This document shows, piece by piece, positions 1 through 64,000 of a stretch of DNA of 64,000 nt. The DNA comes from Candidatus Woesearchaeota archaeon (GTDB lineage Archaea; Nanobdellota; Nanobdellia; SCGC-AAA011-G17; PNOQ01), in contig JABIBT010000001.1 in NCBI GenBank assembly GCA_018652625.1, positions 9,563 to 73,562 of the forward strand, read 5' to 3'. The position numbers and the translations under genes are program-made. The number at the start of each line of letters is the position of its first letter. Positions within the stretch are counted from its first letter, which is position 1. The notes below the pieces were generated by a model. That model saw nothing but the letters and a program-made list of their open reading frames with translations, made no database searches and was not told the origin of the DNA.

Positions 1-638
1 AAGGAATCATCAACCACCCCTATCTCCTGTAAGTGTTCAACACCCGGTCTTAGTATATCTAAGGCCTCATCAACTAAGTCTTCCAATTTCTCTCCAGCAT
101 TAATCCTTTTGCCAAAGATAATCCTTGCACAACTTTCTGGTGCAATGACAGAATACATGGAATTTTCTAACATATAACTTTGATCTGCGATTTGCATAGC
201 CAACGCCCCACCACTTCCACCTTCACCAATTATATAAGAAACGGTTGGAGCTTCAATTTCACAATATCTCCTGATACAATCTGATATCCTAAAGGATTGT
301 CCGCCTAGTTCCGACTGCATGGACGCATCCCCGCCATAGGTATCAATAAAAGAAACAACTGGCGAATTATGTTTTTCTGCCTCATTCAAGATTTCTAAAA
401 CATATTCATGACCTTCAGTAGTAATCATTCCAGTAGCTCTGCTTTCTTTTCCATCTCTTCTTTTTTCTTGCCCAAGAACAATACATTCAATTCCATCAAC
501 ATATCCTTTAGCAACAATCAATGAAGGGTCAGGGCTGGGGTAATAAGAAATATCTTCAAAAACGCCTTCAATAACATCAGAACTTCTTATTCTTTCAGGA
601 TGTCTAGTTAGATAATGTCTCTCTTTTAGTGATTTCAT
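1..638 (-). CDS. Carboxyltransferase alpha-subunit-like protein (AccA family); C-terminus runs off the window
   Basis: Own translation of the minus strand from ATG at 636-638: MKSLKERHYL...FIDTYGGDA...IGEGGSGGALAMQ...YSVIAPESCARI. This matches the AccA motifs FIDTPGA, GEGGSGGALA and YSVISPEGCA. Absent from the ORF track because no stop lies inside the window. Confidence 0.65.
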   Translation of the reverse strand, partial: MKSLKERHYLTRHPERIRSSDVIEGVFEDISYYPSPDPSLIVAKGYVDGIECIVLGQEKRRDGKESRATGMITTEGHEYVLEILNEAEKHNSPVVSFIDTYGGDASMQSELGGQSFRISDCIRRYCEIEAPTVSYIIGEGGSGGALAMQIADQSYMLENSMYSVIAPESCARIIFGKRINAGEKLEDLVDEALDILRPGVEHLQEIGVVDDS

Positions 639-700
639 CTCTTTTTTCAATATTGGGTATATAGAAAAACTTAATAAAACTTTTTAATTACATATAAATA

Positions 701-958
701 ATGAAATACAACTTAGAATTAGAAAACCTAGCGAAAAAGATAAATAAAGAGAAAGCCAAGTTAGTTTGTTTACAACTTCCAGACGGATTAAGGCCAGAAG
801 CTACAAAGATAACTAGCTTTTTAGAAAAAAATACAAAAGCAAAAATAGTCATCTGGTTGGGTTCCTGCTGGGGAGCATGTGATACACCAATAGGACTAAA
901 AGATTTAAATTTTGATTTAATTATTCAATATGGTCATTCAGCTTGGCCATTCTACTAA
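701..958 (+). pseudogene. dph2: N-terminal fragment of diphthamide synthase Dph2 (85 codons of an expected 330-340)
   Basis: By-eye alignment to the N-terminus of archaeal Dph2: AKLVCLQLPDGLR, FLEKN, GACD, GHS. The TAA at 956-958 is followed directly by ATG 959 of an unrelated gene, and no remainder lies downstream. Confidence 0.6.
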
Positions 959-2260
959 ATGAAAATAACAAAAACAGAGGTGATAGTATCAATCTTAATA
1001 GTTATAATTGTAGCCTCGGTAATTTTTCTGGCTCCAAAACCAAAACTATCAACCGGTTGCGGAGAATGTACTCCTTGGATTAATGGTACCTGTGGTTCTG
1101 GAGAATGTGAATCATTGGAGATGAAACAAGGTAGAACTTGTTATGGTGATTATTTTTCTGATGACTTTAGACAAGAGGACCCATATAACAGCCCAAGATA
1201 TAGTATAGGAAATGCTCCGCCAGGTTGTGAAAAAAGATGTATTTCAATGCCAGAAATGTGTAATACTCCTCCAGAACAACCAATAACTATCTATCCAGAA
1301 AACACAGCAACAGAAATACCAATCACGGCAAATTTATCTTGGGAATCATCAGATATAAATGAACAAGAACTACTATATGATGTTTACCTAGACACAAACC
1401 AAGAAGCACAAAATTTAGTTTCAGAAAATCAAGGTGAGACAGAATACTCATTTCAACTAGAATACTTAACAACATATTACTGGAGAATCATAGTTAATGA
1501 TTCTTACAACATAACAGAAAGTCCAATATGGTCATTTACAACAGAAGAATTAATGCAAGAAGAAGAAGAACCAGATGAATCAGGAAATAATGATCCTCCA
1601 TCTAACAACGGAGATTCACCATATGAATGTACAAATAATGAGGAATCTTGTCAAGAAAACATCTTAGTAATTTGCTTAAATAAAGAATGGCAAGTAGTAC
1701 AAGTATGTGAAAATGGTTGCGAAAATAATGCTTGTATAGAAGAACCATTATTTGATATAAAGGTCTCTTTAAACGAAAACTCAGAAAACATTTACGTAGA
1801 AGATAAAGTAGAATTCAGTATAGTGTTATATAATTTTGGAACTCTAAATCCAGTAGATGTATTTCTACAATGTTCTTTAGAAGACTTTGAAAAAAACAAA
1901 TTAGATTTTTTTGAAGAAACTTTAGCAGTAGACTTACAAACTTCAATAAAAAGAAATCTAAAATTCCCAGAAGAAACCCAAAAAGGAGAGTATATCTTAT
2001 CTTGTTACTTAACGTATAAAGAAGAAACAATTTCCTCTAGTGAATTAATAAATATTTTAGAAAAGCCACATGAAGAACACCCAAAAGGAGTAATAAACTT
2101 TAATCTGATTCTTTATTTAATAATATCCTTGGTTTTAATAATAACAATAATAATCTTTATAAATAAAAGAAAAAAGACAAAAGCATGGAGGAAAAAAATT
2201 GGAAATAGAAAGCATAGATCTACCAAAACAACTAGTAGAAAACATAAGAAGGGTAGTTGA
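959..2260 (+). CDS. Membrane-anchored Cys-rich surface protein with an FN3/Ig-like module
   Basis: 433 aa. N-terminal TM helix, Cys-rich modules (CGECTPW.., CTNNEESC..C..C..GC..C), FN3-like stretch (ANLSWESS...YYWRIIV...WSFTT), acidic linker, C-terminal TM helix plus basic tail. Confidence 0.6.
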   Translation: MKITKTEVIVSILIVIIVASVIFLAPKPKLSTGCGECTPWINGTCGSGECESLEMKQGRTCYGDYFSDDFRQEDPYNSPRYSIGNAPPGCEKRCISMPEMCNTPPEQPITIYPENTATEIPITANLSWESSDINEQELLYDVYLDTNQEAQNLVSENQGETEYSFQLEYLTTYYWRIIVNDSYNITESPIWSFTTEELMQEEEEPDESGNNDPPSNNGDSPYECTNNEESCQENILVICLNKEWQVVQVCENGCENNACIEEPLFDIKVSLNENSENIYVEDKVEFSIVLYNFGTLNPVDVFLQCSLEDFEKNKLDFFEETLAVDLQTSIKRNLKFPEETQKGEYILSCYLTYKEETISSSELINILEKPHEEHPKGVINFNLILYLIISLVLIITIIIFINKRKKTKAWRKKIGNRKHRSTKTTSRKHKKGS

Positions 2261-2339
2261 AGATACAAAGATGTTTGAAGATGAACTAGATTTCATTAAC
2301 CAAGCTATAATAAAGCAAATTTCCAAATTTAGACAATAA
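2199..2339 (+). CDS. Small ribbon-helix-helix-like protein (46 aa, TTG start), not in ORF track
   Basis: Third-frame ORF LEIESIDLPKQLVENIRRVVEDTKMFEDELDFINQAIIKQISKFRQ. GGAGG at 2187-2191 lies 7 nt upstream of TTG 2199. The strand-helix-helix pattern resembles CopG/RHH. It overlaps the basic tail of the preceding ORF in another frame. Confidence 0.4.
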   Translation: MEIESIDLPKQLVENIRRVVEDTKMFEDELDFINQAIIKQISKFRQ

Positions 2340-2341
2340 AA

Positions 2342-2560
2342 ATGGCAAATGAAGAAATAATTGGATATCACAAAGGAGCATTAGCAACCTTAAGTAAAGA
2401 AAGGCAAGAATTAGCTAAAATGGTTGGAGTAGTTGATCAATTCATTAAAATGCACATAGAAGAATTAAAGAAACTAGGAATTGATTTGGAAGAAGAAGCT
2501 AAAAAAGCACAGGAGCAACAACCCCCACAAGAATTTAAAGAAGAAGATAGAGTTGCTTAA
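2342..2560 (+). CDS. Hypothetical small helical/coiled-coil protein
   Basis: 72-aa ORF whose ATG lies 2 nt after the stop of the RHH-like ORF. Charged helical composition; no family recognised. Confidence 0.5.
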   Translation: MANEEIIGYHKGALATLSKERQELAKMVGVVDQFIKMHIEELKKLGIDLEEEAKKAQEQQPPQEFKEEDRVA

Positions 2561-2934
2561 AATAATTTACTTATTTTTTTAAAATCTTCAAAATTGGTTT
2601 CTTTTATTCTAATGGTTGGCATCACTAAACTTTTTGGTTTGTGAGCAATTTCGCCCTTTAACTCACCATAAGTAAAAATTGCTGCGTCACGGTAAGGTTC
2701 GTCATCCTGTAGAACATAAACTTCTGACGATTTCAACCCATTCCTATAATCTCTAAATAAGTAAAAATCACCAATAACAACACAATAAAAAGAACCATTC
2801 TCTTCAAAATCTCTCTTAACAACAACTGCCCCTAAAGAAGGGTCAAGACTCCCAAATATCTTATCATCCATTTCCCCAAGCATATGTTCGGTTCTCACAA
2901 GAATTTCGTCCAAATTTATTTGTTCAACACCCAT
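2557..2934 (-). CDS. Hypothetical protein
   Basis: 125-aa ORF with non-repetitive, protein-like composition. No recognisable motif. Confidence 0.5.
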   Translation of the reverse strand: MGVEQINLDEILVRTEHMLGEMDDKIFGSLDPSLGAVVVKRDFEENGSFYCVVIGDFYLFRDYRNGLKSSEVYVLQDDEPYRDAAIFTYGELKGEIAHKPKSLVMPTIRIKETNFEDFKKISKLF

Positions 2935-3003
2935 ATTCAGTCAAAAAGAAGAAGTATTATTTAGTATATAAAACTTTATATATCCCTATAAAATTGTAAA
3001 ACC

Positions 3004-3738
3004 ATGGAAGATTTTAGAAGAGACATCCCAAAAATTATGGATGAACATGAAAAAGTAGATGATAATCAATTCAGACAAATAATTCCGCTTCTATTGAAAA
3101 GAGGACTTGAAAACCTAGATTTAAGTATGTTTGATGATGAAACCAAAGTAAAACTTTTAACGGCAGCTGGAGATGAATATCTAAAAAGAGGAAAAATCCA
3201 AGATGCATTAAAAATTTTTAAATACATAAAAAATAAACAAAAATTAGTTGAAGTCGGAGATCAAAATTTTAGGTTAGGATTATACAAACACGCTATAGAG
3301 GCTTATGTTCTGGCAGAGGATTATGGAAGATTAGAAAAATCAGCAGATAAATGTTTACATGAAGGGCACTTAACAGAAGCAATAAAAGCAATGATTGCAC
3401 TAAAAGACCCAGAAAAACTAAATAAGGTTGGAGAATATTGTCTAGAAAGAAAAAACTATGAATTTGCTATTGAAGTATATTCTGCTATAGTAAACACTGA
3501 AAAACTAATAAAAACTGGTGACTTGTGCAAGGAACAAAATCTTTTAAATCTCGCATTAAAAGCCTATGAAGCAGCAAATAATAAAACAAAAATAAATATA
3601 ATTGGTGACGAGTTATTAAGAAGGGGAATTCTAAAAGATGCTTTAGAAGCATATAAAAAAGCAGACAATCAAACAATGATAAGATTTTTTGAAGAAAATT
3701 TTAAAGAGAAGCAAATAGAAAAGAAAGATTATATCTAA
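3004..3738 (+). CDS. Alpha-helical repeat protein (about six ~29-aa repeats)
   Basis: Recurrent pattern GD..L..G....A...Y......kL with a period near 29 aa: GDEYLKRG.., GDQNFRLG.., GEYCLERK.., GDLCKEQN.., GDELLRRG... HEAT/TPR-like, exact family unresolved. Confidence 0.6.
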   Translation: MEDFRRDIPKIMDEHEKVDDNQFRQIIPLLLKRGLENLDLSMFDDETKVKLLTAAGDEYLKRGKIQDALKIFKYIKNKQKLVEVGDQNFRLGLYKHAIEAYVLAEDYGRLEKSADKCLHEGHLTEAIKAMIALKDPEKLNKVGEYCLERKNYEFAIEVYSAIVNTEKLIKTGDLCKEQNLLNLALKAYEAANNKTKINIIGDELLRRGILKDALEAYKKADNQTMIRFFEENFKEKQIEKKDYI

Positions 3739-4133
3739 AAAATAGGTTCCACAACTTCTACTTTCTTAGAACAAGCAGGACAAACTCTCGGCCATTGCTT
3801 AATGGTATTATATTTAAATTTATACTCGCATTTTTTACAAACACAAATTATATGGTATTTAGAACCTTCAACTTTATCAAACGTAACTTCTGGTTTAGAT
3901 TTCTCTTTGTAGTTTACTCTAAGGTACTCATCTGTTTCATCCCAACCAACCGGTTTTTTATCAACACCATTTTCCTCAACAGTTTCTTTTACTTTTTGAA
4001 TAGAAGGAGTTTTCTCACAATTTGGACAAACCATCATTCCTTTAATATTATCTAACTTAAAATCATCAGCATATGCTTCACCATGACAATTTCTACAGAT
4101 AACTCTGACTTGCTTTGTTTTCAATAATGCCAT
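3735..4133 (-). CDS. Double zinc-ribbon protein
   Basis: 132 aa with two CxxC...CxxC sets (CRNC...CPNC and CKKC...CPAC). Confidence 0.6.
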   Translation of the reverse strand: MALLKTKQVRVICRNCHGEAYADDFKLDNIKGMMVCPNCEKTPSIQKVKETVEENGVDKKPVGWDETDEYLRVNYKEKSKPEVTFDKVEGSKYHIICVCKKCEYKFKYNTIKQWPRVCPACSKKVEVVEPIF

Positions 4134-4595
4134 TTATTTCTTCCCTATTTTTTTATACGCTACAAAAATGACTATTAGTAATTCTATCAAAAGAATAATC
4201 GGTCTAATAATCCTATCTAGATCTCCGAAAGCTCTGACAGTACCATAAAACAAGGTAAAGAAGCCCCCCAACATAAAACCGGAACCAACCCACTGATTCA
4301 AATCATCTTTATGAGTCGGTAACATCAAGCCAACTACAATAGCTAACAAACCAAATATAATCGAAACATAGAAAACCACTAAATTATGGCCCTCCATAGC
4401 AGAATCATAACTTTCTCTACATGCCTGCCAAGCCGCATCATCAACGTCTTCTTCCTCCAGCATATACGGCTTTTCAAATTCGCCACAATAATCATCATAA
4501 TCTGGACTTTCATGAATCGCCTCAGCTAATGCAGCCACAAAGAAAGCGAATAATGCACCTATAACCAGAATAATGATAATTTTCCTTATATCCAT
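4134..4595 (-). CDS. Integral membrane protein
   Basis: 153 aa. N-terminal TM helix, acidic loop, then three hydrophobic helices. Abuts the zinc-ribbon gene with no gap. Confidence 0.55.
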   Translation of the reverse strand: MDIRKIIIILVIGALFAFFVAALAEAIHESPDYDDYCGEFEKPYMLEEEDVDDAAWQACRESYDSAMEGHNLVVFYVSIIFGLLAIVVGLMLPTHKDDLNQWVGSGFMLGGFFTLFYGTVRAFGDLDRIIRPIILLIELLIVIFVAYKKIGKK

Positions 4596-4666
4596 GAAAC
4601 TTCCTATAATTGATAATATAAAAAGCTTATGATGGAGTAAACAAACAGTTAAATATCCAGATATCT

Positions 4667-4930
4667 ATGATAAAACAGGTTAAAATGGCACCAGAAGAAG
4701 ATTTTTCTTCTGAAGAATTTGTAGAAGATCTAAAAGACGAAGAGATAAAGAAGAAGAAAGAAGAAGAGAGAAAGGAATTTTTCAGAAGGAATTCATACTT
4801 GAAGGATACATTAATATCTGAAATTATAGAAAAAACTACTGATAAGGATAAAGAAAAAGAATTTTCATCTGAAGATTATTTCGAGAAATTAAAAGGTGAA
4901 AAGATAATGGAGGATGAACAAGAAGATTGA
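4667..4930 (+). CDS. Small charged (E/K-rich) protein
   Basis: 87-aa ORF. Its TGA overlaps the TTG start of the downstream pcm gene. Low-complexity charged sequence. Confidence 0.4.
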   Translation: MIKQVKMAPEEDFSSEEFVEDLKDEEIKKKKEEERKEFFRRNSYLKDTLISEIIEKTTDKDKEKEFSSEDYFEKLKGEKIMEDEQED

Positions 4931-5553
4931 AAAACACATTAATAAAATTTTGGAAAAATAGTTATAATTTTGACAAAAAAATTATGTTGGCCTTTAGGGA
5001 TATTCCAAGAGAAAAATTTGTTCTTAAAAAATATAAAAATGAAGCATACGCAGACATGGCATTGCCTCTTTTAATGGGTCAAACAATTTCTCAACCAACA
5101 ACAATAATGATAATGTTAAACGCTCTAGAAGTAAAAAGAGGAGAAAACGTCTTAGAAATTGGTACTGGATCTGGCTACCAAACCGCATTATTATCTAAAC
5201 TAGTTGGACCAAGGGGTAAAGTTACAAGTTTAGAAGTTTTACCAGAACTAATTGATTTCGCTAAAAAAAATTTAAGGAAAATAAAATTAGATAAAAATAT
5301 AAAAATTGTAAAAATAGATGGTTCAAAAGGATATGAAAAATTTGCACCTTATGATAAAATAATTGTAGCAGCCGCATCTCCCAAAATAAATCAAGTATTA
5401 CTTAGTCAATTAATAAGGGAGGGAGTTATGGTGCTTCCAGTTGGGAAAATATATGAACAAAAACTATTGAAAATAACAAAAAGTAGAGACCTTAGAACTG
5501 AAAATTTAGGAGAATTCTTATTTGTTCCTTTGCGTGGAGAGAATGGATATTAA
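4927..5553 (+). CDS. pcm: Protein-L-isoaspartate O-methyltransferase
   Basis: GQTISQPTTIMIMLNALEV and the SAM motif VLEIGTGSGYQTALL. 208 aa. TTG start overlapping the upstream stop. Confidence 0.85.
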   Translation: MKNTLIKFWKNSYNFDKKIMLAFRDIPREKFVLKKYKNEAYADMALPLLMGQTISQPTTIMIMLNALEVKRGENVLEIGTGSGYQTALLSKLVGPRGKVTSLEVLPELIDFAKKNLRKIKLDKNIKIVKIDGSKGYEKFAPYDKIIVAAASPKINQVLLSQLIREGVMVLPVGKIYEQKLLKITKSRDLRTENLGEFLFVPLRGENGY

Positions 5554-7463
5554 ACTAATTGTTCTTTAATCACATCTACACATCCAGGATTAACCAAGGT
5601 ACTTACACCACCAAGAGATTCTTTAGTCAACAAATTTCTTAAAATTCTTCTCATGATTTTTCCACTCCTAGTCTTAGGCAAATCTTCAACGAAATAGATT
5701 TTATTCAAACCAGCAATAGGTCCAATTTTACTTCTAATCAATTTAATCAAACTTTTTTCTAATTCTTTACTAGCTTTACCTTTCTCCAAAACAACGAAAG
5801 CAACAGGAACTTCACCACGAATCTTATCGGGAATACCAACTACAGCACTCTCATTAACAAACTTATCGCCATTAAGAACATTTTCCATCTCGGCAGTACT
5901 TAATCTATGGCCTGCAACCTTAATTACATCATCAATTCTTCCAGTTATGCGGATATTATCTTTATCATAATAAAAAGCACCATCACTTGTATCATATTTT
6001 CCTTTAAATCTCTTCCAATAAGTTTCCCTGTATCTTTTCTTATTTCTAAATATTCCTTGTAACATAGCCGGAGCAAAAGGACTTAATTGAACTAAAAAAC
6101 CTTTTTTACTTTTTCTTCCTTTTTCATTAACAACTTCATGTTTTATCCCGGGGAAACTTCTTCCAGCAACTCCGGGAATGAAAGGACCAACTCCGGGCAA
6201 GGCATTAACCATATTTGCCCCCGTTTCAGTTTGCCACCAGGTATCGATAATCGGACATCTTCCTTTACCTATTTTATTAAAGTACCAATTCCAAGCATCA
6301 CTATCAATTGGCTCTCCAACAGTTCCAAGTACTTTTAGACTATCTAATTTATATTTATTAACCCATTTTTCCCCAAGTCGCATAAACATTCTTATTGCAG
6401 TAGGAGCAGTATAAAACGAAGTAACTTTATTTTCATCAACAATTTTCCACCATCTTCCAGGATTAGGATAATCTAAGCCGCCTTCATACAAAACTAAAGT
6501 TCCTCCTAAAGATAATGGGCCATAACAAGAATAAGTGTGCCCAGTAATCCAACCAATATCAGCAGTACACCAAATAACATCTTTTTCAAGTAAATTAAAA
6601 TTCCATTTTGTGCTCCAATATGCCTGCGTTAAATAACCACCAGTATCATGCATAATCCCCTTAGGGTTTCCAGTTGTTCCACTAGTATATAGGATAAACA
6701 AAGTATCATTAGAGTTCATAATTTCGGGTTCACAATATTGTTCAACCTTTTTGGATTCTTTTTCAAAAGAAACAAATTTATTATTATATTTAATTTTTTT
6801 ATTTAGTCTGTTTACAACAACAACTTTTTTTATTTTTGTTCCTTTAATCCCACTTTTAGCTTTTTTCAATAAATCTTTTTTCTCTCCTTTTCTATAATAC
6901 CCATCAGAAGTTATCAAAACCTTACTTTTTCCATCTTTTATTCTTGTTTTCAAAGCCTCATCAGAAAAAGCAGAGAAAACAACACTATGTATGGCTCCAA
7001 TCCTTGCACAAGCTAACATAGAGATAATTAATTCTGGTATTAAAGGTAGATATATACTAACAACATCTCCCTTTTTTACTTTTAAAGATTTCAAAACATT
7101 AGCAAACCTATTCACTTTTTTGTATAGGTCCATATAAGTTATTTTTTGTGTCTTTTCTTTAGTTGACTCTGGAACAAAAATTACAGCATCCTTCATACTT
7201 CTAATATTAATATGCCTGTCTAAACAATTAAAACTTGCATTTAGTTTTCCACCTTTGAACCATTCAAAATAAGGTAACTTTTCTTCATAGGTTTTATCCC
7301 AAAGTTTTTCCCAGTATAAACCTTGCTTAGCTAAATTGTCCCAAAACTTTATAGGGTTCTTTTTAGCTTCTTTGTAAATAGAATCAGATTTGATCCAGGC
7401 AATTTTTTTCATTTCATCACTAGGGTAATATTTATCACCTTTTTTTACAACATACTTAACCAT
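5550..7463 (-). CDS. acs: Acetyl-CoA synthetase (AMP-forming acyl-CoA ligase)
   Basis: 637 aa. AMP-binding motif YTSGTTGNPKG, WWQTETG, C-terminal PKTRSGKIMRR. Confidence 0.9.
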   Translation of the reverse strand: MVKYVVKKGDKYYPSDEMKKIAWIKSDSIYKEAKKNPIKFWDNLAKQGLYWEKLWDKTYEEKLPYFEWFKGGKLNASFNCLDRHINIRSMKDAVIFVPESTKEKTQKITYMDLYKKVNRFANVLKSLKVKKGDVVSIYLPLIPELIISMLACARIGAIHSVVFSAFSDEALKTRIKDGKSKVLITSDGYYRKGEKKDLLKKAKSGIKGTKIKKVVVVNRLNKKIKYNNKFVSFEKESKKVEQYCEPEIMNSNDTLFILYTSGTTGNPKGIMHDTGGYLTQAYWSTKWNFNLLEKDVIWCTADIGWITGHTYSCYGPLSLGGTLVLYEGGLDYPNPGRWWKIVDENKVTSFYTAPTAIRMFMRLGEKWVNKYKLDSLKVLGTVGEPIDSDAWNWYFNKIGKGRCPIIDTWWQTETGANMVNALPGVGPFIPGVAGRSFPGIKHEVVNEKGRKSKKGFLVQLSPFAPAMLQGIFRNKKRYRETYWKRFKGKYDTSDGAFYYDKDNIRITGRIDDVIKVAGHRLSTAEMENVLNGDKFVNESAVVGIPDKIRGEVPVAFVVLEKGKASKELEKSLIKLIRSKIGPIAGLNKIYFVEDLPKTRSGKIMRRILRNLLTKESLGGVSTLVNPGCVDVIKEQLV

Positions 7464-8055
7464 TTATAGACCTCTCCAAAAATTTTCTTTTCTCTTTAGT
7501 TCCTTTATCCCAAAGCATTCTAGTATATCCAGTATTATCAATTTGACTTGGTTTTATATCAAGTTCTTTCAAAACTCTAAGAATCTTTCTACGACCTTTT
7601 TTCATTTCACGAGGTTTACACAAATATTCAATCTCCATAAAATAACCAAGATGTTTTACTCTGTTTATTTCAATAGAAATTCTTTTGTCTTTTTTATGCT
7701 TGTAAGTTTCATTCCATTTAATTTTTCTAACCCATTCAACAAAATTCAAATCATTAAACAACGTAAGAAGTGACTCTACTTCGTCTTTTCCTTTTAATTG
7801 AAACTCAAATTCTTTCTTAACAACAATTTCTTTTGTCCAATACTTCTTTAGATGTTTTTTAAAATTTACTTCAAACTTATTTTTCATAGCTCTTATTCTG
7901 AAAGCTTTTTTTGGATAACCTTTACTTTTAATAGCAAAATAATCATCAGCCTTTTTACCTCTTGCTTTAAACCTTGCAATTCTTTTAATTTTCTCTCTAA
8001 GTTCAGGAACATCAGAACTATTTAGTTTAACTTTGGTTTCAACTTCAAGCCACAT
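7456..8055 (-). CDS. CYTH-domain protein (class IV adenylyl cyclase / triphosphate tunnel metalloenzyme family)
   Basis: N-terminal LEVETKVKL (ExExK), FRIR, and LGYFMEIEY near the C-terminus. Overlaps the acs start by 8 nt. Confidence 0.65.
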   Translation of the reverse strand: MWLEVETKVKLNSSDVPELREKIKRIARFKARGKKADDYFAIKSKGYPKKAFRIRAMKNKFEVNFKKHLKKYWTKEIVVKKEFEFQLKGKDEVESLLTLFNDLNFVEWVRKIKWNETYKHKKDKRISIEINRVKHLGYFMEIEYLCKPREMKKGRRKILRVLKELDIKPSQIDNTGYTRMLWDKGTKEKRKFLERSING

Positions 8056-8132
8056 ACACTAAATTATAAATTAAGGATTTATATATCTTACTATGCGATA
8101 ATTTTATATATTCAACTTTTCAAAATTAGAAC

Positions 8133-9641
8133 ATGAGGTTAAGTGTTCTTATTGGTGGTAAAGCAGGTCAAGGTATAAATAAAGTATCACAAATAATTTC
8201 TCAGGTGCTAACCAAACACGGATATTACATATTTAACTATAGAGACTACCCTTCTTTAATTAGGGGAGGACATAATTTTAATGTATTAAACATATCAGAC
8301 AAACAAATCAGTAGTCATGAAAGCAAAATCAATTGTATCTTGGCCATGGACGACAATACAATAAAACTCCACAAAAAAGAATTAACAAAAAAAGGATTAA
8401 TAATAGATTATAAAGAATTCAAAGACCTAGGGAGAAATATAAATATTGCTCTAGCAGGAGCCTTCATTAAAACCTTGGGAATAGAAAAAAAATACTTGAT
8501 TGATGAAATAATAAAAGAATTTAATACTAAGGAAACAAATCAGGCAGCTGAAAAAGGATACAATTCGGAGAAAGAATTATTCCATCTTAAAAAATTAAAA
8601 AATAAAATCAAAGTAATGAGCGGCTCACAAGCTGTAGCAACTGGAGCAATTAATTCAAAGATAGACAGATATATTGCATATCCTATGACTCCCGCAACCG
8701 GAGTTATGCATGTTTTAGCAGCAAATCAAAAAAAGAATAATTTCATAGTTTTTCAACCAGAGAATGAAATAGCAGTTGTAAACGCAGCCCTAGGTTCAAG
8801 TTTTACTGGAAAAAGAACGATGATTGGCACATCTGGAGGAGGTTTCGATTTAATGACAGAAGGTCTAAGCTTGCAAGGGATGACAGAAATTCCATTAGTT
8901 GTTTATTTAGCAGCAAGGCCCGGTCCCGGAACAGGAACTCCAACCTACACAATTCAAGGAGATATTAATATTGCTTTAAGAGGAGGACATGGAGAATTTC
9001 CAAGAATAGTTGTTATACCTGGAGATCCAAATGAAGCAATAGAAAAAACAAATGAAGCTTTCTACTTATCAGAAAAATTCAACAGTCTATCAATTGTATT
9101 ATCTGACAAACATTTAGCAGAATCAGAATTTAGTGTAAGAGGTAAACCCAATAAAACAATTATTCCAAAAATCAACAGAAATATTCCTGGAAAAACAATA
9201 GTAAAAGCTTCGGGATATGAACATGATAAATTTGGAAATACTACTGAAGATGCAACTCTCTTAAAGAGAAATGCAGAAGCTAGAATAATTAAATATCAAA
9301 AAATAAAAAAAGAAGCTAAAAGATTTGAAATGATAAAAATCCATGGGAAGAAAAACAGTAAAAATTTAATTATTGGATGTGGCTCAACAAAAGGAGCAAT
9401 ATTGGATGCAATAGAAGGGAAAGATTTCAAATTTCTACAAGTATTATATTTAATGCCAATTTCAGATGAAATAAGAAAAGAAATCAAAAAAGCAAAGAAA
9501 GTAATTCTAGTAGAAAATAATCTAACCGGACAATTAGGAAGGTTAATCAGAGAAAAAACCGGAATAAAAATAAAAAATAGAATACTAAAATATGATGGAA
9601 GACCATTTTTGTCAGACGAACTAAGAAGAGAGTTAAAATGA
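8133..9641 (+). CDS. 2-oxoacid:ferredoxin oxidoreductase, fused gamma-alpha subunit
   Basis: N-terminal gamma-type segment IGGKAGQGINKVSQI...RGGHN, followed by alpha-type GSQAVATGAI...YPMTPATG. 502 aa. Confidence 0.85.
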   Translation: MRLSVLIGGKAGQGINKVSQIISQVLTKHGYYIFNYRDYPSLIRGGHNFNVLNISDKQISSHESKINCILAMDDNTIKLHKKELTKKGLIIDYKEFKDLGRNINIALAGAFIKTLGIEKKYLIDEIIKEFNTKETNQAAEKGYNSEKELFHLKKLKNKIKVMSGSQAVATGAINSKIDRYIAYPMTPATGVMHVLAANQKKNNFIVFQPENEIAVVNAALGSSFTGKRTMIGTSGGGFDLMTEGLSLQGMTEIPLVVYLAARPGPGTGTPTYTIQGDINIALRGGHGEFPRIVVIPGDPNEAIEKTNEAFYLSEKFNSLSIVLSDKHLAESEFSVRGKPNKTIIPKINRNIPGKTIVKASGYEHDKFGNTTEDATLLKRNAEARIIKYQKIKKEAKRFEMIKIHGKKNSKNLIIGCGSTKGAILDAIEGKDFKFLQVLYLMPISDEIRKEIKKAKKVILVENNLTGQLGRLIREKTGIKIKNRILKYDGRPFLSDELRRELK

Positions 9642-10420
9642 ATCTAAATACAAAAAATATAAACACATGGTGTCCAGGATGCCCAAATAACTTAATTTTA
9701 GAATCTACTAAACAAGCCATAAAATCACTAATCAAAGAAGGATATAAACATAAAAATTTTGCAATGGTCGCAGGAATAGGTTGCCATGCAAAAATATTCG
9801 ATTATATTAATTTAAGTGGAATTTACACATTACACGGAAGAGTTATACCTACGATGTTAGGAATAAATGTAGGAAACCCAAAATTAAATGTAATAGGATT
9901 CGCAGGAGATGGAGATACTTATTCAGAAGGTCTTGCTCATTTTATTAGTGCAGGCAGATATAACGCAAATACTACTTTAATAGTTCATAATAATCAATCA
10001 TTTTCATTAACAACCGGTCAAGTAACTCCTACTTCACAACATGGATTCACAGCAAAATCTGAGCCATTTGGGAACAAAAATAAGCCATTAAACCCAATAA
10101 GATTGGCATTATCTTCAGGAGCTACGTTCGTAGCTAGATGTAACGCAAATGATCTAAAACACACAGCAAGTATCATAAAACAAGCAATAAAACACAAAGG
10201 TTTTTCATTTGTAGATATAATTCAAAACTGTTTAATCTTCAACTTAGATATGAATAAATTAGACAAGCACATGTACAAAATAAGCAATAAAAACAACATA
10301 AAAAAAGCTTTTGAATTAGCAGATAAGTGGGATTATAATTCCAATAAAGGAAAGATACCGGTTGGAATCTTCTATAAAGAAAAAAGAAAAACTTTAGATG
10401 AGAACTTAAAAAGTGGATAA
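9638..10420 (+). CDS. 2-oxoacid:ferredoxin oxidoreductase, beta (TPP-binding) subunit
   Basis: WCPGCPNN cluster motif and GDGDTYSEG TPP motif. ATGA overlap with the alpha gene. Confidence 0.9.
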   Translation: MNLNTKNINTWCPGCPNNLILESTKQAIKSLIKEGYKHKNFAMVAGIGCHAKIFDYINLSGIYTLHGRVIPTMLGINVGNPKLNVIGFAGDGDTYSEGLAHFISAGRYNANTTLIVHNNQSFSLTTGQVTPTSQHGFTAKSEPFGNKNKPLNPIRLALSSGATFVARCNANDLKHTASIIKQAIKHKGFSFVDIIQNCLIFNLDMNKLDKHMYKISNKNNIKKAFELADKWDYNSNKGKIPVGIFYKEKRKTLDENLKSG

Positions 10421-11249
10421 AAACAATATTCCAAAGATTGAAAAAGAACTTAAGAAAAAAACAAAGATGGTAGCACTAGTCGCTCCAAGTTTTATAACAG
10501 ATTTTGATTATCCTTCTATTTTAACACAATTAAAAAAATTAGGTTTTGATAAATCAGTAGAGTTGACCTTCGGAGCAAAGATGGTTAATCGAGAGTATCA
10601 CAAACAACTAAAAAATTCTAAAAAGTTGTTAATAGCTTCAACATGCCCGGGGATTGTAGAAACCATAAAATTGAGATATCCAAAATATGTAAAGAATTTA
10701 GCAAAAATAGATAGCCCAATGATAGCAACAGGAAAAATTTGTAGAAAAATATATCCAAAACACAAAACAGTTTTCTTATCTCCTTGTGACTATAAAAAAT
10801 TAGAAGCTCAAAAATCAAAGCATATAGATTATGTAATAGATTATGAACAACTTGGAGAGCTATTCAAGAAACATAAAATAAAAAAGAGCAAAGATAAAAA
10901 ACTCTTTGATAAGTTCTACAATGATTATACAAAAATATATCCGTTAGAAGGAGGATTGGCAAAAACAGCACATTTGAAAGGGATCATAAGAAAAGATGAA
11001 ATAAAAAGCATCTCGGGGATAAAAAAAGTCATGAAATTTTTAGATAACCCAGACCCAAAAATAAGATTTTTAGACGTACTTTTCTGCGTAGGCGGATGTA
11101 TAGGTGGACCTAAAACAACAAAAAAATTAACAATAGCTCAAAAAAAGAAAAAAGTTTTAAGTTATCTAGAGAAATCCAAGAAAGAAGACATTCCTAAAGG
11201 AAAAAAAGGCACATTAGAAAAAGCAAAAGGAATCAAATTTACATATTAA
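10413..11249 (+). CDS. [FeFe]-hydrogenase H-domain-like protein (Fe_hyd_lg_C type), very short
   Basis: 278 aa. H-cluster-like motifs ASTCPG (L1-like, Cys78), LSPCDYKKLEA (L2-like, Cys125) and DVLFCVGGCIGGP (L3-like, Cys225/229), plus DSPMIATGK and LEGGLAKTA. GTG start overlaps the beta-subunit stop by 8 nt. Confidence 0.6.
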   Translation: MDKNNIPKIEKELKKKTKMVALVAPSFITDFDYPSILTQLKKLGFDKSVELTFGAKMVNREYHKQLKNSKKLLIASTCPGIVETIKLRYPKYVKNLAKIDSPMIATGKICRKIYPKHKTVFLSPCDYKKLEAQKSKHIDYVIDYEQLGELFKKHKIKKSKDKKLFDKFYNDYTKIYPLEGGLAKTAHLKGIIRKDEIKSISGIKKVMKFLDNPDPKIRFLDVLFCVGGCIGGPKTTKKLTIAQKKKKVLSYLEKSKKEDIPKGKKGTLEKAKGIKFTY

Positions 11250-12121
11250 CCAGTTATAATAAATATAGCACCAAGAATCAGTACTGCAGTTGCCAAAACT
11301 CTTCTCAAAAGACTATGATCATTAAACAAACTTCCTCCAATTAGCACAGCAAAAAACACAGAAACTCTCTTTAATGACAATACAAGAGCAACTGAAGCAG
11401 CCTTAACCGCTTCTATCTGAGCATATCTATAAGTAATTGTCAAAAACGCCAATGGAAGTATCCATTTCCAAGAATTTTTTAGAGGCTTAGCTACCTCTTT
11501 AATTTTCCCACTAAATAAAACAATTGCAATAAATACTATGGCCAAAAATAAATGTTGAAAACCCATAAATGCAAAAACTGGAAGTTTAAAATTCTTAAGC
11601 AATGCTTTATCAAGAATAGACGTTATTGTAAATAAAACCAACGCTCCAATAATATATTTATGTCCTTTTGACTTCAAAAAAATTCTGAAAGGATCTAAGA
11701 ATTTTTGATTTAATTTAAGTTGTAGAATATATGTTCCTCCTAACAATAAAAGCATCCCAATTAACTCAATTCCACTCAACACTTCCTTTAAGAAAATAAA
11801 TGCAAAGAAAGCAACAAAACCCGGAGTTAAAACGAGCAAAGGCAAGGCATTACTTATTTCTAAATTTTTAATACCCAGCATTACACAAAGAAATGCAAAG
11901 GCTCCGAGAATCGATTTAAAAAATAAAACAAGTAAACTAATTGAAGAAACACTAGACATATCAATGAAAAAGAAAAAAGGAATAGCTAAAACTAAATTAA
12001 ATATTGCCAAAGCAGTAGAAAACGCTAAAGCTTTTTCTTTGAACAATACTTTTTTTTCAAAGATTGCAGCACTAGCTGAAAATAATGCAGAAACTAAAGC
12101 AAGTACATACCATTCAATCAT
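11246..12121 (-). CDS. DMT/EamA-family transporter
   Basis: 291 aa with about 10 hydrophobic helices in two similar halves, the typical EamA topology. Confidence 0.7.
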   Translation of the reverse strand: MIEWYVLALVSALFSASAAIFEKKVLFKEKALAFSTALAIFNLVLAIPFFFFIDMSSVSSISLLVLFFKSILGAFAFLCVMLGIKNLEISNALPLLVLTPGFVAFFAFIFLKEVLSGIELIGMLLLLGGTYILQLKLNQKFLDPFRIFLKSKGHKYIIGALVLFTITSILDKALLKNFKLPVFAFMGFQHLFLAIVFIAIVLFSGKIKEVAKPLKNSWKWILPLAFLTITYRYAQIEAVKAASVALVLSLKRVSVFFAVLIGGSLFNDHSLLRRVLATAVLILGAIFIITG

Positions 12122-12297
12122 TTTATTTTTATTGCATTAGTAGGACAACTATCTTTCGCTTTTTTATTACACCCAACAGTTTTCGGATTTGGATTTTTTA
12201 CCCTTGCTTTACCTTCAATTAATTCAAAATTATCACATAAAGCAACACAAGATCCACAACCAATACACTTCTTTTTATCAACACTAACTTTTACCAT
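12118..12297 (-). CDS. Small single-cluster [4Fe-4S]/[3Fe-4S] ferredoxin (59 aa), not in ORF track
   Basis: Own translation: MVKVSVDKKKCIGCGSCVALCDNFELIEGKARVKNPNPKTVGCNKKAKDSCPTNAIKIK. The Cys pattern C11-x2-C14-x2-C17-x3-C21...C43...C51-P matches Pyrococcus-type ferredoxin. Its TGA overlaps the EamA ATG (ATGA). Confidence 0.7.
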   Translation of the reverse strand: MVKVSVDKKKCIGCGSCVALCDNFELIEGKARVKNPNPKTVGCNKKAKDSCPTNAIKIK

Positions 12298-12335
12298 AGA
12301 TTATTCTATTAATTTTTATTTAAAAAACTTGTTAA

Positions 12336-12590
12336 TTAAATCTTATTATAAATATTTTTTCTATGTCCAATTCTCAATACAATAATTTTATTTCCTTTTA
12401 CAATAACATCAATAATTGATCTATAATCACCAGTTCTTAGTCTCCATAATTTCTTACCTTGAAGTCTTTTTATATGACTAAATGGGTTATGTCTTATACT
12501 ATAAATTTTTCTCAATATATCTCTTTTAATATTAGAATTTAATTTTTTTAAATCTTTCAGGGCCCTTCTAGAAATACTAATAGTGTACAT
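12336..12590 (-). CDS. relE: RelE/ParE-family toxin
   Basis: 84 aa with the ...LWRLRTGDYRSI..V....I.VLRIGHRKNIY pattern. Starts 1 nt after the antitoxin stop. Confidence 0.8.
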   Translation of the reverse strand: MYTISISRRALKDLKKLNSNIKRDILRKIYSIRHNPFSHIKRLQGKKLWRLRTGDYRSIIDVIVKGNKIIVLRIGHRKNIYNKI

Positions 12591-12591
12591 T

Positions 12592-12825
12592 TTATTTTAG
12601 ATCTATCCCAAATTCATTAGCAACTTCCTCGATTGAGTAGACTCTCCCAGCCCTTACATCTTCTAAACCTTCTTTAATCTCCTCAATTTCTTTTTCAGTA
12701 AGAATTTCTGCTCCAGTTTCATCAATCATATTATTGATTAATTCATCATAACTAACTCTAGAAGATGTTTTTAAGTCTTTCAACCTTTCTAATGTAGTAT
12801 CCTTTATTTGTATAGTTGTATTCAT
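12592..12825 (-). CDS. Antitoxin (RHH-like N-terminus) partnered with RelE
   Basis: Small acidic protein directly upstream of relE. I prefer the ATG at 12823-12825 over the GTG at 12832-12834 used by the track. N-terminal TIQIKDTTLERLK fits a beta-strand DNA-binding start. Confidence 0.65.
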   Translation of the reverse strand: MNTTIQIKDTTLERLKDLKTSSRVSYDELINNMIDETGAEILTEKEIEEIKEGLEDVRAGRVYSIEEVANEFGIDLK

Positions 12826-12832
12826 GTTATAC

Positions 12833-12854
12833 ACTACTATATAACTACTATATA
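12833..12854 (-). promoter_or_regulatory. Tandem 11-nt repeat (ACTACTATATA x2) overlapping TATA-like sequence upstream of the antitoxin
   Basis: The plus strand reads actactatata actactatata at 12833-12843 and 12844-12854, 8 nt upstream of the ATG. The distal TATA lies about 26 nt from the ATG, compatible with a leaderless transcript and an autoregulatory operator. Confidence 0.45.
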
Positions 12855-12982
12855 AGTGTTTCTAAAAAGTTTTGAAAGACGTTGTAGTGTCCCTTTTTCA
12901 TCTTTAGCTTAACGCATAAATCAGAGGGTGTTGGCCATACGTCCAAATGATAAATATATAAACTAATTTAAAAATCTTTTCT

Positions 12983-13339
12983 TTATTCACTATTTCTAAA
13001 AAAAATGGAATATCTTCCTTCCCCAGTATTTCCCGATATATAAAATCCGCCATGTCTTTTTCTTAATAACCCAGTAATTTTTTGACCTTCTTGTAAATCA
13101 AAACTGAATCTAGATACTCCCTCGGGATATAAAACAATAGTATCCAATGAAAGATGGGGAAAATGTTCAAATGACCCTCTAAAAGAATCATCTTTCCCCA
13201 TATATGATAAAATTTTTACACTTTCAAATATATTTTTTAATCTACTTCTATCATGCGACGTTACTCTTATTTCATCATGCATCTCATCCTGTTTAGTAAG
13301 TAATGCAATGGCCACGTAATCTGATAATGTTGAAGTCAT
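12983..13339 (-). CDS. Hypothetical protein
   Basis: 118-aa ORF; no recognisable family. Confidence 0.45.
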   Translation of the reverse strand: MTSTLSDYVAIALLTKQDEMHDEIRVTSHDRSRLKNIFESVKILSYMGKDDSFRGSFEHFPHLSLDTIVLYPEGVSRFSFDLQEGQKITGLLRKRHGGFYISGNTGEGRYSIFFRNSE

Positions 13340-13409
13340 ACTATGGAGAAATATGACTTATTTATAAAATTAACTAAATCTTTAAAAGAATAGAGATACT
13401 CCAAAAAAT

Positions 13410-13598
13410 ATGGCAAAAAAATCTTTGGAAGATCGGATAAACAAACCAGGAAGCGCTTACGATTTAACACGTAGAAGGGGCCCTTCCCCATGCATCAAAC
13501 CAAAACTAAATTATCCTGGTAGCGCCTACGATTTAACTCTAAACATAAGACTAAGAAGATATCAGGAAGGTCTTAAAAGGAGATACGGAAAAAAATGA
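13410..13598 (+). CDS. Small basic protein with duplicated PGSAYDLT motif
   Basis: 62 aa. Two copies of PGSAYDLT whose DNA differs at four positions, all synonymous third-codon positions. This supports real coding. Confidence 0.55.
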   Translation: MAKKSLEDRINKPGSAYDLTRRRGPSPCIKPKLNYPGSAYDLTLNIRLRRYQEGLKRRYGKK

Positions 13599-13873
13599 AA
13601 GTAGAACTATATTCAAATGAAATGTACAGGGGATTAGCAGAAGCGGTTACTCCAGAACAAATATTCGCAATTGGAAATGCTTTGACAGATTATTCAATTC
13701 TAGAAATTAGAGAAAGGTACGAAAGTCTAACAAAAAAAATTGAATCTTTAGATCTAATGACTCCTTTAAACCCAAAAGAAATTGCAAAATCAGCATTAAT
13801 TTTAATGCTTGCAGAAAGTAAAGGGATAGAAGAAGCAAAAATCGAAAAAAAATTAATAGAAGGTCAATTTTAA
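13595..13873 (+). CDS. Hypothetical protein
   Basis: 92-aa ORF with an ATGA overlap to the preceding small ORF. Confidence 0.5.
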   Translation: MKVELYSNEMYRGLAEAVTPEQIFAIGNALTDYSILEIRERYESLTKKIESLDLMTPLNPKEIAKSALILMLAESKGIEEAKIEKKLIEGQF

Positions 13874-13880
13874 TAAAAAA

Positions 13881-13963
13881 CGCCGGGACTGGGATTTGAA
13901 CCCAGATGCCCCGAAGGGCCAGGCTTTCCAGGCCTGTGCAATACCAGATTATGCGATCCCGGC
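13881..13963 (-). tRNA. tRNA-Ser (anticodon GGA)
   Basis: Hand fold of the minus strand: acceptor GCCGGGA/TCCCGGC, anticodon arm CAGGC-CTGGAAA-GCCTG, long variable arm (class II), T arm CTGGG-TTCAAAT-CCCAG, discriminator G. Followed by an oligo-T tract. Confidence 0.9.
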
Positions 13964-14015
13964 AACTAACTAAAAGAACAAATTCAATCTTTTTTAAACT
14001 TTACTAAAGAAATAA

Positions 14016-14324
14016 TTACTCTTGAATCTCAATCTCTATATTAACTCCCTCAGGAATTGGCACTCTCATAATTAATCTCAATGCACGCTCATCTAAACCC
14101 AACTCAATAAGTCTCTTATGGATTCTCATTTCATACTTTTCCCAGGAAGCTTTACCCTCGCCATCAGGGCTTTTTCTAGTAGTTAACTTCATCTTCTTAG
14201 TAGGTAATGGAATTGGTCCAGAAACCTTTGTTTTGGTTTTCTTAGCAATATCAACAATACTATCACAAATTGTATTCATTTTATCAATATCTGGACATGC
14301 CAAGTTTATCTTTGCTTTCTGCAT
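14016..14324 (-). CDS. rps10: 30S ribosomal protein S10 (uS10)
   Basis: 102 aa. KARINL-type N-terminus, GPIPLPTKK, HKRLIEL. Confidence 0.9.
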   Translation of the reverse strand: MQKAKINLACPDIDKMNTICDSIVDIAKKTKTKVSGPIPLPTKKMKLTTRKSPDGEGKASWEKYEMRIHKRLIELGLDERALRLIMRVPIPEGVNIEIEIQE

Positions 14325-14356
14325 TTTATATTAGGCAAAATTAGTTATTTATAAAA

Positions 14357-14782
14357 CTATCTCTTAGTAATTATTATATTTTGGTTAGAAATTAGAAGGT
14401 CCCCATAATAAACATTAATTTCAATATCTTTAGCATAACCATCTTCAAATCCAAATTCGCTCAAAGGAAGATAATAAGTTTGATTTCCAGTATATCCCAT
14501 GCCTTCAAACGATAAACTCTCTATTTTTCCTTCAACTAATTCAAATTCTTCACCAGTTTTTTCAATAAACTCTTTAATTGTAAGCCTAGAAGATACATTC
14601 TCTATACTCACTTCCAATTCAGCATTTTCTGGTAAAACAAGATCTTTAAATGTATTTAATTGAATCATTACTTCATCATTTTCAAATACTGCTAATCCTG
14701 TAAATTCTGGATCAATAAGCAATATAGATAAGATTAATAGAACACTAATGACTGGAACTATGTACGGTGTGAATTTTTTCAT
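14357..14782 (-). CDS. Hypothetical N-terminally anchored protein
   Basis: 141 aa. A single N-terminal TM helix, then a beta-rich-looking domain. Confidence 0.5.
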   Translation of the reverse strand: MKKFTPYIVPVISVLLILSILLIDPEFTGLAVFENDEVMIQLNTFKDLVLPENAELEVSIENVSSRLTIKEFIEKTGEEFELVEGKIESLSFEGMGYTGNQTYYLPLSEFGFEDGYAKDIEINVYYGDLLISNQNIIITKR

Positions 14783-14814
14783 AAAATAACAGAAACTTTA
14801 GACTTTATAAAATA

Positions 14815-15987
14815 TTATCCTATAACTAGATTTAATTTTATTGCTTCATTCTTTATTGAAGTCATTATCACTTCTTTATTTGCTTCAAATCTTTCATATT
14901 TTTTTTGTTCTTTAGTTTTTTCATCATTTAAGTTATTAATTTGCAGTTTTGTGTCATCTAGTTGGGAAAAAAGAACTCCGGTTTCATTCTCTTTGATTGT
15001 TTCTTTATTTATATTTATTTTTTCTTTCTCATCAGCTATTTGTTCCATTTTAACAGATATAGCAGCACTATCCAACTTAGCTTCATTAAGTAACTTTAGA
15101 ATATCCTCCCCATTACTTTTTTGAAAGTTTGTTTGAAAATCTTCTTTATGGGATTTAACTATATTCATTTTTTCTTCATTAGTATGGAAAATATTACCTA
15201 GGGCTTTAAAATCAACCATATCTTTAAGTTTGTAAGACTCGTTTTCTAATTCATCTTCAGACAATTTAATTTCTTCTTGTTTCTTTAAATTTTCAATATA
15301 ACTCTCACTTTTTTTTATTTCTTCAATTTCATTTAAAACACTTTTATCACTTTCTTCAACTTTTTTTATTTTACTATCTAATAATTCAATTTTTTTATTA
15401 ACATTATCAATAGTATCTTTAGTTTCATTATATCTGATTAAATCTAGTTTAATACTAGAAATTGCTTTTGAAGAGTCTATAATCTCTTTATTTTCATCAA
15501 ATAAGTCTGTTTGATACTTAGAAAAGTTATTTATGTGTGACTTTATGTTTGCAATTTCATCCCCAATTAAAAGGGTTACTTTTTGATACATTACATGTGT
15601 TTTATCATTAAAATCCAAAAATATCTTATTTGTTTTTTCAACAAACTCTTCAAAGTTATCTTCTTTTTTATTATTTATGTCCTCTAAAAGTCTGCTTATC
15701 CTAAGAATGTAGTAACCAAGGTTTTCTTTAACAATTAGGTATATTTTATCTTCAGTATTTTTTAATGAATTTCCTTTGTTTTCTAGGGTTATTATTTTTT
15801 TGTTTAGTTCTTCAATAAATTCTGGCGTTTTATTTTCAATTAAACTAAAAATTTCTTTTTCTTTTTCTTTGATTTCACTTCTTTTTTTGTTTAGAAAGTT
15901 TTCTAATTCATCAAAAGGAATTTTTTTTATTTCCTCCTCTACTTCTTCTACTTTCTTCTTTTTTTTAAAAAAATTAATTAATCCCAT
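14815..15987 (-). CDS. Long coiled-coil protein
   Basis: 390 aa, K/E/N/I-rich with heptad-like character throughout. No enzymatic motif. Confidence 0.55.
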   Translation of the reverse strand: MGLINFFKKKKKVEEVEEEIKKIPFDELENFLNKKRSEIKEKEKEIFSLIENKTPEFIEELNKKIITLENKGNSLKNTEDKIYLIVKENLGYYILRISRLLEDINNKKEDNFEEFVEKTNKIFLDFNDKTHVMYQKVTLLIGDEIANIKSHINNFSKYQTDLFDENKEIIDSSKAISSIKLDLIRYNETKDTIDNVNKKIELLDSKIKKVEESDKSVLNEIEEIKKSESYIENLKKQEEIKLSEDELENESYKLKDMVDFKALGNIFHTNEEKMNIVKSHKEDFQTNFQKSNGEDILKLLNEAKLDSAAISVKMEQIADEKEKININKETIKENETGVLFSQLDDTKLQINNLNDEKTKEQKKYERFEANKEVIMTSIKNEAIKLNLVIG

Positions 15988-16023
15988 TAGAAAATAGAAA
16001 TAAGTGTGGTTTATAAATGTATT

Positions 16024-16068
16024 TTAATAAGAAAATAAAAAAAGAAAGGATTATTCCTTCTTAACTAA
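16024..16068. repeat. Direct repeat copy 1 (about 45 bp), homologous to the tuf 3' end and terminator region
   Basis: ttaataagaaaataaaaaaagaaaggattattccttcttaactaa, compared with 16476-16518. They share exact blocks aaaaagaaaggatta and tccttcttaa. It contains the hairpin AAGAAGGA/TCCTT(T)CTT. Confidence 0.6.
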
Positions 16069-16087
16069 AAATGATTGAATCCTAACT

Positions 16088-16438
16088 TTATCCAAGGAGA
16101 ACATTAATAGTGGCTCTGCCAACCACGGATGATGAATAAAAAACAATACCTAAAATAAAGATTATAATTGAAGCAATTATAAACATCAGTATATTATTTT
16201 TTGCCCTGATAGCGAAAAGGATTAAATTCACAACTGCTAAAATAAAGACCATAAACCCTAAAACTATAAACATAATAATTTGTCCAACACCAGAGTATGG
16301 AAGTAGCACTCCCGGATCCTTAATAACTCCAATTATAAGGAATACTGCTAACGGCCCCCACGATATTAGGTTTGCTAGAATTAATAAAGGGAAAAATAAT
16401 TTTTTTGAAATGGAATTATGTTTTTTTGTTATTGACAT
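16088..16438 (-). CDS. Small integral membrane protein
   Basis: 116 aa with three to four hydrophobic helices. Confidence 0.55.
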   Translation of the reverse strand: MSITKKHNSISKKLFFPLLILANLISWGPLAVFLIIGVIKDPGVLLPYSGVGQIIMFIVLGFMVFILAVVNLILFAIRAKNNILMFIIASIIIFILGIVFYSSSVVGRATINVLLG

Positions 16439-16475
16439 ATCTTTATCAATTCTTTATAACATAAAAACCTTTCTA

Positions 16476-16518
16476 TTAATAAAATAAGAAAAAGAAAGGA
16501 TTACTCCTTCTTAATTAA
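16476..16518. repeat. Direct repeat copy 2, overlapping the last codons (..KKE stop) of tuf
   Basis: ttaataaaataagaaaaagaaaggattactccttcttaattaa. Two substitutions and two short indels relative to copy 1. Confidence 0.6.
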
Positions 16519-17784
16519 GTCGATACACATACCTGCAGCAACTGTCTGACCTGCATCTCTAATAGCAAATCTTGACATTTGTGGTATTTCGCCTTGCTTT
16601 TCAATAACTAAAGGTTTAGTTGGCACAATCTTAACAATTGCAGCATCTCCGTTCTTTAGCATATCTGGATTTTCCTCAATAACTTCACCTGTAGCAGCAT
16701 TGATTTTCTTAACCAATTCAGTAATTTGACATGCTACTTGTGCTGTATGTATGTGGAAAACAGGCGTATAACCTACAGTTAATACTGAAGGATGGTTTAA
16801 TACAACAATTTGTGCTGTAAACTCCTTAGCCAATGTAGGTACGCTATCAGATTTACCTAAAACATCTCCTCTAGCAATATCCTTTTTACCAATTCCTCTT
16901 ACTGAGAAACCAATATTATCTCCAGGGATTGCTTCTTGAATTTGTTCATGGTGCATCTCTATAGTTTTACATTCACCTGAAACTCCTTTACCTTCTCTAC
17001 CAGGAACAACAGTAACTTTGTCCCCAATTTTCATAGTTCCAGTTTCAACTCTTCCAACAGGAACTACTCCAATACCTGCGATGTTATAAACATCTTGGAT
17101 TGGTAATCTCAAAGGCAAACCAGTTGGTTTTTCAGGTTCCTTAAATATATCCAATTGCTCCAAAACAGTAGGGCCAGTATACCAAGCCATCTTATCTGAT
17201 TTCTTAGCAATATTATCTCCTTCTAATGCGCTAGCAGGGATAAATGCAACTTCATCAGGATTATATCCTACAGTTTTTAACAAGTTTGAAACATCTTCTT
17301 TAACTTTGTTATATTTGTCTTCAGAATATTCAACTGTATCCATCTTATTAATTAAGACAGAGATTTGATTAACCCCAAGAGTTTTACACAAGAAAACGTG
17401 TTCTTTTGTTTGTGCCATAACTGAATCAGTAGCGGCAACAACTAGAACTCCTACATCTGCTTGACTAGCTCCAGTAATCATATTTTTAATGAAGTCTCTG
17501 TGTCCGGGAGCATCAATAACAGTATATTCAAATTTATCAGTATTAAATTTTTTATGACTTAAATCTATTGTAACTCCTCTTTCTCTTTCTTCTTTTAAGT
17601 TGTCCATAACAAAAGCGAATTCAAATCCACCTTTTCCCAACTCTTCAGCCTTTTCTTTTAATTTTCTCATTGCTTGTTCATCAATGTTACCTGAATCAAA
17701 CATTAATCTACCTACAGCGGTAGACTTACCGTGATCAACATGACCAACAAATACAATATTTATGTGTGGTTTTTCTTTAGCCAT
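16501..17784 (-). CDS. tuf: Translation elongation factor 1-alpha (aEF-1A)
   Basis: 427 aa. [26 protein letters not shown] lies 8 nt upstream of the ATG. Confidence 0.97.
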
Positions 17785-17851
17785 TTATTATTCCTCCATG
17801 AATGAATAGTATTACTAAATGGAAAAATTACCCGTTTATAAATGTTTCTAC

Positions 17852-18352
17852 TTAATCATCTAAATTAAAATTCTTTTTTAAAATAAATCCATATCTCGCA
17901 GGACCAGGTTCCCATTTAAATTCGGGCTCTACCTTAAGTTCTAATGAAGGTATATCTCCTGTTGGTCTATCCAGATAAAAAATATTTGAATATTCTCTCA
18001 TAGCTTCCATTGAAAAAAATGTATACAATGCTTTGCCCATTATTTCATTAAAGTCAAAACCTTTACAAGATACTCTTCTTCTAAATTTTAAATCAATATT
18101 TACATGAGAATCAGCAATAATCTCTAAATCTCTTTCAAAAATTTCATCTCTTTGATCGTCAGAAAGTCCTTGAAAGAATCCATTTCCAACTTCAAATAGT
18201 TTTCCAGATATAACTCCCATGGTCCTTTTAGCCAATTCAGAATTTTCCACTCTTTCAGAAATCTTTTTATCTCTACGATATCCGCCAGAACTTCCTTCTC
18301 TAGCCCTGTTTCCGTCCCCTAATTCACTATATGTATAAAACATTTTAAGCAT
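17852..18352 (-). CDS. Hypothetical protein (ORFan between EF-2 and EF-1alpha)
   Basis: The track ORF starts at a GTG (18367). In-frame ATGs at 18350-18352 and 18341-18343 flank the upstream stop (18345-18347), suggesting translational coupling. No family recognised. Confidence 0.5.
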   Translation of the reverse strand: MLKMFYTYSELGDGNRAREGSSGGYRRDKKISERVENSELAKRTMGVISGKLFEVGNGFFQGLSDDQRDEIFERDLEIIADSHVNIDLKFRRRVSCKGFDFNEIMGKALYTFFSMEAMREYSNIFYLDRPTGDIPSLELKVEPEFKWEPGPARYGFILKKNFNLDD

Positions 18353-18728
18353 AAGGACATTTTCCACAATACTTTGGATTTTCCAAAGCTTGTTTTCTTC
18401 CTTCTTCTCCTATAGCAAATCCTTCATTAAGTTTAGCATGAGGTTCACCAAAATGTAATCTATAAGCATCAGTCAAACAATGATATTCCACAGTTGTATC
18501 TTTCCCATTAATATTAACTATTCTTAAAAGATTTGAGCATCTAACTGGTCTTTTTCCATTTTCAACAATAATTGCCTTTACTGATTTTTCAAATTCTCCT
18601 TCTGGACCATTACATTGAGATTCATGAATTACAGGAACTTTAGCATCTGCCAAGTTTTTAGCTATTGCTTTTCCAAGTTTAGACACAAGATCATCACTCA
18701 TATCCATCTTTAATTCAGCCATTTTCAA
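18345..18728 (-). CDS. Hypothetical Cys-containing protein (ORFan)
   Basis: 127 aa with scattered Cys, including a C-terminal CGKCP. No family recognised. Confidence 0.5.
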   Translation of the reverse strand: MKMAELKMDMSDDLVSKLGKAIAKNLADAKVPVIHESQCNGPEGEFEKSVKAIIVENGKRPVRCSNLLRIVNINGKDTTVEYHCLTDAYRLHFGEPHAKLNEGFAIGEEGRKQALENPKYCGKCPYA

Positions 18729-18795
18729 TAAAAAGAAAAAATATTTTACTTATAAACCTTTCTATTTGTAACTACCAAAAGATAACTAAAATTTA

Positions 18796-19191
18796 TTATG
18801 ATTCACATATTTCTTTCTCTAATTTATTGTCTTCTTCTATAGAAACAGCCTCTCTTTCATCACTTCTACCTTTTTGATAAATACCATATACCAAACCCGA
18901 TAATGTACTAATACCTGCACCAATATAACTAGCCGGATTTTCAGGATTATTCACAATTGGATAAACAATTCCTGCCCCAACACCCAATAAATAACCAAGA
19001 GTAGCAGTACCATTTAACGCAACATGATTAATTTCATTAATACCCCCTCTAGACTCTTCAACAATATTTTTTGGAAAACCAATGGGATACACAAAAGCAC
19101 AACATGCTCCTACAAATAAACCTCCAAGGGTAAACGGAACAGTAAATGCTAAATCCTTACCTAAACTCATTTGTTCATTTTCTTCAGCCAT
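18796..19191 (-). CDS. Glycine-rich membrane protein
   Basis: 131 aa. Hydrophobic Gly-rich helices (GGLFVGACCAFVYPIG, GVGAGIVYPI, GAGISTLSGLVYGI). Confidence 0.5.
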   Translation of the reverse strand: MAEENEQMSLGKDLAFTVPFTLGGLFVGACCAFVYPIGFPKNIVEESRGGINEINHVALNGTATLGYLLGVGAGIVYPIVNNPENPASYIGAGISTLSGLVYGIYQKGRSDEREAVSIEEDNKLEKEICES

Positions 19192-19228
19192 CTTAACAAA
19201 TCAGAGAATACTAAACTATTAATAAACT

Positions 19229-21403
19229 TTACTCATTATCGCCCAAACCTTTCCTCTGTCTAATCTTCTTGATAACTTCAGCTTTAAGATTAACAGGCAA
19301 AGTTTCAAACATTTGATCAACTAAATACTGACTACCACGTCCAGAAGTAACAGATCTTAATTCTGAAGCAATTCCAAACATTTCAGCAACAGGTAATTTA
19401 GCTTTAACAGAAATATGCTCACCTTGTTGATCAACATTAATTAATTGTCCTCTTTTATTTTGAATCATACCAGATAAATTTCCTAAATATTCAGAAGGAC
19501 TGTCAAATTGCATAACTTGAATAGGTTCTAGAATACTTGAACCTGCAGTAGCCATACTACCTTTAATAGATTCTCTAATTGCGGGATAAACCTGAGCAGG
19601 ACCTCTATGAATCGCATCTTCATGAAGTTTCATATCCATAATTCGTACTCTCATTTTAGCACAAGGTTCTCTGGCTAATGGACCTGCATTAATAACTTGT
19701 TGAAAACCATCCATAATCATTTCAATAACTTCTCCTATATGAACAACTCCTCTTGTATCATCAACAAGAACATTTCCTTTATAGAAATACCTATATCTTT
19801 GAGCCTCTTTAGAATTCAAACCAAGTTCAACTAATTTATCTATAACAATTCTATCTTTTTTCTTTACTCTTCCTTCAGATAAATCTCCAGATTTTATAGC
19901 TTTATAGATATTATCTTCTAATGGTTCTACAATTATATAGAATTTATTATGTTTATTGGGGCTTTTACCTTCTTCTTCCGTACCAGTTTTAGTAACCGTT
20001 TCTCTATAAACCACAATCGGGGGAGAAGTTTTAACTTCCAAACCTTTTTCATTTTTAATTCTATTCTCAATAATTTCTAAATGTAATTCACCCATTCCAG
20101 ATATTAAGTTCTCTCCAGTTTCTTCATTAATTTCAACCTTAATACTTGGATCTTCTTTTCCAACTTGCCTTAAAACTTCAATTAATCTAGCTAAGTCAGC
20201 AGCCTTCAAAGCTTCAATAGATTTAGTAATAACCGGTTCAAAAATATGTTTAATCTCTTCAAAAGGAGTCATTGGCTCTGTAGAAACCGTTTCTCCCGCA
20301 AAAGTATCTCTCAAACCAACTAAACCAACAATATTTCCACACGGAATCTCTTCCATCATAGTTCTTTGTGAACCCTTGTAAATAGAAACTTGTTGCAATC
20401 TAACTTTTTTCTTAGCCATATTTAAATAGATTTCATCACCTTGTCTAACAGTTCCAGAAAACAAACGGCCAGTAGCAACCTCTCCAGCATGTTTATCTAC
20501 TACAATTTTAGTAACAATCAAACCCACTCCGCCCTTAGGATCACAATTAGATAATGCCTTACCTTCAACACTATCAATATCCCCATGCCAAATTTTAGGA
20601 ATTCTATATTTTTGAGCATTTAAAGGATTAGGATGATGTTTAATAGTCATATCCAAAACCACTTCATGAATCGGAGCCTTTTTAGACAATTCTTTGTAAG
20701 TTTCATTTTCATACGCATCAATTATATCTTTGAAAGAAATATTTTTCTTTTTCATGTATGGTAAAGAAATTCCCCAGTTGTGATATGCTGAACCGAAAGC
20801 AACAGAACCATCTTGAATACTAACTTTCCATTTTTCTTTTAATTCTTCAGGAGCAATTTGTTCAATATACTTATTAATATGAGTAATAATATCAACAAAC
20901 TTTTGTTGCATAGCTTCGGGAGTTAATTTAACCTCTTTGATTAACCTATCAACTTTATTAATAAACAAGACCGGTTTAACTCTTTCTCTTAAGGCTTGTT
21001 TCAAAACAGTCTCAGTTTGTGGCATAATTCCTTCAACAGCACAACATAAAACAACAGCACCATCAACAGCTCTCATTGCCCTTGTAACATCTCCTCCAAA
21101 ATCAACATGTCCCGGAGTGTCAATTAAATTAATTAAATAATCATCGCCTTCAACTGAGTGAAGCATAGAAACTGACGCACTATCAATAGTAATTCCTCTT
21201 TCGGTTTCATCATCATGGAAATCTAAAGCTCTTTGCTCTCCAGCCAACTCTTCTGAAAGCATTCCCGCACCAGCTAAGAGATTATCAGAAAAAGTAGTTT
21301 TACCATGATCAATATGTGCACAAATAGCAATATTTCTAATCTTCTCTGGTATAATCATAATCTTCTTTATATTTTCCGTCGATTTATCTGCCATGATAGT
21401 CAA
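19229..21403 (-). CDS. fusA: Translation elongation factor 2 (aEF-2)
   Basis: 724 aa. AHIDHGKTT, DTPGHVDF, NKVD, and the diphthamide-site motif LHEDAIHRGPAQ. Confidence 0.97.
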   Translation of the reverse strand: MTIMADKSTENIKKIMIIPEKIRNIAICAHIDHGKTTFSDNLLAGAGMLSEELAGEQRALDFHDDETERGITIDSASVSMLHSVEGDDYLINLIDTPGHVDFGGDVTRAMRAVDGAVVLCCAVEGIMPQTETVLKQALRERVKPVLFINKVDRLIKEVKLTPEAMQQKFVDIITHINKYIEQIAPEELKEKWKVSIQDGSVAFGSAYHNWGISLPYMKKKNISFKDIIDAYENETYKELSKKAPIHEVVLDMTIKHHPNPLNAQKYRIPKIWHGDIDSVEGKALSNCDPKGGVGLIVTKIVVDKHAGEVATGRLFSGTVRQGDEIYLNMAKKKVRLQQVSIYKGSQRTMMEEIPCGNIVGLVGLRDTFAGETVSTEPMTPFEEIKHIFEPVITKSIEALKAADLARLIEVLRQVGKEDPSIKVEINEETGENLISGMGELHLEIIENRIKNEKGLEVKTSPPIVVYRETVTKTGTEEEGKSPNKHNKFYIIVEPLEDNIYKAIKSGDLSEGRVKKKDRIVIDKLVELGLNSKEAQRYRYFYKGNVLVDDTRGVVHIGEVIEMIMDGFQQVINAGPLAREPCAKMRVRIMDMKLHEDAIHRGPAQVYPAIRESIKGSMATAGSSILEPIQVMQFDSPSEYLGNLSGMIQNKRGQLINVDQQGEHISVKAKLPVAEMFGIASELRSVTSGRGSQYLVDQMFETLPVNLKAEVIKKIRQRKGLGDNE

Positions 21404-21421
21404 AAGAAGAAAATAGTTTGT

Positions 21422-21631
21422 TTATAAATATTTCGGAAAATACTCAGAATAAATAATACTTCTTACTCTTTCCCTTACAAAAGGATTGTTAACATCTTCT
21501 AAAGAAATATCATATTGGGCCAACCAATGTTTATTACTAGAAAGCATTCTTGTTAAATCTTCCAAAGCACTTTTTTTCTTTGGGTTGCCAATTCCTGGTT
21601 TAATAGGTATTATTTCTGCCATTTTCCTCAT
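21422..21631 (-). CDS. Hypothetical small protein
   Basis: 69-aa ORF directly upstream of EF-2 on the same strand. Confidence 0.4.
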   Translation of the reverse strand: MRKMAEIIPIKPGIGNPKKKSALEDLTRMLSSNKHWLAQYDISLEDVNNPFVRERVRSIIYSEYFPKYL

Positions 21632-21641
21632 AAAGAATTAT

Positions 21642-21902
21642 TTATCTCTCTCTTTTCTTAAAAGTATTATAAGCCAAAGCACTAGGACCACCAAAACTAA
21701 TGGACTCTTCAAATAAGTAATAATTAATTTCGTCTGTTTCCGCATCTCCACAAAATCTTCCAAGAGCTACACCGCTATCCAACATGCCCCTAAAAGCACG
21801 AACATGCAATTCTGGTTTAGATAACAACACTATTTCTCCAGTTTCAGAAACTTCTCCCTCTAAACCATTCTCTCCATCCATAAGTTTTTTCAATATTGGC
21901 AT
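21642..21902 (-). CDS. Hypothetical small protein
   Basis: 86-aa ORF with non-repetitive composition. Confidence 0.45.
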   Translation of the reverse strand: MPILKKLMDGENGLEGEVSETGEIVLLSKPELHVRAFRGMLDSGVALGRFCGDAETDEINYYLFEESISFGGPSALAYNTFKKRER

Positions 21903-21962
21903 CGTATTTCCTTAAAAAGAGATCAAAGTAACCTTTAAAAAACTAACTATCTATGTTACAAT

Positions 21963-22220
21963 ATGGAATTATTAACCATAATAACAATAATCTTTGGTGT
22001 AGCAATGAGTGTTGGATACTTCACCCAAACATATAAGATTTTCAAAAAGAAAAGTGCAAAAGATGTATCCCTCCTAACATATCTATTTTTTGGAAGTGGA
22101 ATAATTATCTGGTTACTTTATGGGATATCTATACAGTCTTATCCAGTAATAATCTCAAATATTGTTTATTTAGTGGGAGTTATATCTGTTTTATTGGCTT
22201 ATTTCTCAGTAAAACGTTAA
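21963..22220 (+). CDS. SemiSWEET / PQ-loop family transporter (3 TM)
   Basis: 85 aa with three helices. The FTQTYKIFKKKSAKDVS loop corresponds to the PQ motif, then GxxxWxxYG and N-containing TM3, as in bacterial SemiSWEETs. Confidence 0.7.
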   Translation: MELLTIITIIFGVAMSVGYFTQTYKIFKKKSAKDVSLLTYLFFGSGIIIWLLYGISIQSYPVIISNIVYLVGVISVLLAYFSVKR

Positions 22221-22259
22221 ACATAATATTATATAAAGAAAGAGTCTAACCCACAAAAT

Positions 22260-22727
22260 ATGAAAAAATTATTATTCGTTCTAATATTAATTTTAATTTC
22301 TTCTTGTACATATACTGGAGAAACAACTTTAGAACACAAATTAGAAGGGCCTTACCTAGTAACTAAAGTCGTAGACGGAGACACAGCTGACGTAATAATA
22401 AATGGAAAAACAGAGAGATTAAGATTCTCAGGAGTAAACACACCAGAAACAGATGAATGCTATTATCAAGAAGCAACGGATGAACTGACAAAATTAATTC
22501 TAGATAAAGAAGTATATTTACAACAAGATAAAACAGATAGGGGAAAATACGGAAGATTGCTAAGATATGTTTATTTGGATGACTTACTAATTAATCAACA
22601 TTTAATTGAGAATGGATTCGCAAAGGCATTTCACAAATATAAAGATGACACATCTAAATATGAATTATTTGCACGTGCAGAATTTGAAGCAATTAGATTA
22701 GAAAAAGGTTTATGGAAAGATTGTTAA
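22260..22727 (+). CDS. Secreted staphylococcal-nuclease-like thermonuclease (lipobox-like signal)
   Basis: Signal peptide ending LISSC. VVDGDTADV, RFSGVNTPE, YGRLLRYVY, GFAKA. Confidence 0.85.
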   Translation: MKKLLFVLILILISSCTYTGETTLEHKLEGPYLVTKVVDGDTADVIINGKTERLRFSGVNTPETDECYYQEATDELTKLILDKEVYLQQDKTDRGKYGRLLRYVYLDDLLINQHLIENGFAKAFHKYKDDTSKYELFARAEFEAIRLEKGLWKDC

Positions 22728-22731
22728 AAAG

Positions 22732-22860
22732 CTATTCCAAAGGCTTCTCTTCCCTAAACCCACACTCTTTACAATAAGCAACAGAATAAAAACCATCAGA
22801 AAACTTATGTTGGCCTTTATGTAATTTAGCACCACAATCCGGGCAATCGTCTTTTAACAT
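22732..22860 (-). CDS. Small zinc-ribbon protein (42 aa), not in ORF track
   Basis: Own translation: MLKDDCPDCGAKLHKGQHKFSDGFYSVAYCKECGFREEKPLE (CxxC...CxxC). Confidence 0.35.
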   Translation of the reverse strand: MLKDDCPDCGAKLHKGQHKFSDGFYSVAYCKECGFREEKPLE

Positions 22861-22939
22861 AAACAAAAAACAAAGAAATGAATTTAAAACATTATCGGAA
22901 CACAACAATCTTTATAATCTCATTTAATTTCCCACAAAA

Positions 22940-23317
22940 ATGGCAGAAAACTTAGAAAAAAAGATTTTTTTGATATGCCCAGTTAGAAACATCACAGATG
23001 AAGAAAATCAGTTTTTACAAAATTATATTTCTGAATTAGAATCAGGTAACAATAAAGTACATTATCCTCCTAGAGACACTGATCAAGAAGATCCTATAGG
23101 GTATGATATATGTTCAGAAAACAGGGAAGCTATAAGTGCTGCAGACGAAGTACATATTTATTGGAATCCTGGTAGCAGTGGAAGTGGATTCGATTTAGGA
23201 ATGGCATTTATGGAACATAAACCAATAAAGCTTATTAATAAAGATAAAATTCCAAAAACCTCTCACAAAAGTTTCGAAAACGTTCTACACAAATTAGACG
23301 AAATATACAACTTATAG
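22940..23317 (+). CDS. Nucleoside 2-deoxyribosyltransferase / DNPH1-like fold protein (tentative)
   Basis: IFLICPVR N-terminal strand and the SSGSGFDLGMAF motif, which resembles S.G..(E/D)LG.A of the deoxyribosyltransferase superfamily. Confidence 0.4.
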   Translation: MAENLEKKIFLICPVRNITDEENQFLQNYISELESGNNKVHYPPRDTDQEDPIGYDICSENREAISAADEVHIYWNPGSSGSGFDLGMAFMEHKPIKLINKDKIPKTSHKSFENVLHKLDEIYNL

Positions 23318-23359
23318 TTCTTCCATAACATATTTAAAGGAACCACATAAAACAATCTA

Positions 23360-23956
23360 ATGAAATTTTCAGAGAAAGAGAAATATGATTTATTCAAAGC
23401 ATGGGTTGCTATCTCACTTGCTTTTGGTATAATTATAGCTAAAAGATTAGACATTTCAATTTTTTCAGCAGAGTTCACCCCATTATTATTAGTTTCAGCT
23501 TTATCTGTCGGTATTGGTTTTCTATTACATGAAATTGGTCACAAATATGTGGCTCAAAAATATAATTTCTGGGCAGAATTCAGATCTTCTGATAGAATGT
23601 TAATGTTTGCTATTTTATTAGCTTTATTTACTCCAATCATTTTCGCAGCACCCGGAGCAGTAATGATTAATGGTTATTATATGACTAAAGAAAAAAATGG
23701 AAAAATTTCTGCAGCAGGACCTTTAGTAAATTTAGTTCTTGCTATTTTATTCATAGTATTAATTCTTGCAGGGATAAATAATCTATTAACCGGATACGGA
23801 GCTTTCATAAATTCTTTAATTGCTTTATTTAATCTAATTCCATTTGGAAATTTAGACGGAAAAAAGATATTAACTTGGAATAAACCAGTATACGCAACAA
23901 TGGTAACTTTAGGAATAATATTATTTTTTGTAAGCTCTACACTAGCTAATATTTAA
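23360..23956 (+). CDS. Site-2 protease family (M50) intramembrane metalloprotease
   Basis: HEIGH zinc motif in a TM helix and NLIPFGNLDG motif. 198 aa, multi-TM. Confidence 0.8.
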   Translation: MKFSEKEKYDLFKAWVAISLAFGIIIAKRLDISIFSAEFTPLLLVSALSVGIGFLLHEIGHKYVAQKYNFWAEFRSSDRMLMFAILLALFTPIIFAAPGAVMINGYYMTKEKNGKISAAGPLVNLVLAILFIVLILAGINNLLTGYGAFINSLIALFNLIPFGNLDGKKILTWNKPVYATMVTLGIILFFVSSTLANI

Positions 23957-24550
23957 CTATCTACTAGAATCAGATTGTCTTTCAGCCTCTAGTTTCTTAG
24001 AAATTGCATTACTGGCTTGATCAATTCTAAAAGCTGCCAAAATCTCATCAGCCAAAGTTCTAGTTATTTTCTTTTTAGAATTAAAAGATTTACCATAAGC
24101 TCCTTGTACAAACCATCTCAAAGCCAAATCAACCCTACGTAAAGGAGAAACGTCAACAGCTTTTGAATATCTTGCTCCACCATATTCTATTCCAGTAACT
24201 TCCTCACGGGGAGCAGCATTCTCCAAAGCCTTAACAAAAACTTGAATAGGATTCTCTTTAGTTTCTTTTTCAATAATTTCAAAAGTTTCTTTAACAATTT
24301 TATAAACTTTAGTTGATTTTCCAGTACAATGTGAAGAAGATAGCTTATGTTTTTTTCCTTTATGTCCAGGAACCATTAATCTATTCATTAATCTTTCAAC
24401 AATATTATTTTTTTGCACCCAAATTCTTTGTCCAGAAGCAGCTCTTCCCCCACTTCTAGGTATCAAAACCGGGTCTATAAAAATATATGGAGATAGTGCT
24501 TTCTCATTAACTTTAACACTTTCAATATCCCAAACATTAAACAGCTTCAT
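23957..24550 (-). CDS. rps7: 30S ribosomal protein S7 (uS7)
   Basis: 197 aa. Typical archaeal S7 sequence, positioned downstream of S12. Confidence 0.95.
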
Positions 24551-24984
24551 CTTCTTCCCTTCTCTATCTTTCCTTTAACTAATGCTTTCAAACTTTGATC
24601 ATTAACTTTAATAACTTGCCACCTAATTCCAGGAATATCTCCTTTTGCTCTTCCTTTAGTTCCACCAATACACTCAACTACAACTTCATCGTGTTCATCA
24701 ATTAATTTAATAGAATTTTCTAAAGGTGAGAAAGCAGTAATTTTTCTACCATTTTTTACTAATTGGCATTTAACACACTTTCTTAAAGCAGAATTTGGTT
24801 GTTTTGCTTCCCTTTGTACTTTCTCCAAAACAATCGCTTTGGCTTGAGGACATGCATGTAAAGGATCAGATCTCTTCTTCAATCCTAAAGCTCTTCTTTT
24901 AAAATAAGGATCTTTCCATCTATTAATTTTCCTTTTCTTCTTCAACTTTGCACCGGATTTTAATCCTCTTGATTTATTTCCCAT
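24547..24984 (-). CDS. rps12: 30S ribosomal protein S12 (uS12)
   Basis: 145 aa. [16 protein letters not shown]. Confidence 0.95.
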
Positions 24985-24985
24985 T

Positions 24986-25411
24986 TTACGTTATTTTCAC
25001 ATCACTTAAATCGAAATATTTTTTGACTAATTCTCGAAGCATATTTAGATTTCTACTTTCTCTTCCAATCAACACGCCACGATCTCTCATCGATGAAACT
25101 TTGATAATCATAACGTTCTCATCGACGTTTATATCTTCAACAGCAATTGGTGAGATGAAACCCTTTATAAACTTAACTGGTTCAGAATTATACTCTACAA
25201 TTTTAACCTTTTTTTTCATAAGATCATTTAATCTTTTAACATTTTTTCCTTTTATTCCAACCGCTTTAGCACCTTGATTCTCACCAACAATAAAAACCAA
25301 CATTTCATTATAAGAAAAACAATTTTTTACATCTGCACGTGTAATAGACTCAAAAAGATTGATAAACTGGATTGTTTTTAGATCGTATTTATTCATTTTA
25401 TAATGCAACAC
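24986..25411 (-). CDS. nusA: Archaeal NusA-like protein (two KH domains)
   Basis: 141 aa. [10 protein letters not shown] and [11 protein letters not shown]-type GxxG loops. Canonical position between L30e and S12. Confidence 0.85.
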
Positions 25412-25653
25412 ATATTTATAGAAAAAGGTTTCTTACAAATTGCTCCTAACTCCTTACTATTCTCTTTTAGTTTATCCAACTTACATTTATTTATTTCACA
25501 ATATTTTTCAAGTGAATTCAAACTCTCAGCTTGGCAATTGCTAGACACAAAAGCTTCCTTTGTTTTTCCTTTTTTCAATAATTTTAAGGTTTCATCACTT
25601 CCAACTATCAACTTATTGTCTTTAAGTGCCTTCTTTAAATTATCCATACTCAT
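25393..25653 (-). CDS. rpl30e: 50S ribosomal protein L30e (eL30)
   Basis: 86 aa. KLIVGSDETLKLLKKGK and ELGAICKKPF match the L30e pattern. Canonical position after rpoA''. Confidence 0.8.
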   Translation of the reverse strand: MSMDNLKKALKDNKLIVGSDETLKLLKKGKTKEAFVSSNCQAESLNSLEKYCEINKCKLDKLKENSKELGAICKKPFSINMCCIIK

Positions 25654-26810
25654 TTCTTTTTACCTACCTTCTCTTTTTTTATTTGTGCAACTAGCCCAGG
25701 CAATCCCGTACCCATTGGAATTGGTTGGTTAATCATAACATTTTCAATAACACTTCTTATTTTATCTACTTCCCCAGTTATACTAGCATCAACTATATGT
25801 TTAATTGGGGTCTCAAAACTTGCTCTTGCCAATACACTTTCTTTTTCACCAGAGATTCCACCCCTAGTTATTCCTTTTACATTTCCAGTATGAGTCATTA
25901 ATTCAGACAAAAACATAACGTGTCTTATATCAATATCTAACCCTTGATTTTCCAAAACAGCTAAACATTCATTCATTATAGCTTGTTTAGCGGCCTCAAT
26001 ACCAAGGATAGAAGCAATTTCAAACAAATTATTAGAAACTGTTGATTTGGGTTCAATTTCTTTCAACTTAAAAACTTCTTTTAGATTAGTACCTGCACAC
26101 TGTATTACATATTTACCATCTTTTTTAGTAGGCAAAACTTGCGTAATACCAGAAATTCCTCTAACAATAACTTCTTTAGCTTTTTGCCTTAATCTATATA
26201 ATCCGGTCAAATCTCCTTCTTCTTTTGATGATTCCAAAACAAACCCCTTTGTGCACTCTTTTACATTTACATCCTTAAGCTTAACTTTTAGAGTTTCAAG
26301 AATATCAGCTTTTTTAAATCCAAAATCTCTAAGCTTTTTGCTATTAAGAGTCACTTCTACAGCAGCTTTCATCATATTTAATGAAAACTCTGAGCTGATT
26401 TCTTGCAAAGTCATTTGTTTAATAAAACTTGCAACTTTTCTTATAGTTTTTTCATCTTTTGTATATTCTGATTTCAAATAAACATTCATAGAGGGAGTAG
26501 ATGGTTCTTTTCTAGCATCAAAGATTTCAATTAATCTTGGAAGTCCTCTTGTAACTTGCACTTCTGCAACACCTGCCATGTGAAAAACATTAAGTGTCAT
26601 CTGAGTACCTGGTTCTCCAAATGATTCAGCAGTTATAATACCAACAGATTCTCCTGGAGAAATTAATGAATTAACATATTCGTGTTTGACTTCCTCTAAA
26701 ACTTTTTTTACTTCGGCAGAAGTCAATTTATTTATTTCTGCCTCTTTCTTTACATCTTCGATTATTTTTCCTGGCAATTCATCCTTATATTTTAAATATA
26801 TGTCTACCAT
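25650..26810 (-). CDS. rpoA2: DNA-directed RNA polymerase subunit A'' (Rpo1C)
   Basis: 386 aa. GEPGTQMTLNVFHMAGV trigger-loop region. Confidence 0.95.
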   Translation of the reverse strand: MVDIYLKYKDELPGKIIEDVKKEAEINKLTSAEVKKVLEEVKHEYVNSLISPGESVGIITAESFGEPGTQMTLNVFHMAGVAEVQVTRGLPRLIEIFDARKEPSTPSMNVYLKSEYTKDEKTIRKVASFIKQMTLQEISSEFSLNMMKAAVEVTLNSKKLRDFGFKKADILETLKVKLKDVNVKECTKGFVLESSKEEGDLTGLYRLRQKAKEVIVRGISGITQVLPTKKDGKYVIQCAGTNLKEVFKLKEIEPKSTVSNNLFEIASILGIEAAKQAIMNECLAVLENQGLDIDIRHVMFLSELMTHTGNVKGITRGGISGEKESVLARASFETPIKHIVDASITGEVDKIRSVIENVMINQPIPMGTGLPGLVAQIKKEKVGKKK

Positions 26811-26812
26811 AG

Positions 26813-29389
26813 TTATTTACCTTTTATTTGTGATATTATTTTTTTAATATTTACAGTTCCACCATCACTCTTAGCAACATCAATACCGTCATCTCCATAT
26901 TTAAATTGGATTATAGTTTTTTCAGCATCCCTTACGGTACCATCATATTCTATTCTTAAATCTTGTAAAGCACTAGATAATCTTCTATATAAATATCCAG
27001 ATTTAGGGGTTCTCAAAGCAGTATCCATTAAAGCATCCCTTCCAGTCATTGCACTAAAGAAATATTCAGTTGGTTTCATTCCACTTTTATATCCTTTATC
27101 AACAAAACCTTTAGATTCTGGACGAATATCTCCTTTTTTGAATAATGACAAAGTTCTACCCCTATAGCCACCTTTTATTCTTTTTCCACCCATGGACTGT
27201 TGACCTACACAGGCAGCCATCATACTTAGGTTTAACATATTACCTTTTGCTCCAGACCTTGCCATAGTAATACTATTATTATTCTCTTCATCAATACCAG
27301 AATTTACATTTTTTCCAATATTATTTCTAACATTATTCAAAACCTCAACAATTCTAATTTCTAAAGTTTCATCAATAGTATTTCCAGGTAAGGCTTCTAA
27401 CTTGCCACCCTCATACTCTTGGATTAATTCATCTACTTTTTTATATGCAGATTCTACTTCTTTTTTATTTTTTTCTAAGACCTTTGGTGGCAAATCACTG
27501 TCTGAAATAGAAGTAGTAAATCCCAATTCCAACAAAGTCACAATTCCTAATTTGAAAACCTTACTCATAAAATTTATACCAACCTCATCACCATATTTAG
27601 AATAGATGGATCTTATCAAAGCTCCATTTTCTTCTCCGATAGAAACTTTATCAATCGTTCCTTTCTTAAGTAAACTATTTTTTATTATAACGGATTCTCC
27701 ATCTTTACTCTTTCCTACAAAGTCAATACCCTCTGGCAATAGGGCACTAAATATTTCACTTCCAGAAACATTTTCTTTGAATTTTGAAAATTTTTCTTTT
27801 TCAAAAATACCAATTGAAATTAATAATTGTACTGCTTTGCTTTTTACGAATTCTACATCTTTAGTAAGCAAATAAATTCCAGATATTGCATCTTCAATAG
27901 AACCAATAATATTCATACCATTTTTAGGACTGATTATATGTTTCTGAACAATCATTAAAATTTCTGCCTCTGCTCTTGCTTCTTCAGTTTGTGGAAGATG
28001 TAGATTCATTTCATCACCATCAAAGTCGGCATTATATGGCGTACATACAGCAGGATTCAATCTAAAACTTCTTCCTGGAAGAATTCTTATCTTGTGAGCC
28101 ATAATACTCATTCTATGCAAAGAGGGTTGTCTATTAAAAATGGAAATATCTCCGTCCATTAAATGTCTTTCAACTATATATCCAGATTGTAACTCTTCCA
28201 ATAAAACATCAACTATGTCCTCTGTTATTTTTTTCTTTTTACCATCTGGCCTAATTACATAATTCGCACCAGGGTACATTGTAGGACCTTTTTTAATAAA
28301 TTCCTTTAGCCAATCAATATTCCACTCTGTAACCTTCTCTGGAATAGTTAATTCCATAGCAACAGACTTAGGAATACCAACTTCATTAAATTTAATTTTT
28401 GGATCAGGACTAATAACTGTTCTTGCCGAATAATTAACTCTCTTACCGGCTAAATTGTGTCTAAACCTTCCTTCTTTACTTTTTATTCTTTCAGTCAAAG
28501 TTTTCAAAGGTTGACCACTTCTATGTCTTGCAACAGGTAATTGGGCAACAGCATTATCAAAAAAGGTTGTTATATGGTATTGCAACAAATCCCATAAATC
28601 TTCTATAATAATTTCTGGTGCTCCAGCATTAATATTTTCAAATAATCTTTGATTAATTCTCACAATATCACTTAATTTATGAGTAAGATCATCCTCAGAC
28701 CTTTCTCCAGATTCTAAAGTAATGCTTGGTCTAATTGTAACCGGAGGAACAGGTAAAACATTTAATACCATCCATTCAGGTCTAGCAACTGCAGGATTCA
28801 TCCCGATACAAATAATATCTGAATCTGGGATTCTTTCAAGTCTACCTCTTATTTCAGTAGGAGTTAATCTCTTAGAGTCTTCCAAAACAATAGAAGGTTT
28901 TTCCAAAGTAATTTTATGTTGTTTTGCATTACAATGAGAACACTTTTTAGCAAGTTTTAATTTAGCAACCATTTCTCTAACTATTTTTCTTTTATCTTTG
29001 GTTCTTTTTTCTCTCTCAGCAACCTCTAATTTTTTTAAATGGATCTGAATTTTTTCATCATCTAAAACAAACCTCCCACATTCTCTACAACTTATTCTTA
29101 GTAAATCAAGAATTCTATCCATATAATTTATATGAATAACCGGTCTAGCAAGATCCATAAAACCAAAATGACCTGGGCACTCTTTCAACTTCTGACTACA
29201 AGTTTTACATCTTAATCCTGGATCAATAACTCCCATTCTAATGTCCATCAATCCACCATCAACAGGATATCCTTCCCTATCATATAATTCCGGAGTTATA
29301 ATTTTAGTAACAGATATTTTCTTTATTTCTTGAGGTGAAAATAGTCCAAACGAAATCGAATCTATTTTTTTCTCTGCATATTCTACCAT
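26813..29389 (-). CDS. rpoA1: DNA-directed RNA polymerase subunit A' (Rpo1N)
   Basis: 858 aa. Zinc motifs CKTC..CPGH and the catalytic YNADFDGDEMN. Confidence 0.97.
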   Translation of the reverse strand: MVEYAEKKIDSISFGLFSPQEIKKISVTKIITPELYDREGYPVDGGLMDIRMGVIDPGLRCKTCSQKLKECPGHFGFMDLARPVIHINYMDRILDLLRISCRECGRFVLDDEKIQIHLKKLEVAEREKRTKDKRKIVREMVAKLKLAKKCSHCNAKQHKITLEKPSIVLEDSKRLTPTEIRGRLERIPDSDIICIGMNPAVARPEWMVLNVLPVPPVTIRPSITLESGERSEDDLTHKLSDIVRINQRLFENINAGAPEIIIEDLWDLLQYHITTFFDNAVAQLPVARHRSGQPLKTLTERIKSKEGRFRHNLAGKRVNYSARTVISPDPKIKFNEVGIPKSVAMELTIPEKVTEWNIDWLKEFIKKGPTMYPGANYVIRPDGKKKKITEDIVDVLLEELQSGYIVERHLMDGDISIFNRQPSLHRMSIMAHKIRILPGRSFRLNPAVCTPYNADFDGDEMNLHLPQTEEARAEAEILMIVQKHIISPKNGMNIIGSIEDAISGIYLLTKDVEFVKSKAVQLLISIGIFEKEKFSKFKENVSGSEIFSALLPEGIDFVGKSKDGESVIIKNSLLKKGTIDKVSIGEENGALIRSIYSKYGDEVGINFMSKVFKLGIVTLLELGFTTSISDSDLPPKVLEKNKKEVESAYKKVDELIQEYEGGKLEALPGNTIDETLEIRIVEVLNNVRNNIGKNVNSGIDEENNNSITMARSGAKGNMLNLSMMAACVGQQSMGGKRIKGGYRGRTLSLFKKGDIRPESKGFVDKGYKSGMKPTEYFFSAMTGRDALMDTALRTPKSGYLYRRLSSALQDLRIEYDGTVRDAEKTIIQFKYGDDGIDVAKSDGGTVNIKKIISQIKGK

Positions 29390-29392
29390 TTT

Positions 29393-31195
29393 CTAAAATT
29401 TCCCCTTTAATTTTATTCTTGGATAAACCATCAGACTCTTTAACTCATCTAATAATAATTTAAATGCATAACTTAATTCAACAGATGAAACTTTACTATT
29501 AGAACCACATCTTGGACAAAGAGGTTTATTTTTATATGAATCATAAGTTCCTATAAGTCCACATTCTTCGCATACATGTACAATCGTTTTATCGGAGTCA
29601 AATCTTTCTTTCAACAGTAAGGATGCTCCATGAGCTACTAAACAATCTTTCTCCATCTCTCCCAATCTTAGTCCTCCACCCATTGCTCTACCTTCAACAG
29701 GTTGTCTAGTTAACAATTGAATTCTTCCAGAAGCTCTTGCGTGCAACTTATTTGCAACCATATGTTTTAATTTAAAATAATAAATATTTCCAGTATAAAT
29801 CTTAGCTTTAAATCTTTCTCCAGTTAGACCATTATAAAAAACTTCAGTACCATCTTCTCTAAATCCCATACCTAACAATTCTTTTCTCAACTCTCCTTCA
29901 TCCGGTGTATCAAAAGTAGTCGCATCAATTTGGGAACCTCTCAAAGAACCAACCTTTCCAGTTAATATTTCCAATAAATGAGAAACTGTCATTCTAGATG
30001 GGATACTATGTGGACTAAAAATAAGATCCGGTGTTATTCCCTTATCACTGAATGGCATATCTTCATGTGGAACCAACAGTCCTACAACTCCTTTCTGTCC
30101 GTGTCTAGAAGCAAATTTATCTCCTATTTCTGGTATTCTTTGCTCTCTTAATCTTACTTGTACCAACCTATTTCCTTCATCATTTTCTGTTAAGAAGACT
30201 GCATCAACAAGACCTTTATTTCCTTCTCCTATTGCTATGGAGCTTTCTCTTCTTGTTGTAACAGCAACATTAAATTCATCAGCACCACTCAAAAATCTAG
30301 GAGGGCTAGTTCTACCAATTAAAACATCATCGGTTCCAACATTTGCTTCTGGAAAAATAATTCCATCCTCTTCTAAATTTTTATAATCTTTTTCAGATTT
30401 ATAACCTTTAACTTCTGGATCGGGAACACTTATTTCATCCATCAATCCCCCAGAATACCTAACCTCACTCAATGAAAATGGTTTGAAAAAAGTAGATCGT
30501 GCCAATCCTCTTTGCACACTTCCTTTATTTAAAATAATAGAGTCCTGCATGTTGTATCCTTCATAACTCATAACAGCTATAGTCAAGTTTTGTCCAGAAG
30601 GATGCTCATCATAACCAAACGCATCATGCATAAAAGATTTAACAATTGGTTTTTGCGGATAATGCAAAATACTTGCATCCGTATCCATCCTCAATAAAAA
30701 GTTTGTAGCGTATAATCCAAGTGCTTGTTTTTGAATTTTACTACCCCTAATTAATCTTGAAGATGAACCAAAATTAGAATAAGGAACTAATGATGTAACA
30801 ACACCCAAGACAGTAACAGGACTAATTTCTAAATGGGTATGGTCCTTTGTTATTTCTTCTTCATCTAAAGCAATCAAAGTATTCTCTTCTTCTGCTGCAT
30901 CTAAATACTCAATAACTCCTTCTTCAACCAAATCGGCCCATTTTTTCTCTCCAGATTTAATTTTTTCGATAAGTTCCTCAGTTAATTTAGAGACACCATT
31001 TTCTACAATGATTATTGGTCTTCTCAATCTTCCTTTATTGGTCTCAACCGATACTTCATTTAATTCTTCATTATAAGATATATTTAATTCTGGAGAAATT
31101 GTTCCATCTCTTCTTTTTTTTCTTATAGTATCAATAAACTCATTAGAATTATCTACAACTCCAACATATTTTTCATTTAAATAAACATCAACCAT
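29393..31195 (-). CDS. rpoB1: DNA-directed RNA polymerase subunit B' (C-terminal part of split Rpo2)
   Basis: 600 aa. GDKFASRHGQKGV, GGLRLGEMEKD, C-terminal zinc ribbon CEECG...CPRCG. Confidence 0.97.
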   Translation of the reverse strand: MVDVYLNEKYVGVVDNSNEFIDTIRKKRRDGTISPELNISYNEELNEVSVETNKGRLRRPIIIVENGVSKLTEELIEKIKSGEKKWADLVEEGVIEYLDAAEEENTLIALDEEEITKDHTHLEISPVTVLGVVTSLVPYSNFGSSSRLIRGSKIQKQALGLYATNFLLRMDTDASILHYPQKPIVKSFMHDAFGYDEHPSGQNLTIAVMSYEGYNMQDSIILNKGSVQRGLARSTFFKPFSLSEVRYSGGLMDEISVPDPEVKGYKSEKDYKNLEEDGIIFPEANVGTDDVLIGRTSPPRFLSGADEFNVAVTTRRESSIAIGEGNKGLVDAVFLTENDEGNRLVQVRLREQRIPEIGDKFASRHGQKGVVGLLVPHEDMPFSDKGITPDLIFSPHSIPSRMTVSHLLEILTGKVGSLRGSQIDATTFDTPDEGELRKELLGMGFREDGTEVFYNGLTGERFKAKIYTGNIYYFKLKHMVANKLHARASGRIQLLTRQPVEGRAMGGGLRLGEMEKDCLVAHGASLLLKERFDSDKTIVHVCEECGLIGTYDSYKNKPLCPRCGSNSKVSSVELSYAFKLLLDELKSLMVYPRIKLKGKF

Positions 31196-31196
31196 T

Positions 31197-32687
31197 TTAT
31201 GTTAATTTCAAGGATTCTCCCTCTAGTATTTTTTTAATTTTTTCTTCATTTCCTGCCTTAGAAACTGTTGATAACAAAGACAAATTTTTTCTCAACCCAA
31301 TAGGGGTTCCTTCTGGTGTTTCTACTGGACACAACCTTCCCCAGTGAGTACTATGCAACGCTCTTGCATCAAAATTTTCTTGAGAAGAAGTCAGTAAACT
31401 AACAACTCTTTGTAAGTGTGAAACTGTATCAACAGCATTTGTCCTAGCAATATTTTGACTTATTCCTGCTCTTCCGCCTGGCCAAGTTCCTGTAGCCATT
31501 GCACTCTTTATTCTAGAGCTTAATAACTGGTCTCTTATAATAATCTTAACAGACGTAAATTTTCCTCTTTTAACCAATCTTTGAAAGTTATACAAAATGT
31601 CCTGAACTAATGCTCTTAAATTGACTCTAAATAAATCATGTAGTAAATCCCCGCTCATCTTAAGTTTTTTATTAGAATAGTGGTCTTGATCTGAAAGACT
31701 AGCGTGGCCATTAGAAATATAAATATATTTTCTTATTAACTTACATAAATGGTGTGCCTTATTCAATCTATCTTTTGGAGTAGAACCACCAATATGCGGC
31801 AACAAATATCTATCTAATTGTTCAAGTGTTCTCTCTTCTACAAATTCTCTTTGCATCATACCAATTCTTTTAGCTAAACTTTCAACAGCTTCTTTTTGAT
31901 TTTTTAGATCAACAGAGTTATACAAATTAACCAATAAATCATCAGTTTGTTTATCAGAACCAATCATTTCCATTATAGCCTGATCCTTAACTAGTCCAAG
32001 AGATTTTATAACTTCAATAATTGGAACTCTTTGGAACCTAGCAAAACTTAAATTAATAATTCCTTCTTTCATTTGTTCAATTGTATGTGGAATTCTATAG
32101 TTTTCTCTCTCTGAAAATAATTTTCCAACATATGGACTCGGTCCAGTTGCAACTTTTTTTACAAAAAACTTATTTGAAGCCAAATCTTCAACAGTAATTA
32201 AAACTCTCTCATTACCATTCAGAATAAAATAGCCCCCCGTATCTGCAGGGTCTTCTCCATTCTTCACTAGTTCTTCTTTTTTAAGGCCATTTAAGTGACA
32301 ATACTTGGATCTCAACATAATTGGCATCTTTCCGACCTGAAGTGTGAATAATTCTCTTTGAATATCATTAATATATGTGGCTACTTCCATATATATTGGG
32401 GCAGAGTAAGTAAGTTTTCTCAATCTTGCTTCCATTGGAAAGATATTTCTTCTAGATCCATCGGCCTCGGTTATTTCTGGTTTACCAACTTTAATCTTAT
32501 TAAATTTAATTTTAAAATTCTCAAATTCTTGAGGAATAATAGTAGGAACAATTTCCCCCATTTCATCTATAATTTTTTGTAGTTCTTTATCTAAAAAATT
32601 ATTAAAAGAATTAAGATTAGATTCAACTAAAGAATAGTCTTTAAAATAATTCTTAATTATATCTTTATATCCCTTAACCATGAACAA
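31197..32687 (-). CDS. rpoB2: DNA-directed RNA polymerase subunit B'' (N-terminal part of split Rpo2)
   Basis: 496 aa ending in ..WGRLCPVETPEG. Directly upstream of B'. Confidence 0.95.
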   Translation of the reverse strand: MFMVKGYKDIIKNYFKDYSLVESNLNSFNNFLDKELQKIIDEMGEIVPTIIPQEFENFKIKFNKIKVGKPEITEADGSRRNIFPMEARLRKLTYSAPIYMEVATYINDIQRELFTLQVGKMPIMLRSKYCHLNGLKKEELVKNGEDPADTGGYFILNGNERVLITVEDLASNKFFVKKVATGPSPYVGKLFSERENYRIPHTIEQMKEGIINLSFARFQRVPIIEVIKSLGLVKDQAIMEMIGSDKQTDDLLVNLYNSVDLKNQKEAVESLAKRIGMMQREFVEERTLEQLDRYLLPHIGGSTPKDRLNKAHHLCKLIRKYIYISNGHASLSDQDHYSNKKLKMSGDLLHDLFRVNLRALVQDILYNFQRLVKRGKFTSVKIIIRDQLLSSRIKSAMATGTWPGGRAGISQNIARTNAVDTVSHLQRVVSLLTSSQENFDARALHSTHWGRLCPVETPEGTPIGLRKNLSLLSTVSKAGNEEKIKKILEGESLKLT

Positions 32688-32916
32688 CCACCCTGAAAAA
32701 TTCTTGTTTTATATTAGTAGGACTATCTCTAATTATTTTTATAACATCGCCAATTTCTGGTTTTAAAGATTCTATTGCAGGATCACTTTGTAGAATAACT
32801 GGCAATTGATTTAATTTTATGTTATATTCTTCCAGAACAGAATTCCTCTCTTCTTCAGTCAACCTTGAGTGCTCGGGCACTAAGGAATGTTTTGTGATAT
32901 TAAATTCTTCTGCCAT
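32674..32916 (-). CDS. rpoH: DNA-directed RNA polymerase subunit H (Rpo5)
   Basis: 80 aa. HSLVPEH..L.EEE...L and the GDVIKIIR..PT pattern. First gene of the RNAP operon. Confidence 0.9.
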   Translation of the reverse strand: MAEEFNITKHSLVPEHSRLTEEERNSVLEEYNIKLNQLPVILQSDPAIESLKPEIGDVIKIIRDSPTNIKQEFFRVVVHG

Positions 32917-32930
32917 TTTTATTTATTGGA

Positions 32931-33035
32931 TGGACCGGACGGGACTTTCAACGCATTTCCCATTCGAAACACATGTTTGAACCCGCGACCCCTTGGTTAA
33001 AAGCCAAGTGCTCTACCAAGCTGAGCTACCAGTCC
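32931..33035 (-). tRNA. tRNA-Lys (anticodon UUU) with a 31-nt intron in the T-loop (between positions 59 and 60)
   Basis: Hand fold: GGACTGG-TA-GCTC-AGCTTGGTA-GAGC-A-CTTGG-CTTTTAA-CCAAG-GGGTC-GCGGG-TTCAAA[intron]T-CCCGT-CCGGTCC-A. Mature length is 74 nt. Confidence 0.85.
32945..32975 (-). other. Non-canonical tRNA intron (T-loop, 59/60) with a strict 3-4-3 bulge-helix-bulge
   Basis: Intron CATGTGTTTCGAATGGGAAATGCGTTGAAAG. T54-A57 pairs with intron TGAA (4 bp), flanked by 3-nt bulges A58-A59-C and A-G-T60. The outer helix is ATGTGTTTC/GAAATGCGT with G-U pairs. Symmetric cuts restore the loop TTCAAAT. Confidence 0.75.
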
Positions 33036-33059
33036 ACCTTATTTTAGCAAATGTTTCTA

Positions 33060-33132
33060 CGCCCTGACCGGGATTCGAACCCGGGTCGCAGCCTCGACAG
33101 GGCTGCATGATAACCAACTACACTATCAGGGC
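33060..33132 (-). tRNA. tRNA-Asp (anticodon GUC)
   Basis: GCCCTGA-TA-GTGT..TCAT-G-CAGCC-CTGTCGA-GGCTG-CGAC-CCGGG-TTCGAAT-CCCGG-TCAGGGC-G. No intron. Confidence 0.92.
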
Positions 33133-33270
33133 ATAGTTCCCACTAAATCATTAATGTGTTGTCGTTAATTTTTAGAGACGGCCATCTTTGTTTTTAGGGA
33201 GAAGCTTTGCTTGTAATTTTAGGGCAAACAAGTTGCTTATAAATCTTTTGGTTTTACGAAGAAAAGAACA

Positions 33271-33395
33271 TCCCCCCACCAGGATTTGAACCTGGGATCT
33301 CACGGGTTCAGCTGATTGTGTATCATACATAGTCATCAAGACACACTCAACACAATATCTACAGCCATGCGCTCTAACCACTGAGCTATGGAGGG
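33271..33395 (-). tRNA. tRNA-Tyr (anticodon GUA) with a roughly 52-nt intron at or next to position 37/38
   Basis: Acceptor CCCTCCA/TGGGGGG gives the C1-G72 pair plus A73, the archaeal Tyr identity set. D arm GCTC-AGTGGTTA-GAGC, anticodon stem CATGG/CCGTG, loop CTGTAG.., T arm CCAGG-TTCAAAT-CCTGG. Total 125 nt, mature 73 nt. Confidence 0.8.
33307..33358 (-). other. tRNA-Tyr intron (boundaries uncertain by 1 nt)
   Basis: ATATTGTGTTGAGTGTGTCTTGATGACTATGTATGATACACAATCAGCTGAA. Internal 7-bp helix ATTGTGT (33350-33356) with ACACAAT (33315-33321). My hand fold gives only a relaxed bulge-helix-bulge, not a strict one. Confidence 0.6.
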
Positions 33396-33419
33396 ATAAT
33401 AAAAAAAGATAATACTGAA

Positions 33420-33427
33420 TTTATAAA
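33420..33427 (-). promoter_or_regulatory. TATA box (TTTATAAA) about 25 nt upstream of the tRNA-Tyr 5' end
   Basis: tttataaa at 33420-33427. The tRNA 5' end is at 33395. The same motif recurs upstream of many genes in this window. Confidence 0.5.
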
Positions 33428-33435
33428 ACTAACGA

Positions 33436-34827
33436 TTAACCAAAAATATCTGCACGATTAGACTTAACAAAAATAGGCCTACCTCTTCTAAGATATTTTG
33501 CGATGGCAGGAGGTACACTTCGAATTATATGGGGTTTATATCTTATAGTATATTGGAGTAAAATCTCCTCTCTTTTTCCAATACCTCTTACATTCCAAAC
33601 AATTTTTGCAGACTTTCCAGATTCAGATTTAATAACTTCAGGATTATGAACACCAAAGTTATTTATTTTTTCAATTCTTCCATTAAGTCTATCCATCACT
33701 TTTATATTATAAATTTTCTTCAACGTTTTATTTTTCAAAGATAAAATTACATTTAGACTATAAAATCCATCTTCATCTTTTCTCATTGAAACAATTTTCT
33801 TCTCAAGAGAAATATCTCTTTTTAAAAAATAGTATAGCAACAAGAAAAACACCACAACTAAGATAACGGCCAAAGAAAACCACCTATAATTAGTTTCAAT
33901 AACAATTGTTTTAGTTTGATCGGGCTCCAAATCAAAATCCCAACTTAGTATATAATAAGAATCATCCTTAACTGTGGAATCCGGAACAGGATTTGTCGAA
34001 GTAAAAAATTTCTCAAAAAAAGTCAATCTCTTCATATAGTTTTCATGACTTATTGTATTTCCAGTATTGGTTCTTATAATCGTCTCTTTATTATACAATA
34101 AACTTTCTTCCGGAGTGCCAACACCACTTACATCAGTAAAGTAACCAATATTAATGGTATTTTCTTTTTCAAGAACTAATTCTCCTTCACGATAAAAATC
34201 AAAATAAATTACATTGTCTCCCTCATTTACAATTCCTTCAAATTCAACAGGAATTTCTAATTCAACAGTTTCATAAGGACGTATACTAAATTCTTTTTCA
34301 ACATCAAAATATGCACTATGAAATTCAAGTGTTAAATTATTTACATCCAAATCATAATTATTTCTAATATTTACTCTTAATAAATTTTCTTTATTTGGAT
34401 TTATATTTTCAGAAGATTCAAATTCCACAGTAATAGCTTGATCATAACTAACAACTTTAATCTCAAACAGCTGATTTGTTTCTATAGACTCATTACTAGT
34501 AGACTGTACAGTCAAAAGAATCCCATAATCTCCCGGTTCTTTATCTGAAAAAGGTTCAAAAAAAAGTTGAATAGATTCAAAACCGGCTTGATTAATCGTT
34601 ACAACCTCACTTTCCAAATTCCAATCCCAATAAACAGCGGGTTTTAATATCCTAAAACTATCTTGAAAATCTTGATGATTTCTAATCTTTAAATAAAATT
34701 CTGCAGGTTCATCTGGAAGAATTGTATCTTTCATTGCATTAACCTCTGTTTCTATTGGATCTAAAGCAAAAACCTGAGAGCTAAACAAAAATAAGAACAC
34801 TATACCAAAAATCACTCCTTTATTCAT
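33436..34827 (-). CDS. Secreted/membrane-anchored surface protein with beta-sandwich-like repeats
   Basis: 463 aa. Signal peptide (..FLFSSQVFA), repeated beta-rich segments, one TM helix (LAVILVVVFFLLLYYFL), then a cytoplasmic C-terminal domain. Confidence 0.55.
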   Translation of the reverse strand: MNKGVIFGIVFLFLFSSQVFALDPIETEVNAMKDTILPDEPAEFYLKIRNHQDFQDSFRILKPAVYWDWNLESEVVTINQAGFESIQLFFEPFSDKEPGDYGILLTVQSTSNESIETNQLFEIKVVSYDQAITVEFESSENINPNKENLLRVNIRNNYDLDVNNLTLEFHSAYFDVEKEFSIRPYETVELEIPVEFEGIVNEGDNVIYFDFYREGELVLEKENTINIGYFTDVSGVGTPEESLLYNKETIIRTNTGNTISHENYMKRLTFFEKFFTSTNPVPDSTVKDDSYYILSWDFDLEPDQTKTIVIETNYRWFSLAVILVVVFFLLLYYFLKRDISLEKKIVSMRKDEDGFYSLNVILSLKNKTLKKIYNIKVMDRLNGRIEKINNFGVHNPEVIKSESGKSAKIVWNVRGIGKREEILLQYTIRYKPHIIRSVPPAIAKYLRRGRPIFVKSNRADIFG

Positions 34828-34874
34828 AATCGGGGGAACTGACCGAGATATTTAAACTTTTTCATAACCAAAGA

Positions 34875-34882
34875 TTTATAAA
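34875..34882 (+). promoter_or_regulatory. TATA box upstream of csp, implying a leader of roughly 50 nt
   Basis: tttataaa at 34875-34882. The csp ATG is at 34958. Confidence 0.4.
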
Positions 34883-34929
34883 TAATATATTTCCCCTTAA
34901 ATTTCAATCTAGAACAGCTAGACAAAAGG

Positions 34930-34948
34930 TTTCTAGAGTTTCTAGGAG
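34930..34948 (+). promoter_or_regulatory. Leader hairpin that pairs the csp Shine-Dalgarno sequence
   Basis: TTTCTAG-AGTTT-CTAGGAG: 7 bp including two G-U pairs. The 3' arm contains GGAG, 9 nt upstream of the ATG. A first hairpin TCTAG-AACAG-CTAGA lies at 34908-34922. Confidence 0.35.
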
Positions 34949-34957
34949 AACAATAAA

Positions 34958-35350
34958 ATGGAAGGAAAAGTTAAATGGTTTAACAAGAGAAAAGGCTTTG
35001 GCTTTGTCGAAGGTGAGGACGGTGTAGATTATTTTGTACACTTCACTGCTCTAGATAAAAGCACATTTATTAGAGAAGAAGATAGAGTATCCTTTGATGT
35101 AGCAGATACAGATAAGGGCAAACAAGCTCAAAATGTTGTTTTACTTCAAAAAGGAAGCGAAATAGCAAAAGAAAGTTCTGAAGAAGAATCAGAAGATTCT
35201 GAAGAGGAATCAGAAGATTCTGAAGAAGAAACTGATTCTGAAGAGGAAGAAGCGGATTCTGAAGAGGAAGAAACATCTGAGGATTTAGAAGAAGAATCCA
35301 AAGAAAAATCAAAAGATTCAGAAAAACAAGAAACAACAGAAGAAAATTAA
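34958..35350 (+). CDS. csp: Cold-shock domain protein with a long acidic Ser/Glu repeat tail
   Basis: N-terminal GKVKWFNKRKGFGFVEGEDG.DYFVHF (RNP1/RNP2-like) cold-shock domain of about 65 aa, followed by SEEESEDSEEESEDSEEETDSEEEEADSEEEE. Confidence 0.85.
   Translation: MEGKVKWFNKRKGFGFVEGEDGVDYFVHFTALDKSTFIREEDRVSFDVADTDKGKQAQNVVLLQKGSEIAKESSEEESEDSEEESEDSEEETDSEEEEADSEEEETSEDLEEESKEKSKDSEKQETTEEN
35176..35290 (+). repeat. Imperfect tandem repeats (unit 18-21 nt, GATTCTGAAGARGAA) encoding the acidic tail
   Basis: ttctgaaga recurs at 35176, 35197, 35218, 35236 and 35257. Confidence 0.6.
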
Positions 35351-35415
35351 TTATCTATTTCTTTTTTATTTTTTAAATATAATATAAGAATTAAACTTAT
35401 TATAAAAAAAGTCTA

Positions 35416-35433
35416 GGTAAGGAAGACCTTACC
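35416..35433. terminator. Hairpin between convergent genes (possible bidirectional terminator)
   Basis: GGTAAGG-AAGA-CCTTACC, a perfect 7-bp stem. Flanked by an A-run upstream and ACTTTTATTT downstream. Confidence 0.45.
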
Positions 35434-35441
35434 ACTTTTAT

Positions 35442-35711
35442 TTACTCTTTGTCTTCTGTATCTTCAGTAGACTCTTCAATAGTTTCTTCTTCAGCCTCAT
35501 CTTCAGAAGTTTCCTCAGCAGGTTTTTCTTCCTCTTTGGATTCCTCTCCTTCTTCTGATTCTTCAGCATTATCTTCGGAAGACTCTTCTTCAGTTTCCTC
35601 TTCTTTAGTTTCCTCTTCTTCGGAAGACTCTTCTTCTGTTGTCTCTTCTTCTTTAGTTTCTTCTTCTTGAGTCTCTTCTTCTACATTTTGATTTTCTTCT
35701 TCCATTTTCAT
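35442..35711 (-). CDS. Highly acidic (poly-Glu/Ser/Thr) low-complexity protein
   Basis: 89 aa, over half Glu. GGAGG lies upstream of the ATG. Coding status is plausible, function unknown. Confidence 0.4.
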   Translation of the reverse strand: MKMEEENQNVEEETQEEETKEEETTEEESSEEEETKEEETEEESSEDNAEESEEGEESKEEEKPAEETSEDEAEEETIEESTEDTEDKE

Positions 35712-35737
35712 TTTCCTCCGTTAAAAGTTATGAACAT

Positions 35738-36283
35738 TTATTCTATAAACACTTTTTCCATTACTACTGATTCAACCGGCCTATCCATACTACCTGTCTG
35801 AACTTTCCCAATTTTATCAATAACCTCCATTCCTTCAATCACTTCTCCAAAAACACTATGGTGTCCATCTAACCAAGGAGTTGCAGCCAAGGTTATAAAA
35901 AATTGACTTCCACCAGTATCTGGTCCAGAATTAGCCATAGACAAAATCCCTTTTTTGCTATGGGTTAAATCAGAATGAAATTCATCTTTAATATCATATC
36001 CTGGTCCGCCGGTTCCATCTCCATTAGGATCTCCGCCCTGTATCATGAATCCACTAATAACTCTATGAAAAACAAGACCATCATAAAAACCATCATTAAC
36101 CAATTTTTTAAAATTATTAGTTGTTACTGGAGCTTTCTCAGTATATAGCTTAACTTTAAAGTTGCCTTCACTTGTTTCAAAATTTACTATTGTTTCCATA
36201 TTAGTACATCCTGTCAGAAAAATCAATCCTGACAATAAAGCGATAAAAACGATACTCAAACATGCTCTTTTCATAGTTTCCAA
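35738..36283 (-). CDS. Cyclophilin-type peptidyl-prolyl isomerase with lipobox-like signal
   Basis: [32 protein letters not shown]-terminal hydrophobic segment ending LTGC. Confidence 0.9.
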
Positions 36284-36333
36284 GATTTTAAATGATTTAT
36301 AAAATTATCGATTCATAAACATAACAATTGAAT

Positions 36334-36915
36334 CTATCGTTTGATTATTCTTGCCATCTTCCCAGTTAAGTCAATAACAGTAGAGGGATAGTTGGGTAAA
36401 AATCCGTCATCTATAATTATGTCTACTCTGCTCAATATCCTTTTTGGTATATCTTTTATTTTTCTAGCAGGACTCTTACCAGCATAATTCACGCTTGTAG
36501 TAATAAATGGGACTTTGGCTTTCTTTATCAAATCTGCAAAGGCATGGTCTGGAATTCTAATACCTAACGTCTTCATTCCAGGATTAACATTTCTAGCAAC
36601 GGCCCTATTTTTTATTTTTAATATATATGTATATGGTCCGGGCAATTTTTTTATAAAATTTTTATTAATAACTTCAAAATTTTTACGTATCCACTGTTTA
36701 TTTGGAGCAATAACAGAAAGAGGTTTTTCATTTCTACTTTTTATTTCTTTTATCAATTGAACAGAACCTTGTTTCATAGCATTACATCCAAGACCATATA
36801 CTGTATCGGTAGGATAAATAAACAAATCTCCATCTTTTATTCTTCTAACAATTTCAGATTTATTGATTTCATTAAAATTTACAATTTCTGGCATATTCAA
36901 GGAAATGTATAACAA
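36334..36915 (-). CDS. tsaC: Threonylcarbamoyl-AMP synthase (TsaC/YrdC type)
   Basis: IYPTDTVYGLGCNA and LGIRIPDH motifs. The likely true start is the internal MPEIVNF. Confidence 0.85.
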   Translation of the reverse strand: MLYISLNMPEIVNFNEINKSEIVRRIKDGDLFIYPTDTVYGLGCNAMKQGSVQLIKEIKSRNEKPLSVIAPNKQWIRKNFEVINKNFIKKLPGPYTYILKIKNRAVARNVNPGMKTLGIRIPDHAFADLIKKAKVPFITTSVNYAGKSPARKIKDIPKRILSRVDIIIDDGFLPNYPSTVIDLTGKMARIIKR

Positions 36916-36969
36916 AATATAAAACTATCCTTTCAAAAGAATTTTAAAGTATTTCAATGTATCAGAAAT

Positions 36970-37164
36970 ATGGATGAATACAAAAAAGAAACAAAGTATT
37001 GCATGCCTTCTTGTAAATATGCTTCTTTTCCAAAAATGGGCACAGATGGGAGCATGAGTTGTAGAACATTCCAAGCATTATGGTGTAATAAATTAGAAAA
37101 AACAGTCACAAAAAATTCACTTTGCAAAGCTGGATTATTAGAAGGAAAAGAAGAAATATTCTAA
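36970..37164 (+). CDS. Small Cys-rich hypothetical protein
   Basis: 64 aa with five Cys. No family recognised. Confidence 0.35.
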   Translation: MDEYKKETKYCMPSCKYASFPKMGTDGSMSCRTFQALWCNKLEKTVTKNSLCKAGLLEGKEEIF

Positions 37165-37217
37165 ACACTATATTATTCTATAGAAATCTATTTATACAGA
37201 AGCTTTTCTTAAAAAAT

Positions 37218-37670
37218 ATGGATGAAAAGGTTAATTTAACTTGGGAGGAGATTCATGAATCAACAAAAGAATTAGCCTCAATAATTAATTCTAAATTCAA
37301 ACCAGATATAGTAATAGCAATTGGAGAAGGAGGTTGGATTCCAGCAAGATTACTAAAAAACTACATTAAGTGTCCATATTATTCAATTAGATGTAAAAAT
37401 TATGATGAAGAAGATAACCAATTGCCTGAAGCCACAATAACACAAGATATCGAAATCAGTAAAATAAAGGGGGAAAAAGTTCTAATTCTCGACGAAGTAG
37501 CTGATTCTGGAATAACTATGGAAAAAGTACACAAACATCTTTTAGAACTTAATCCTGAAGAAATAAGAACGGCAGTTTTACACAAAAAAGAAAAAAGTAT
37601 TTTCAACCCAGATTATATACATAAAAACATGGGTAATACTTGGATAGTATATCCTTGGGATAAAAAATAG
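37218..37670 (+). CDS. Purine phosphoribosyltransferase (Gpt/Hpt-like)
   Basis: PRPP-binding motif KVLILDEVADSGITM. I chose the ATG at 37218 (MDEKVNLTWEEI), in frame with track ORF 37122..37670. Confidence 0.75.
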   Translation: MDEKVNLTWEEIHESTKELASIINSKFKPDIVIAIGEGGWIPARLLKNYIKCPYYSIRCKNYDEEDNQLPEATITQDIEISKIKGEKVLILDEVADSGITMEKVHKHLLELNPEEIRTAVLHKKEKSIFNPDYIHKNMGNTWIVYPWDKK

Positions 37671-37672
37671 GA

Positions 37673-39736
37673 TTAAGAAGTAAAGCTATTTCCTTCTTTT
37701 TTCTCAAATTTTATAACATTATCAACAAAACTTTCTATTTTAGGATCGTGGCTAACTATAATTACCTGCTCTATCTTTAATTCTTCTAAAACAATTCTTA
37801 ATTTATCTACCTGTTCAGAAGAAAACCCATCAGTTGGTTCATCTAATATTAAAAGCTCCTTCGTATTTATTTCAGACATCATAGTATTAATAATTTGATT
37901 TAATGCTAATCTATAAGCTAAAGCAGCAGCAGTTCTCTCACCACCAGATAAATGTGCATACTCTATATCATATCCATTTTGTTTAATTAGAGGACTAAAA
38001 TCATAATCTAAACTTATTTCTAAATCTTCATTTTCTACTAAAATTCTAAACCAATCTTTGAAAATTTTATCAAAATCAGAATGAACTTTTCTCATTATTT
38101 GTTTTTCCATCATGCTCACTAAAGAAATAAATTCTTTCTCTAAATAACTTATAATTTCAGAATATTTTACTATTCTTTCTTTAAGTTTTAATTTTTTTTC
38201 AATTTCTAAGTTTAATTCATTCATTCTTTCATTAAGTAAATTTACTTCTCTTTCTCCAGCAAATAACTCAGAATGCAATTTTCTATCAATTCCCAATAAT
38301 TCATCAAGTTCAAATTTTATTTTTTCATATTCTTCAGAAACATTGGGTATACATTCTAGCAATTTACCTATTCCAAGTTTATTAGAATTAATCTCACCAA
38401 TTTCTTTTTTCATCTCATTCTGTTCTCTCAATAAATCATTCAATTGTTTTGTTCTACTTTCCAAATTATTTCTTTTAACTTTAAATATTTCAACTTCATT
38501 TTTTGATTTAGATAAAGATTCTAACTTAATTTTTAATTCTATTATTAAATCTTGATTTTCTTTTTCATTTTCTTTATACTTATCAAATAAAGCTTTAGTA
38601 TCTTTAATTCTTAAATCTTCATCACTAGAAATTTTATGTTTATGTTCAGTTGTAACTTTCTGTTTACAAATCGGGCATAAATCCAATTTATTAATATTTA
38701 ATTTAACTTCTTCAGAATTCCTCACAATAAACCCAAATTCTCCAATTTTTTCACCAATCTCCTTATTTTCAAATTCTATTCTTCTTAAATCTTCATTAAT
38801 ATCAGATATTCTCTTGTTAATAACTTCTAAATCTGTAACATTAAATTCTTTCAACTCTTTATTTAAATCATTAATTTCTTTATTCAAGACTTCCATAACT
38901 GAATTATTTCTAACTCTTTGGTTAATCAACCCTTCAAGTTTACTTTCTAAAACAATTTTATTTCTTTTCAGTTCTTCTCTTTCTTTTCTTTTCTTTTCTA
39001 TTTCTTCAACATAATTCTTTTTTAGATTAATTTTATCATTCATAACATTAAGTTCTTCTTTTAATTTTTTTAAACTCTCACTAAGTTCCTCTACTTTACT
39101 TTTTTTAGATAACCTTTCTTTACTCAAATTTTCAAAATCAGAACTTAACAATTCAAATTCTTTTTTTCTTTCCTTCAATTTAGAAATCAAAAATCTAGAA
39201 TTCTCCATAACTCTTTTATATTTGTCAACTCCAAAAACTTTTCTAAGTATATTCAATCTTTCATCAGAGTCTGCCAAAAGAATACTTTTCATTTCTTCTT
39301 GCGGGGTATAAACAGTAAAATTATATATTAATCCTTTAGTTTTTGTCAAAGATTCTTTAGGATAATTAAACAATTCAAGTACTTTTTGTTTTAACTCAAC
39401 GGGGCTTAGTTCCTCTTTGTAACCATCAATTACAATGTATCCAGCTTCTTGACTGATTCCAGAAGAGCTTTTTTTAAGATTTCTTCTAATAGAAATTTCT
39501 TTCTCAGAGACAATAAAATTTAACTCTACAAATCCATAATTTTGTCCTTTCCTCAATAACGCATTTGAAGATAAATTTCCTTTTCTTAAACCAAAAAGAA
39601 CAAAATCAATAGCAAGCAATAAACTTGTTTTCCCACTACCTATATCTCCACTGAGCAGAACACTTCCATCCGGGAAATCAATTTTTCCACTAGAATAACT
39701 TCTAATATTCTCTAAAGTTATACTTTTAATTTTCAT
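37673..39736 (-). CDS. rad50: DNA double-strand break repair ATPase Rad50
   Basis: Walker A GDIGSGKTS, long coiled coil with the zinc hook CPICKQ, signature LSGGERTAAALA, Walker B LLILDEPTDG. Confidence 0.85.
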   Translation of the reverse strand: MKIKSITLENIRSYSSGKIDFPDGSVLLSGDIGSGKTSLLLAIDFVLFGLRKGNLSSNALLRKGQNYGFVELNFIVSEKEISIRRNLKKSSSGISQEAGYIVIDGYKEELSPVELKQKVLELFNYPKESLTKTKGLIYNFTVYTPQEEMKSILLADSDERLNILRKVFGVDKYKRVMENSRFLISKLKERKKEFELLSSDFENLSKERLSKKSKVEELSESLKKLKEELNVMNDKINLKKNYVEEIEKKRKEREELKRNKIVLESKLEGLINQRVRNNSVMEVLNKEINDLNKELKEFNVTDLEVINKRISDINEDLRRIEFENKEIGEKIGEFGFIVRNSEEVKLNINKLDLCPICKQKVTTEHKHKISSDEDLRIKDTKALFDKYKENEKENQDLIIELKIKLESLSKSKNEVEIFKVKRNNLESRTKQLNDLLREQNEMKKEIGEINSNKLGIGKLLECIPNVSEEYEKIKFELDELLGIDRKLHSELFAGEREVNLLNERMNELNLEIEKKLKLKERIVKYSEIISYLEKEFISLVSMMEKQIMRKVHSDFDKIFKDWFRILVENEDLEISLDYDFSPLIKQNGYDIEYAHLSGGERTAAALAYRLALNQIINTMMSEINTKELLILDEPTDGFSSEQVDKLRIVLEELKIEQVIIVSHDPKIESFVDNVIKFEKKEGNSFTS

Positions 39737-40925
39737 CTTCTAATTTCAAAACTCCAAATACCTCTTTCAATACTCTTAACTCAAAATCAAAAACTTTTTC
39801 CCCATCTAATTTTTCTTTATCCAAAGAATTTATCAAATTTTTAACAAATTCTCCTTCCTTAGAATATTTCATAATTAATTCATCTTCAATATTATCTACA
39901 TCATCAGAAATATCATCCAGCTCTTCAAATTCTTTAATTTTAAGTTCAGAAGAATTTTTCAAAATAACATAAGCTCTATCAAGCTCAGAGAAAACACCTT
40001 TAAAATCAATTTCAGATATTCTGCCACTATTCAAAACTCCTTTCAATCTCAAAAGAACAATCTTATCTATTATTTCATTCAAATCTATTTTATCTAAAAT
40101 AAAATTTTTAACTTGATTAGAGTCTTTCCCAGTTAAATCAATCTCATATTTCTTAACTTCTTTAAGTTTAACATCTACATATTCTGAGATTATACCTTCA
40201 TCTTTAAATTCATTAATGAAAAGACCACCATTTTCAAATTTCTCTAATTCTGGAAAATTATTTGGAAACAATGCCCCGGGATAAGCAATTCTTCCATATG
40301 GTTCCTTAACTTCATTAAAAACATAATGTGGATGCCCTCCAGCATAATAATCAAAGCCTTTTGGCAAAATAGCAACCGGTTCAGAAGATATCATAGCTAA
40401 ATGTTCTGGTTTAAATTCTGTCAAAGTAGTATGAAACATAAAGATTTTTTTACCTTCTTCATTTTCCAAATTTTCTCTAATTAGCCTTTCATAATAACTC
40501 TTCTCCAAACCTTGAGATTTTCCAAACAATCCAGTAATTTTTACTCCGGTTTTTTCATCAATAGTATAATTTAATTTAATTTTCTCACATTCTTCATTAA
40601 TCTTCACAACATTTTTAACTAATCCCGCATTTTCAAAAACATCTAACATTGTTTTTCCAGAGGGAGAATAATCATGGCTCCCTGCAATAAGATATACTGG
40701 AATTTTGTTATTTTTTAATTTTCTTAAATCTAAAGCAACTTGCTTAATTAAATCAATAGAAGGCAATGCAGTATTAAACAAATCTCCTGCAATTAGAACA
40801 AAATCAACTTGTTTTTCAACGCAAATTTTAATAGTTTTAGAAAAAACCTGCATCCCTAATTCTTTTAACTTTAATTCTGACCAGCCACCAATATGACAAT
40901 CGGCAATATGGGCAAATTTAACCAT
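39726..40925 (-). CDS. mre11: DNA double-strand break repair nuclease Mre11
   Basis: Phosphoesterase motifs FAHIADCHIG, AGDLFN, AGSHD, GGHPH. Overlaps the rad50 start by 11 nt. Confidence 0.9.
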   Translation of the reverse strand: MVKFAHIADCHIGGWSELKLKELGMQVFSKTIKICVEKQVDFVLIAGDLFNTALPSIDLIKQVALDLRKLKNNKIPVYLIAGSHDYSPSGKTMLDVFENAGLVKNVVKINEECEKIKLNYTIDEKTGVKITGLFGKSQGLEKSYYERLIRENLENEEGKKIFMFHTTLTEFKPEHLAMISSEPVAILPKGFDYYAGGHPHYVFNEVKEPYGRIAYPGALFPNNFPELEKFENGGLFINEFKDEGIISEYVDVKLKEVKKYEIDLTGKDSNQVKNFILDKIDLNEIIDKIVLLRLKGVLNSGRISEIDFKGVFSELDRAYVILKNSSELKIKEFEELDDISDDVDNIEDELIMKYSKEGEFVKNLINSLDKEKLDGEKVFDFELRVLKEVFGVLKLEDEN

Positions 40926-40969
40926 AAAAAGAATAACCTGGCTTCTTTATTAAAATTATATACACTTCA

Positions 40970-41641
40970 CTATATATTCGGAGGATTTATCCTGGCCTTA
41001 TCAATATTAAGACCGGGAGTATGCCCTTTTATTAATTTCAGAACTTTCTTTCTTTCATCAGGATTATTTTCAATATCATGATTAGCATTAATAATCAAAC
41101 AATCTCCACCATATCTTGATAAAAAAGTTTCGTAAAGGTTATTTAACCTATCTAAATAATCATTTGCTGGATCAATCAATTTTGCTTCCTCTGGCCTATT
41201 TCTTTTAGAGATTCTCTCTCTTGCAAGATTAGCAGTACCTCTTAAATGAACTAACAAACTAGGAAATTTTAAATCCTCTTCAGCCTTATGAAAGGAATCT
41301 AAATAATTATCATAATCTAAATCAGAAAGAAATCCTTCATTATTTAAGTGAATAGCAAAAATATACGGATCTTCATATATGCTTCTATCCTGGACCCACC
41401 GTCCTTCAGATTCCTGCAATTCTCTATGATCTTTAGCTCTAGTTTCTAAAAAAAACATCTGTAAATCGTGGGCACGTTTAGAAGGTTTAACGCCAGCATT
41501 AATATCTTCATAAAAAGGAATTAAATATTCGTTTGCTTCTCCAACTCTTTCTTCTTTTAGTTTAAAATCCCACTCTTCAGAAATTATCTTTGCAAGAGTA
41601 GATTTTCCTAACCCAATATTTCCAGCAATACTAATAAACAT
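40970..41641 (-). CDS. Deoxynucleoside kinase family protein
   Basis: P-loop AGNIGLGKST, QDRSIYED (ERS-type motif), and lid RERISKRNRPEE. Confidence 0.75.
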   Translation of the reverse strand: MFISIAGNIGLGKSTLAKIISEEWDFKLKEERVGEANEYLIPFYEDINAGVKPSKRAHDLQMFFLETRAKDHRELQESEGRWVQDRSIYEDPYIFAIHLNNEGFLSDLDYDNYLDSFHKAEEDLKFPSLLVHLRGTANLARERISKRNRPEEAKLIDPANDYLDRLNNLYETFLSRYGGDCLIINANHDIENNPDERKKVLKLIKGHTPGLNIDKARINPPNI

Positions 41642-41804
41642 AAAAACGTGAATATTTACTCATATAAAAAGCTATTTTTTTAGTAATTTTGGCAATTTTT
41701 GAGTTTTCAATAATTAAATGAAACTGAGAGTTTGTCCTTAGAAAAATAGGTTAAGATTTTAGGCTTCCAACATGTTTATATAATATAACAATTTGAATGT
41801 AACT

Positions 41805-42581
41805 ATGAATGTTGAGAAACATACTAAAAAGATGTATGATCAATTTGGTAAAGAATACCAAAAAACAAGAAAAGAAAAACATAAAAGTCGCCTATATAAT
41901 GAATTTCTCGAAGTTCCTTGCATGATTAAAGCGGTTGGAAATATCAAAGGGAAAAAATTACTTGATATTGGTTGCGGTGCAGGAGTCCATATCAAGAAAT
42001 ATCTCTCTAAGGGTGCCAAATGTCGAGGCATGGATATTAGTAAATCAATGATTGACATGGCAAAACAAAATTGTCCAAATGTTGATTTTAAAATTGGCCC
42101 TATGACTAAACTTCCTTACAAAAATTCTTCATTTGATATCGTTACTGCAAGTCTTAGTGTTGATTATATTAAAAATTTAATTCCTGTTTTCAAAGAGATT
42201 TCAAGGGTATTAAAAAAGGGAGGAGTTTTCTACTATTCCAATGAAAGCCCTATTGCTTCAGCAAGAGAAAGATATGAAGATAAAAATTTTAAAATTTTTG
42301 GGATAGGTAAATTTATTGATAAAAAAACAGGAAAACAAATTGCTCTTGGAAGAGGATGGAATGAAAGACTTGCAAAATGGGAAATGGTTCCTGGAATGTT
42401 GATGAAAACATACAACAAAACATTCAGAACCCAACTAAAGAGTTTAAGAGAAGCAGGATTTGAATTGATTGACTTGATTGATTGTAAACCCACCACAACA
42501 TTTAGGAAATATGAACCAGCAGCTTTTAAGATATTCTCAAAATTTCCACTTTTTAGTATTTATGTTTCTCAAAAGAAATAA
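41805..42581 (+). CDS. Class I SAM-dependent methyltransferase
   Basis: LLDIGCGAGV motif. I prefer ATG 41805 over the track TTG at 41793. TTTATATAAT lies about 25 nt upstream, consistent with a leaderless transcript. Confidence 0.8.
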   Translation: MNVEKHTKKMYDQFGKEYQKTRKEKHKSRLYNEFLEVPCMIKAVGNIKGKKLLDIGCGAGVHIKKYLSKGAKCRGMDISKSMIDMAKQNCPNVDFKIGPMTKLPYKNSSFDIVTASLSVDYIKNLIPVFKEISRVLKKGGVFYYSNESPIASARERYEDKNFKIFGIGKFIDKKTGKQIALGRGWNERLAKWEMVPGMLMKTYNKTFRTQLKSLREAGFELIDLIDCKPTTTFRKYEPAAFKIFSKFPLFSIYVSQKK

Positions 42582-42615
42582 GCCCAAAACCTTTTTTATG
42601 TACATACGCCAGGAA

Positions 42616-43356
42616 TCATATCAAACCTCTAACAATCTTTTTAGTTTCTTCTGGCCCTGAAACCGCCATACAAGTAACTCCAGTCGATTTAACAGGATAG
42701 TCGTTTCCACCCTCAAAAAGAGCATCCCCTATAAATAACATCTGTTTAATAGAGTAACCAAGATTTTTTTCTATTTGTTTTATTCCATATGACTTATCTA
42801 TCCCTTTTCTTGTAATATCAATAGAAGATACTCCTCCAAGTCTTATTTCAAATTCTGGTATATATTTCTCAAGGATTTTCTTTATTTTTCTTCTTTTAGA
42901 CAAATTCACATCCCAACAAGATTTCTTCTCAGTTGGAGCATCCTGACCTAAGGCTGAAAAAGTAACTTGGGATCCTCGATTTTCTATCCTTTCTCCGTAT
43001 AGTTCTTTTTCATCAAAACCAAATTCATCTAACGATTTATAGAGGGAATCAATTATTTTTTCTATTTCTTCATTTGTTAGTTCTTCAGAATAAATTTTTT
43101 CCCATTCTTTATTGAATTTATAAAACTGAGTAGAACACACAGGAAACAGATATAAGTTTTTTAGTAATTCTTCAGAACAATCAAGACCTTCCAAGAATTG
43201 TTTTTTAAACTGGGTGTAAGTTCCGCCAGAAATAATAGCAACTTTTTTCTTACTTAGTAATTTAGAAAAAAGCTCCGACATCTCTTCATCCATTTCTGTC
43301 TTACTTTCTGCCAATGTCCCATCTAAATCAAATATAATTAAATCTTTGCCATCCAT
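42616..43356 (-). CDS. HAD-IIB hydrolase (phosphomannomutase-like)
   Basis: IIFDLDGTL, ISGG, IGDALFEGGNDYP. Confidence 0.7.
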   Translation of the reverse strand: MDGKDLIIFDLDGTLAESKTEMDEEMSELFSKLLSKKKVAIISGGTYTQFKKQFLEGLDCSEELLKNLYLFPVCSTQFYKFNKEWEKIYSEELTNEEIEKIIDSLYKSLDEFGFDEKELYGERIENRGSQVTFSALGQDAPTEKKSCWDVNLSKRRKIKKILEKYIPEFEIRLGGVSSIDITRKGIDKSYGIKQIEKNLGYSIKQMLFIGDALFEGGNDYPVKSTGVTCMAVSGPEETKKIVRGLI

Positions 43357-43403
43357 TATTACTATCTAAGAATTTCAACTTATAAAATCTATGAAAGAAA
43401 AAT

Positions 43404-43426
43404 AACTATTTACTTTTCATCTTAGG
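43404..43426. repeat. 23-nt exact direct repeat, copy 1 (downstream of the 131-aa ORF)
   Basis: aactatttacttttcatcttagg, identical to 43910-43932. Confidence 0.8.
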
Positions 43427-43433
43427 CAAATTA

Positions 43434-43829
43434 TTAATGTTGAATATTTTCCCAAGAAATAATAGCATCTCCCGGTAATGCCTTAAGGATTTTCTCCTGT
43501 AAGTCCCACCCATCTTCCAAGGCATTTTCATCAATAGGGACATTTTGGCATCGAGGATTAGCTTTTACAATAATTTCATAATTTATGGGGTGGGCAGGCA
43601 TCCCATTAGGTATAAATTTATCGCACCCATAAAACACATCCCTAGTATCTAGACCTATCTCTTCCAATTTTGTTTTTTCTTCTGAATCATGTATAATGCG
43701 AACATACTGCCCTCTTTCATTCCTAACAAGGCCACACCCATCAAAATAACCATCCCTGTGACTTCCCTGTTTTAAATGATTACAATAAATACATACCCTC
43801 TCATCCATTCTTGGTTGTTTTTCTGCCAT
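43434..43829 (-). CDS. Hypothetical Cys-containing protein (bracketed by direct repeats)
   Basis: 131-aa ORF. CIYC...C...C, visibly less K/I-rich than its neighbours. No family recognised. Confidence 0.5.
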   Translation of the reverse strand: MAEKQPRMDERVCIYCNHLKQGSHRDGYFDGCGLVRNERGQYVRIIHDSEEKTKLEEIGLDTRDVFYGCDKFIPNGMPAHPINYEIIVKANPRCQNVPIDENALEDGWDLQEKILKALPGDAIISWENIQH

Positions 43830-43909
43830 AATAGCGAAAATTACATAAACTATTTAAATTTAACTGAAAAAACTTACAATCCCTCCTACGGATCACAAAA
43901 TTATAACAA

Positions 43910-43932
43910 AACTATTTACTTTTCATCTTAGG
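43910..43932. repeat. 23-nt exact direct repeat, copy 2 (covers the last codons and stop of the 51-aa ORF)
   Basis: On the minus strand it reads CCT AAG ATG AAA AGT AAA TAG, which encodes PKMKSK-stop. Confidence 0.8.
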
Positions 43933-44067
43933 TAAAACTTTGTACGCATAAATCGCCCCAAGAATTAAAACCGACCAAAAAATCATCCAAGTTATAATCC
44001 CAATAACAAACAAAACCATAACAATTACTAAAACCAGAATTAAAAAAAGTGAAGTTAATTTTTTCAT
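43912..44067 (-). CDS. Small membrane protein (51 aa), not in ORF track
   Basis: Own translation: MKKLTSLFLILVLVIVMVLFVIGIITWMIFWSVLILGAIYAYKVLPKMKSK. Two hydrophobic helices. The ATG lies 2 nt after the upstream gene stop. Confidence 0.4.
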   Translation of the reverse strand: MKKLTSLFLILVLVIVMVLFVIGIITWMIFWSVLILGAIYAYKVLPKMKSK

Positions 44068-44069
44068 AT

Positions 44070-44321
44070 TCATTTTTTCCTCTTTCTATACCATTTCCAA
44101 CCTTTCTTGGCTTTTCTAACGTGATCTCTAGCTACATAAAAGATATAAAATATTTCCAAAATGGCCAAAGTATTAATTAAAAATATTAAAATAAACCACA
44201 CAATTTCTTTTCTTCTAGCAGCCTTCCACAAAGCATAGCCTTTCCAAGGCAATTGCCATAAAATCAAAAATATAAGAACAACCGAACCCCATGCAGTTTG
44301 AAAAAAAGCTTCCAAAGGCAT
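44070..44321 (-). CDS. Small membrane protein
   Basis: 83 aa. Two or three TM helices and a basic C-terminus. Abuts the RNase J stop. Confidence 0.5.
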   Translation of the reverse strand: MPLEAFFQTAWGSVVLIFLILWQLPWKGYALWKAARRKEIVWFILIFLINTLAILEIFYIFYVARDHVRKAKKGWKWYRKRKK

Positions 44322-45662
44322 TTATTTCAACTCCAATGCTTGTGAATCATTTAACATATGAACTGTTTTCCCCAATTTGTAACCCATATCCTCACACATT
44401 TCAATCAATCCTTTCATGTGTTCGTGTGTACCTTGACAAGGTATTACATTTTCCGGTTTAAAGATTTTTAACATATCTCTCATATCCTCTCTATAAATGT
44501 GCCCACTTGCGTGCACATCCAAAAATAGTCTAGCTTTTTTCTTTTTCAATCTGTCTTCCATCAATCTTCTATTTTCCAAATTTGGAGTGACCGGAATTGT
44601 TTTAGTAGAAAAAATCACATGATCATCTTGAACAAATTTAAACGGTAAGCTTCCAGTACTCATCCTAGTCAAAATGGCTCCGGGCTCAGCTTGGTTCCCA
44701 GTACAAAGTATCAAATATTTATCTCTGCCCCTCTTCTCAATTTCTTTCAATTTCTTCTCAACTTGTCTCGCATAACCGAGAATTTCAACATTTTTAGAAA
44801 AACTAACCAACCCCACTTTTTCAGCAGTTGTTACATACTTATGCATACTTCTACCCATCATAATAACTTTTCTATTCAGTTTTCTTCCAAACTCTATTGC
44901 ACTATGTAACCTAGCTAGTTGACTAGCAAACGTGGTAACAATCATTGCATGACCTTCCCCGTGAGTTCCCAACATAACATCCTTCAACATCTCTCTAGCA
45001 ACCATCTCAGAAGGAGTTTTTCCAGAAGTACCAGCATACAAAGTATCCATAATCAAAGCCTTAACTCCCCTATTTCCAATGCTTTTCATTCTTCTATAAT
45101 CAGGAGAGTCCCACAAAACAGGATTATTATCTAATTTGAAATCATTACCATATACAATTGCACCTTCTCTCGTATGCACAACAATCAAAACTGTATGTGG
45201 AGTAGAATGTGTAACATGTAAAAGTTCAACTTCTAAATTCTTAGATATTTTATATTTTTTTCTACCAATTAATTCGACAAATTCATTTGGTATTCTAATT
45301 CTTTCATCCTTAAGTAAAGTTTTCAAAACAGCCAAGGTATACGGAGAACCAATAACTGGGCAATTATACTTTTCTGCCAAATAAGGAATAGCACCAATAT
45401 GGTCCAAATGGCAGTGACTTGCAACAATAGCTTTGACTTTATCCTTCAAAGAATCCAAACAAGTATCATCAGGAATAGCACCAAGTCTTTTCAAACCTGC
45501 CGGGGTTAAATTTCTTCTATCCCCCCCTTCTTCTTCAAATGATATTAATTTTGGTAAAAAGAATCCCATATCAAAAATAACAATTTCGTCATCAACCTGA
45601 ACGGCAGTCATATTCTTACCAACTTCATTAAAACCACCGACCGGAAAAACTCTAATGTCCAT
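44322..45662 (-). CDS. rnj: Archaeal RNase J (beta-CASP metallo-beta-lactamase)
   Basis: 446 aa. HCHLDHIGA and further beta-lactamase/beta-CASP His/Asp motifs. The size fits aRNase J rather than aCPSF1. Confidence 0.8.
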   Translation of the reverse strand: MDIRVFPVGGFNEVGKNMTAVQVDDEIVIFDMGFFLPKLISFEEEGGDRRNLTPAGLKRLGAIPDDTCLDSLKDKVKAIVASHCHLDHIGAIPYLAEKYNCPVIGSPYTLAVLKTLLKDERIRIPNEFVELIGRKKYKISKNLEVELLHVTHSTPHTVLIVVHTREGAIVYGNDFKLDNNPVLWDSPDYRRMKSIGNRGVKALIMDTLYAGTSGKTPSEMVAREMLKDVMLGTHGEGHAMIVTTFASQLARLHSAIEFGRKLNRKVIMMGRSMHKYVTTAEKVGLVSFSKNVEILGYARQVEKKLKEIEKRGRDKYLILCTGNQAEPGAILTRMSTGSLPFKFVQDDHVIFSTKTIPVTPNLENRRLMEDRLKKKKARLFLDVHASGHIYREDMRDMLKIFKPENVIPCQGTHEHMKGLIEMCEDMGYKLGKTVHMLNDSQALELK

Positions 45663-45912
45663 ATGAGTCTAAACTTCAAGAACAGTGTTTAAATAGCTTT
45701 CCATCAATAATATACAGTTCAATTTCGAAAGGTTTTTAAATGAAAATTCCCAAATGAAGGCATGTCAATCATACTACAGTCAATACATAATTTATTGTTA
45801 GCAATACAGGGGCCTGCAAACGAATTAGTGGTTATGTTTCCAGGAACATTGTTAACATTTACTTTAGTCAGTGTCATGATTAGGAAGAAAATTGTTAATT
45901 TTTTATGGTCTT

Positions 45913-46257
45913 TTAAAAAGTAACTTTGTCACCAATTTTTAAAATATTTTCGCCTTTATTCATTTCAATAGCGTATTTAGCAGATTTTTTTGGAGCAATA
46001 TATGATTGAAACGGTTTAGCATCTCTAACATCAACAACCTTTTTATTAGAATCTAAAAAAATAATATCTAAAGGAAAGAATACAAAAAACATACCAATAA
46101 CAGAACCAAACCTAGGTTCAAAATCATCAACTAAAATAAGACTCCTTCCCTTTTTTAGTTTTTTAGAAAACATTAACCCTTTCGTTTTAGAAAAAAAACT
46201 CTCACAATACCTTGCTTTAGAAACCACTTCTCCATTTAATTTAATATTCACGCCCAC
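45913..46257 (-). CDS. DUF192-family protein
   Basis: 114 aa. The pattern GLMF...L.......F.M....PLDIIFLD..KKVV matches COG1430/DUF192. Confidence 0.65.
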   Translation of the reverse strand: MGVNIKLNGEVVSKARYCESFFSKTKGLMFSKKLKKGRSLILVDDFEPRFGSVIGMFFVFFPLDIIFLDSNKKVVDVRDAKPFQSYIAPKKSAKYAIEMNKGENILKIGDKVTF

Positions 46258-47180
46258 TTTTTTACCTTAAAATAAACGCTCATTGAAATAACAGAAATAA
46301 GCATAATCAACAAAGGAATATAAAATCCAAATTGGCTATCAAAAAACGGAATATTGGCAAAGTTCATTCCCCAAATCCCAGATATTAACATAGGTAACAA
46401 CAACAAAGAAGCAACAACCGTAAAGCCCCTCATAATATCATTCAATTTATTTGAAACAGAACTCATATACATCTCCATCGCTCCAGTAAGTCTTTCTCTC
46501 AATAGTTCAGTAATTGAAACCACTTGGTCGGTTTCAATTTTTAATTCAGACAACCAATTATTATTTTTTTCTTTTATATATTTAGAATATCCTCCAGAGA
46601 TTAAGTCAACCAAATTTCTATTTGTATTTAGAGCTCTTCTGAGGTGCATAACTTTTCCTTTAAGATCAAAAATTTTTGATGGTTTATCCATCTTTCCATC
46701 TAAAATATCATCTTCTAACTGATCAATTTCATCTTCCAACCTATCTAACTCAGTATGGTACCTTTTATTTACATATGAAGAAATTCTAAAAAATAAATAA
46801 GTTAGACCATTAGAGAAAAATTCCTTTCCTTCTTTTCCGCCCAATAATTCATATAAATCCTCAAGTGCACAAATCTTCTTTTTATGAACTGTAACTATCA
46901 TTTTATTACTAATAAAAATTCCAAAAGGAGTATACCTTCTCTTAGGACCAAGTGCTCTCAATATTATCATAGAATATCCTTTCCTATTGATTATTCTTGG
47001 TAGAGATTCTTGATCTAAAGACTTCTGCAAATCACTAACATAAATTCCGGTTAGCTTACAAATTTTTTTTAATTCTAAAGCATCCGGATTAGAAGAATCA
47101 ATCCACATTTTATCTCCTGAATTAAAAGGTGACAAAGACTTCTTTACAACTCTTTTTGAATATATCAAAGACCTAATCAT
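46248..47180 (-). CDS. corA: Magnesium/cobalt transporter CorA
   Basis: 310 aa. The GMNF signature (GIWGMNFANIP) sits before the last TM helix. Confidence 0.85.
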   Translation of the reverse strand: MIRSLIYSKRVVKKSLSPFNSGDKMWIDSSNPDALELKKICKLTGIYVSDLQKSLDQESLPRIINRKGYSMIILRALGPKRRYTPFGIFISNKMIVTVHKKKICALEDLYELLGGKEGKEFFSNGLTYLFFRISSYVNKRYHTELDRLEDEIDQLEDDILDGKMDKPSKIFDLKGKVMHLRRALNTNRNLVDLISGGYSKYIKEKNNNWLSELKIETDQVVSITELLRERLTGAMEMYMSSVSNKLNDIMRGFTVVASLLLLPMLISGIWGMNFANIPFFDSQFGFYIPLLIMLISVISMSVYFKVKKWA

Positions 47181-47261
47181 TACATATAATCTTGAAAAAT
47201 TAATTTTTAAATGTTTCTATCTTCCATAAGGCTTTTAAGTTAATCGATACTAATCAAATAT

Positions 47262-47378
47262 ATGGATGAAAACAAAGAGGAAAGTATATACAGCGACGAA
47301 GTTGTAGAAAAAAAAGTTGATGATGATGAACTTGATTCAGAAGAAGCAGGTTTCATGCAAGGCTACAACGAAGAATAA
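47262..47378 (+). CDS. Small acidic peptide (38 aa), not in ORF track
   Basis: Own translation: MDENKEESIYSDEVVEKKVDDDELDSEEAGFMQGYNEE. No family recognised; coding status uncertain. Confidence 0.25.
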   Translation: MDENKEESIYSDEVVEKKVDDDELDSEEAGFMQGYNEE

Positions 47379-47544
47379 AAATCAACAAAACCATCAATTC
47401 TAATAGACACCTTAATCTAAAAATATTGGCGTCAGAGCAAGAGACGAACAATCCTAAAACCATTCTTAAGTCAACCGAAATCAACAAATCTCAAGTTGCT
47501 CCGCCAATACAATAAGAACGAGACTATAAAATATAAAAAACTAT

Positions 47545-48144
47545 CTATTCTGCAGTAAAATCATCAATACTATATTTAAAATCTTTATCAGATTTTATCA
47601 TTCCTTTATTTTTCATATATTCTTTTGCCAGAATCCAAAATAAAATCGCCAAGCTTTTTTTACCTTTATTGTTACAAGGAACAACTAAATCAATATTAGC
47701 ACATTCATTATTAGTATCACAAAAAGCAATAACAGGAATTCCTAATTTAGCTGCGTCTTCAACTGCATTTTTATCTGGCCAAGGATCACTAACCACAATT
47801 AATTTGGCTTCAATAAAATCCTCTAAGTCCGCGTTAGTAAGCAAACCTGGAGGGTATCTACCTATGATAACATTTATTCCAGTACTTTTAGAAAATAATT
47901 TTGTTGGTTTCCAACCATTTTCTCTCCTACATACAACCAATATATCTTTAGGATCAAATTGGCTTAACAAATTTATAGCATTCTTTATCCTATCATTTAT
48001 TTGTTCAACATTTAAAACAGATAATCCATCAGAACGAACCTTGTAAATAAACTTAGACATAAACTTAGTTCTGAGTTTGGTTCCTATGTGGATTCCAGCT
48101 TTCAAGTAATCATCAAGCTCAACTAGTAATTGCTTTTCTTCCAT
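47545..48144 (-). CDS. rps2: 30S ribosomal protein S2 (uS2)
   Basis: 199 aa. GIHIGT, typical archaeal S2. Confidence 0.93.
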   Translation of the reverse strand: MEEKQLLVELDDYLKAGIHIGTKLRTKFMSKFIYKVRSDGLSVLNVEQINDRIKNAINLLSQFDPKDILVVCRRENGWKPTKLFSKSTGINVIIGRYPPGLLTNADLEDFIEAKLIVVSDPWPDKNAVEDAAKLGIPVIAFCDTNNECANIDLVVPCNNKGKKSLAILFWILAKEYMKNKGMIKSDKDFKYSIDDFTAE

Positions 48145-48180
48145 AGAGTATTTGGCAAAATTATCTATTTATAAAACTTT

Positions 48181-49125
48181 TTATTTAATCAGCTTTTTAA
48201 TGACTTTAATAGAGTTTTTTGTAGCAGAAGAGCCTTTTCTAATAATACTTGGAACACTACCAAAGTCAAATTTAGATATCCCAATTAAGTCGGGTTTTAT
48301 GACATAATCGGCATTTAACAAAGAATATTTACTCAGTTCATTAACCATAATACTAAAAGAATTTGAAGTAATCCTAAGCAATTTGGGCCCCTTTAGCTTA
48401 TGTCTTTTAAAGAAGCCGACTATTTTTTCAGGGTGTTCTAAAATATTTTTAATAATCCAGGGAAGGTTTTTCTTCTTAGCAACATATTTATTGATTTCTT
48501 CGATCTCTTGTTCTATCATTTTTTTTTCAATTTTCTTTAGAAACTTTTTACTTTTTTCAGTTTTCGAGCTTACAATAACATCTTTCAAAGGAACAGATAA
48601 ATCTACAGCAATTACAATATCTGCACCCATGCTTTTTACTATATCTACAGGAACGGGATCTACAACTCCTCCATCAACCAACACCCTTCCATTATATTCA
48701 TGAGGAACAAAAATACTAGGTAAGGAAATACTAGCTCTAAGAGAACTTGCAACATCTCCTTTCTTAAAAATAACTTTTTCTCCCTTATAGACATCGGCAG
48801 CAACTACTCGTAATGGGATTCTTAAATCTTTAAATTTTTTATTCTTTAACAAAACTCTCAAAAAAGTTTCAATTTTATCTCCAGAAAGTATCCCTTTATC
48901 AGGCAAAGTAAAATCAACTAAGTTTTCCCACTTAGTTGTCAAAGCAATCTTCTTCAAATCTTTTATTGGCATTCCAGAAGAATATAAGGCAGCAACGACC
49001 GCACCCATACTAGTACCAGACAAATAATCAATTTTAATATTATTTTTTTCTAAAACCTCTAAAATCCCAATATGTGCCAAACCTTTTGCTGTTCCCCCTC
49101 CCAAAGCTAAACCTACTTTTTTCAT
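48181..49125 (-). CDS. Patatin-like phospholipase
   Basis: GGGTAKGLAHIG oxyanion motif, GTSMGA (GxSxG), and the catalytic Asp in VDGGV. Confidence 0.85.
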   Translation of the reverse strand: MKKVGLALGGGTAKGLAHIGILEVLEKNNIKIDYLSGTSMGAVVAALYSSGMPIKDLKKIALTTKWENLVDFTLPDKGILSGDKIETFLRVLLKNKKFKDLRIPLRVVAADVYKGEKVIFKKGDVASSLRASISLPSIFVPHEYNGRVLVDGGVVDPVPVDIVKSMGADIVIAVDLSVPLKDVIVSSKTEKSKKFLKKIEKKMIEQEIEEINKYVAKKKNLPWIIKNILEHPEKIVGFFKRHKLKGPKLLRITSNSFSIMVNELSKYSLLNADYVIKPDLIGISKFDFGSVPSIIRKGSSATKNSIKVIKKLIK

Positions 49126-50258
49126 TTTATTTTCCTCAACCGACTATACTTAGCTACTCTCTCTTTACCATAAACTCCACTTTTTAAAAAATCTCCACCA
49201 AAAATATAACATAAATCAGAAAGAAAATCCTCTTTAGTCTCTCCAGACCTATGAGAAAAAATGATTTTAATCTTATTTAATTTACAATATTCAACAACTT
49301 TCTTAACTTCAATTAAAGAACCAATTTGGTTAGGTTTTACAATAACTCCATCAACCTTAGATCTCTTAACTCTCTCAAAATTAGTAACAGTCAAATCATC
49401 TCCAACTACCAAACAACCCCTAACTTTTTTTCTTAGTTCTTTAAAACCATCAAAATCCTCCTCGTGTAAAGGGTCCTCCAAATATCCAATTTTATATTTT
49501 TTAACTAAATGAACCAAATAATTGATTTGTTCATCTTTATCTAAAGAAACTTTCTTCTTATTGAAGGAATAATTCTTATAGTGATATTTTCCATTTTTAA
49601 AAAAAGACGAAGCAGCAACATCCAATCCAATCCTAATTCCATATCCTAATTTATAAGACAATTCATCTGTTGCTTTTTTTAGTATATCCAAGACTTTCAA
49701 ATTGCTAAAATTAGTAACCAACGCGTCCTCGTCATTTCTTTCTTTAATTTTTAAATTTTTAACTAAATATAAATAAACTGCTTGATTCACTTTAACTCTT
49801 GTAACAAAATCTTTACAGTTTTCAACATACACTAAAAACTCCTGAAAATCTGGTTTTAACCTACCTTTAGTATGCAATCCTCCTCCCAAAACATTCCCTA
49901 AAGGAATTGGCAATTTTCTATATCCAGAATTAAATTTCATGTAAGGCTTTTTGAAATTTTTTAAAATGGCATACTCCAAAGCAACATTAGGATTAGAACC
50001 AAAGTCAAAAACTTTCTCTACTTTTTTTAAATCATCAAACTTATTTATTTCTATTCCTTTTAACATATCAAAAGAATTTATTTTTTTAATCACTTGATTT
50101 AAATTTCCTTTATAATATTTTTTTTCATATTTTCCTTTACTTTTTCCAGTTGGAGCAGAAGCCTTAGATTTACCAATATCGGACTTTACTGTAATTTCAA
50201 TACTATCTTCATTTCTAGAATTTTTTATCTTCTTGGCACTAATCTCTTTTATAATCAT
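49122..50258 (-). CDS. eno: Enolase (short, divergent)
   Basis: 378 aa. LDVAASSFF, YLEDP, VGDDLTVTN, KPNQIGSL, SHRSGETKEDF. The N-terminal loop is diverged. Confidence 0.8.
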   Translation of the reverse strand: MIIKEISAKKIKNSRNEDSIEITVKSDIGKSKASAPTGKSKGKYEKKYYKGNLNQVIKKINSFDMLKGIEINKFDDLKKVEKVFDFGSNPNVALEYAILKNFKKPYMKFNSGYRKLPIPLGNVLGGGLHTKGRLKPDFQEFLVYVENCKDFVTRVKVNQAVYLYLVKNLKIKERNDEDALVTNFSNLKVLDILKKATDELSYKLGYGIRIGLDVAASSFFKNGKYHYKNYSFNKKKVSLDKDEQINYLVHLVKKYKIGYLEDPLHEEDFDGFKELRKKVRGCLVVGDDLTVTNFERVKRSKVDGVIVKPNQIGSLIEVKKVVEYCKLNKIKIIFSHRSGETKEDFLSDLCYIFGGDFLKSGVYGKERVAKYSRLRKIK

Positions 50259-50290
50259 AATCTAAAAATTAAAATTCAAATATATAAATA

Positions 50291-50863
50291 TTACTCTTCT
50301 CTTAGTTTTGCTTTTTCCATTGCTTCTCTAACTTCTTCTAAATTTTCACCGTTATATCTAATGACTTGTTCATGACTATATCCTTCATTTTCTTTACTGG
50401 CCGGCATTATAACTAAGCCTCTTTTTCTCCAACCAAGCCATCTTTCAACATATCCTGTAAAATCATCTACAAGAATTTTTCCATAAATCAATCCTTTATC
50501 CCTAGTCATAGTGACATCTTGATCTTCTCCCAAATTTCTATCAATCCACTTTTTTTTACCCGACCAAGCATACGGGTTTTTTCTTGGTCCTTGAGTCAAA
50601 ATCATTGTTCTATACCCCAACTCTTTAGCAACCTCAAGAATATCCCATCCCAATTGGAACCTAGGTAAATTCTCCCACCAATCCTCAGATCTTCTTATTA
50701 AATCAGAACGTTTTTTTATATACTCTGGAGCATTACTTCTTATTGGCGGATGAAAAGTAGGTTCATCTGAGGATCTTAATTCTTCTAATTTTTCAAATAA
50801 TCCAGCATCATAATCACACAAAGTACCATCCATATCAAAAAGAGCAATATTTTCTAATTTCAT
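50291..50863 (-). CDS. HAD-superfamily hydrolase, 5'(3')-deoxyribonucleotidase-like (tentative)
   Basis: FDMDGTLCDY motif I, TQGP, ILVDDF. Overall resemblance to NT5C-type nucleotidases. Confidence 0.5.
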   Translation of the reverse strand: MKLENIALFDMDGTLCDYDAGLFEKLEELRSSDEPTFHPPIRSNAPEYIKKRSDLIRRSEDWWENLPRFQLGWDILEVAKELGYRTMILTQGPRKNPYAWSGKKKWIDRNLGEDQDVTMTRDKGLIYGKILVDDFTGYVERWLGWRKRGLVIMPASKENEGYSHEQVIRYNGENLEEVREAMEKAKLREE

Positions 50864-50916
50864 CTTAAAATCAGAAAAGAATTTTAATATATAAAACTAA
50901 TGAAAAAAGAAAAAAA

Positions 50917-51108
50917 TTAAGGCATAGGCCTTTTAATGGTTATAGGTAAAATACCTTTCTCAAATTCTAACATTGCTATTTTGATAGGATTATAATTTAA
51001 TCCAGTCAATTCAGATTTACCCAGTTTCAACAACAAAGGTGCACCCATACTCAATTGCAATGCTCTTGCTCCAATAATTCTAGCTTTTTCATACTTTGTT
51101 AGTTTCAT
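50917..51108 (-). CDS. rpoK: DNA-directed RNA polymerase subunit K (Rpo6)
   Basis: 63 aa. LTKYEKARIIGARALQLSMGAP. Confidence 0.9.
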   Translation of the reverse strand: MKLTKYEKARIIGARALQLSMGAPLLLKLGKSELTGLNYNPIKIAMLEFEKGILPITIKRPMP

Positions 51109-51872
51109 TTCAAAACCTTCCTTATTTCAGCAGATTTCTTAACAGCTAAACCAATCATTTCATCAACTTGGTCTATTTCCAAACCAACATTTCCACCTTT
51201 TTGCATGGCATGTATATCTCCTTTTTCAGATACAGATACACTAATTCTTGCATCAAAGTTTTTTTCTTCTTCTAAAATTGGATCAACCATTGATTTTCCA
51301 CCAATATTAACAACTGTACAAGTTACTGGCATCAAATTTAAAGGTATTTTTGTCTTTGTAAAATCTCCATAGACAATTTTATCTCCATTTAATTTAGGGA
51401 ACACTGCACTTTTTAAAGCAGCAGTAGCAGCCAAAGAAGCAGCATCTATCAGATTTCCATCATTATTTAATGGATAGATATCAACAAATACAATCCAAAC
51501 TAACTCTCCTTTTCTGACACATAACTTTTTAGTGTCAAGCATCTTACTTTCCCTAATTCCTCTATCAACAACCCTTGCTAATTCTATAGCTTCTGGACCA
51601 GGTGGTCCGGATAAAAACTCTGGGTCCGCCATAGGACTAAGTTCAGCACCAGTAATCAAAACCCCATCTTCCGGACTATCCGGATAAGGTTCACCAATTG
51701 CCATCTTAACTCCTACAAAAACTTCTGTTTCTCCCCATGTAACCTTGGCAGAACCTTCAGCTTTATTAGAAACACCCAATTCAATTTTAATTGGTTTTCT
51801 TAATTCATCGAATTTTCTTCCATCCGTTCTAGCATCTTTATCTGCTAATGTCTCAACATAACTTTTACTCAT
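51105..51872 (-). CDS. rrp42: Exosome complex component Rrp42
   Basis: RNase PH-like. RTDGRKFDELR. Follows rrp41 with a 4-nt overlap. Confidence 0.9.
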   Translation of the reverse strand: MSKSYVETLADKDARTDGRKFDELRKPIKIELGVSNKAEGSAKVTWGETEVFVGVKMAIGEPYPDSPEDGVLITGAELSPMADPEFLSGPPGPEAIELARVVDRGIRESKMLDTKKLCVRKGELVWIVFVDIYPLNNDGNLIDAASLAATAALKSAVFPKLNGDKIVYGDFTKTKIPLNLMPVTCTVVNIGGKSMVDPILEEEKNFDARISVSVSEKGDIHAMQKGGNVGLEIDQVDEMIGLAVKKSAEIRKVLK

Positions 51873-52573
51873 TTTCCTGCCCCCTTATACTTATCCTTCA
51901 AGGCTTTCACTTGCAGCTTCTTAATACTCTGAACTGCTTTCTTGCCCATTTCTAAGGCTTCTTTAATTTCTTTCTGTGTCATATTTCCATCCATTTGCAA
52001 CAATGTAATTTTTCCAGATCTAGGTAAAACAGCGATTGGTAAATCAGTTGCTCCGTCCTTATAATCTTCTTCTTCTTTAGTTAGGTCAACACAGATTTTG
52101 TCTCCAACTTTTCCTACAGCTACACTGCAAACCAAGTCTTTCATTGGGGCACCTGCATCAGCCAAAGCCAAAGCAGCAGCGTTTATCCCCGCAGTTCTTG
52201 TTCCTGCATCTGCTTGGAGGATATTAACATATATGTCAAATCCAGTATTTCCAAATTTGCTCAAGTCCACAACTGGGAACAAAGCACTTTCAGTAACTCT
52301 AGAAATTTCATTACTTCTCCTTGTTGGACCAGGTCTTTTTCTTTCAGTAACAGAAAAACTCATCATGTCATAATGGCATCTCAAAAGTCCTCTGCTAGGA
52401 TTCTGTAAAAAAGACGGAAATACATCTCTTGGTCCATAAACTGCAGCTATTGCAATTGTATTTCCCATTTTAAACATGGCACTTCCGGTAGCTCTTTTTA
52501 TTATTCCTACTTTAGCTTCCATCGGCCTTATTTCATCAAATTTTCTTCCATCAAATCTCTTTGCATACGTCAT
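51869..52573 (-). CDS. rrp41: Exosome complex exonuclease Rrp41
   Basis: RFDGRKFDEIRPM, GSAMFKMGNT. RNase PH fold motifs. Confidence 0.92.
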   Translation of the reverse strand: MTYAKRFDGRKFDEIRPMEAKVGIIKRATGSAMFKMGNTIAIAAVYGPRDVFPSFLQNPSRGLLRCHYDMMSFSVTERKRPGPTRRSNEISRVTESALFPVVDLSKFGNTGFDIYVNILQADAGTRTAGINAAALALADAGAPMKDLVCSVAVGKVGDKICVDLTKEEEDYKDGATDLPIAVLPRSGKITLLQMDGNMTQKEIKEALEMGKKAVQSIKKLQVKALKDKYKGAGK

Positions 52574-52574
52574 T

Positions 52575-53276
52575 TTATTTACTCTCCTTCTTCAAAAATT
52601 CACTAATTTTATCAGTTAGTCCTTCTCCGTGAGCCTCTTTTTCAACTTGTCTAATTGCTTTAACAGCTAGTAGTTGTTTATCTGGCTCACCTCCAGAAAT
52701 CCATACATACCCATTTTGCCCAACGACAATAAAACAATCTGTATGTTCTTTTATCAAAGAGATCATACTTCCTTGTTTTCCAATAATTCTTGGAACTCTT
52801 GTAGGTTGAACTTTTATAAGTCTTCCATTACTTAACTTTCTTGTTCCAGGTACTTTCATGCTGGCATCAATAATTTTGCTTCCAACAACTTTAGTAATCT
52901 TGCAAGCAACATAGTCTCCAAAGGTGTAATATTGCCTTAAGTCTGCTCCATTTGGAATAAATTCTCTGCTTCCATCTCTTAATGGTATTGTAGCAAAGAA
53001 TGGCCATCCAAAATCAACTCTCCAACCATACATTCCTATATCAACTACCTTTCCAACAATAGTATCTCCATCTTTAGGTAAGTATTTACCACCTAAAGGA
53101 ACAACTTTCAAAAGTCTATTATCTATATGTGCTAATCCAACTTTTAAAGATAAAATTTTATCATCTTCTCTAAATGCCCCTTCTCCGGGCAAATTGTCCA
53201 TTCCTTCAGCTAGTTCTTCTCCTGGAACAACCAGCTGTCTTTCTTCTATTAATATTTTTCCCATTTTTTCCTCCAT
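52575..53276 (-). CDS. rrp4: Exosome complex RNA-binding protein Rrp4 (S1 + KH)
   Basis: GDTIVGKVVDIGMYGWRVDFG (S1) and RVPRIIGKQGSMI (KH). Confidence 0.9.
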   Translation of the reverse strand: MEEKMGKILIEERQLVVPGEELAEGMDNLPGEGAFREDDKILSLKVGLAHIDNRLLKVVPLGGKYLPKDGDTIVGKVVDIGMYGWRVDFGWPFFATIPLRDGSREFIPNGADLRQYYTFGDYVACKITKVVGSKIIDASMKVPGTRKLSNGRLIKVQPTRVPRIIGKQGSMISLIKEHTDCFIVVGQNGYVWISGGEPDKQLLAVKAIRQVEKEAHGEGLTDKISEFLKKESK

Positions 53277-53279
53277 ATA

Positions 53280-53981
53280 TTACTTCATTTCTTTTGATTC
53301 AATCTGACCGTGAGCTATATTATTCAAATCATTAAATAATCCTTCCTGCAATCCTGCAGGAACCTCTACATTTACAGATAATCTTCCATCCCCTAACCAT
53401 TCTTCTTTCAGAATTTTAGAATATTTTTTTATTATTCCAAAACTTCTTCCAGATGCATCGGCAGGGATAACTAAGTTTAATTTTTTTATTTCATAAGAGA
53501 TAGGTAAAATTTCTTTCAATTCAGAAATTATAGATTCTACCTGTCCCTCGGCTGATTTAAACTCTTCTATTTTTACTTTCCTTTCATCCATTACAGATTC
53601 AATTCTTTCTAAAGGGTGTGGTAAATTGTTTTGAGGATTTACAGCATATTGAGAAATTATAAAAGCAATTTTTTTCTTTTTCTCTTCTCTTAACTTACTT
53701 TTATACTCCGTAGTTAACTGTATTTCTCCTTTCTTCAAAATAACTTCAGCAACTGCTCTTTTGTCATCTGTTCCAAAAATATTTACTAAATCGGTTTCTG
53801 ATGCATGTTCTCCTTTTTTTATATCTTTAAAAACAGCATCTGTAACCAATGCTTCATCTAATTCAGCATCTCCCCTTTTATATTGCATTGCTTTTTCACA
53901 ATTTACCAAGATTTCAAAACTATGTTCTTGTTTTTTCAATCTTGCCGTTACACTATTTTCTACATTACTCATTTTTGACAT
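53280..53981 (-). CDS. sdo1: Ribosome maturation protein SBDS/Sdo1
   Basis: 233 aa. FEILVNCEKAMQYKRG N-terminal FYSH-type domain. Canonical position between psmA and rrp4. Confidence 0.85.
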   Translation of the reverse strand: MSKMSNVENSVTARLKKQEHSFEILVNCEKAMQYKRGDAELDEALVTDAVFKDIKKGEHASETDLVNIFGTDDKRAVAEVILKKGEIQLTTEYKSKLREEKKKKIAFIISQYAVNPQNNLPHPLERIESVMDERKVKIEEFKSAEGQVESIISELKEILPISYEIKKLNLVIPADASGRSFGIIKKYSKILKEEWLGDGRLSVNVEVPAGLQEGLFNDLNNIAHGQIESKEMK

Positions 53982-54685
53982 TTCCTAATGTACTCCTTAG
54001 TCAACCTCTTAAATTTCTTATCACTAGTTCCAATAGAACACCCATCTAATCTATCCAAATTGAAATCTTTTCCAAGAACTTTTTTCAAAGCATTTGTAGC
54101 TAATTTAACTCCTTCAACTAAAGAAAGGTTATCCTTATAATTTTTTGATAAAATTTCCTTTAATTCGTCCTCAAATTCTCCAATAGCTGTTGCTTTGTAT
54201 TCCCAATGTATTCCCGTAGGATCAGTCAAAAATAATTGTGGACCGTCGTTAACTCCTGCAAACAATAAAGAAACTCCAAACGGTCTAGCTCCACCATATT
54301 GTGTGTAAGCTTGTTTCATGTTAGAAACTTCTTTAACTAAAGAGTGAGGTTCCATAGGTTCATCATAAGCAACCCTATATTGTTGAGCAATAACTTGAGC
54401 CTTCTCAATCAAAATTCTTGCATCACTCATAATACCCGATGCGGCTGCAGCAATATGTTCATCAACTTGAAAAACCTTTTCTACACTATTTACCACTATC
54501 AATTTATCTATAACTCTCTTATCTGCTAAAAGCAAAACGCCGTCTTTACAAACAATTCCCAAAACAGGAGTTCCTTGTTTTACTGTTTTTTTAGCATACT
54601 CTACTTGTAATAATCTTCCATCAGGACTAAACATTGTACTAGCCCTGTCATATCCCATCATTTGATGTTGAACTGATTCTTGCAT
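53969..54685 (-). CDS. psmA: Proteasome subunit alpha
   Basis: YDRASTMFSPDGRLLQVEYA alpha-subunit signature. Confidence 0.95.
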   Translation of the reverse strand: MQESVQHQMMGYDRASTMFSPDGRLLQVEYAKKTVKQGTPVLGIVCKDGVLLLADKRVIDKLIVVNSVEKVFQVDEHIAAAASGIMSDARILIEKAQVIAQQYRVAYDEPMEPHSLVKEVSNMKQAYTQYGGARPFGVSLLFAGVNDGPQLFLTDPTGIHWEYKATAIGEFEDELKEILSKNYKDNLSLVEGVKLATNALKKVLGKDFNLDRLDGCSIGTSDKKFKRLTKEYIRKCQK

Positions 54686-54690
54686 TTATA

Positions 54691-55023
54691 TCATTCCTCC
54701 AAAAATTTTTTCCTTGCTTTATTAAGTATACCTGATGCTCCGATAACATTAATTGTTACTTTTTCTTTTCCTATATTTTTTATTAAACTAAAAGCCATTT
54801 TTACTTCATCCTGATATTTCACATTCGTTTTTACTATTCCTTTTTTTCCTTTCGTTTCTACAAGCATAAAACCTGCTTTAGCAATTCCCAACTCTCCAAG
54901 AAATTTAAGTACATTATTTGAGATACCATTTTCCAATTCTTTCTCAAGAATTTTCTTTTCAGATATCGTTTCATACACAATGTAACGTTTCTTTTCCTTT
55001 AAACTAGGTAATATCGGTTTCAT
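54691..55023 (-). CDS. rnp2: RNase P protein component 2 (Pop5/Rpp14)
   Basis: 110 aa. LPSLKEKKRYIVYE N-terminus typical of Pop5. Operon position upstream of psmA. Confidence 0.8.
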   Translation of the reverse strand: MKPILPSLKEKKRYIVYETISEKKILEKELENGISNNVLKFLGELGIAKAGFMLVETKGKKGIVKTNVKYQDEVKMAFSLIKNIGKEKVTINVIGASGILNKARKKFLEE

Positions 55024-55110
55024 TCTTATAACCGAGAAGATAATTTAACAAACAATATATCCTTCTCACGACAAAATCCAGTAGAAATTAATGGTTTATA
55101 AACTTTTCTC

Positions 55111-55614
55111 TTACTTCTTTTTGTTGGTTGTTTTCTTAATGATTTTCTTTTTCTTAACTGGCTTCTTAGAAACAATTTTTTTCTTAACGGGTTTTTTAAC
55201 AACCTTCTTCTTAATAACCTTCTTCTTAGCAGGTTTCTTCTTAACAACCTTTTTCTTCTTGCTTGGCTTCCTAGTAAAATACTTCCAACAAGGGTAAATT
55301 TTCTTGGTATACGGACTAGCCTTCCAAATTTTTACAACCTTCCCATTAAGTACATCTATTCTACAAAAAGTAGAGTAAACAGCAGGCTGCATATATGTTC
55401 CATCTTTCAAAACAAACTGAATATCATACGCACCAGAACTCCAATTATCTGTAAATTGTTGAATATGTCTCTTTAAATCCAACATGCTATAAGCATTTGG
55501 TCTTCTTATATTCATATATTTATTTTTATGATAGGGTGCTTTGTAAGTTTCTCTTATTTTCAAAACCATCATAGGCCGAATAAAATTAACTTTAATCGCT
55601 TCATCAATTACCAT
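55111..55614 (-). CDS. Hypothetical protein with a globular N-domain and a ~50-aa lysine-rich repeat tail
   Basis: 167 aa. The C-terminus reads KKKKVVKKKPAKKKVIKKKVVKKPVKKKIVSKKPVKKKKIIKK. TATA lies about 26 nt upstream of the ATG. Confidence 0.55.
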   Translation of the reverse strand: MVIDEAIKVNFIRPMMVLKIRETYKAPYHKNKYMNIRRPNAYSMLDLKRHIQQFTDNWSSGAYDIQFVLKDGTYMQPAVYSTFCRIDVLNGKVVKIWKASPYTKKIYPCWKYFTRKPSKKKKVVKKKPAKKKVIKKKVVKKPVKKKIVSKKPVKKKKIIKKTTNKKK

Positions 55615-55652
55615 CTAAAAGTATAAAATAAAAAAGAAGTTTATAAGTTTTT

Positions 55653-56189
55653 CTAGTATTTCTCTAAGATTCTCTTAAAAACTCTCATAGAATCACTATT
55701 TCTCAACTCAAATTTATTTCTTGCAAAGCTAGAAAAAATCATTTTAACTTTATATTTCTTACATAATTTATAATTAAAAAACATTCTACCCAAAATTTTA
55801 GTTTTTTCTTTAGAATTGAATAACAAAGAAAAATCAAAACCAATAGTAACATCATTTTGTTTGGCCAATTTACACAAAACTTGATTTAATCCAGATTTCC
55901 TATAATGAAAACTATCTTTTCTACTATTTAATTCTGGACTTAGTAAAATATCTATTTTTTTATTTTCAACACAAAACCGATTTACCTTCTCATCTCCACC
56001 TAAAACAATAACTTTTCCTTTTTCTTTAAGAATTTCATCCCTTAATTTATTTAAGGGTACATCAATAACCCTAACTAACTCGGATTTTATCCCTAATTTT
56101 TCTTCAAATTCCTTATTTTGTTTTAAAGTTAACATAATATACAACAAAAATAGAAATTTATAAAACTTCTTTTTTAACAAATTCAACAA
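55653..56189 (-). CDS. rnp3: RNase P protein component 3 (Rpp30)
   Basis: DILLSPE, HYRKSGLNQVLCKLA, and the IFSSFA..FELR pattern of Rpp30 TIM-barrel proteins. The true start may be the internal ATG at 56135. Confidence 0.75.
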   Translation of the reverse strand: MLNLLKKKFYKFLFLLYIMLTLKQNKEFEEKLGIKSELVRVIDVPLNKLRDEILKEKGKVIVLGGDEKVNRFCVENKKIDILLSPELNSRKDSFHYRKSGLNQVLCKLAKQNDVTIGFDFSLLFNSKEKTKILGRMFFNYKLCKKYKVKMIFSSFARNKFELRNSDSMRVFKRILEKY

Positions 56190-56643
56190 TCTCTTTTAAT
56201 TTATAACCTTCTGAAGTATCCAAAATCAACAAATTATGTTTCTTCTCTTTGGCTTCAATAACAAAGCTATCAAAAATTTCAACTTCTACATTCTCTCTTA
56301 CTTTCTCAGAAGAATATTTTCTTTTTTTCAATCTATCACGTAAAATACCAATATCGCAAGTTGTAACAATACACAAATCAATATATTTTTTAGGAATTAA
56401 ATGCGCAAATATAGAATCAATAACCAAATTCTCAGAATTATTTATCTTTTCAACTAAAAACTTAATTAATTTTTTTTCATCAACAATCTCGCATTTTTTT
56501 TCTTCGTCATATCCAGAAGATAATTTATTTTTTTTAATTTCTTTAGTAACATCAAAATATTCAAACTTCAAAGATTTAGCTAACTTTTTAGATAAGGTAC
56601 TCTTTCCAGAACCTACGGAACCCGAAACACAAATAATAACCAT
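56158..56643 (-). CDS. Fap7/adenylate-kinase-6-like P-loop kinase
   Basis: 161 aa. P-loop GSVGSGKST, LVIDSIFAHL, LRDRLKKRKYS. Confidence 0.6.
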   Translation of the reverse strand: MVIICVSGSVGSGKSTLSKKLAKSLKFEYFDVTKEIKKNKLSSGYDEEKKCEIVDEKKLIKFLVEKINNSENLVIDSIFAHLIPKKYIDLCIVTTCDIGILRDRLKKRKYSSEKVRENVEVEIFDSFVIEAKEKKHNLLILDTSEGYKLKEIVEFVKKEVL

Positions 56644-56673
56644 AAAAAAAAATATAATTAAGAACTTTTAAAT

Positions 56674-57702
56674 CTAACTAATTTTTCTCTTCATCTCTTC
56701 AAGAGAAAATCTTCTAAACTTTTCAGGAATAGTTCCTTTAAATCTGTCACTAATTAACGAAGATAACTCGGGATAAGAACCAGTACGATAAACAAAAGTT
56801 TCCTCTTCTGGAGCATCAAAAAGATAATCTATTAAATCCGTAGTCAAACTATTTTTAAGTGCAATAATTCTTCTCAAATTCGACGCCCACTCATCCAATA
56901 TCAAATCTTCTTTAGTTGGTTTATAGGCACCATCAAAGGGTTTTACCTCAGTAGCAAATCTCTGTTTATAATATTCTCTTTCTCCAAGAATTCTTACATC
57001 ATCAAAGATTTCCAACAATTTAGTACTCCTAACTTCCTCTTTTCCATGTTCAACCAAAAAATCATGCATCTTAAGAATCTCAAAATCACAAGTCCTTTTT
57101 ACATCACTCAAAACAGAAAAATATAATTGAAAGGCCTGTCTGTATTTATTTATTTGTGGTAATGCCTCTTCATTAGAAAACGAAGGATCAATTTTAGGAC
57201 AAGATTCAACAATAGATTCCAAATGTTGGGGATCAATTCTATCGTGGTGATATATTTCGCCGGTATGATTAACAGAGATAGCCACATTTGGAGGGAGCAC
57301 AACATTTTCAAAAACTTCAGGATGCTCAGTCATAAAATCATAAATATCTAATTGGCAATATGCAACAACTTTTCTAGATTTTCTAATTAATTTTGTTAAA
57401 ACATCATAACTTTTCTCAGGAAAGCCCGGATCCACTATAAAATCAAAATCCCTTTTGAAATACTGCTCCTTTAAATAATGTAAATAATTTCTCTCGCTTT
57501 CTATAATCCTAGAGGGAATAATAACTTTATTTTCTAATCCCGAAGCTTCACTATTGGCAATAAAATGCCCAAGAACTGGAAGAACATCAACTTCCATCCG
57601 AATTCTCAGTTCATTTAAATTTCTAAGATAAGCATCCATATTTGAGGAACTCCTTCCCCTAAAACTATTATTGACTTCAACCATAAAAAAGGGAATCAAC
57701 AA
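56674..57702 (-). CDS. Hypothetical protein (342 aa ORFan)
   Basis: Long ORF with ordinary globular composition. No motif recognised. Confidence 0.5.
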   Translation of the reverse strand: MLIPFFMVEVNNSFRGRSSSNMDAYLRNLNELRIRMEVDVLPVLGHFIANSEASGLENKVIIPSRIIESERNYLHYLKEQYFKRDFDFIVDPGFPEKSYDVLTKLIRKSRKVVAYCQLDIYDFMTEHPEVFENVVLPPNVAISVNHTGEIYHHDRIDPQHLESIVESCPKIDPSFSNEEALPQINKYRQAFQLYFSVLSDVKRTCDFEILKMHDFLVEHGKEEVRSTKLLEIFDDVRILGEREYYKQRFATEVKPFDGAYKPTKEDLILDEWASNLRRIIALKNSLTTDLIDYLFDAPEEETFVYRTGSYPELSSLISDRFKGTIPEKFRRFSLEEMKRKIS

Positions 57703-57714
57703 AAACTTAAAAAA

Positions 57715-58389
57715 CTAACTAATAACCGTGCCTTTGAATTTTCTTTCCTTCAAAACCTTTTTTAAATTCCTCAAATCATCACAAACAATAAAAGTCTTAA
57801 TTTTATACTTTTTAATCAACTTAGCAGCAACCTGATCCAAAACGAAATGTTGACCAGCTTTATATTTAATTTTATTGGCCATGACTAAAAACTTATCATA
57901 ACTAATCTCCTTAATCAACTTAGAATTTTTCAATTTGGGATGTTTTGTGTACAATCCAATTACATTTGTAATATTAACAAAAAAATCAGCATCTATTTCT
58001 TTAGCAACTTCAGCAGCATTTGCATCAGAAGTAATTCCAGACCTTTCTCCCAGTGCCCCACAAATAACTAAATTGTTTTTCTTTAAATCATTTTTAACAT
58101 GTTTTATTTCAATAGGAAATCTTCCACTAAAACCAAAAATTCTTCTAACTAACCTTGCATTAATTCTAGTTGAAGAAATTCCGACAGCAGAATAAGCTTT
58201 TTCTCCTTTTTTCAACTTAACTAAAGGATCAATATACTTCCTAGCAGTACTTCCACCGCCAGTAACAATAACAATTTTATTCCTCTTAGAAAACTTTTTA
58301 ATAACCTTGCTAAACTTCTCTAAATATTTATAATCAACTTCCTCTGGAATAATTACAGAACCACCCAAACTAATAACTACTTTCATCAC
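57715..58389 (-). CDS. pyrH: UMP kinase (archaeal type)
   Basis: 224 aa amino-acid-kinase fold. VVISLGGSVI, VTGGGSTAR. Confidence 0.85.
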   Translation of the reverse strand: MMKVVISLGGSVIIPEEVDYKYLEKFSKVIKKFSKRNKIVIVTGGGSTARKYIDPLVKLKKGEKAYSAVGISSTRINARLVRRIFGFSGRFPIEIKHVKNDLKKNNLVICGALGERSGITSDANAAEVAKEIDADFFVNITNVIGLYTKHPKLKNSKLIKEISYDKFLVMANKIKYKAGQHFVLDQVAAKLIKKYKIKTFIVCDDLRNLKKVLKERKFKGTVIS

Positions 58390-58462
58390 TTTAACCTAAA
58401 AATTGCAATATTTAAATCTTATCATATAAATTCTTTTAAATCACCCATCTATCAAATTCTTA

Positions 58463-59458
58463 ATGATAATTGGCATAACTGGATATTATGGTTCTGGAAA
58501 GGATTCTGTAGCAAATTACTTAGTAGAAAGGAGTTTCATCCACTATTCTTTATCTGATGAAATAAGAGAAGAACTAAAAAAAAGAAAGATAAAAATAACA
58601 AGAAAGAACTTAATCAAACTTGGGAATGAATTAAGGAAAAAAGAAGGGCCCTCATGTTTAGCTAACAGAGTAAAGGAAAAAATAGACACAGCAAGACACC
58701 ATGTAATAACATCCATAAGAAACAAAAATGAGGTCCTAGCATTAAAACGATTAGATAACTTTCTATTAATTAATTTAAAATCTCCAATAGAACAAAGATT
58801 TGAAAGACTAAAAAAAAGAAACAGAGAAGAAGACCCCAAAACAATTGAAGAATTAAAACAAAAAGAGCTTCAGGAACAATCTTCAAACATAGAACATCAA
58901 CAATTACATTTAACTGTTGAAATGGCAGATGTAATAATGAACAATGATTCTACATTAGATATTCTTTACAAAAAAATAGATAAATTCTTACAAGACTGGT
59001 GGCCAAAATTATGTTTAGAACGGCCTTCATGGGATGAGTATTTTATGAACATAGCACACGAAGTAGCAAAACGTTCAGATTGTATGAAACGACACACGGC
59101 TGCCGTAATAGTAAAAGATAAAAGAATAATTTCAACAGGATACAATGGAGCACCAAAAGGACTAAAAAATTGTAACGAGGGAGGATGCAAAAGATGCAAC
59201 TCATTCGGACATACTGGAGAAGATTTAGGAGAATGTATTTGTTCTCATGCTGAGGAAAATTCAATAGTTCAAGCAGCATATCATGGAATAAGTGTAAAAG
59301 ACACAGTTCTTTATACCACCCAATCACCTTGTGTAGCATGTACAAAATTAATAATCAATTCTGGAATAAAAGAAGTTATTTGTAATTTAAAATATCCTAT
59401 GGATAAGGGAGCATCAGACCTACTAAGAAAATCACATGTAAAAGTTAGGTTTCTTTAA
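58463..59458 (+). CDS. Fusion protein: N-terminal P-loop nucleotide kinase-like domain + C-terminal dCMP deaminase
   Basis: N-terminus IGITGYYGSGKDS (P-loop). C-terminus SWDEYFMNIA..., HAEENSI and PCVACTKLI (cytidine/dCMP deaminase zinc motifs). Confidence 0.8.
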   Translation: MIIGITGYYGSGKDSVANYLVERSFIHYSLSDEIREELKKRKIKITRKNLIKLGNELRKKEGPSCLANRVKEKIDTARHHVITSIRNKNEVLALKRLDNFLLINLKSPIEQRFERLKKRNREEDPKTIEELKQKELQEQSSNIEHQQLHLTVEMADVIMNNDSTLDILYKKIDKFLQDWWPKLCLERPSWDEYFMNIAHEVAKRSDCMKRHTAAVIVKDKRIISTGYNGAPKGLKNCNEGGCKRCNSFGHTGEDLGECICSHAEENSIVQAAYHGISVKDTVLYTTQSPCVACTKLIINSGIKEVICNLKYPMDKGASDLLRKSHVKVRFL

Positions 59459-59733
59459 TCAACAGTAAACAATCTAGAATCATTAACTAAAAATATTCTA
59501 GCTCTTGCTCCAGCATCTAACCAACCGTGAGCATAATTTAAAGCTGCAAAAGCATTCACATAATCATCTTTAGAAAAAAAATGCTTAGCATCAGAAATAT
59601 ACCTAGAAATCATATCCAAAAAATCTAAGCCAACTTCTTTAAACTCGGGATTGACTTTTCCTTTAGCCATTTCATACGCTTCTCCAGTAATAGAAAAATA
59701 CTTTTCAATTTTTTCTTTAGTGATTTCTTTCAT
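59455..59733 (-). CDS. DUF357-family protein
   Basis: 92 aa with the conserved YAHGWLDAGARA segment. Confidence 0.6.
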   Translation of the reverse strand: MKEITKEKIEKYFSITGEAYEMAKGKVNPEFKEVGLDFLDMISRYISDAKHFFSKDDYVNAFAALNYAHGWLDAGARARIFLVNDSRLFTVD

Positions 59734-59798
59734 ATATTTTCAAAAATATACTTCTTTTATAAATATATCTATATAAACAAAATCAAATTCCCATATAC

Positions 59799-60659
59799 AT
59801 GCCAAGAGCAATATCAAATGGTCTAGATTCAATATTAGATGAAAAATTTCCAGTCTTAGACCATGGTTTCATAATTCCAGTGGATTATATGGGAAATGAC
59901 TCCGCAATCGTTCAGGCCGCAAGAACAAGTTACGGAAAAGGAACAAAAAAAATTTCTGAAGATAGGGATTTAATAAGATATTTGATGAGACATAGGCACA
60001 CTACTCCTCTTGAGATGTGTGAATTAAAACTCCATGTAATGGTTCCGATGGACATATGGAGACAGTGGATACGTCATAGAACTGCATCGGTAAATGAATA
60101 CTCAACAAGATACTCAGAAGCAATAGATGAGAAAAAAACAACTTCTTCAGAAAAGTGGAGATTACAAGGTCATCACAACAGACAAGGTAGCGAAGGATTC
60201 TTAGACCAAGAAACAGGAAAAACACTAACCTCGAGAGAAACAGAATTCCACAGAGAAGCAGAAAGGCTATATCACGAAAGACTAGATGCAGGAGTAGCAA
60301 GGGAACAAGCAAGAAAAGATTTACCTTTATCGACATACACACGGGCATATTGGAAAATGGACCTACATAATCTTCTTCATTTCTCAGCTTTAAGATTAGA
60401 CGAAAAAGCACAATTAGAAATCAGAGAATATGCACAAACAATTGGAAAAATCATAAAAGCCTGGGTGCCATTAACTTGGGAAGCATTCGAAGATTACAGA
60501 TTAAATGCTCTGACCCTTTCACAACCAGAATTACAAGTAAACATGTTAGTAATGAAAGGAATGACTTTAGACAAAGCATTGACAGAAGTGGGAATCACAA
60601 ACAAAACAGAATCCAGAGAAATAAGAGAAAAATTTAGACTAATGTACCCTAATGATTAA
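59799..60659 (+). CDS. thyX: Flavin-dependent thymidylate synthase ThyX
   Basis: ThyX signature RHRTASVNEYSTRY (RHRxxSxxxxSxR). 286 aa. Confidence 0.9.
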   Translation: MPRAISNGLDSILDEKFPVLDHGFIIPVDYMGNDSAIVQAARTSYGKGTKKISEDRDLIRYLMRHRHTTPLEMCELKLHVMVPMDIWRQWIRHRTASVNEYSTRYSEAIDEKKTTSSEKWRLQGHHNRQGSEGFLDQETGKTLTSRETEFHREAERLYHERLDAGVAREQARKDLPLSTYTRAYWKMDLHNLLHFSALRLDEKAQLEIREYAQTIGKIIKAWVPLTWEAFEDYRLNALTLSQPELQVNMLVMKGMTLDKALTEVGITNKTESREIREKFRLMYPND

Positions 60660-60662
60660 AAG

Positions 60663-61280
60663 ATGACTAAATTCATAGTATTTGAGGGGATAGATGGCTG
60701 CGGAAAAGGTACACAGATTCTTAACGCAATAGATTTACTAAAAGACCATACAACTTTATTTGTAACTAAAGAACCTTCAACACTAAAAACGGGAAAATTA
60801 ATTAAAAGACTATTAAAAGAACAAGATGATCCAAAAACAAACGCAGAATTATTTACAAATTTATATACAAAAGACAGAAAGGAACATAATAAAATAATTT
60901 TAAAACAATTAAACCAAGGACATACAGTCATATGTGATCGATATTATTATTCTACGATTGCTTATCAACAAGCTCAAGGAGACAACATAAAAAAAATATT
61001 GAAACAATCCAAAAAATTTTTAGTTCCAGATTTAACATTAGTAATTGATATTCCTGCAGAAACTGCAATGCAAAGACTAAAAGCAAGAGGTAAAAAGAAA
61101 GAAAAGTTTGAAAAGCAAAAATTTCTAGAAGAATTAAGAGAAACTTATTTGAAAATGCCTTACTATGGAAAAATTCTAGATAAAAATTCAGATAGAAAAG
61201 AAAACATTATAATAATAGATGGGAATAGAAAACCAGAAAAAGTTTTTGAACAAATTAAAGAAGAACTAAAGAAGTTATAA
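60663..61280 (+). CDS. tmk: Thymidylate kinase
   Basis: FIVFEGIDGCGKGTQ P-loop, DRYYYST. Confidence 0.9.
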   Translation: MTKFIVFEGIDGCGKGTQILNAIDLLKDHTTLFVTKEPSTLKTGKLIKRLLKEQDDPKTNAELFTNLYTKDRKEHNKIILKQLNQGHTVICDRYYYSTIAYQQAQGDNIKKILKQSKKFLVPDLTLVIDIPAETAMQRLKARGKKKEKFEKQKFLEELRETYLKMPYYGKILDKNSDRKENIIIIDGNRKPEKVFEQIKEELKKL

Positions 61281-61315
61281 AAACATTTATAAACAATTTT
61301 TCCCAAAACAATTCT

Positions 61316-62002
61316 ATGTACATAGGCATATATTTAGCCTTAATTTTAAGTATGTTTCATTTCATTAGTGGAATCTTTGTAAAATTCACAAGAAAACACA
61401 TTTCAAAATTAATGAGTCTTGCAGCAGGAATTTTGATATCGATAATATTTATAGAAATGCTTCCAGAATTTGCTAGACAAGCCTTAGAAACCAATTACTT
61501 ACTATTTATCCTTCCTTTAATGGGTTTTGTAGCTTTTCATTCAATAAGGGCATATAATTACAAACACATAAAAACAAAAAAGGAATTAAAGGGAAGATTC
61601 AGAAAAAATCATATTTTGGCCTTCTTTATGGAACACTTTATCATAGGGTTTATACTTACAATTTCTTTCAAAACCCCGGTAGTGTCTTTATTGCTTTTCT
61701 TGCCATTCATTTTACTAACAATTTCATCATCTATCTTATTAAGAATAATAGATAAAACTTCCAAAAGCAATATACTCAAATTAGCTTTAGGATCATCAAC
61801 ACTACTTGGTGCAATAACTGCTACATTATTTTCATTTAACGAACTTTTCTACATCGGTTCATTTGGTTATGTTCTTGGTTCACTAATCTATATAGTATCA
61901 AGAGACATAATGCCAGCAGAAGAAAAGAAAGAAAGCTTGCTATTCTTTGTAATTGGGTTGATTTTTACATCCGCTTTACTATTAATTAAAGGAGTATTAT
62001 AA
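61316..62002 (+). CDS. Multi-pass membrane protein (family unresolved)
   Basis: 228 aa with about seven hydrophobic helices. Confidence 0.5.
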   Translation: MYIGIYLALILSMFHFISGIFVKFTRKHISKLMSLAAGILISIIFIEMLPEFARQALETNYLLFILPLMGFVAFHSIRAYNYKHIKTKKELKGRFRKNHILAFFMEHFIIGFILTISFKTPVVSLLLFLPFILLTISSSILLRIIDKTSKSNILKLALGSSTLLGAITATLFSFNELFYIGSFGYVLGSLIYIVSRDIMPAEEKKESLLFFVIGLIFTSALLLIKGVL

Positions 62003-62532
62003 TGAAAAAAGTAATATTATCTATAGCCCTTATTTTATTTATAATTTTAACAGTTCTAAATATTGTTTTTTTTGTGGAAATATCAAAAAATAAAGACTTA
62101 AAAGATTTTTATATGGGTAAAGAGCTTCCAGATAACTATTCAGAAAGAGAAAAACTTCATATGGAAGAAGTAAAATCACTTACAAACATATCTTTAGTTC
62201 TTAATTTAATTTCACTCTCAATAATTATTTTTCTAAGAAAAACAAAAATAAATTTTAAAAAAATAGGAAATACTTTAATTATAATTTCAATTTTATTTTT
62301 CGTAGGGGCACTATTTTACAAAACATTTCATCATTATTTCCATTTAATTATGTTCAGAACAGATACTTGGTTACTTCCATCAGAATCAATATTGATAAAA
62401 ACTTATCCTTTAGAATTTTTTAAGAGTAGATTTATTTTAATAAACAGTTTTATACTTATAGTCGGTCTTGTTTTAAGAAACGTGGGCTTCTCCCTCAAAA
62501 GATTTTTTCAAAAGCCACAAAGAAACAAATAA
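62002..62532 (+). CDS. Integral membrane protein, DUF1461-like (tentative)
   Basis: 176 aa. HMEEVKSL and the F..FH.YFH..MF....W pattern. ATG overlaps the preceding TAA. Confidence 0.45.
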   Translation: MKKVILSIALILFIILTVLNIVFFVEISKNKDLKDFYMGKELPDNYSEREKLHMEEVKSLTNISLVLNLISLSIIIFLRKTKINFKKIGNTLIIISILFFVGALFYKTFHHYFHLIMFRTDTWLLPSESILIKTYPLEFFKSRFILINSFILIVGLVLRNVGFSLKRFFQKPQRNK

Positions 62533-62621
62533 CCAGATAATAGCACCTAAAACAACAAAGATTATATATAAAAATTTTTGATCCATAAGTAAAAACTAAA
62601 AAAAGAAGTATTTAAAATTAA

Positions 62622-63761
62622 CTACTTAAGCTTTCTAATCTTCTCTAACTCTTCATTAAAAATCTTAACTTCTTCTAAAGTGTTATACAAATAAAAACTT
62701 GCTCGAACACTTCCTTTCAATTGTTTAGCATTATACCAAGAATGAGCACAATGCATTCCACTTCTAACCATAATATTCTTACTTGAATCTAAAATACCTG
62801 CAACTTCATGATGATCTATTCCAGAAAGATTAAAATTAAATATTCCTCTCTCGCCCTTAAAACCAACCTCTTTAACTTTTACATCAACAGCAGAAACCAA
62901 TTTCTTTTCATGGTCTTCAATATCAGACATTCCAATCTTCCCCAAATACTTGGCAGCTTCTCCAAATCCCAATATACCAGCATAGTTCTGCAATCCAGCT
63001 TCAAACCTTTGGGGCAATTTCTCTAAAACATAACTATCATAATTACTATCAACAACAGTCTCTCCACCAATTAAAAATGGCTTCATCTCATCTAAAATTT
63101 TCTCTTTAACAAACATAGCACCAGTTCCAGTAGGGCCCAACATCTTATGTCCAGAAAAAGTCAAGAAATCAACATCAAGTTTTTTAACATTAATTTCTTT
63201 ATGTGGTGCGGCTTGAGCAGCATCAAAATGAACTTTAGCTTTATTGTCATGAGCTATTTTAATTATTTCTTTAACTGGCAAGGTATATCCATCAATATTA
63301 CTTGTATAAACAAATGAAACTAAATCATATTTTTTAACTGCCTCAGAAAACTTCTCCAAATCAAAAGTAAAATCTTCCTTACTCCTCAAAATCCCATATT
63401 TAAATTTCTGCCAAGGCAATAGATTAGAATTATGCTCTCTATCTGTAAGTAAAACTTTATCAAACTTAAATGAATTAGCTATTAAATTTATACTCTCACT
63501 AGCATTTTTAGAAAAAATAATTTCACTAGATTTCTTAGCACCAACAAATTTTTGAATTGATTTCCTAGAATCATCCAATTCTTTATCCAATTTCAAACCC
63601 ATCTTATGAACACTTCTTCCAGCACAAGATGGATATTCATTATAATATTCATTAATTTTATCAACAACTTGTATAGGTTTTAAAGACATACACGCAGAGT
63701 CTAGATAAATAATCTCTTTTTTCAAAACTTGAAAATCCTCTCTTATTTTCTCAACATTCAT
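62622..63761 (-). CDS. Cysteine desulfurase (class V aminotransferase, SufS/NifS-like)
   Basis: PLP-lysine motif FSGHKMLGPTG and active-site RSGMHCA. Confidence 0.85.
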   Translation of the reverse strand: MNVEKIREDFQVLKKEIIYLDSACMSLKPIQVVDKINEYYNEYPSCAGRSVHKMGLKLDKELDDSRKSIQKFVGAKKSSEIIFSKNASESINLIANSFKFDKVLLTDREHNSNLLPWQKFKYGILRSKEDFTFDLEKFSEAVKKYDLVSFVYTSNIDGYTLPVKEIIKIAHDNKAKVHFDAAQAAPHKEINVKKLDVDFLTFSGHKMLGPTGTGAMFVKEKILDEMKPFLIGGETVVDSNYDSYVLEKLPQRFEAGLQNYAGILGFGEAAKYLGKIGMSDIEDHEKKLVSAVDVKVKEVGFKGERGIFNFNLSGIDHHEVAGILDSSKNIMVRSGMHCAHSWYNAKQLKGSVRASFYLYNTLEEVKIFNEELEKIRKLK

Positions 63762-63802
63762 TAGAAACCCAAAACATAGTTTATTAATAAAGTTTTCTAA
63801 TC

Positions 63803-64000
63803 TTAGGAATAGATTCCATGTTCAATTCTTCCTAACACTTCTTCAACCTCTCGACCCCTTCCGTCTTTACAATAATCATATGGTCTATCATAATCCAAAG
63901 CAGGCAATTTAGAATAAAACCAATTCCTAACCACCAAACCACTATTAAAAACTTCCAACATTCTACCCATTAAAAAATCCCCGGCAAGAGTATGCATTTC
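63803..64000 (-). CDS. Xre/MbcA/ParS-type antitoxin C-terminal (DUF2384-like) domain protein; N-terminus probably beyond the window
   Basis: The C-terminal pattern W....LPALDYDRP.DY...GRG.EV...LGRIEHGIY resembles DUF2384. The reading frame is still open at position 64000. Confidence 0.5.
   Translation of the reverse strand, partial: EMHTLAGDFLMGRMLEVFNSGLVVRNWFYSKLPALDYDRPYDYCKDGRGREVEEVLGRIEHGIYS

Follow-up and report, generated by a model that had tools for sequence, protein, structure and literature searches.

A predicted group E ultraminimal [FeFe]-hydrogenase encoded in overlap with a 2-oxoacid:ferredoxin oxidoreductase gene in a DPANN archaeon

The gene hydA, located in the 64-kb window (the whole stretch of DNA that was analyzed), encodes what its sequence indicates is an ordinary 'ultraminimal' [FeFe]-hydrogenase of group E. 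Its host is a DPANN archaeon that is Woesearchaeota/Pacearchaeota-like and belongs to Nanoarchaeota as GTDB uses that name. The analysis recovered the fold, the cluster ligands, the family placement and the gene order. The fullest explanation of these observations is a group E [FeFe]-hydrogenase that lies in a 2-oxoacid:ferredoxin oxidoreductase (OFOR) operon and would carry out ferredoxin-dependent H2 evolution, its activity being predicted; we regard this explanation as highly probable. The features of the locus are listed in Table 1.

Table 1. Positions of hydA, its active-site residues and neighboring genes, counted from the first letter of the window
Feature	Position	Strand	Evidence
Predicted hydA, 'ultraminimal' [FeFe]-hydrogenase of group E with the H-domain as its single domain, 278 aa	10413..11249	+	ORF, PF02906, AF2/Foldseek, 54% identity to Na, NJ 99/100
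A24-P25-S26, opposite CpI A230-P231-S232	10482..10490	+	Profile alignment to CpI; translation
L1 motif ASTCPG, aa 75-80; Cys78 (CpI C300), predicted [4Fe-4S]H ligand; Thr77 at CpI C299	10635..10652	+	Translation, CpI alignments
L2 motif LSPCDYKKLEA, aa 122-132; Cys125 (CpI C355), Lys128 (CpI K358), Ser123 replacing CpI M353	10776..10808	+	Translation, CpI alignments
L3 motif DVLFCVGGCIGGP, aa 221-233; Cys225 (CpI C499), Cys229 (CpI C503), Leu223 replacing CpI M497	11073..11111	+	Translation, CpI alignments
OFOR alpha (2-oxoacid:ferredoxin oxidoreductase), N-terminal gamma-type domain, 502 aa, first operon gene	8133..9641	+	PF01558 + PF01855; TIGR03710 448 bits
OFOR beta, 260 aa, TPP and Fe-S	9638..10420	+	PF02775 + PF12367; NF008820 277 bits
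Single-cluster ferredoxin, 59 aa; candidate OFOR-HydA electron carrier	12118..12297	-	PF13459/PF13370
AMP-forming acetyl-CoA synthetase, 637 aa, divergent from OFOR-hydA operon	5550..7463	-	PF16177 + PF00501 + PF13193

Domain content, predicted structure and family placement

The ORF list and translation gave a protein of 278 aa with a GTG start codon. Homologues keep the N-terminal residues K3 (153/188) and L13 (178/188), which supports a start upstream of Met19. A profile search for the Fe-hydrogenase domain, proposed in the first-pass annotation, identified Pfam PF02906 as the sole domain of HydA (residues 18-233, matched to positions 2-245 of the 245-position profile), with an E value of 3.6e-40 that excludes a chance match. 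No accessory Fe-S or signaling/output domain was detected in the Pfam search, in agreement with the annotated lack of accessory ferredoxin-like domains, and the earliest Cys along the sequence was C78. HydA is a bare H-domain with shortened loops; the compressed cysteine spacings that had been noted previously were confirmed as 47, 100 and 4, compared to 55, 144 and 4 in CpI. The best NCBIfam match was to the group B1 model at 151 bits compared to a cut-off of 450. This label was rejected as a classification because the match was confined to the H-domain part of the model and the score was far under the cut-off.

The AlphaFold (AF2) model of HydA had a pLDDT of 88 and a pTM of 0.87. All of the best 50 PDB matches listed by Foldseek were [FeFe]-hydrogenases (TMq 0.67-0.78, E about 1e-15), with the best 42 listed at TMq 0.72-0.78. 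Comparison of a predicted structure with known H-domains had been another suggestion of the earlier reading, and the model indicates that HydA would adopt the three-dimensional fold of the H-domain.

Across 278 alignment columns, HydA shared 54% identity with the hydrogenase (288 aa) of Nanoarchaeota CABMGN01 (L061, 'Na'), a genome named as group E by Greening et al. (Cell 2024, PMC11216029). HydA and Na grouped in 99/100 bootstrap NJ trees, in a clade without multidomain proteins; the NJ tree is crude and was built without Fm or labelled references for groups A, B and D. More than 1300 homologues of ~280 aa were found and, where the source was named, came from Pacearchaeota/Woesearchaeota MAGs. 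The closest genomes to the query likewise carry the labels Woesearchaeota, Pacearchaeota or Nanoarchaeota, and archaeal EF-1alpha, EF-2 and S10 are encoded on the hydA contig. Taken together, the single H-domain, the identity to Na, the NJ grouping, the DPANN host and the adjacent OFOR genes support the ultra-small [FeFe]-hydrogenase that had been proposed as one of two options for this protein. Judged by their sequence, other ORFs in the window encode RNA polymerase and exosome proteins.

A 2024 paper by Greening and co-workers on DPANN hydrogenases, mentioned in the first-pass annotation, does exist and describes exactly such enzymes (PMC11216029). In that source, group E forms the sister of group C and consists of monomeric 'ultraminimal' enzymes with a mean size of 286 aa, hosted by DPANN archaea (Nanoarchaeota, Iainarchaeota and Micrarchaeota). 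The enzyme Fm ('Ca. Forterrea multitransposorum', Iainarchaeota lineage) has one [4Fe-4S] cluster plus the H-cluster, with a bias toward H+ reduction; the main text reports activity for Fm only, and Na was expressed yet poorly soluble (PMC11216029). Our literature search found no follow-up paper on group E enzymes. A Woesearchaeota metatranscriptome paper deals with group A3 enzymes and is uninformative for group E (PMC11606122). HydA resembles Fm and Na in consisting of an H-domain only, in its ~280 aa, in its condensed loops and lack of accessory clusters, in keeping the four ligand Cys while missing the proton-relay Cys, and in its DPANN host, with OFOR genes adjacent in the group.

The relationship to group A enzymes is more distant. 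CpI and HydA are alike in the H-domain fold (TMq up to 0.78), the four Cys, and the equivalents of K358, P231-S232 and S323-P324. However, identity to group A (CpI, Chlamydomonas HydA1) was about 23%, and HydA has neither the TSCCP relay Cys nor the pocket methionines, lacks the F-domain clusters of CpI, and is without about 100-180 residues that make up loops and C-terminal wrap in group A. Even the minimal M1 type Chlamydomonas HydA1 (457 aa), which matched HydA weakly (E = 6e-6 as a single sequence and 1e-8 by profile), has the motifs TSCCP, MPC and ExMxC where HydA has ASTCPG, SPC and DVLFC.

H-cluster residues and the proton pathway

Residues of HydA were paired with those of CpI using phmmer and profile alignments, and conservation was counted over 188 distinct relatives. 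Direct translation agreed with the three H-cluster motifs that had been annotated. Two further segments had been called conserved and were also located: DSPMIATGK (100-108) lies opposite CpI 'AKSPQQIFG', and the start of LEGGLAKTA (178-186) lies opposite 'ATGGV', where the aligned stretch ends. T77/C78 paired with CpI C299/C300, C125 with C355, and C225/C229 with C499/C503, such that the four cysteines named previously do fall at H-cluster ligand positions. C78, C125 and C229 were each present in 188/188 relatives and C225 in 187/188. These four cysteines are predicted to ligate the [4Fe-4S] subcluster, and in CpI the counterpart of Cys229 forms the bridge to the 2Fe subcluster.

Positions assigned to the CN ligands were conserved to a similar degree. 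Established structures of CpI show P231/S232 and K358 in hydrogen bonds with the cyanide (CN) ligands of the di-iron subcluster; the counterparts of A24-P25-S26 contact the proximal CN ligand, and the counterpart of Lys128 is the distal CN contact. Conservation was 187/188 for A24, 188/188 for P25, 184/188 for S26 and 188/188 for K128. E131 in the L2 motif was found in 188/188 relatives, and S101-P102, equivalent to CpI S323-P324, was invariant or nearly so. HydA would, by these residues, be occupied by an H-cluster.

The canonical proton-transfer pathway of CpI consists of C299, E279, S319, E282 and R286. This pathway was not found in HydA, which has T77 at C299, Y62 at E279 and A97 at S319, and in which the region near E282/R286 is either deleted or of unreliable alignment. 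The relay Cys and both pocket Met are replaced (T77, S123 and L223). The pathway was missing throughout the group E family of 188 relatives, in which position 77 was Pro in 82, Val in 41, Ala in 39 and Thr in 25 (187/188 in all); the family thus has mostly Pro, Val or Ala at the C299 position, with Val in Na and Thr in HydA. Group E is reported to differ in its proton-transferring residues (PMC11216029). The Thr that had been annotated in place of the relay Cys is confirmed and is family-wide. We read Thr77 as a family trait. It is no sign of inactivity, because H2 is produced by Fm, also of group E, although catalysis by HydA is not guaranteed.

The OFOR-hydA operon and a proposed route to H2

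By coordinates, the GTG start region of hydA overlaps the stop end of the upstream gene, OFOR beta, by 8 nt, and OFOR beta overlaps OFOR alpha by 4 nt, with all three genes on the same strand. The OFOR is of the two-subunit type, without the ferredoxin-like delta subunit. Among 80 species-level loci, an OFOR alpha gene was within 6 kb of hydA in 34 and an OFOR beta gene in 37; acetyl-CoA synthetase was near hydA in 12/80. A homologue of the ferredoxin was within 6 kb in only 7/80 loci, for which reason the link between this ferredoxin and HydA is weak. OFOR genes often adjoin group E hydrogenase genes in Nanoarchaeota (PMC11216029). The overlap seen here differs from the Na locus, which has no OFOR within 6 kb. 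In loci with a gap of 340-1160 nt between OFOR beta and hydA, no conserved partner gene was found between them, and the genes in the gaps were mutually unrelated (a membrane protein, histidine phosphatase-like and GNAT-like proteins, one that is EamA-like by sequence, and one flavodoxin).

OFOR together with a nearby acetyl-CoA synthetase and 59-aa ferredoxin fits ferredoxin-dependent fermentative H2 evolution. We propose that hydA would be co-transcribed with the two-subunit OFOR and that its translation is probably coupled to that of OFOR. OFOR would oxidize pyruvate or another 2-oxoacid to the acyl-CoA and reduce a small ferredoxin, possibly the one nearby. HydA, with an H-cluster expected near the surface, would then reoxidize the ferredoxin and convert protons to H2, with Cys229 bridging the [4Fe-4S] part to the di-iron subcluster and with A24-P25-S26 and Lys128, as the alignment suggests, at the CN-hydrogen-bonding positions. 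Acetyl-CoA made by OFOR could then be handled by the adjacent acetyl-CoA synthetase. The electrons of OFOR are most likely released by HydA as hydrogen gas. Parts of this proposal are inferred, namely that H2 is evolved in vivo, which electron donor serves HydA, how protons travel without the canonical Cys relay and how the 2Fe subcluster is made.

A more far-reaching version can be envisioned, in which OFOR and HydA form a three-polypeptide pyruvate:proton oxidoreductase complex, electrons move directly from the [4Fe-4S] cluster of OFOR to the H-cluster with no free ferredoxin involved, and maturation is independent of HydEFG. A direct complex is conceivable given the 8-nt overlap of OFOR beta and hydA, the lack of an OFOR delta subunit, and a surface-exposed H-cluster. 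The same version also has the ultraminimal enzyme occurring in CPR/Patescibacteria, exchanged between two ultra-small-cell radiations, in which case group E would not be archaea-specific. We consider this version improbable.

Alternative readings and significance

HydA could be an H-domain protein with only the [4Fe-4S] cluster, in a host that lacks HydEFG and never inserts the di-iron unit, serving as an electron partner or acceptor of OFOR, or as another redox enzyme. No ORF of at least 80 aa with the CX3CX2C radical-SAM motif (HydE/HydG-like) was found in the 64-kb window, and HydEFG is reported as missing from most archaeal genomes encoding these hydrogenases, one closed genome included (PMC11216029); insertion of the 2Fe subcluster in vivo is therefore putative. 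The tight overlap of hydA with OFOR beta and the two-subunit OFOR without a delta subunit would also suit an electron partner. However, A24-P25-S26 and K128 align to residues that in CpI contact only the CN ligands of the 2Fe subcluster, and their near-invariance in 188 relatives is hard to account for without a 2Fe site. That OFOR is adjacent in no more than roughly half of the loci also argues against this scenario, as does the finding that Fm takes up [2Fe]adt and turns over H2 (PMC11216029). We judge a [4Fe-4S]-only protein to be unlikely.

Alternatively, HydA could sense H2 or regulate, with low turnover and through a partner protein, in the manner of its sister group C, the HydS type to which Thermotoga maritima HydS belongs. 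By HMMER, the closest multidomain relatives (30-36% identity to HydA) have the group C sensor architecture of Fer4 + H-domain + FeS + PAS, His-kinase or sigma-54, in line with the published placement of groups E and C as sisters (PMC11216029). These relatives share with HydA the pocket changes at the CpI C299 (mostly non-Cys), M353 (Ser or Gly), M497 (Leu) and Q325 (Met) positions, and the sensory likeness raised in the first-pass annotation stands to that extent. In contrast, the N-terminal Fer4, C-terminal FeS (PF04060) and PAS/His-kinase/sigma-54 domains are features of group C (Fer4 with FeS/PAS or other signaling domains was present in relatives P0150, P0152, P0154, P0157 and P0207), whereas HydA has neither a signaling/output domain nor an accessory cluster. 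No conserved partner gene was found between or beside OFOR and hydA, where the intervening genes vary by locus, and hydA shares its operon with a catabolic oxidoreductase. In addition, Fm is biased to H+ reduction, compared to a bias to H2 oxidation for T. maritima HydS (PMC11216029). A sensory function for HydA is, in our estimation, very unlikely.

The other option originally proposed, a Fe-S assembly scaffold like Nar1/NARF without hydrogenase function, shares with HydA the PF02906 domain, the four conserved Cys and the missing proton-relay Cys. Nar1/NARF proteins function in the eukaryotic CIA pathway and have, in addition, a ferredoxin-like cluster of four Cys at the N-terminus and a small-subunit-like region at the C-terminus. 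HydA contradicts this option in having no N-terminal Cys cluster (no Cys precedes C78), no Fe_hyd_SSU-type C-terminal domain (nothing beyond PF02906 was detected) and an archaeal host, and it clustered with group E hydrogenases in an NJ tree that contains no Nar1 sequences. The Nar1 likeness that had been drawn from Thr77 therefore fails on architecture and host, and a scaffold function is scarcely credible.

Under the preferred reading of HydA as a group E hydrogenase, current understanding is unchanged by the locus; a 2024 paper had already described the class, its DPANN host range and its association with OFOR (PMC11216029). Group E enzymes offer a route to study H-cluster function without the canonical proton relay or known maturases. 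To our knowledge they are the smallest H2 catalysts, about 60% as large as Chlamydomonas HydA1, and this small size makes them appealing as minimal scaffolds for biohydrogen work. The locus is a clean, compact module of overlapping OFOR alpha, OFOR beta and HydA genes with acetyl-CoA synthetase and ferredoxin alongside, and the OFOR-HydA module could be expressed as a unit for H2 production driven by 2-oxoacids. HydA also supplies a Thr variant at the relay position.

The hydA gene and its product

The hydA gene encodes a protein of 278 aa, and its GTG start lies inside the final codons of the upstream gene. Translation is taken to start at this GTG and not at Met19 because N-terminal residues are conserved among homologues (K3 in 153/188, L13 in 178/188). 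All five motifs quoted in the first-pass annotation were found in the translation at the residue numbers it had assigned. Its cysteine spacings of 47 and 100 residues, versus 55 and 144 in CpI (the group A reference enzyme of Clostridium pasteurianum), are also correct, since HMMER alignments pair T77/C78, C125 and C225/C229 of HydA with CpI C299/C300, C355 and C499/C503, respectively. A profile search, which the same annotation had proposed, recovered PF02906 (Fe_hyd_lg_C) at residues 18-233 (E=3.6e-40), a match far past chance that spans the whole 245-position profile. This was the sole Pfam domain; accessory ferredoxin-like domains, claimed to be missing, were indeed not detected in HydA, and its first Cys is residue 78.

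An AlphaFold2 model of HydA, with 51 sequences as input, was confident (mean pLDDT 88, pTM 0.87). The top 50 matches listed by Foldseek against the PDB were [FeFe]-hydrogenase catalytic subunits only (HydA-normalised TM-scores 0.67-0.78, E ~1e-15), and included T. kivui and T. maritima HydA, CpI, CbA5H, HDCR HydA2 and a Desulfovibrio enzyme. Conservation was counted in 188 distinct relatives, with CpI equivalents assigned by profile alignment. C78, C125 and C229 were each present in 188/188 and C225 in 187/188. K128 (CpI K358) and S101-P102 (CpI S323-P324) were each kept in 188/188, and A24, P25 and S26 (CpI A230, P231 and S232) in 187, 188 and 184, respectively. Known CpI structures place P231/S232 and K358 in contact with the CN ligands of the 2Fe subcluster. 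The invariance of these contact residues argues, at the level of sequence, that the HydA family retains the 2Fe site and not merely a cubane.

Placement among group E hydrogenases

Greening et al. (Cell 2024, PMC11216029) define group E as 'ultraminimal' monomeric H-domain enzymes with a mean of 286 residues, whose genes are often adjoined by genes for 2-oxoacid:ferredoxin oxidoreductase (OFOR). More than 1300 HydA homologues were found in a collection of 5.8 billion proteins; the best 120 of these were 270-308 aa throughout, and the organism-named ones among them came from Pacearchaeota, Woesearchaeota or unclassified archaeal MAGs. When each GTDB species was represented by a single genome, the scan yielded 143 relatives, including one on contig CABMGN010000008.1 (locus L061), whose 288-aa hydrogenase (Na) is 54% identical to HydA over 278 alignment columns. 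The CABMGN01 genome is a named Nanoarchaeota group E example in the same source (PMC11216029).

Searching 1.84 billion cluster representatives exhaustively with HMMER gave two tiers, one of about 30 clusters of single-domain proteins (250-316 aa, 34-57% identity to HydA) and one of proteins of 550-1000 aa (30-36% identity). By Pfam, the latter combine Fer4, H-domain and FeS (PF04060) with PAS, His-kinase or sigma-54 activator domains, which is the sensor architecture of group C. In neighbour-joining trees of 152 H-domains with 100 bootstraps, which are crude and contain no labelled references for groups A, B or D, 99/100 replicates put HydA and Na together in a clade without any long protein; with CPR homologues added, the HydA clade held at most one long protein in 96/100. 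HydA thus agrees with group E in every feature testable here, namely tree position, identity, length, architecture, host and gene context. The kind of protein was already published in 2024, HydA is one of more than 1000 similar sequences, and an identical sequence has been deposited with the JGI annotation 'iron only hydrogenase large subunit-like protein'. HydA is a new, uncharacterised member of this published kind. A separate observation was P0149, a cluster representative of 4122 aa with 14 separate H-domain matches; it may be a genuine giant protein with many H-domains, or else it arose as an artefact of assembly or gene calling.

Active site, gene neighbourhood and role

The first-pass annotation correctly noted that the proton-relay Cys is replaced by Thr77, and saw in this a resemblance to Nar1-like or sensory proteins. 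The replacement is family-wide: the 188 relatives have Pro (82), Val (41), Ala (39) or Thr (25), and Na has Val. Thr is a minority residue at this position. Further pocket positions depart from group A and resemble group C-like relatives, with S123, L223, M103 and A97 in place of CpI M353, M497, Q325 and S319. A Nar1/NARF identity was excluded by architecture and host. According to PMC11216029, the 'Ca. Forterrea multitransposorum' enzyme (Fm) carries a single [4Fe-4S] cluster and, when given [2Fe]adt, builds an H-cluster for which Hox, HoxH and Hred' states were seen; its bias is toward proton reduction. Because Fm assembles the H-cluster and has this bias, relay-position substitution is, by analogy, no predictor of inactivity. 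The activity evidence for group E comes from Fm only; Na was expressed but poorly soluble, and no activity is stated for it in the parts of that paper covered here.

The window matches contig JABILW010000033.1 of NCBI MAG GCA_018654305.1. The contig is archaeal; it carries archaeal EF-1alpha, EF-2 and S10 (Pfam), and RNA polymerase subunit and exosome ORFs were identified by reading their sequences. An AT-rich TATA-like element lies 5' of the OFOR alpha start and may be a promoter. The OFOR-hydA overlap is unusually tight. Within 6 kb of hydA in 80 species-level loci, many on short contigs so that counts are lower bounds, OFOR beta was present in at least 37 (mostly upstream, same strand), an acetyl-CoA synthetase (ACS) in at least 12, EamA in at least 17 and ferredoxin in at least 7. 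Where OFOR and hydA were apart, the genes between them were unrelated to one another.

Features of the window and of related hydA loci
Feature	Locus	Position	Strand	Remark
433-aa protein	window	959-2260	+	16 cysteines, N-terminal hydrophobic segment, no Pfam match
AMP-forming ACS	window	5550-7463	-	divergent from OFOR-hydA operon
CYTH-domain protein	window	7456-8055	-	overlaps ACS gene start
OFOR alpha	window	8133-9641	+	N-terminal gamma-type domain; 4-nt overlap with beta
OFOR beta	window	9638-10420	+	8-nt overlap with hydA
HydA	window	10413-11249	+
ASTCPG	HydA	aa 75-80
DSPMIATGK	HydA	aa 100-108
LSPCDYKKLEA	HydA	aa 122-132
LEGGLAKTA	HydA	aa 178-186
DVLFCVGGCIGGP	HydA	aa 221-233
EamA-family transporter	window	11246-12121	-	convergent with hydA, stop codons overlapping
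Single-cluster ferredoxin, 59 aa	window	12118-12297	-
ParE-family toxin (84 aa), upstream DUF7557 protein (80 aa)	window	12336-12834	-	directly past ferredoxin gene
Flavodoxin (PF12682)	L073	5516-5989	+	between OFOR beta and hydA
CPR hydA	L075	5992-6852
CPR hydA	L076	1844-2740
CPR hydA	L079	1068-1919
CPR hydA	L080	5891-6742
CPR hydrophobic protein	L075	5409-5963	+	same strand as hydA
CPR hydrophobic protein	L076	1279-1785	-	divergent from hydA
CPR hydrophobic protein	L079	515-1015	-	divergent from hydA
CPR hydrophobic protein	L080	5323-5838	-	divergent from hydA
OFOR alpha and beta, ADP-forming ACS	L080	8894-12719	-	2-5 kb from hydA

A fermentative mechanism is the best-supported for HydA, for which we infer the electron donor, proton route and maturation pathway. 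OFOR would oxidise a 2-oxoacid and reduce ferredoxin, which HydA would reoxidise at a surface-exposed H-cluster to form H2. HydA could instead be an electron-transfer protein holding only a cubane, as absent maturases would suggest; no radical-SAM maturase candidate was found within the 64-kb window, and HydEFG is missing from most archaeal hydrogenase-encoding genomes according to PMC11216029. The invariant cyanide-contact residues and the behaviour of Fm, however, disfavour this reading. A sensory role is likewise disfavoured, as HydA has no output domain and no conserved partner, and is encoded in a catabolic operon.

Several neighbouring genes were noted in their own right. The EamA-hydA pairing (17/80 loci) may be plain synteny of close relatives or a link to fermentation-product export. 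The CYTH and ACS pair divergent from the operon recurs in only 3/80 loci. The ParE and DUF7557 proteins are likely a type II toxin-antitoxin pair. The flavodoxin gene, found in a single archaeal locus, hints at an alternative electron carrier.

Homologues in CPR bacteria and contig labels

The most notable side observation was that of group E-like homologues in CPR bacteria. Bona fide bacterial contigs, with the labels Dojkabacteria, Microgenomates and Saccharibacteria, carry genes for single-domain proteins (283-298 aa) with 42-45% identity to HydA, which fell inside the short-protein clade in 96/100 neighbour-joining trees. The 134-kb Dojkabacteria contig (L075) is clearly bacterial, with bL19, RNase HII and YraN adjoining hydA. 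In the Saccharibacteria locus (L080), OFOR lies beside an ADP-forming ACS (ATP-grasp_5, Succ_CoA_lig and CoA_binding domains), the same pyruvate-to-acetate-plus-H2 module as in the window, except that an ATP-yielding ligase replaces the AMP-forming ACS. Group E is presented as an archaeal clade in PMC11216029, and our literature search found no paper describing it in Patescibacteria.

A hydrophobic, apparently multi-pass membrane protein of 166-184 aa is encoded directly upstream of hydA in 4/4 CPR loci. It had no Pfam match in the two copies scanned (L080, L075), and no counterpart adjoins hydA in the window. This protein may be a membrane partner associated with the hydrogenase. In three records labelled 'bacterium' or 'Fusobacteriaceae bacterium' (L066, L019, L039), the hydA product shares 55-66% identity with archaeal HydA, and L066 additionally encodes a TFB-like transcription factor; the three are probably DPANN contigs with a wrong label or binned wrongly.
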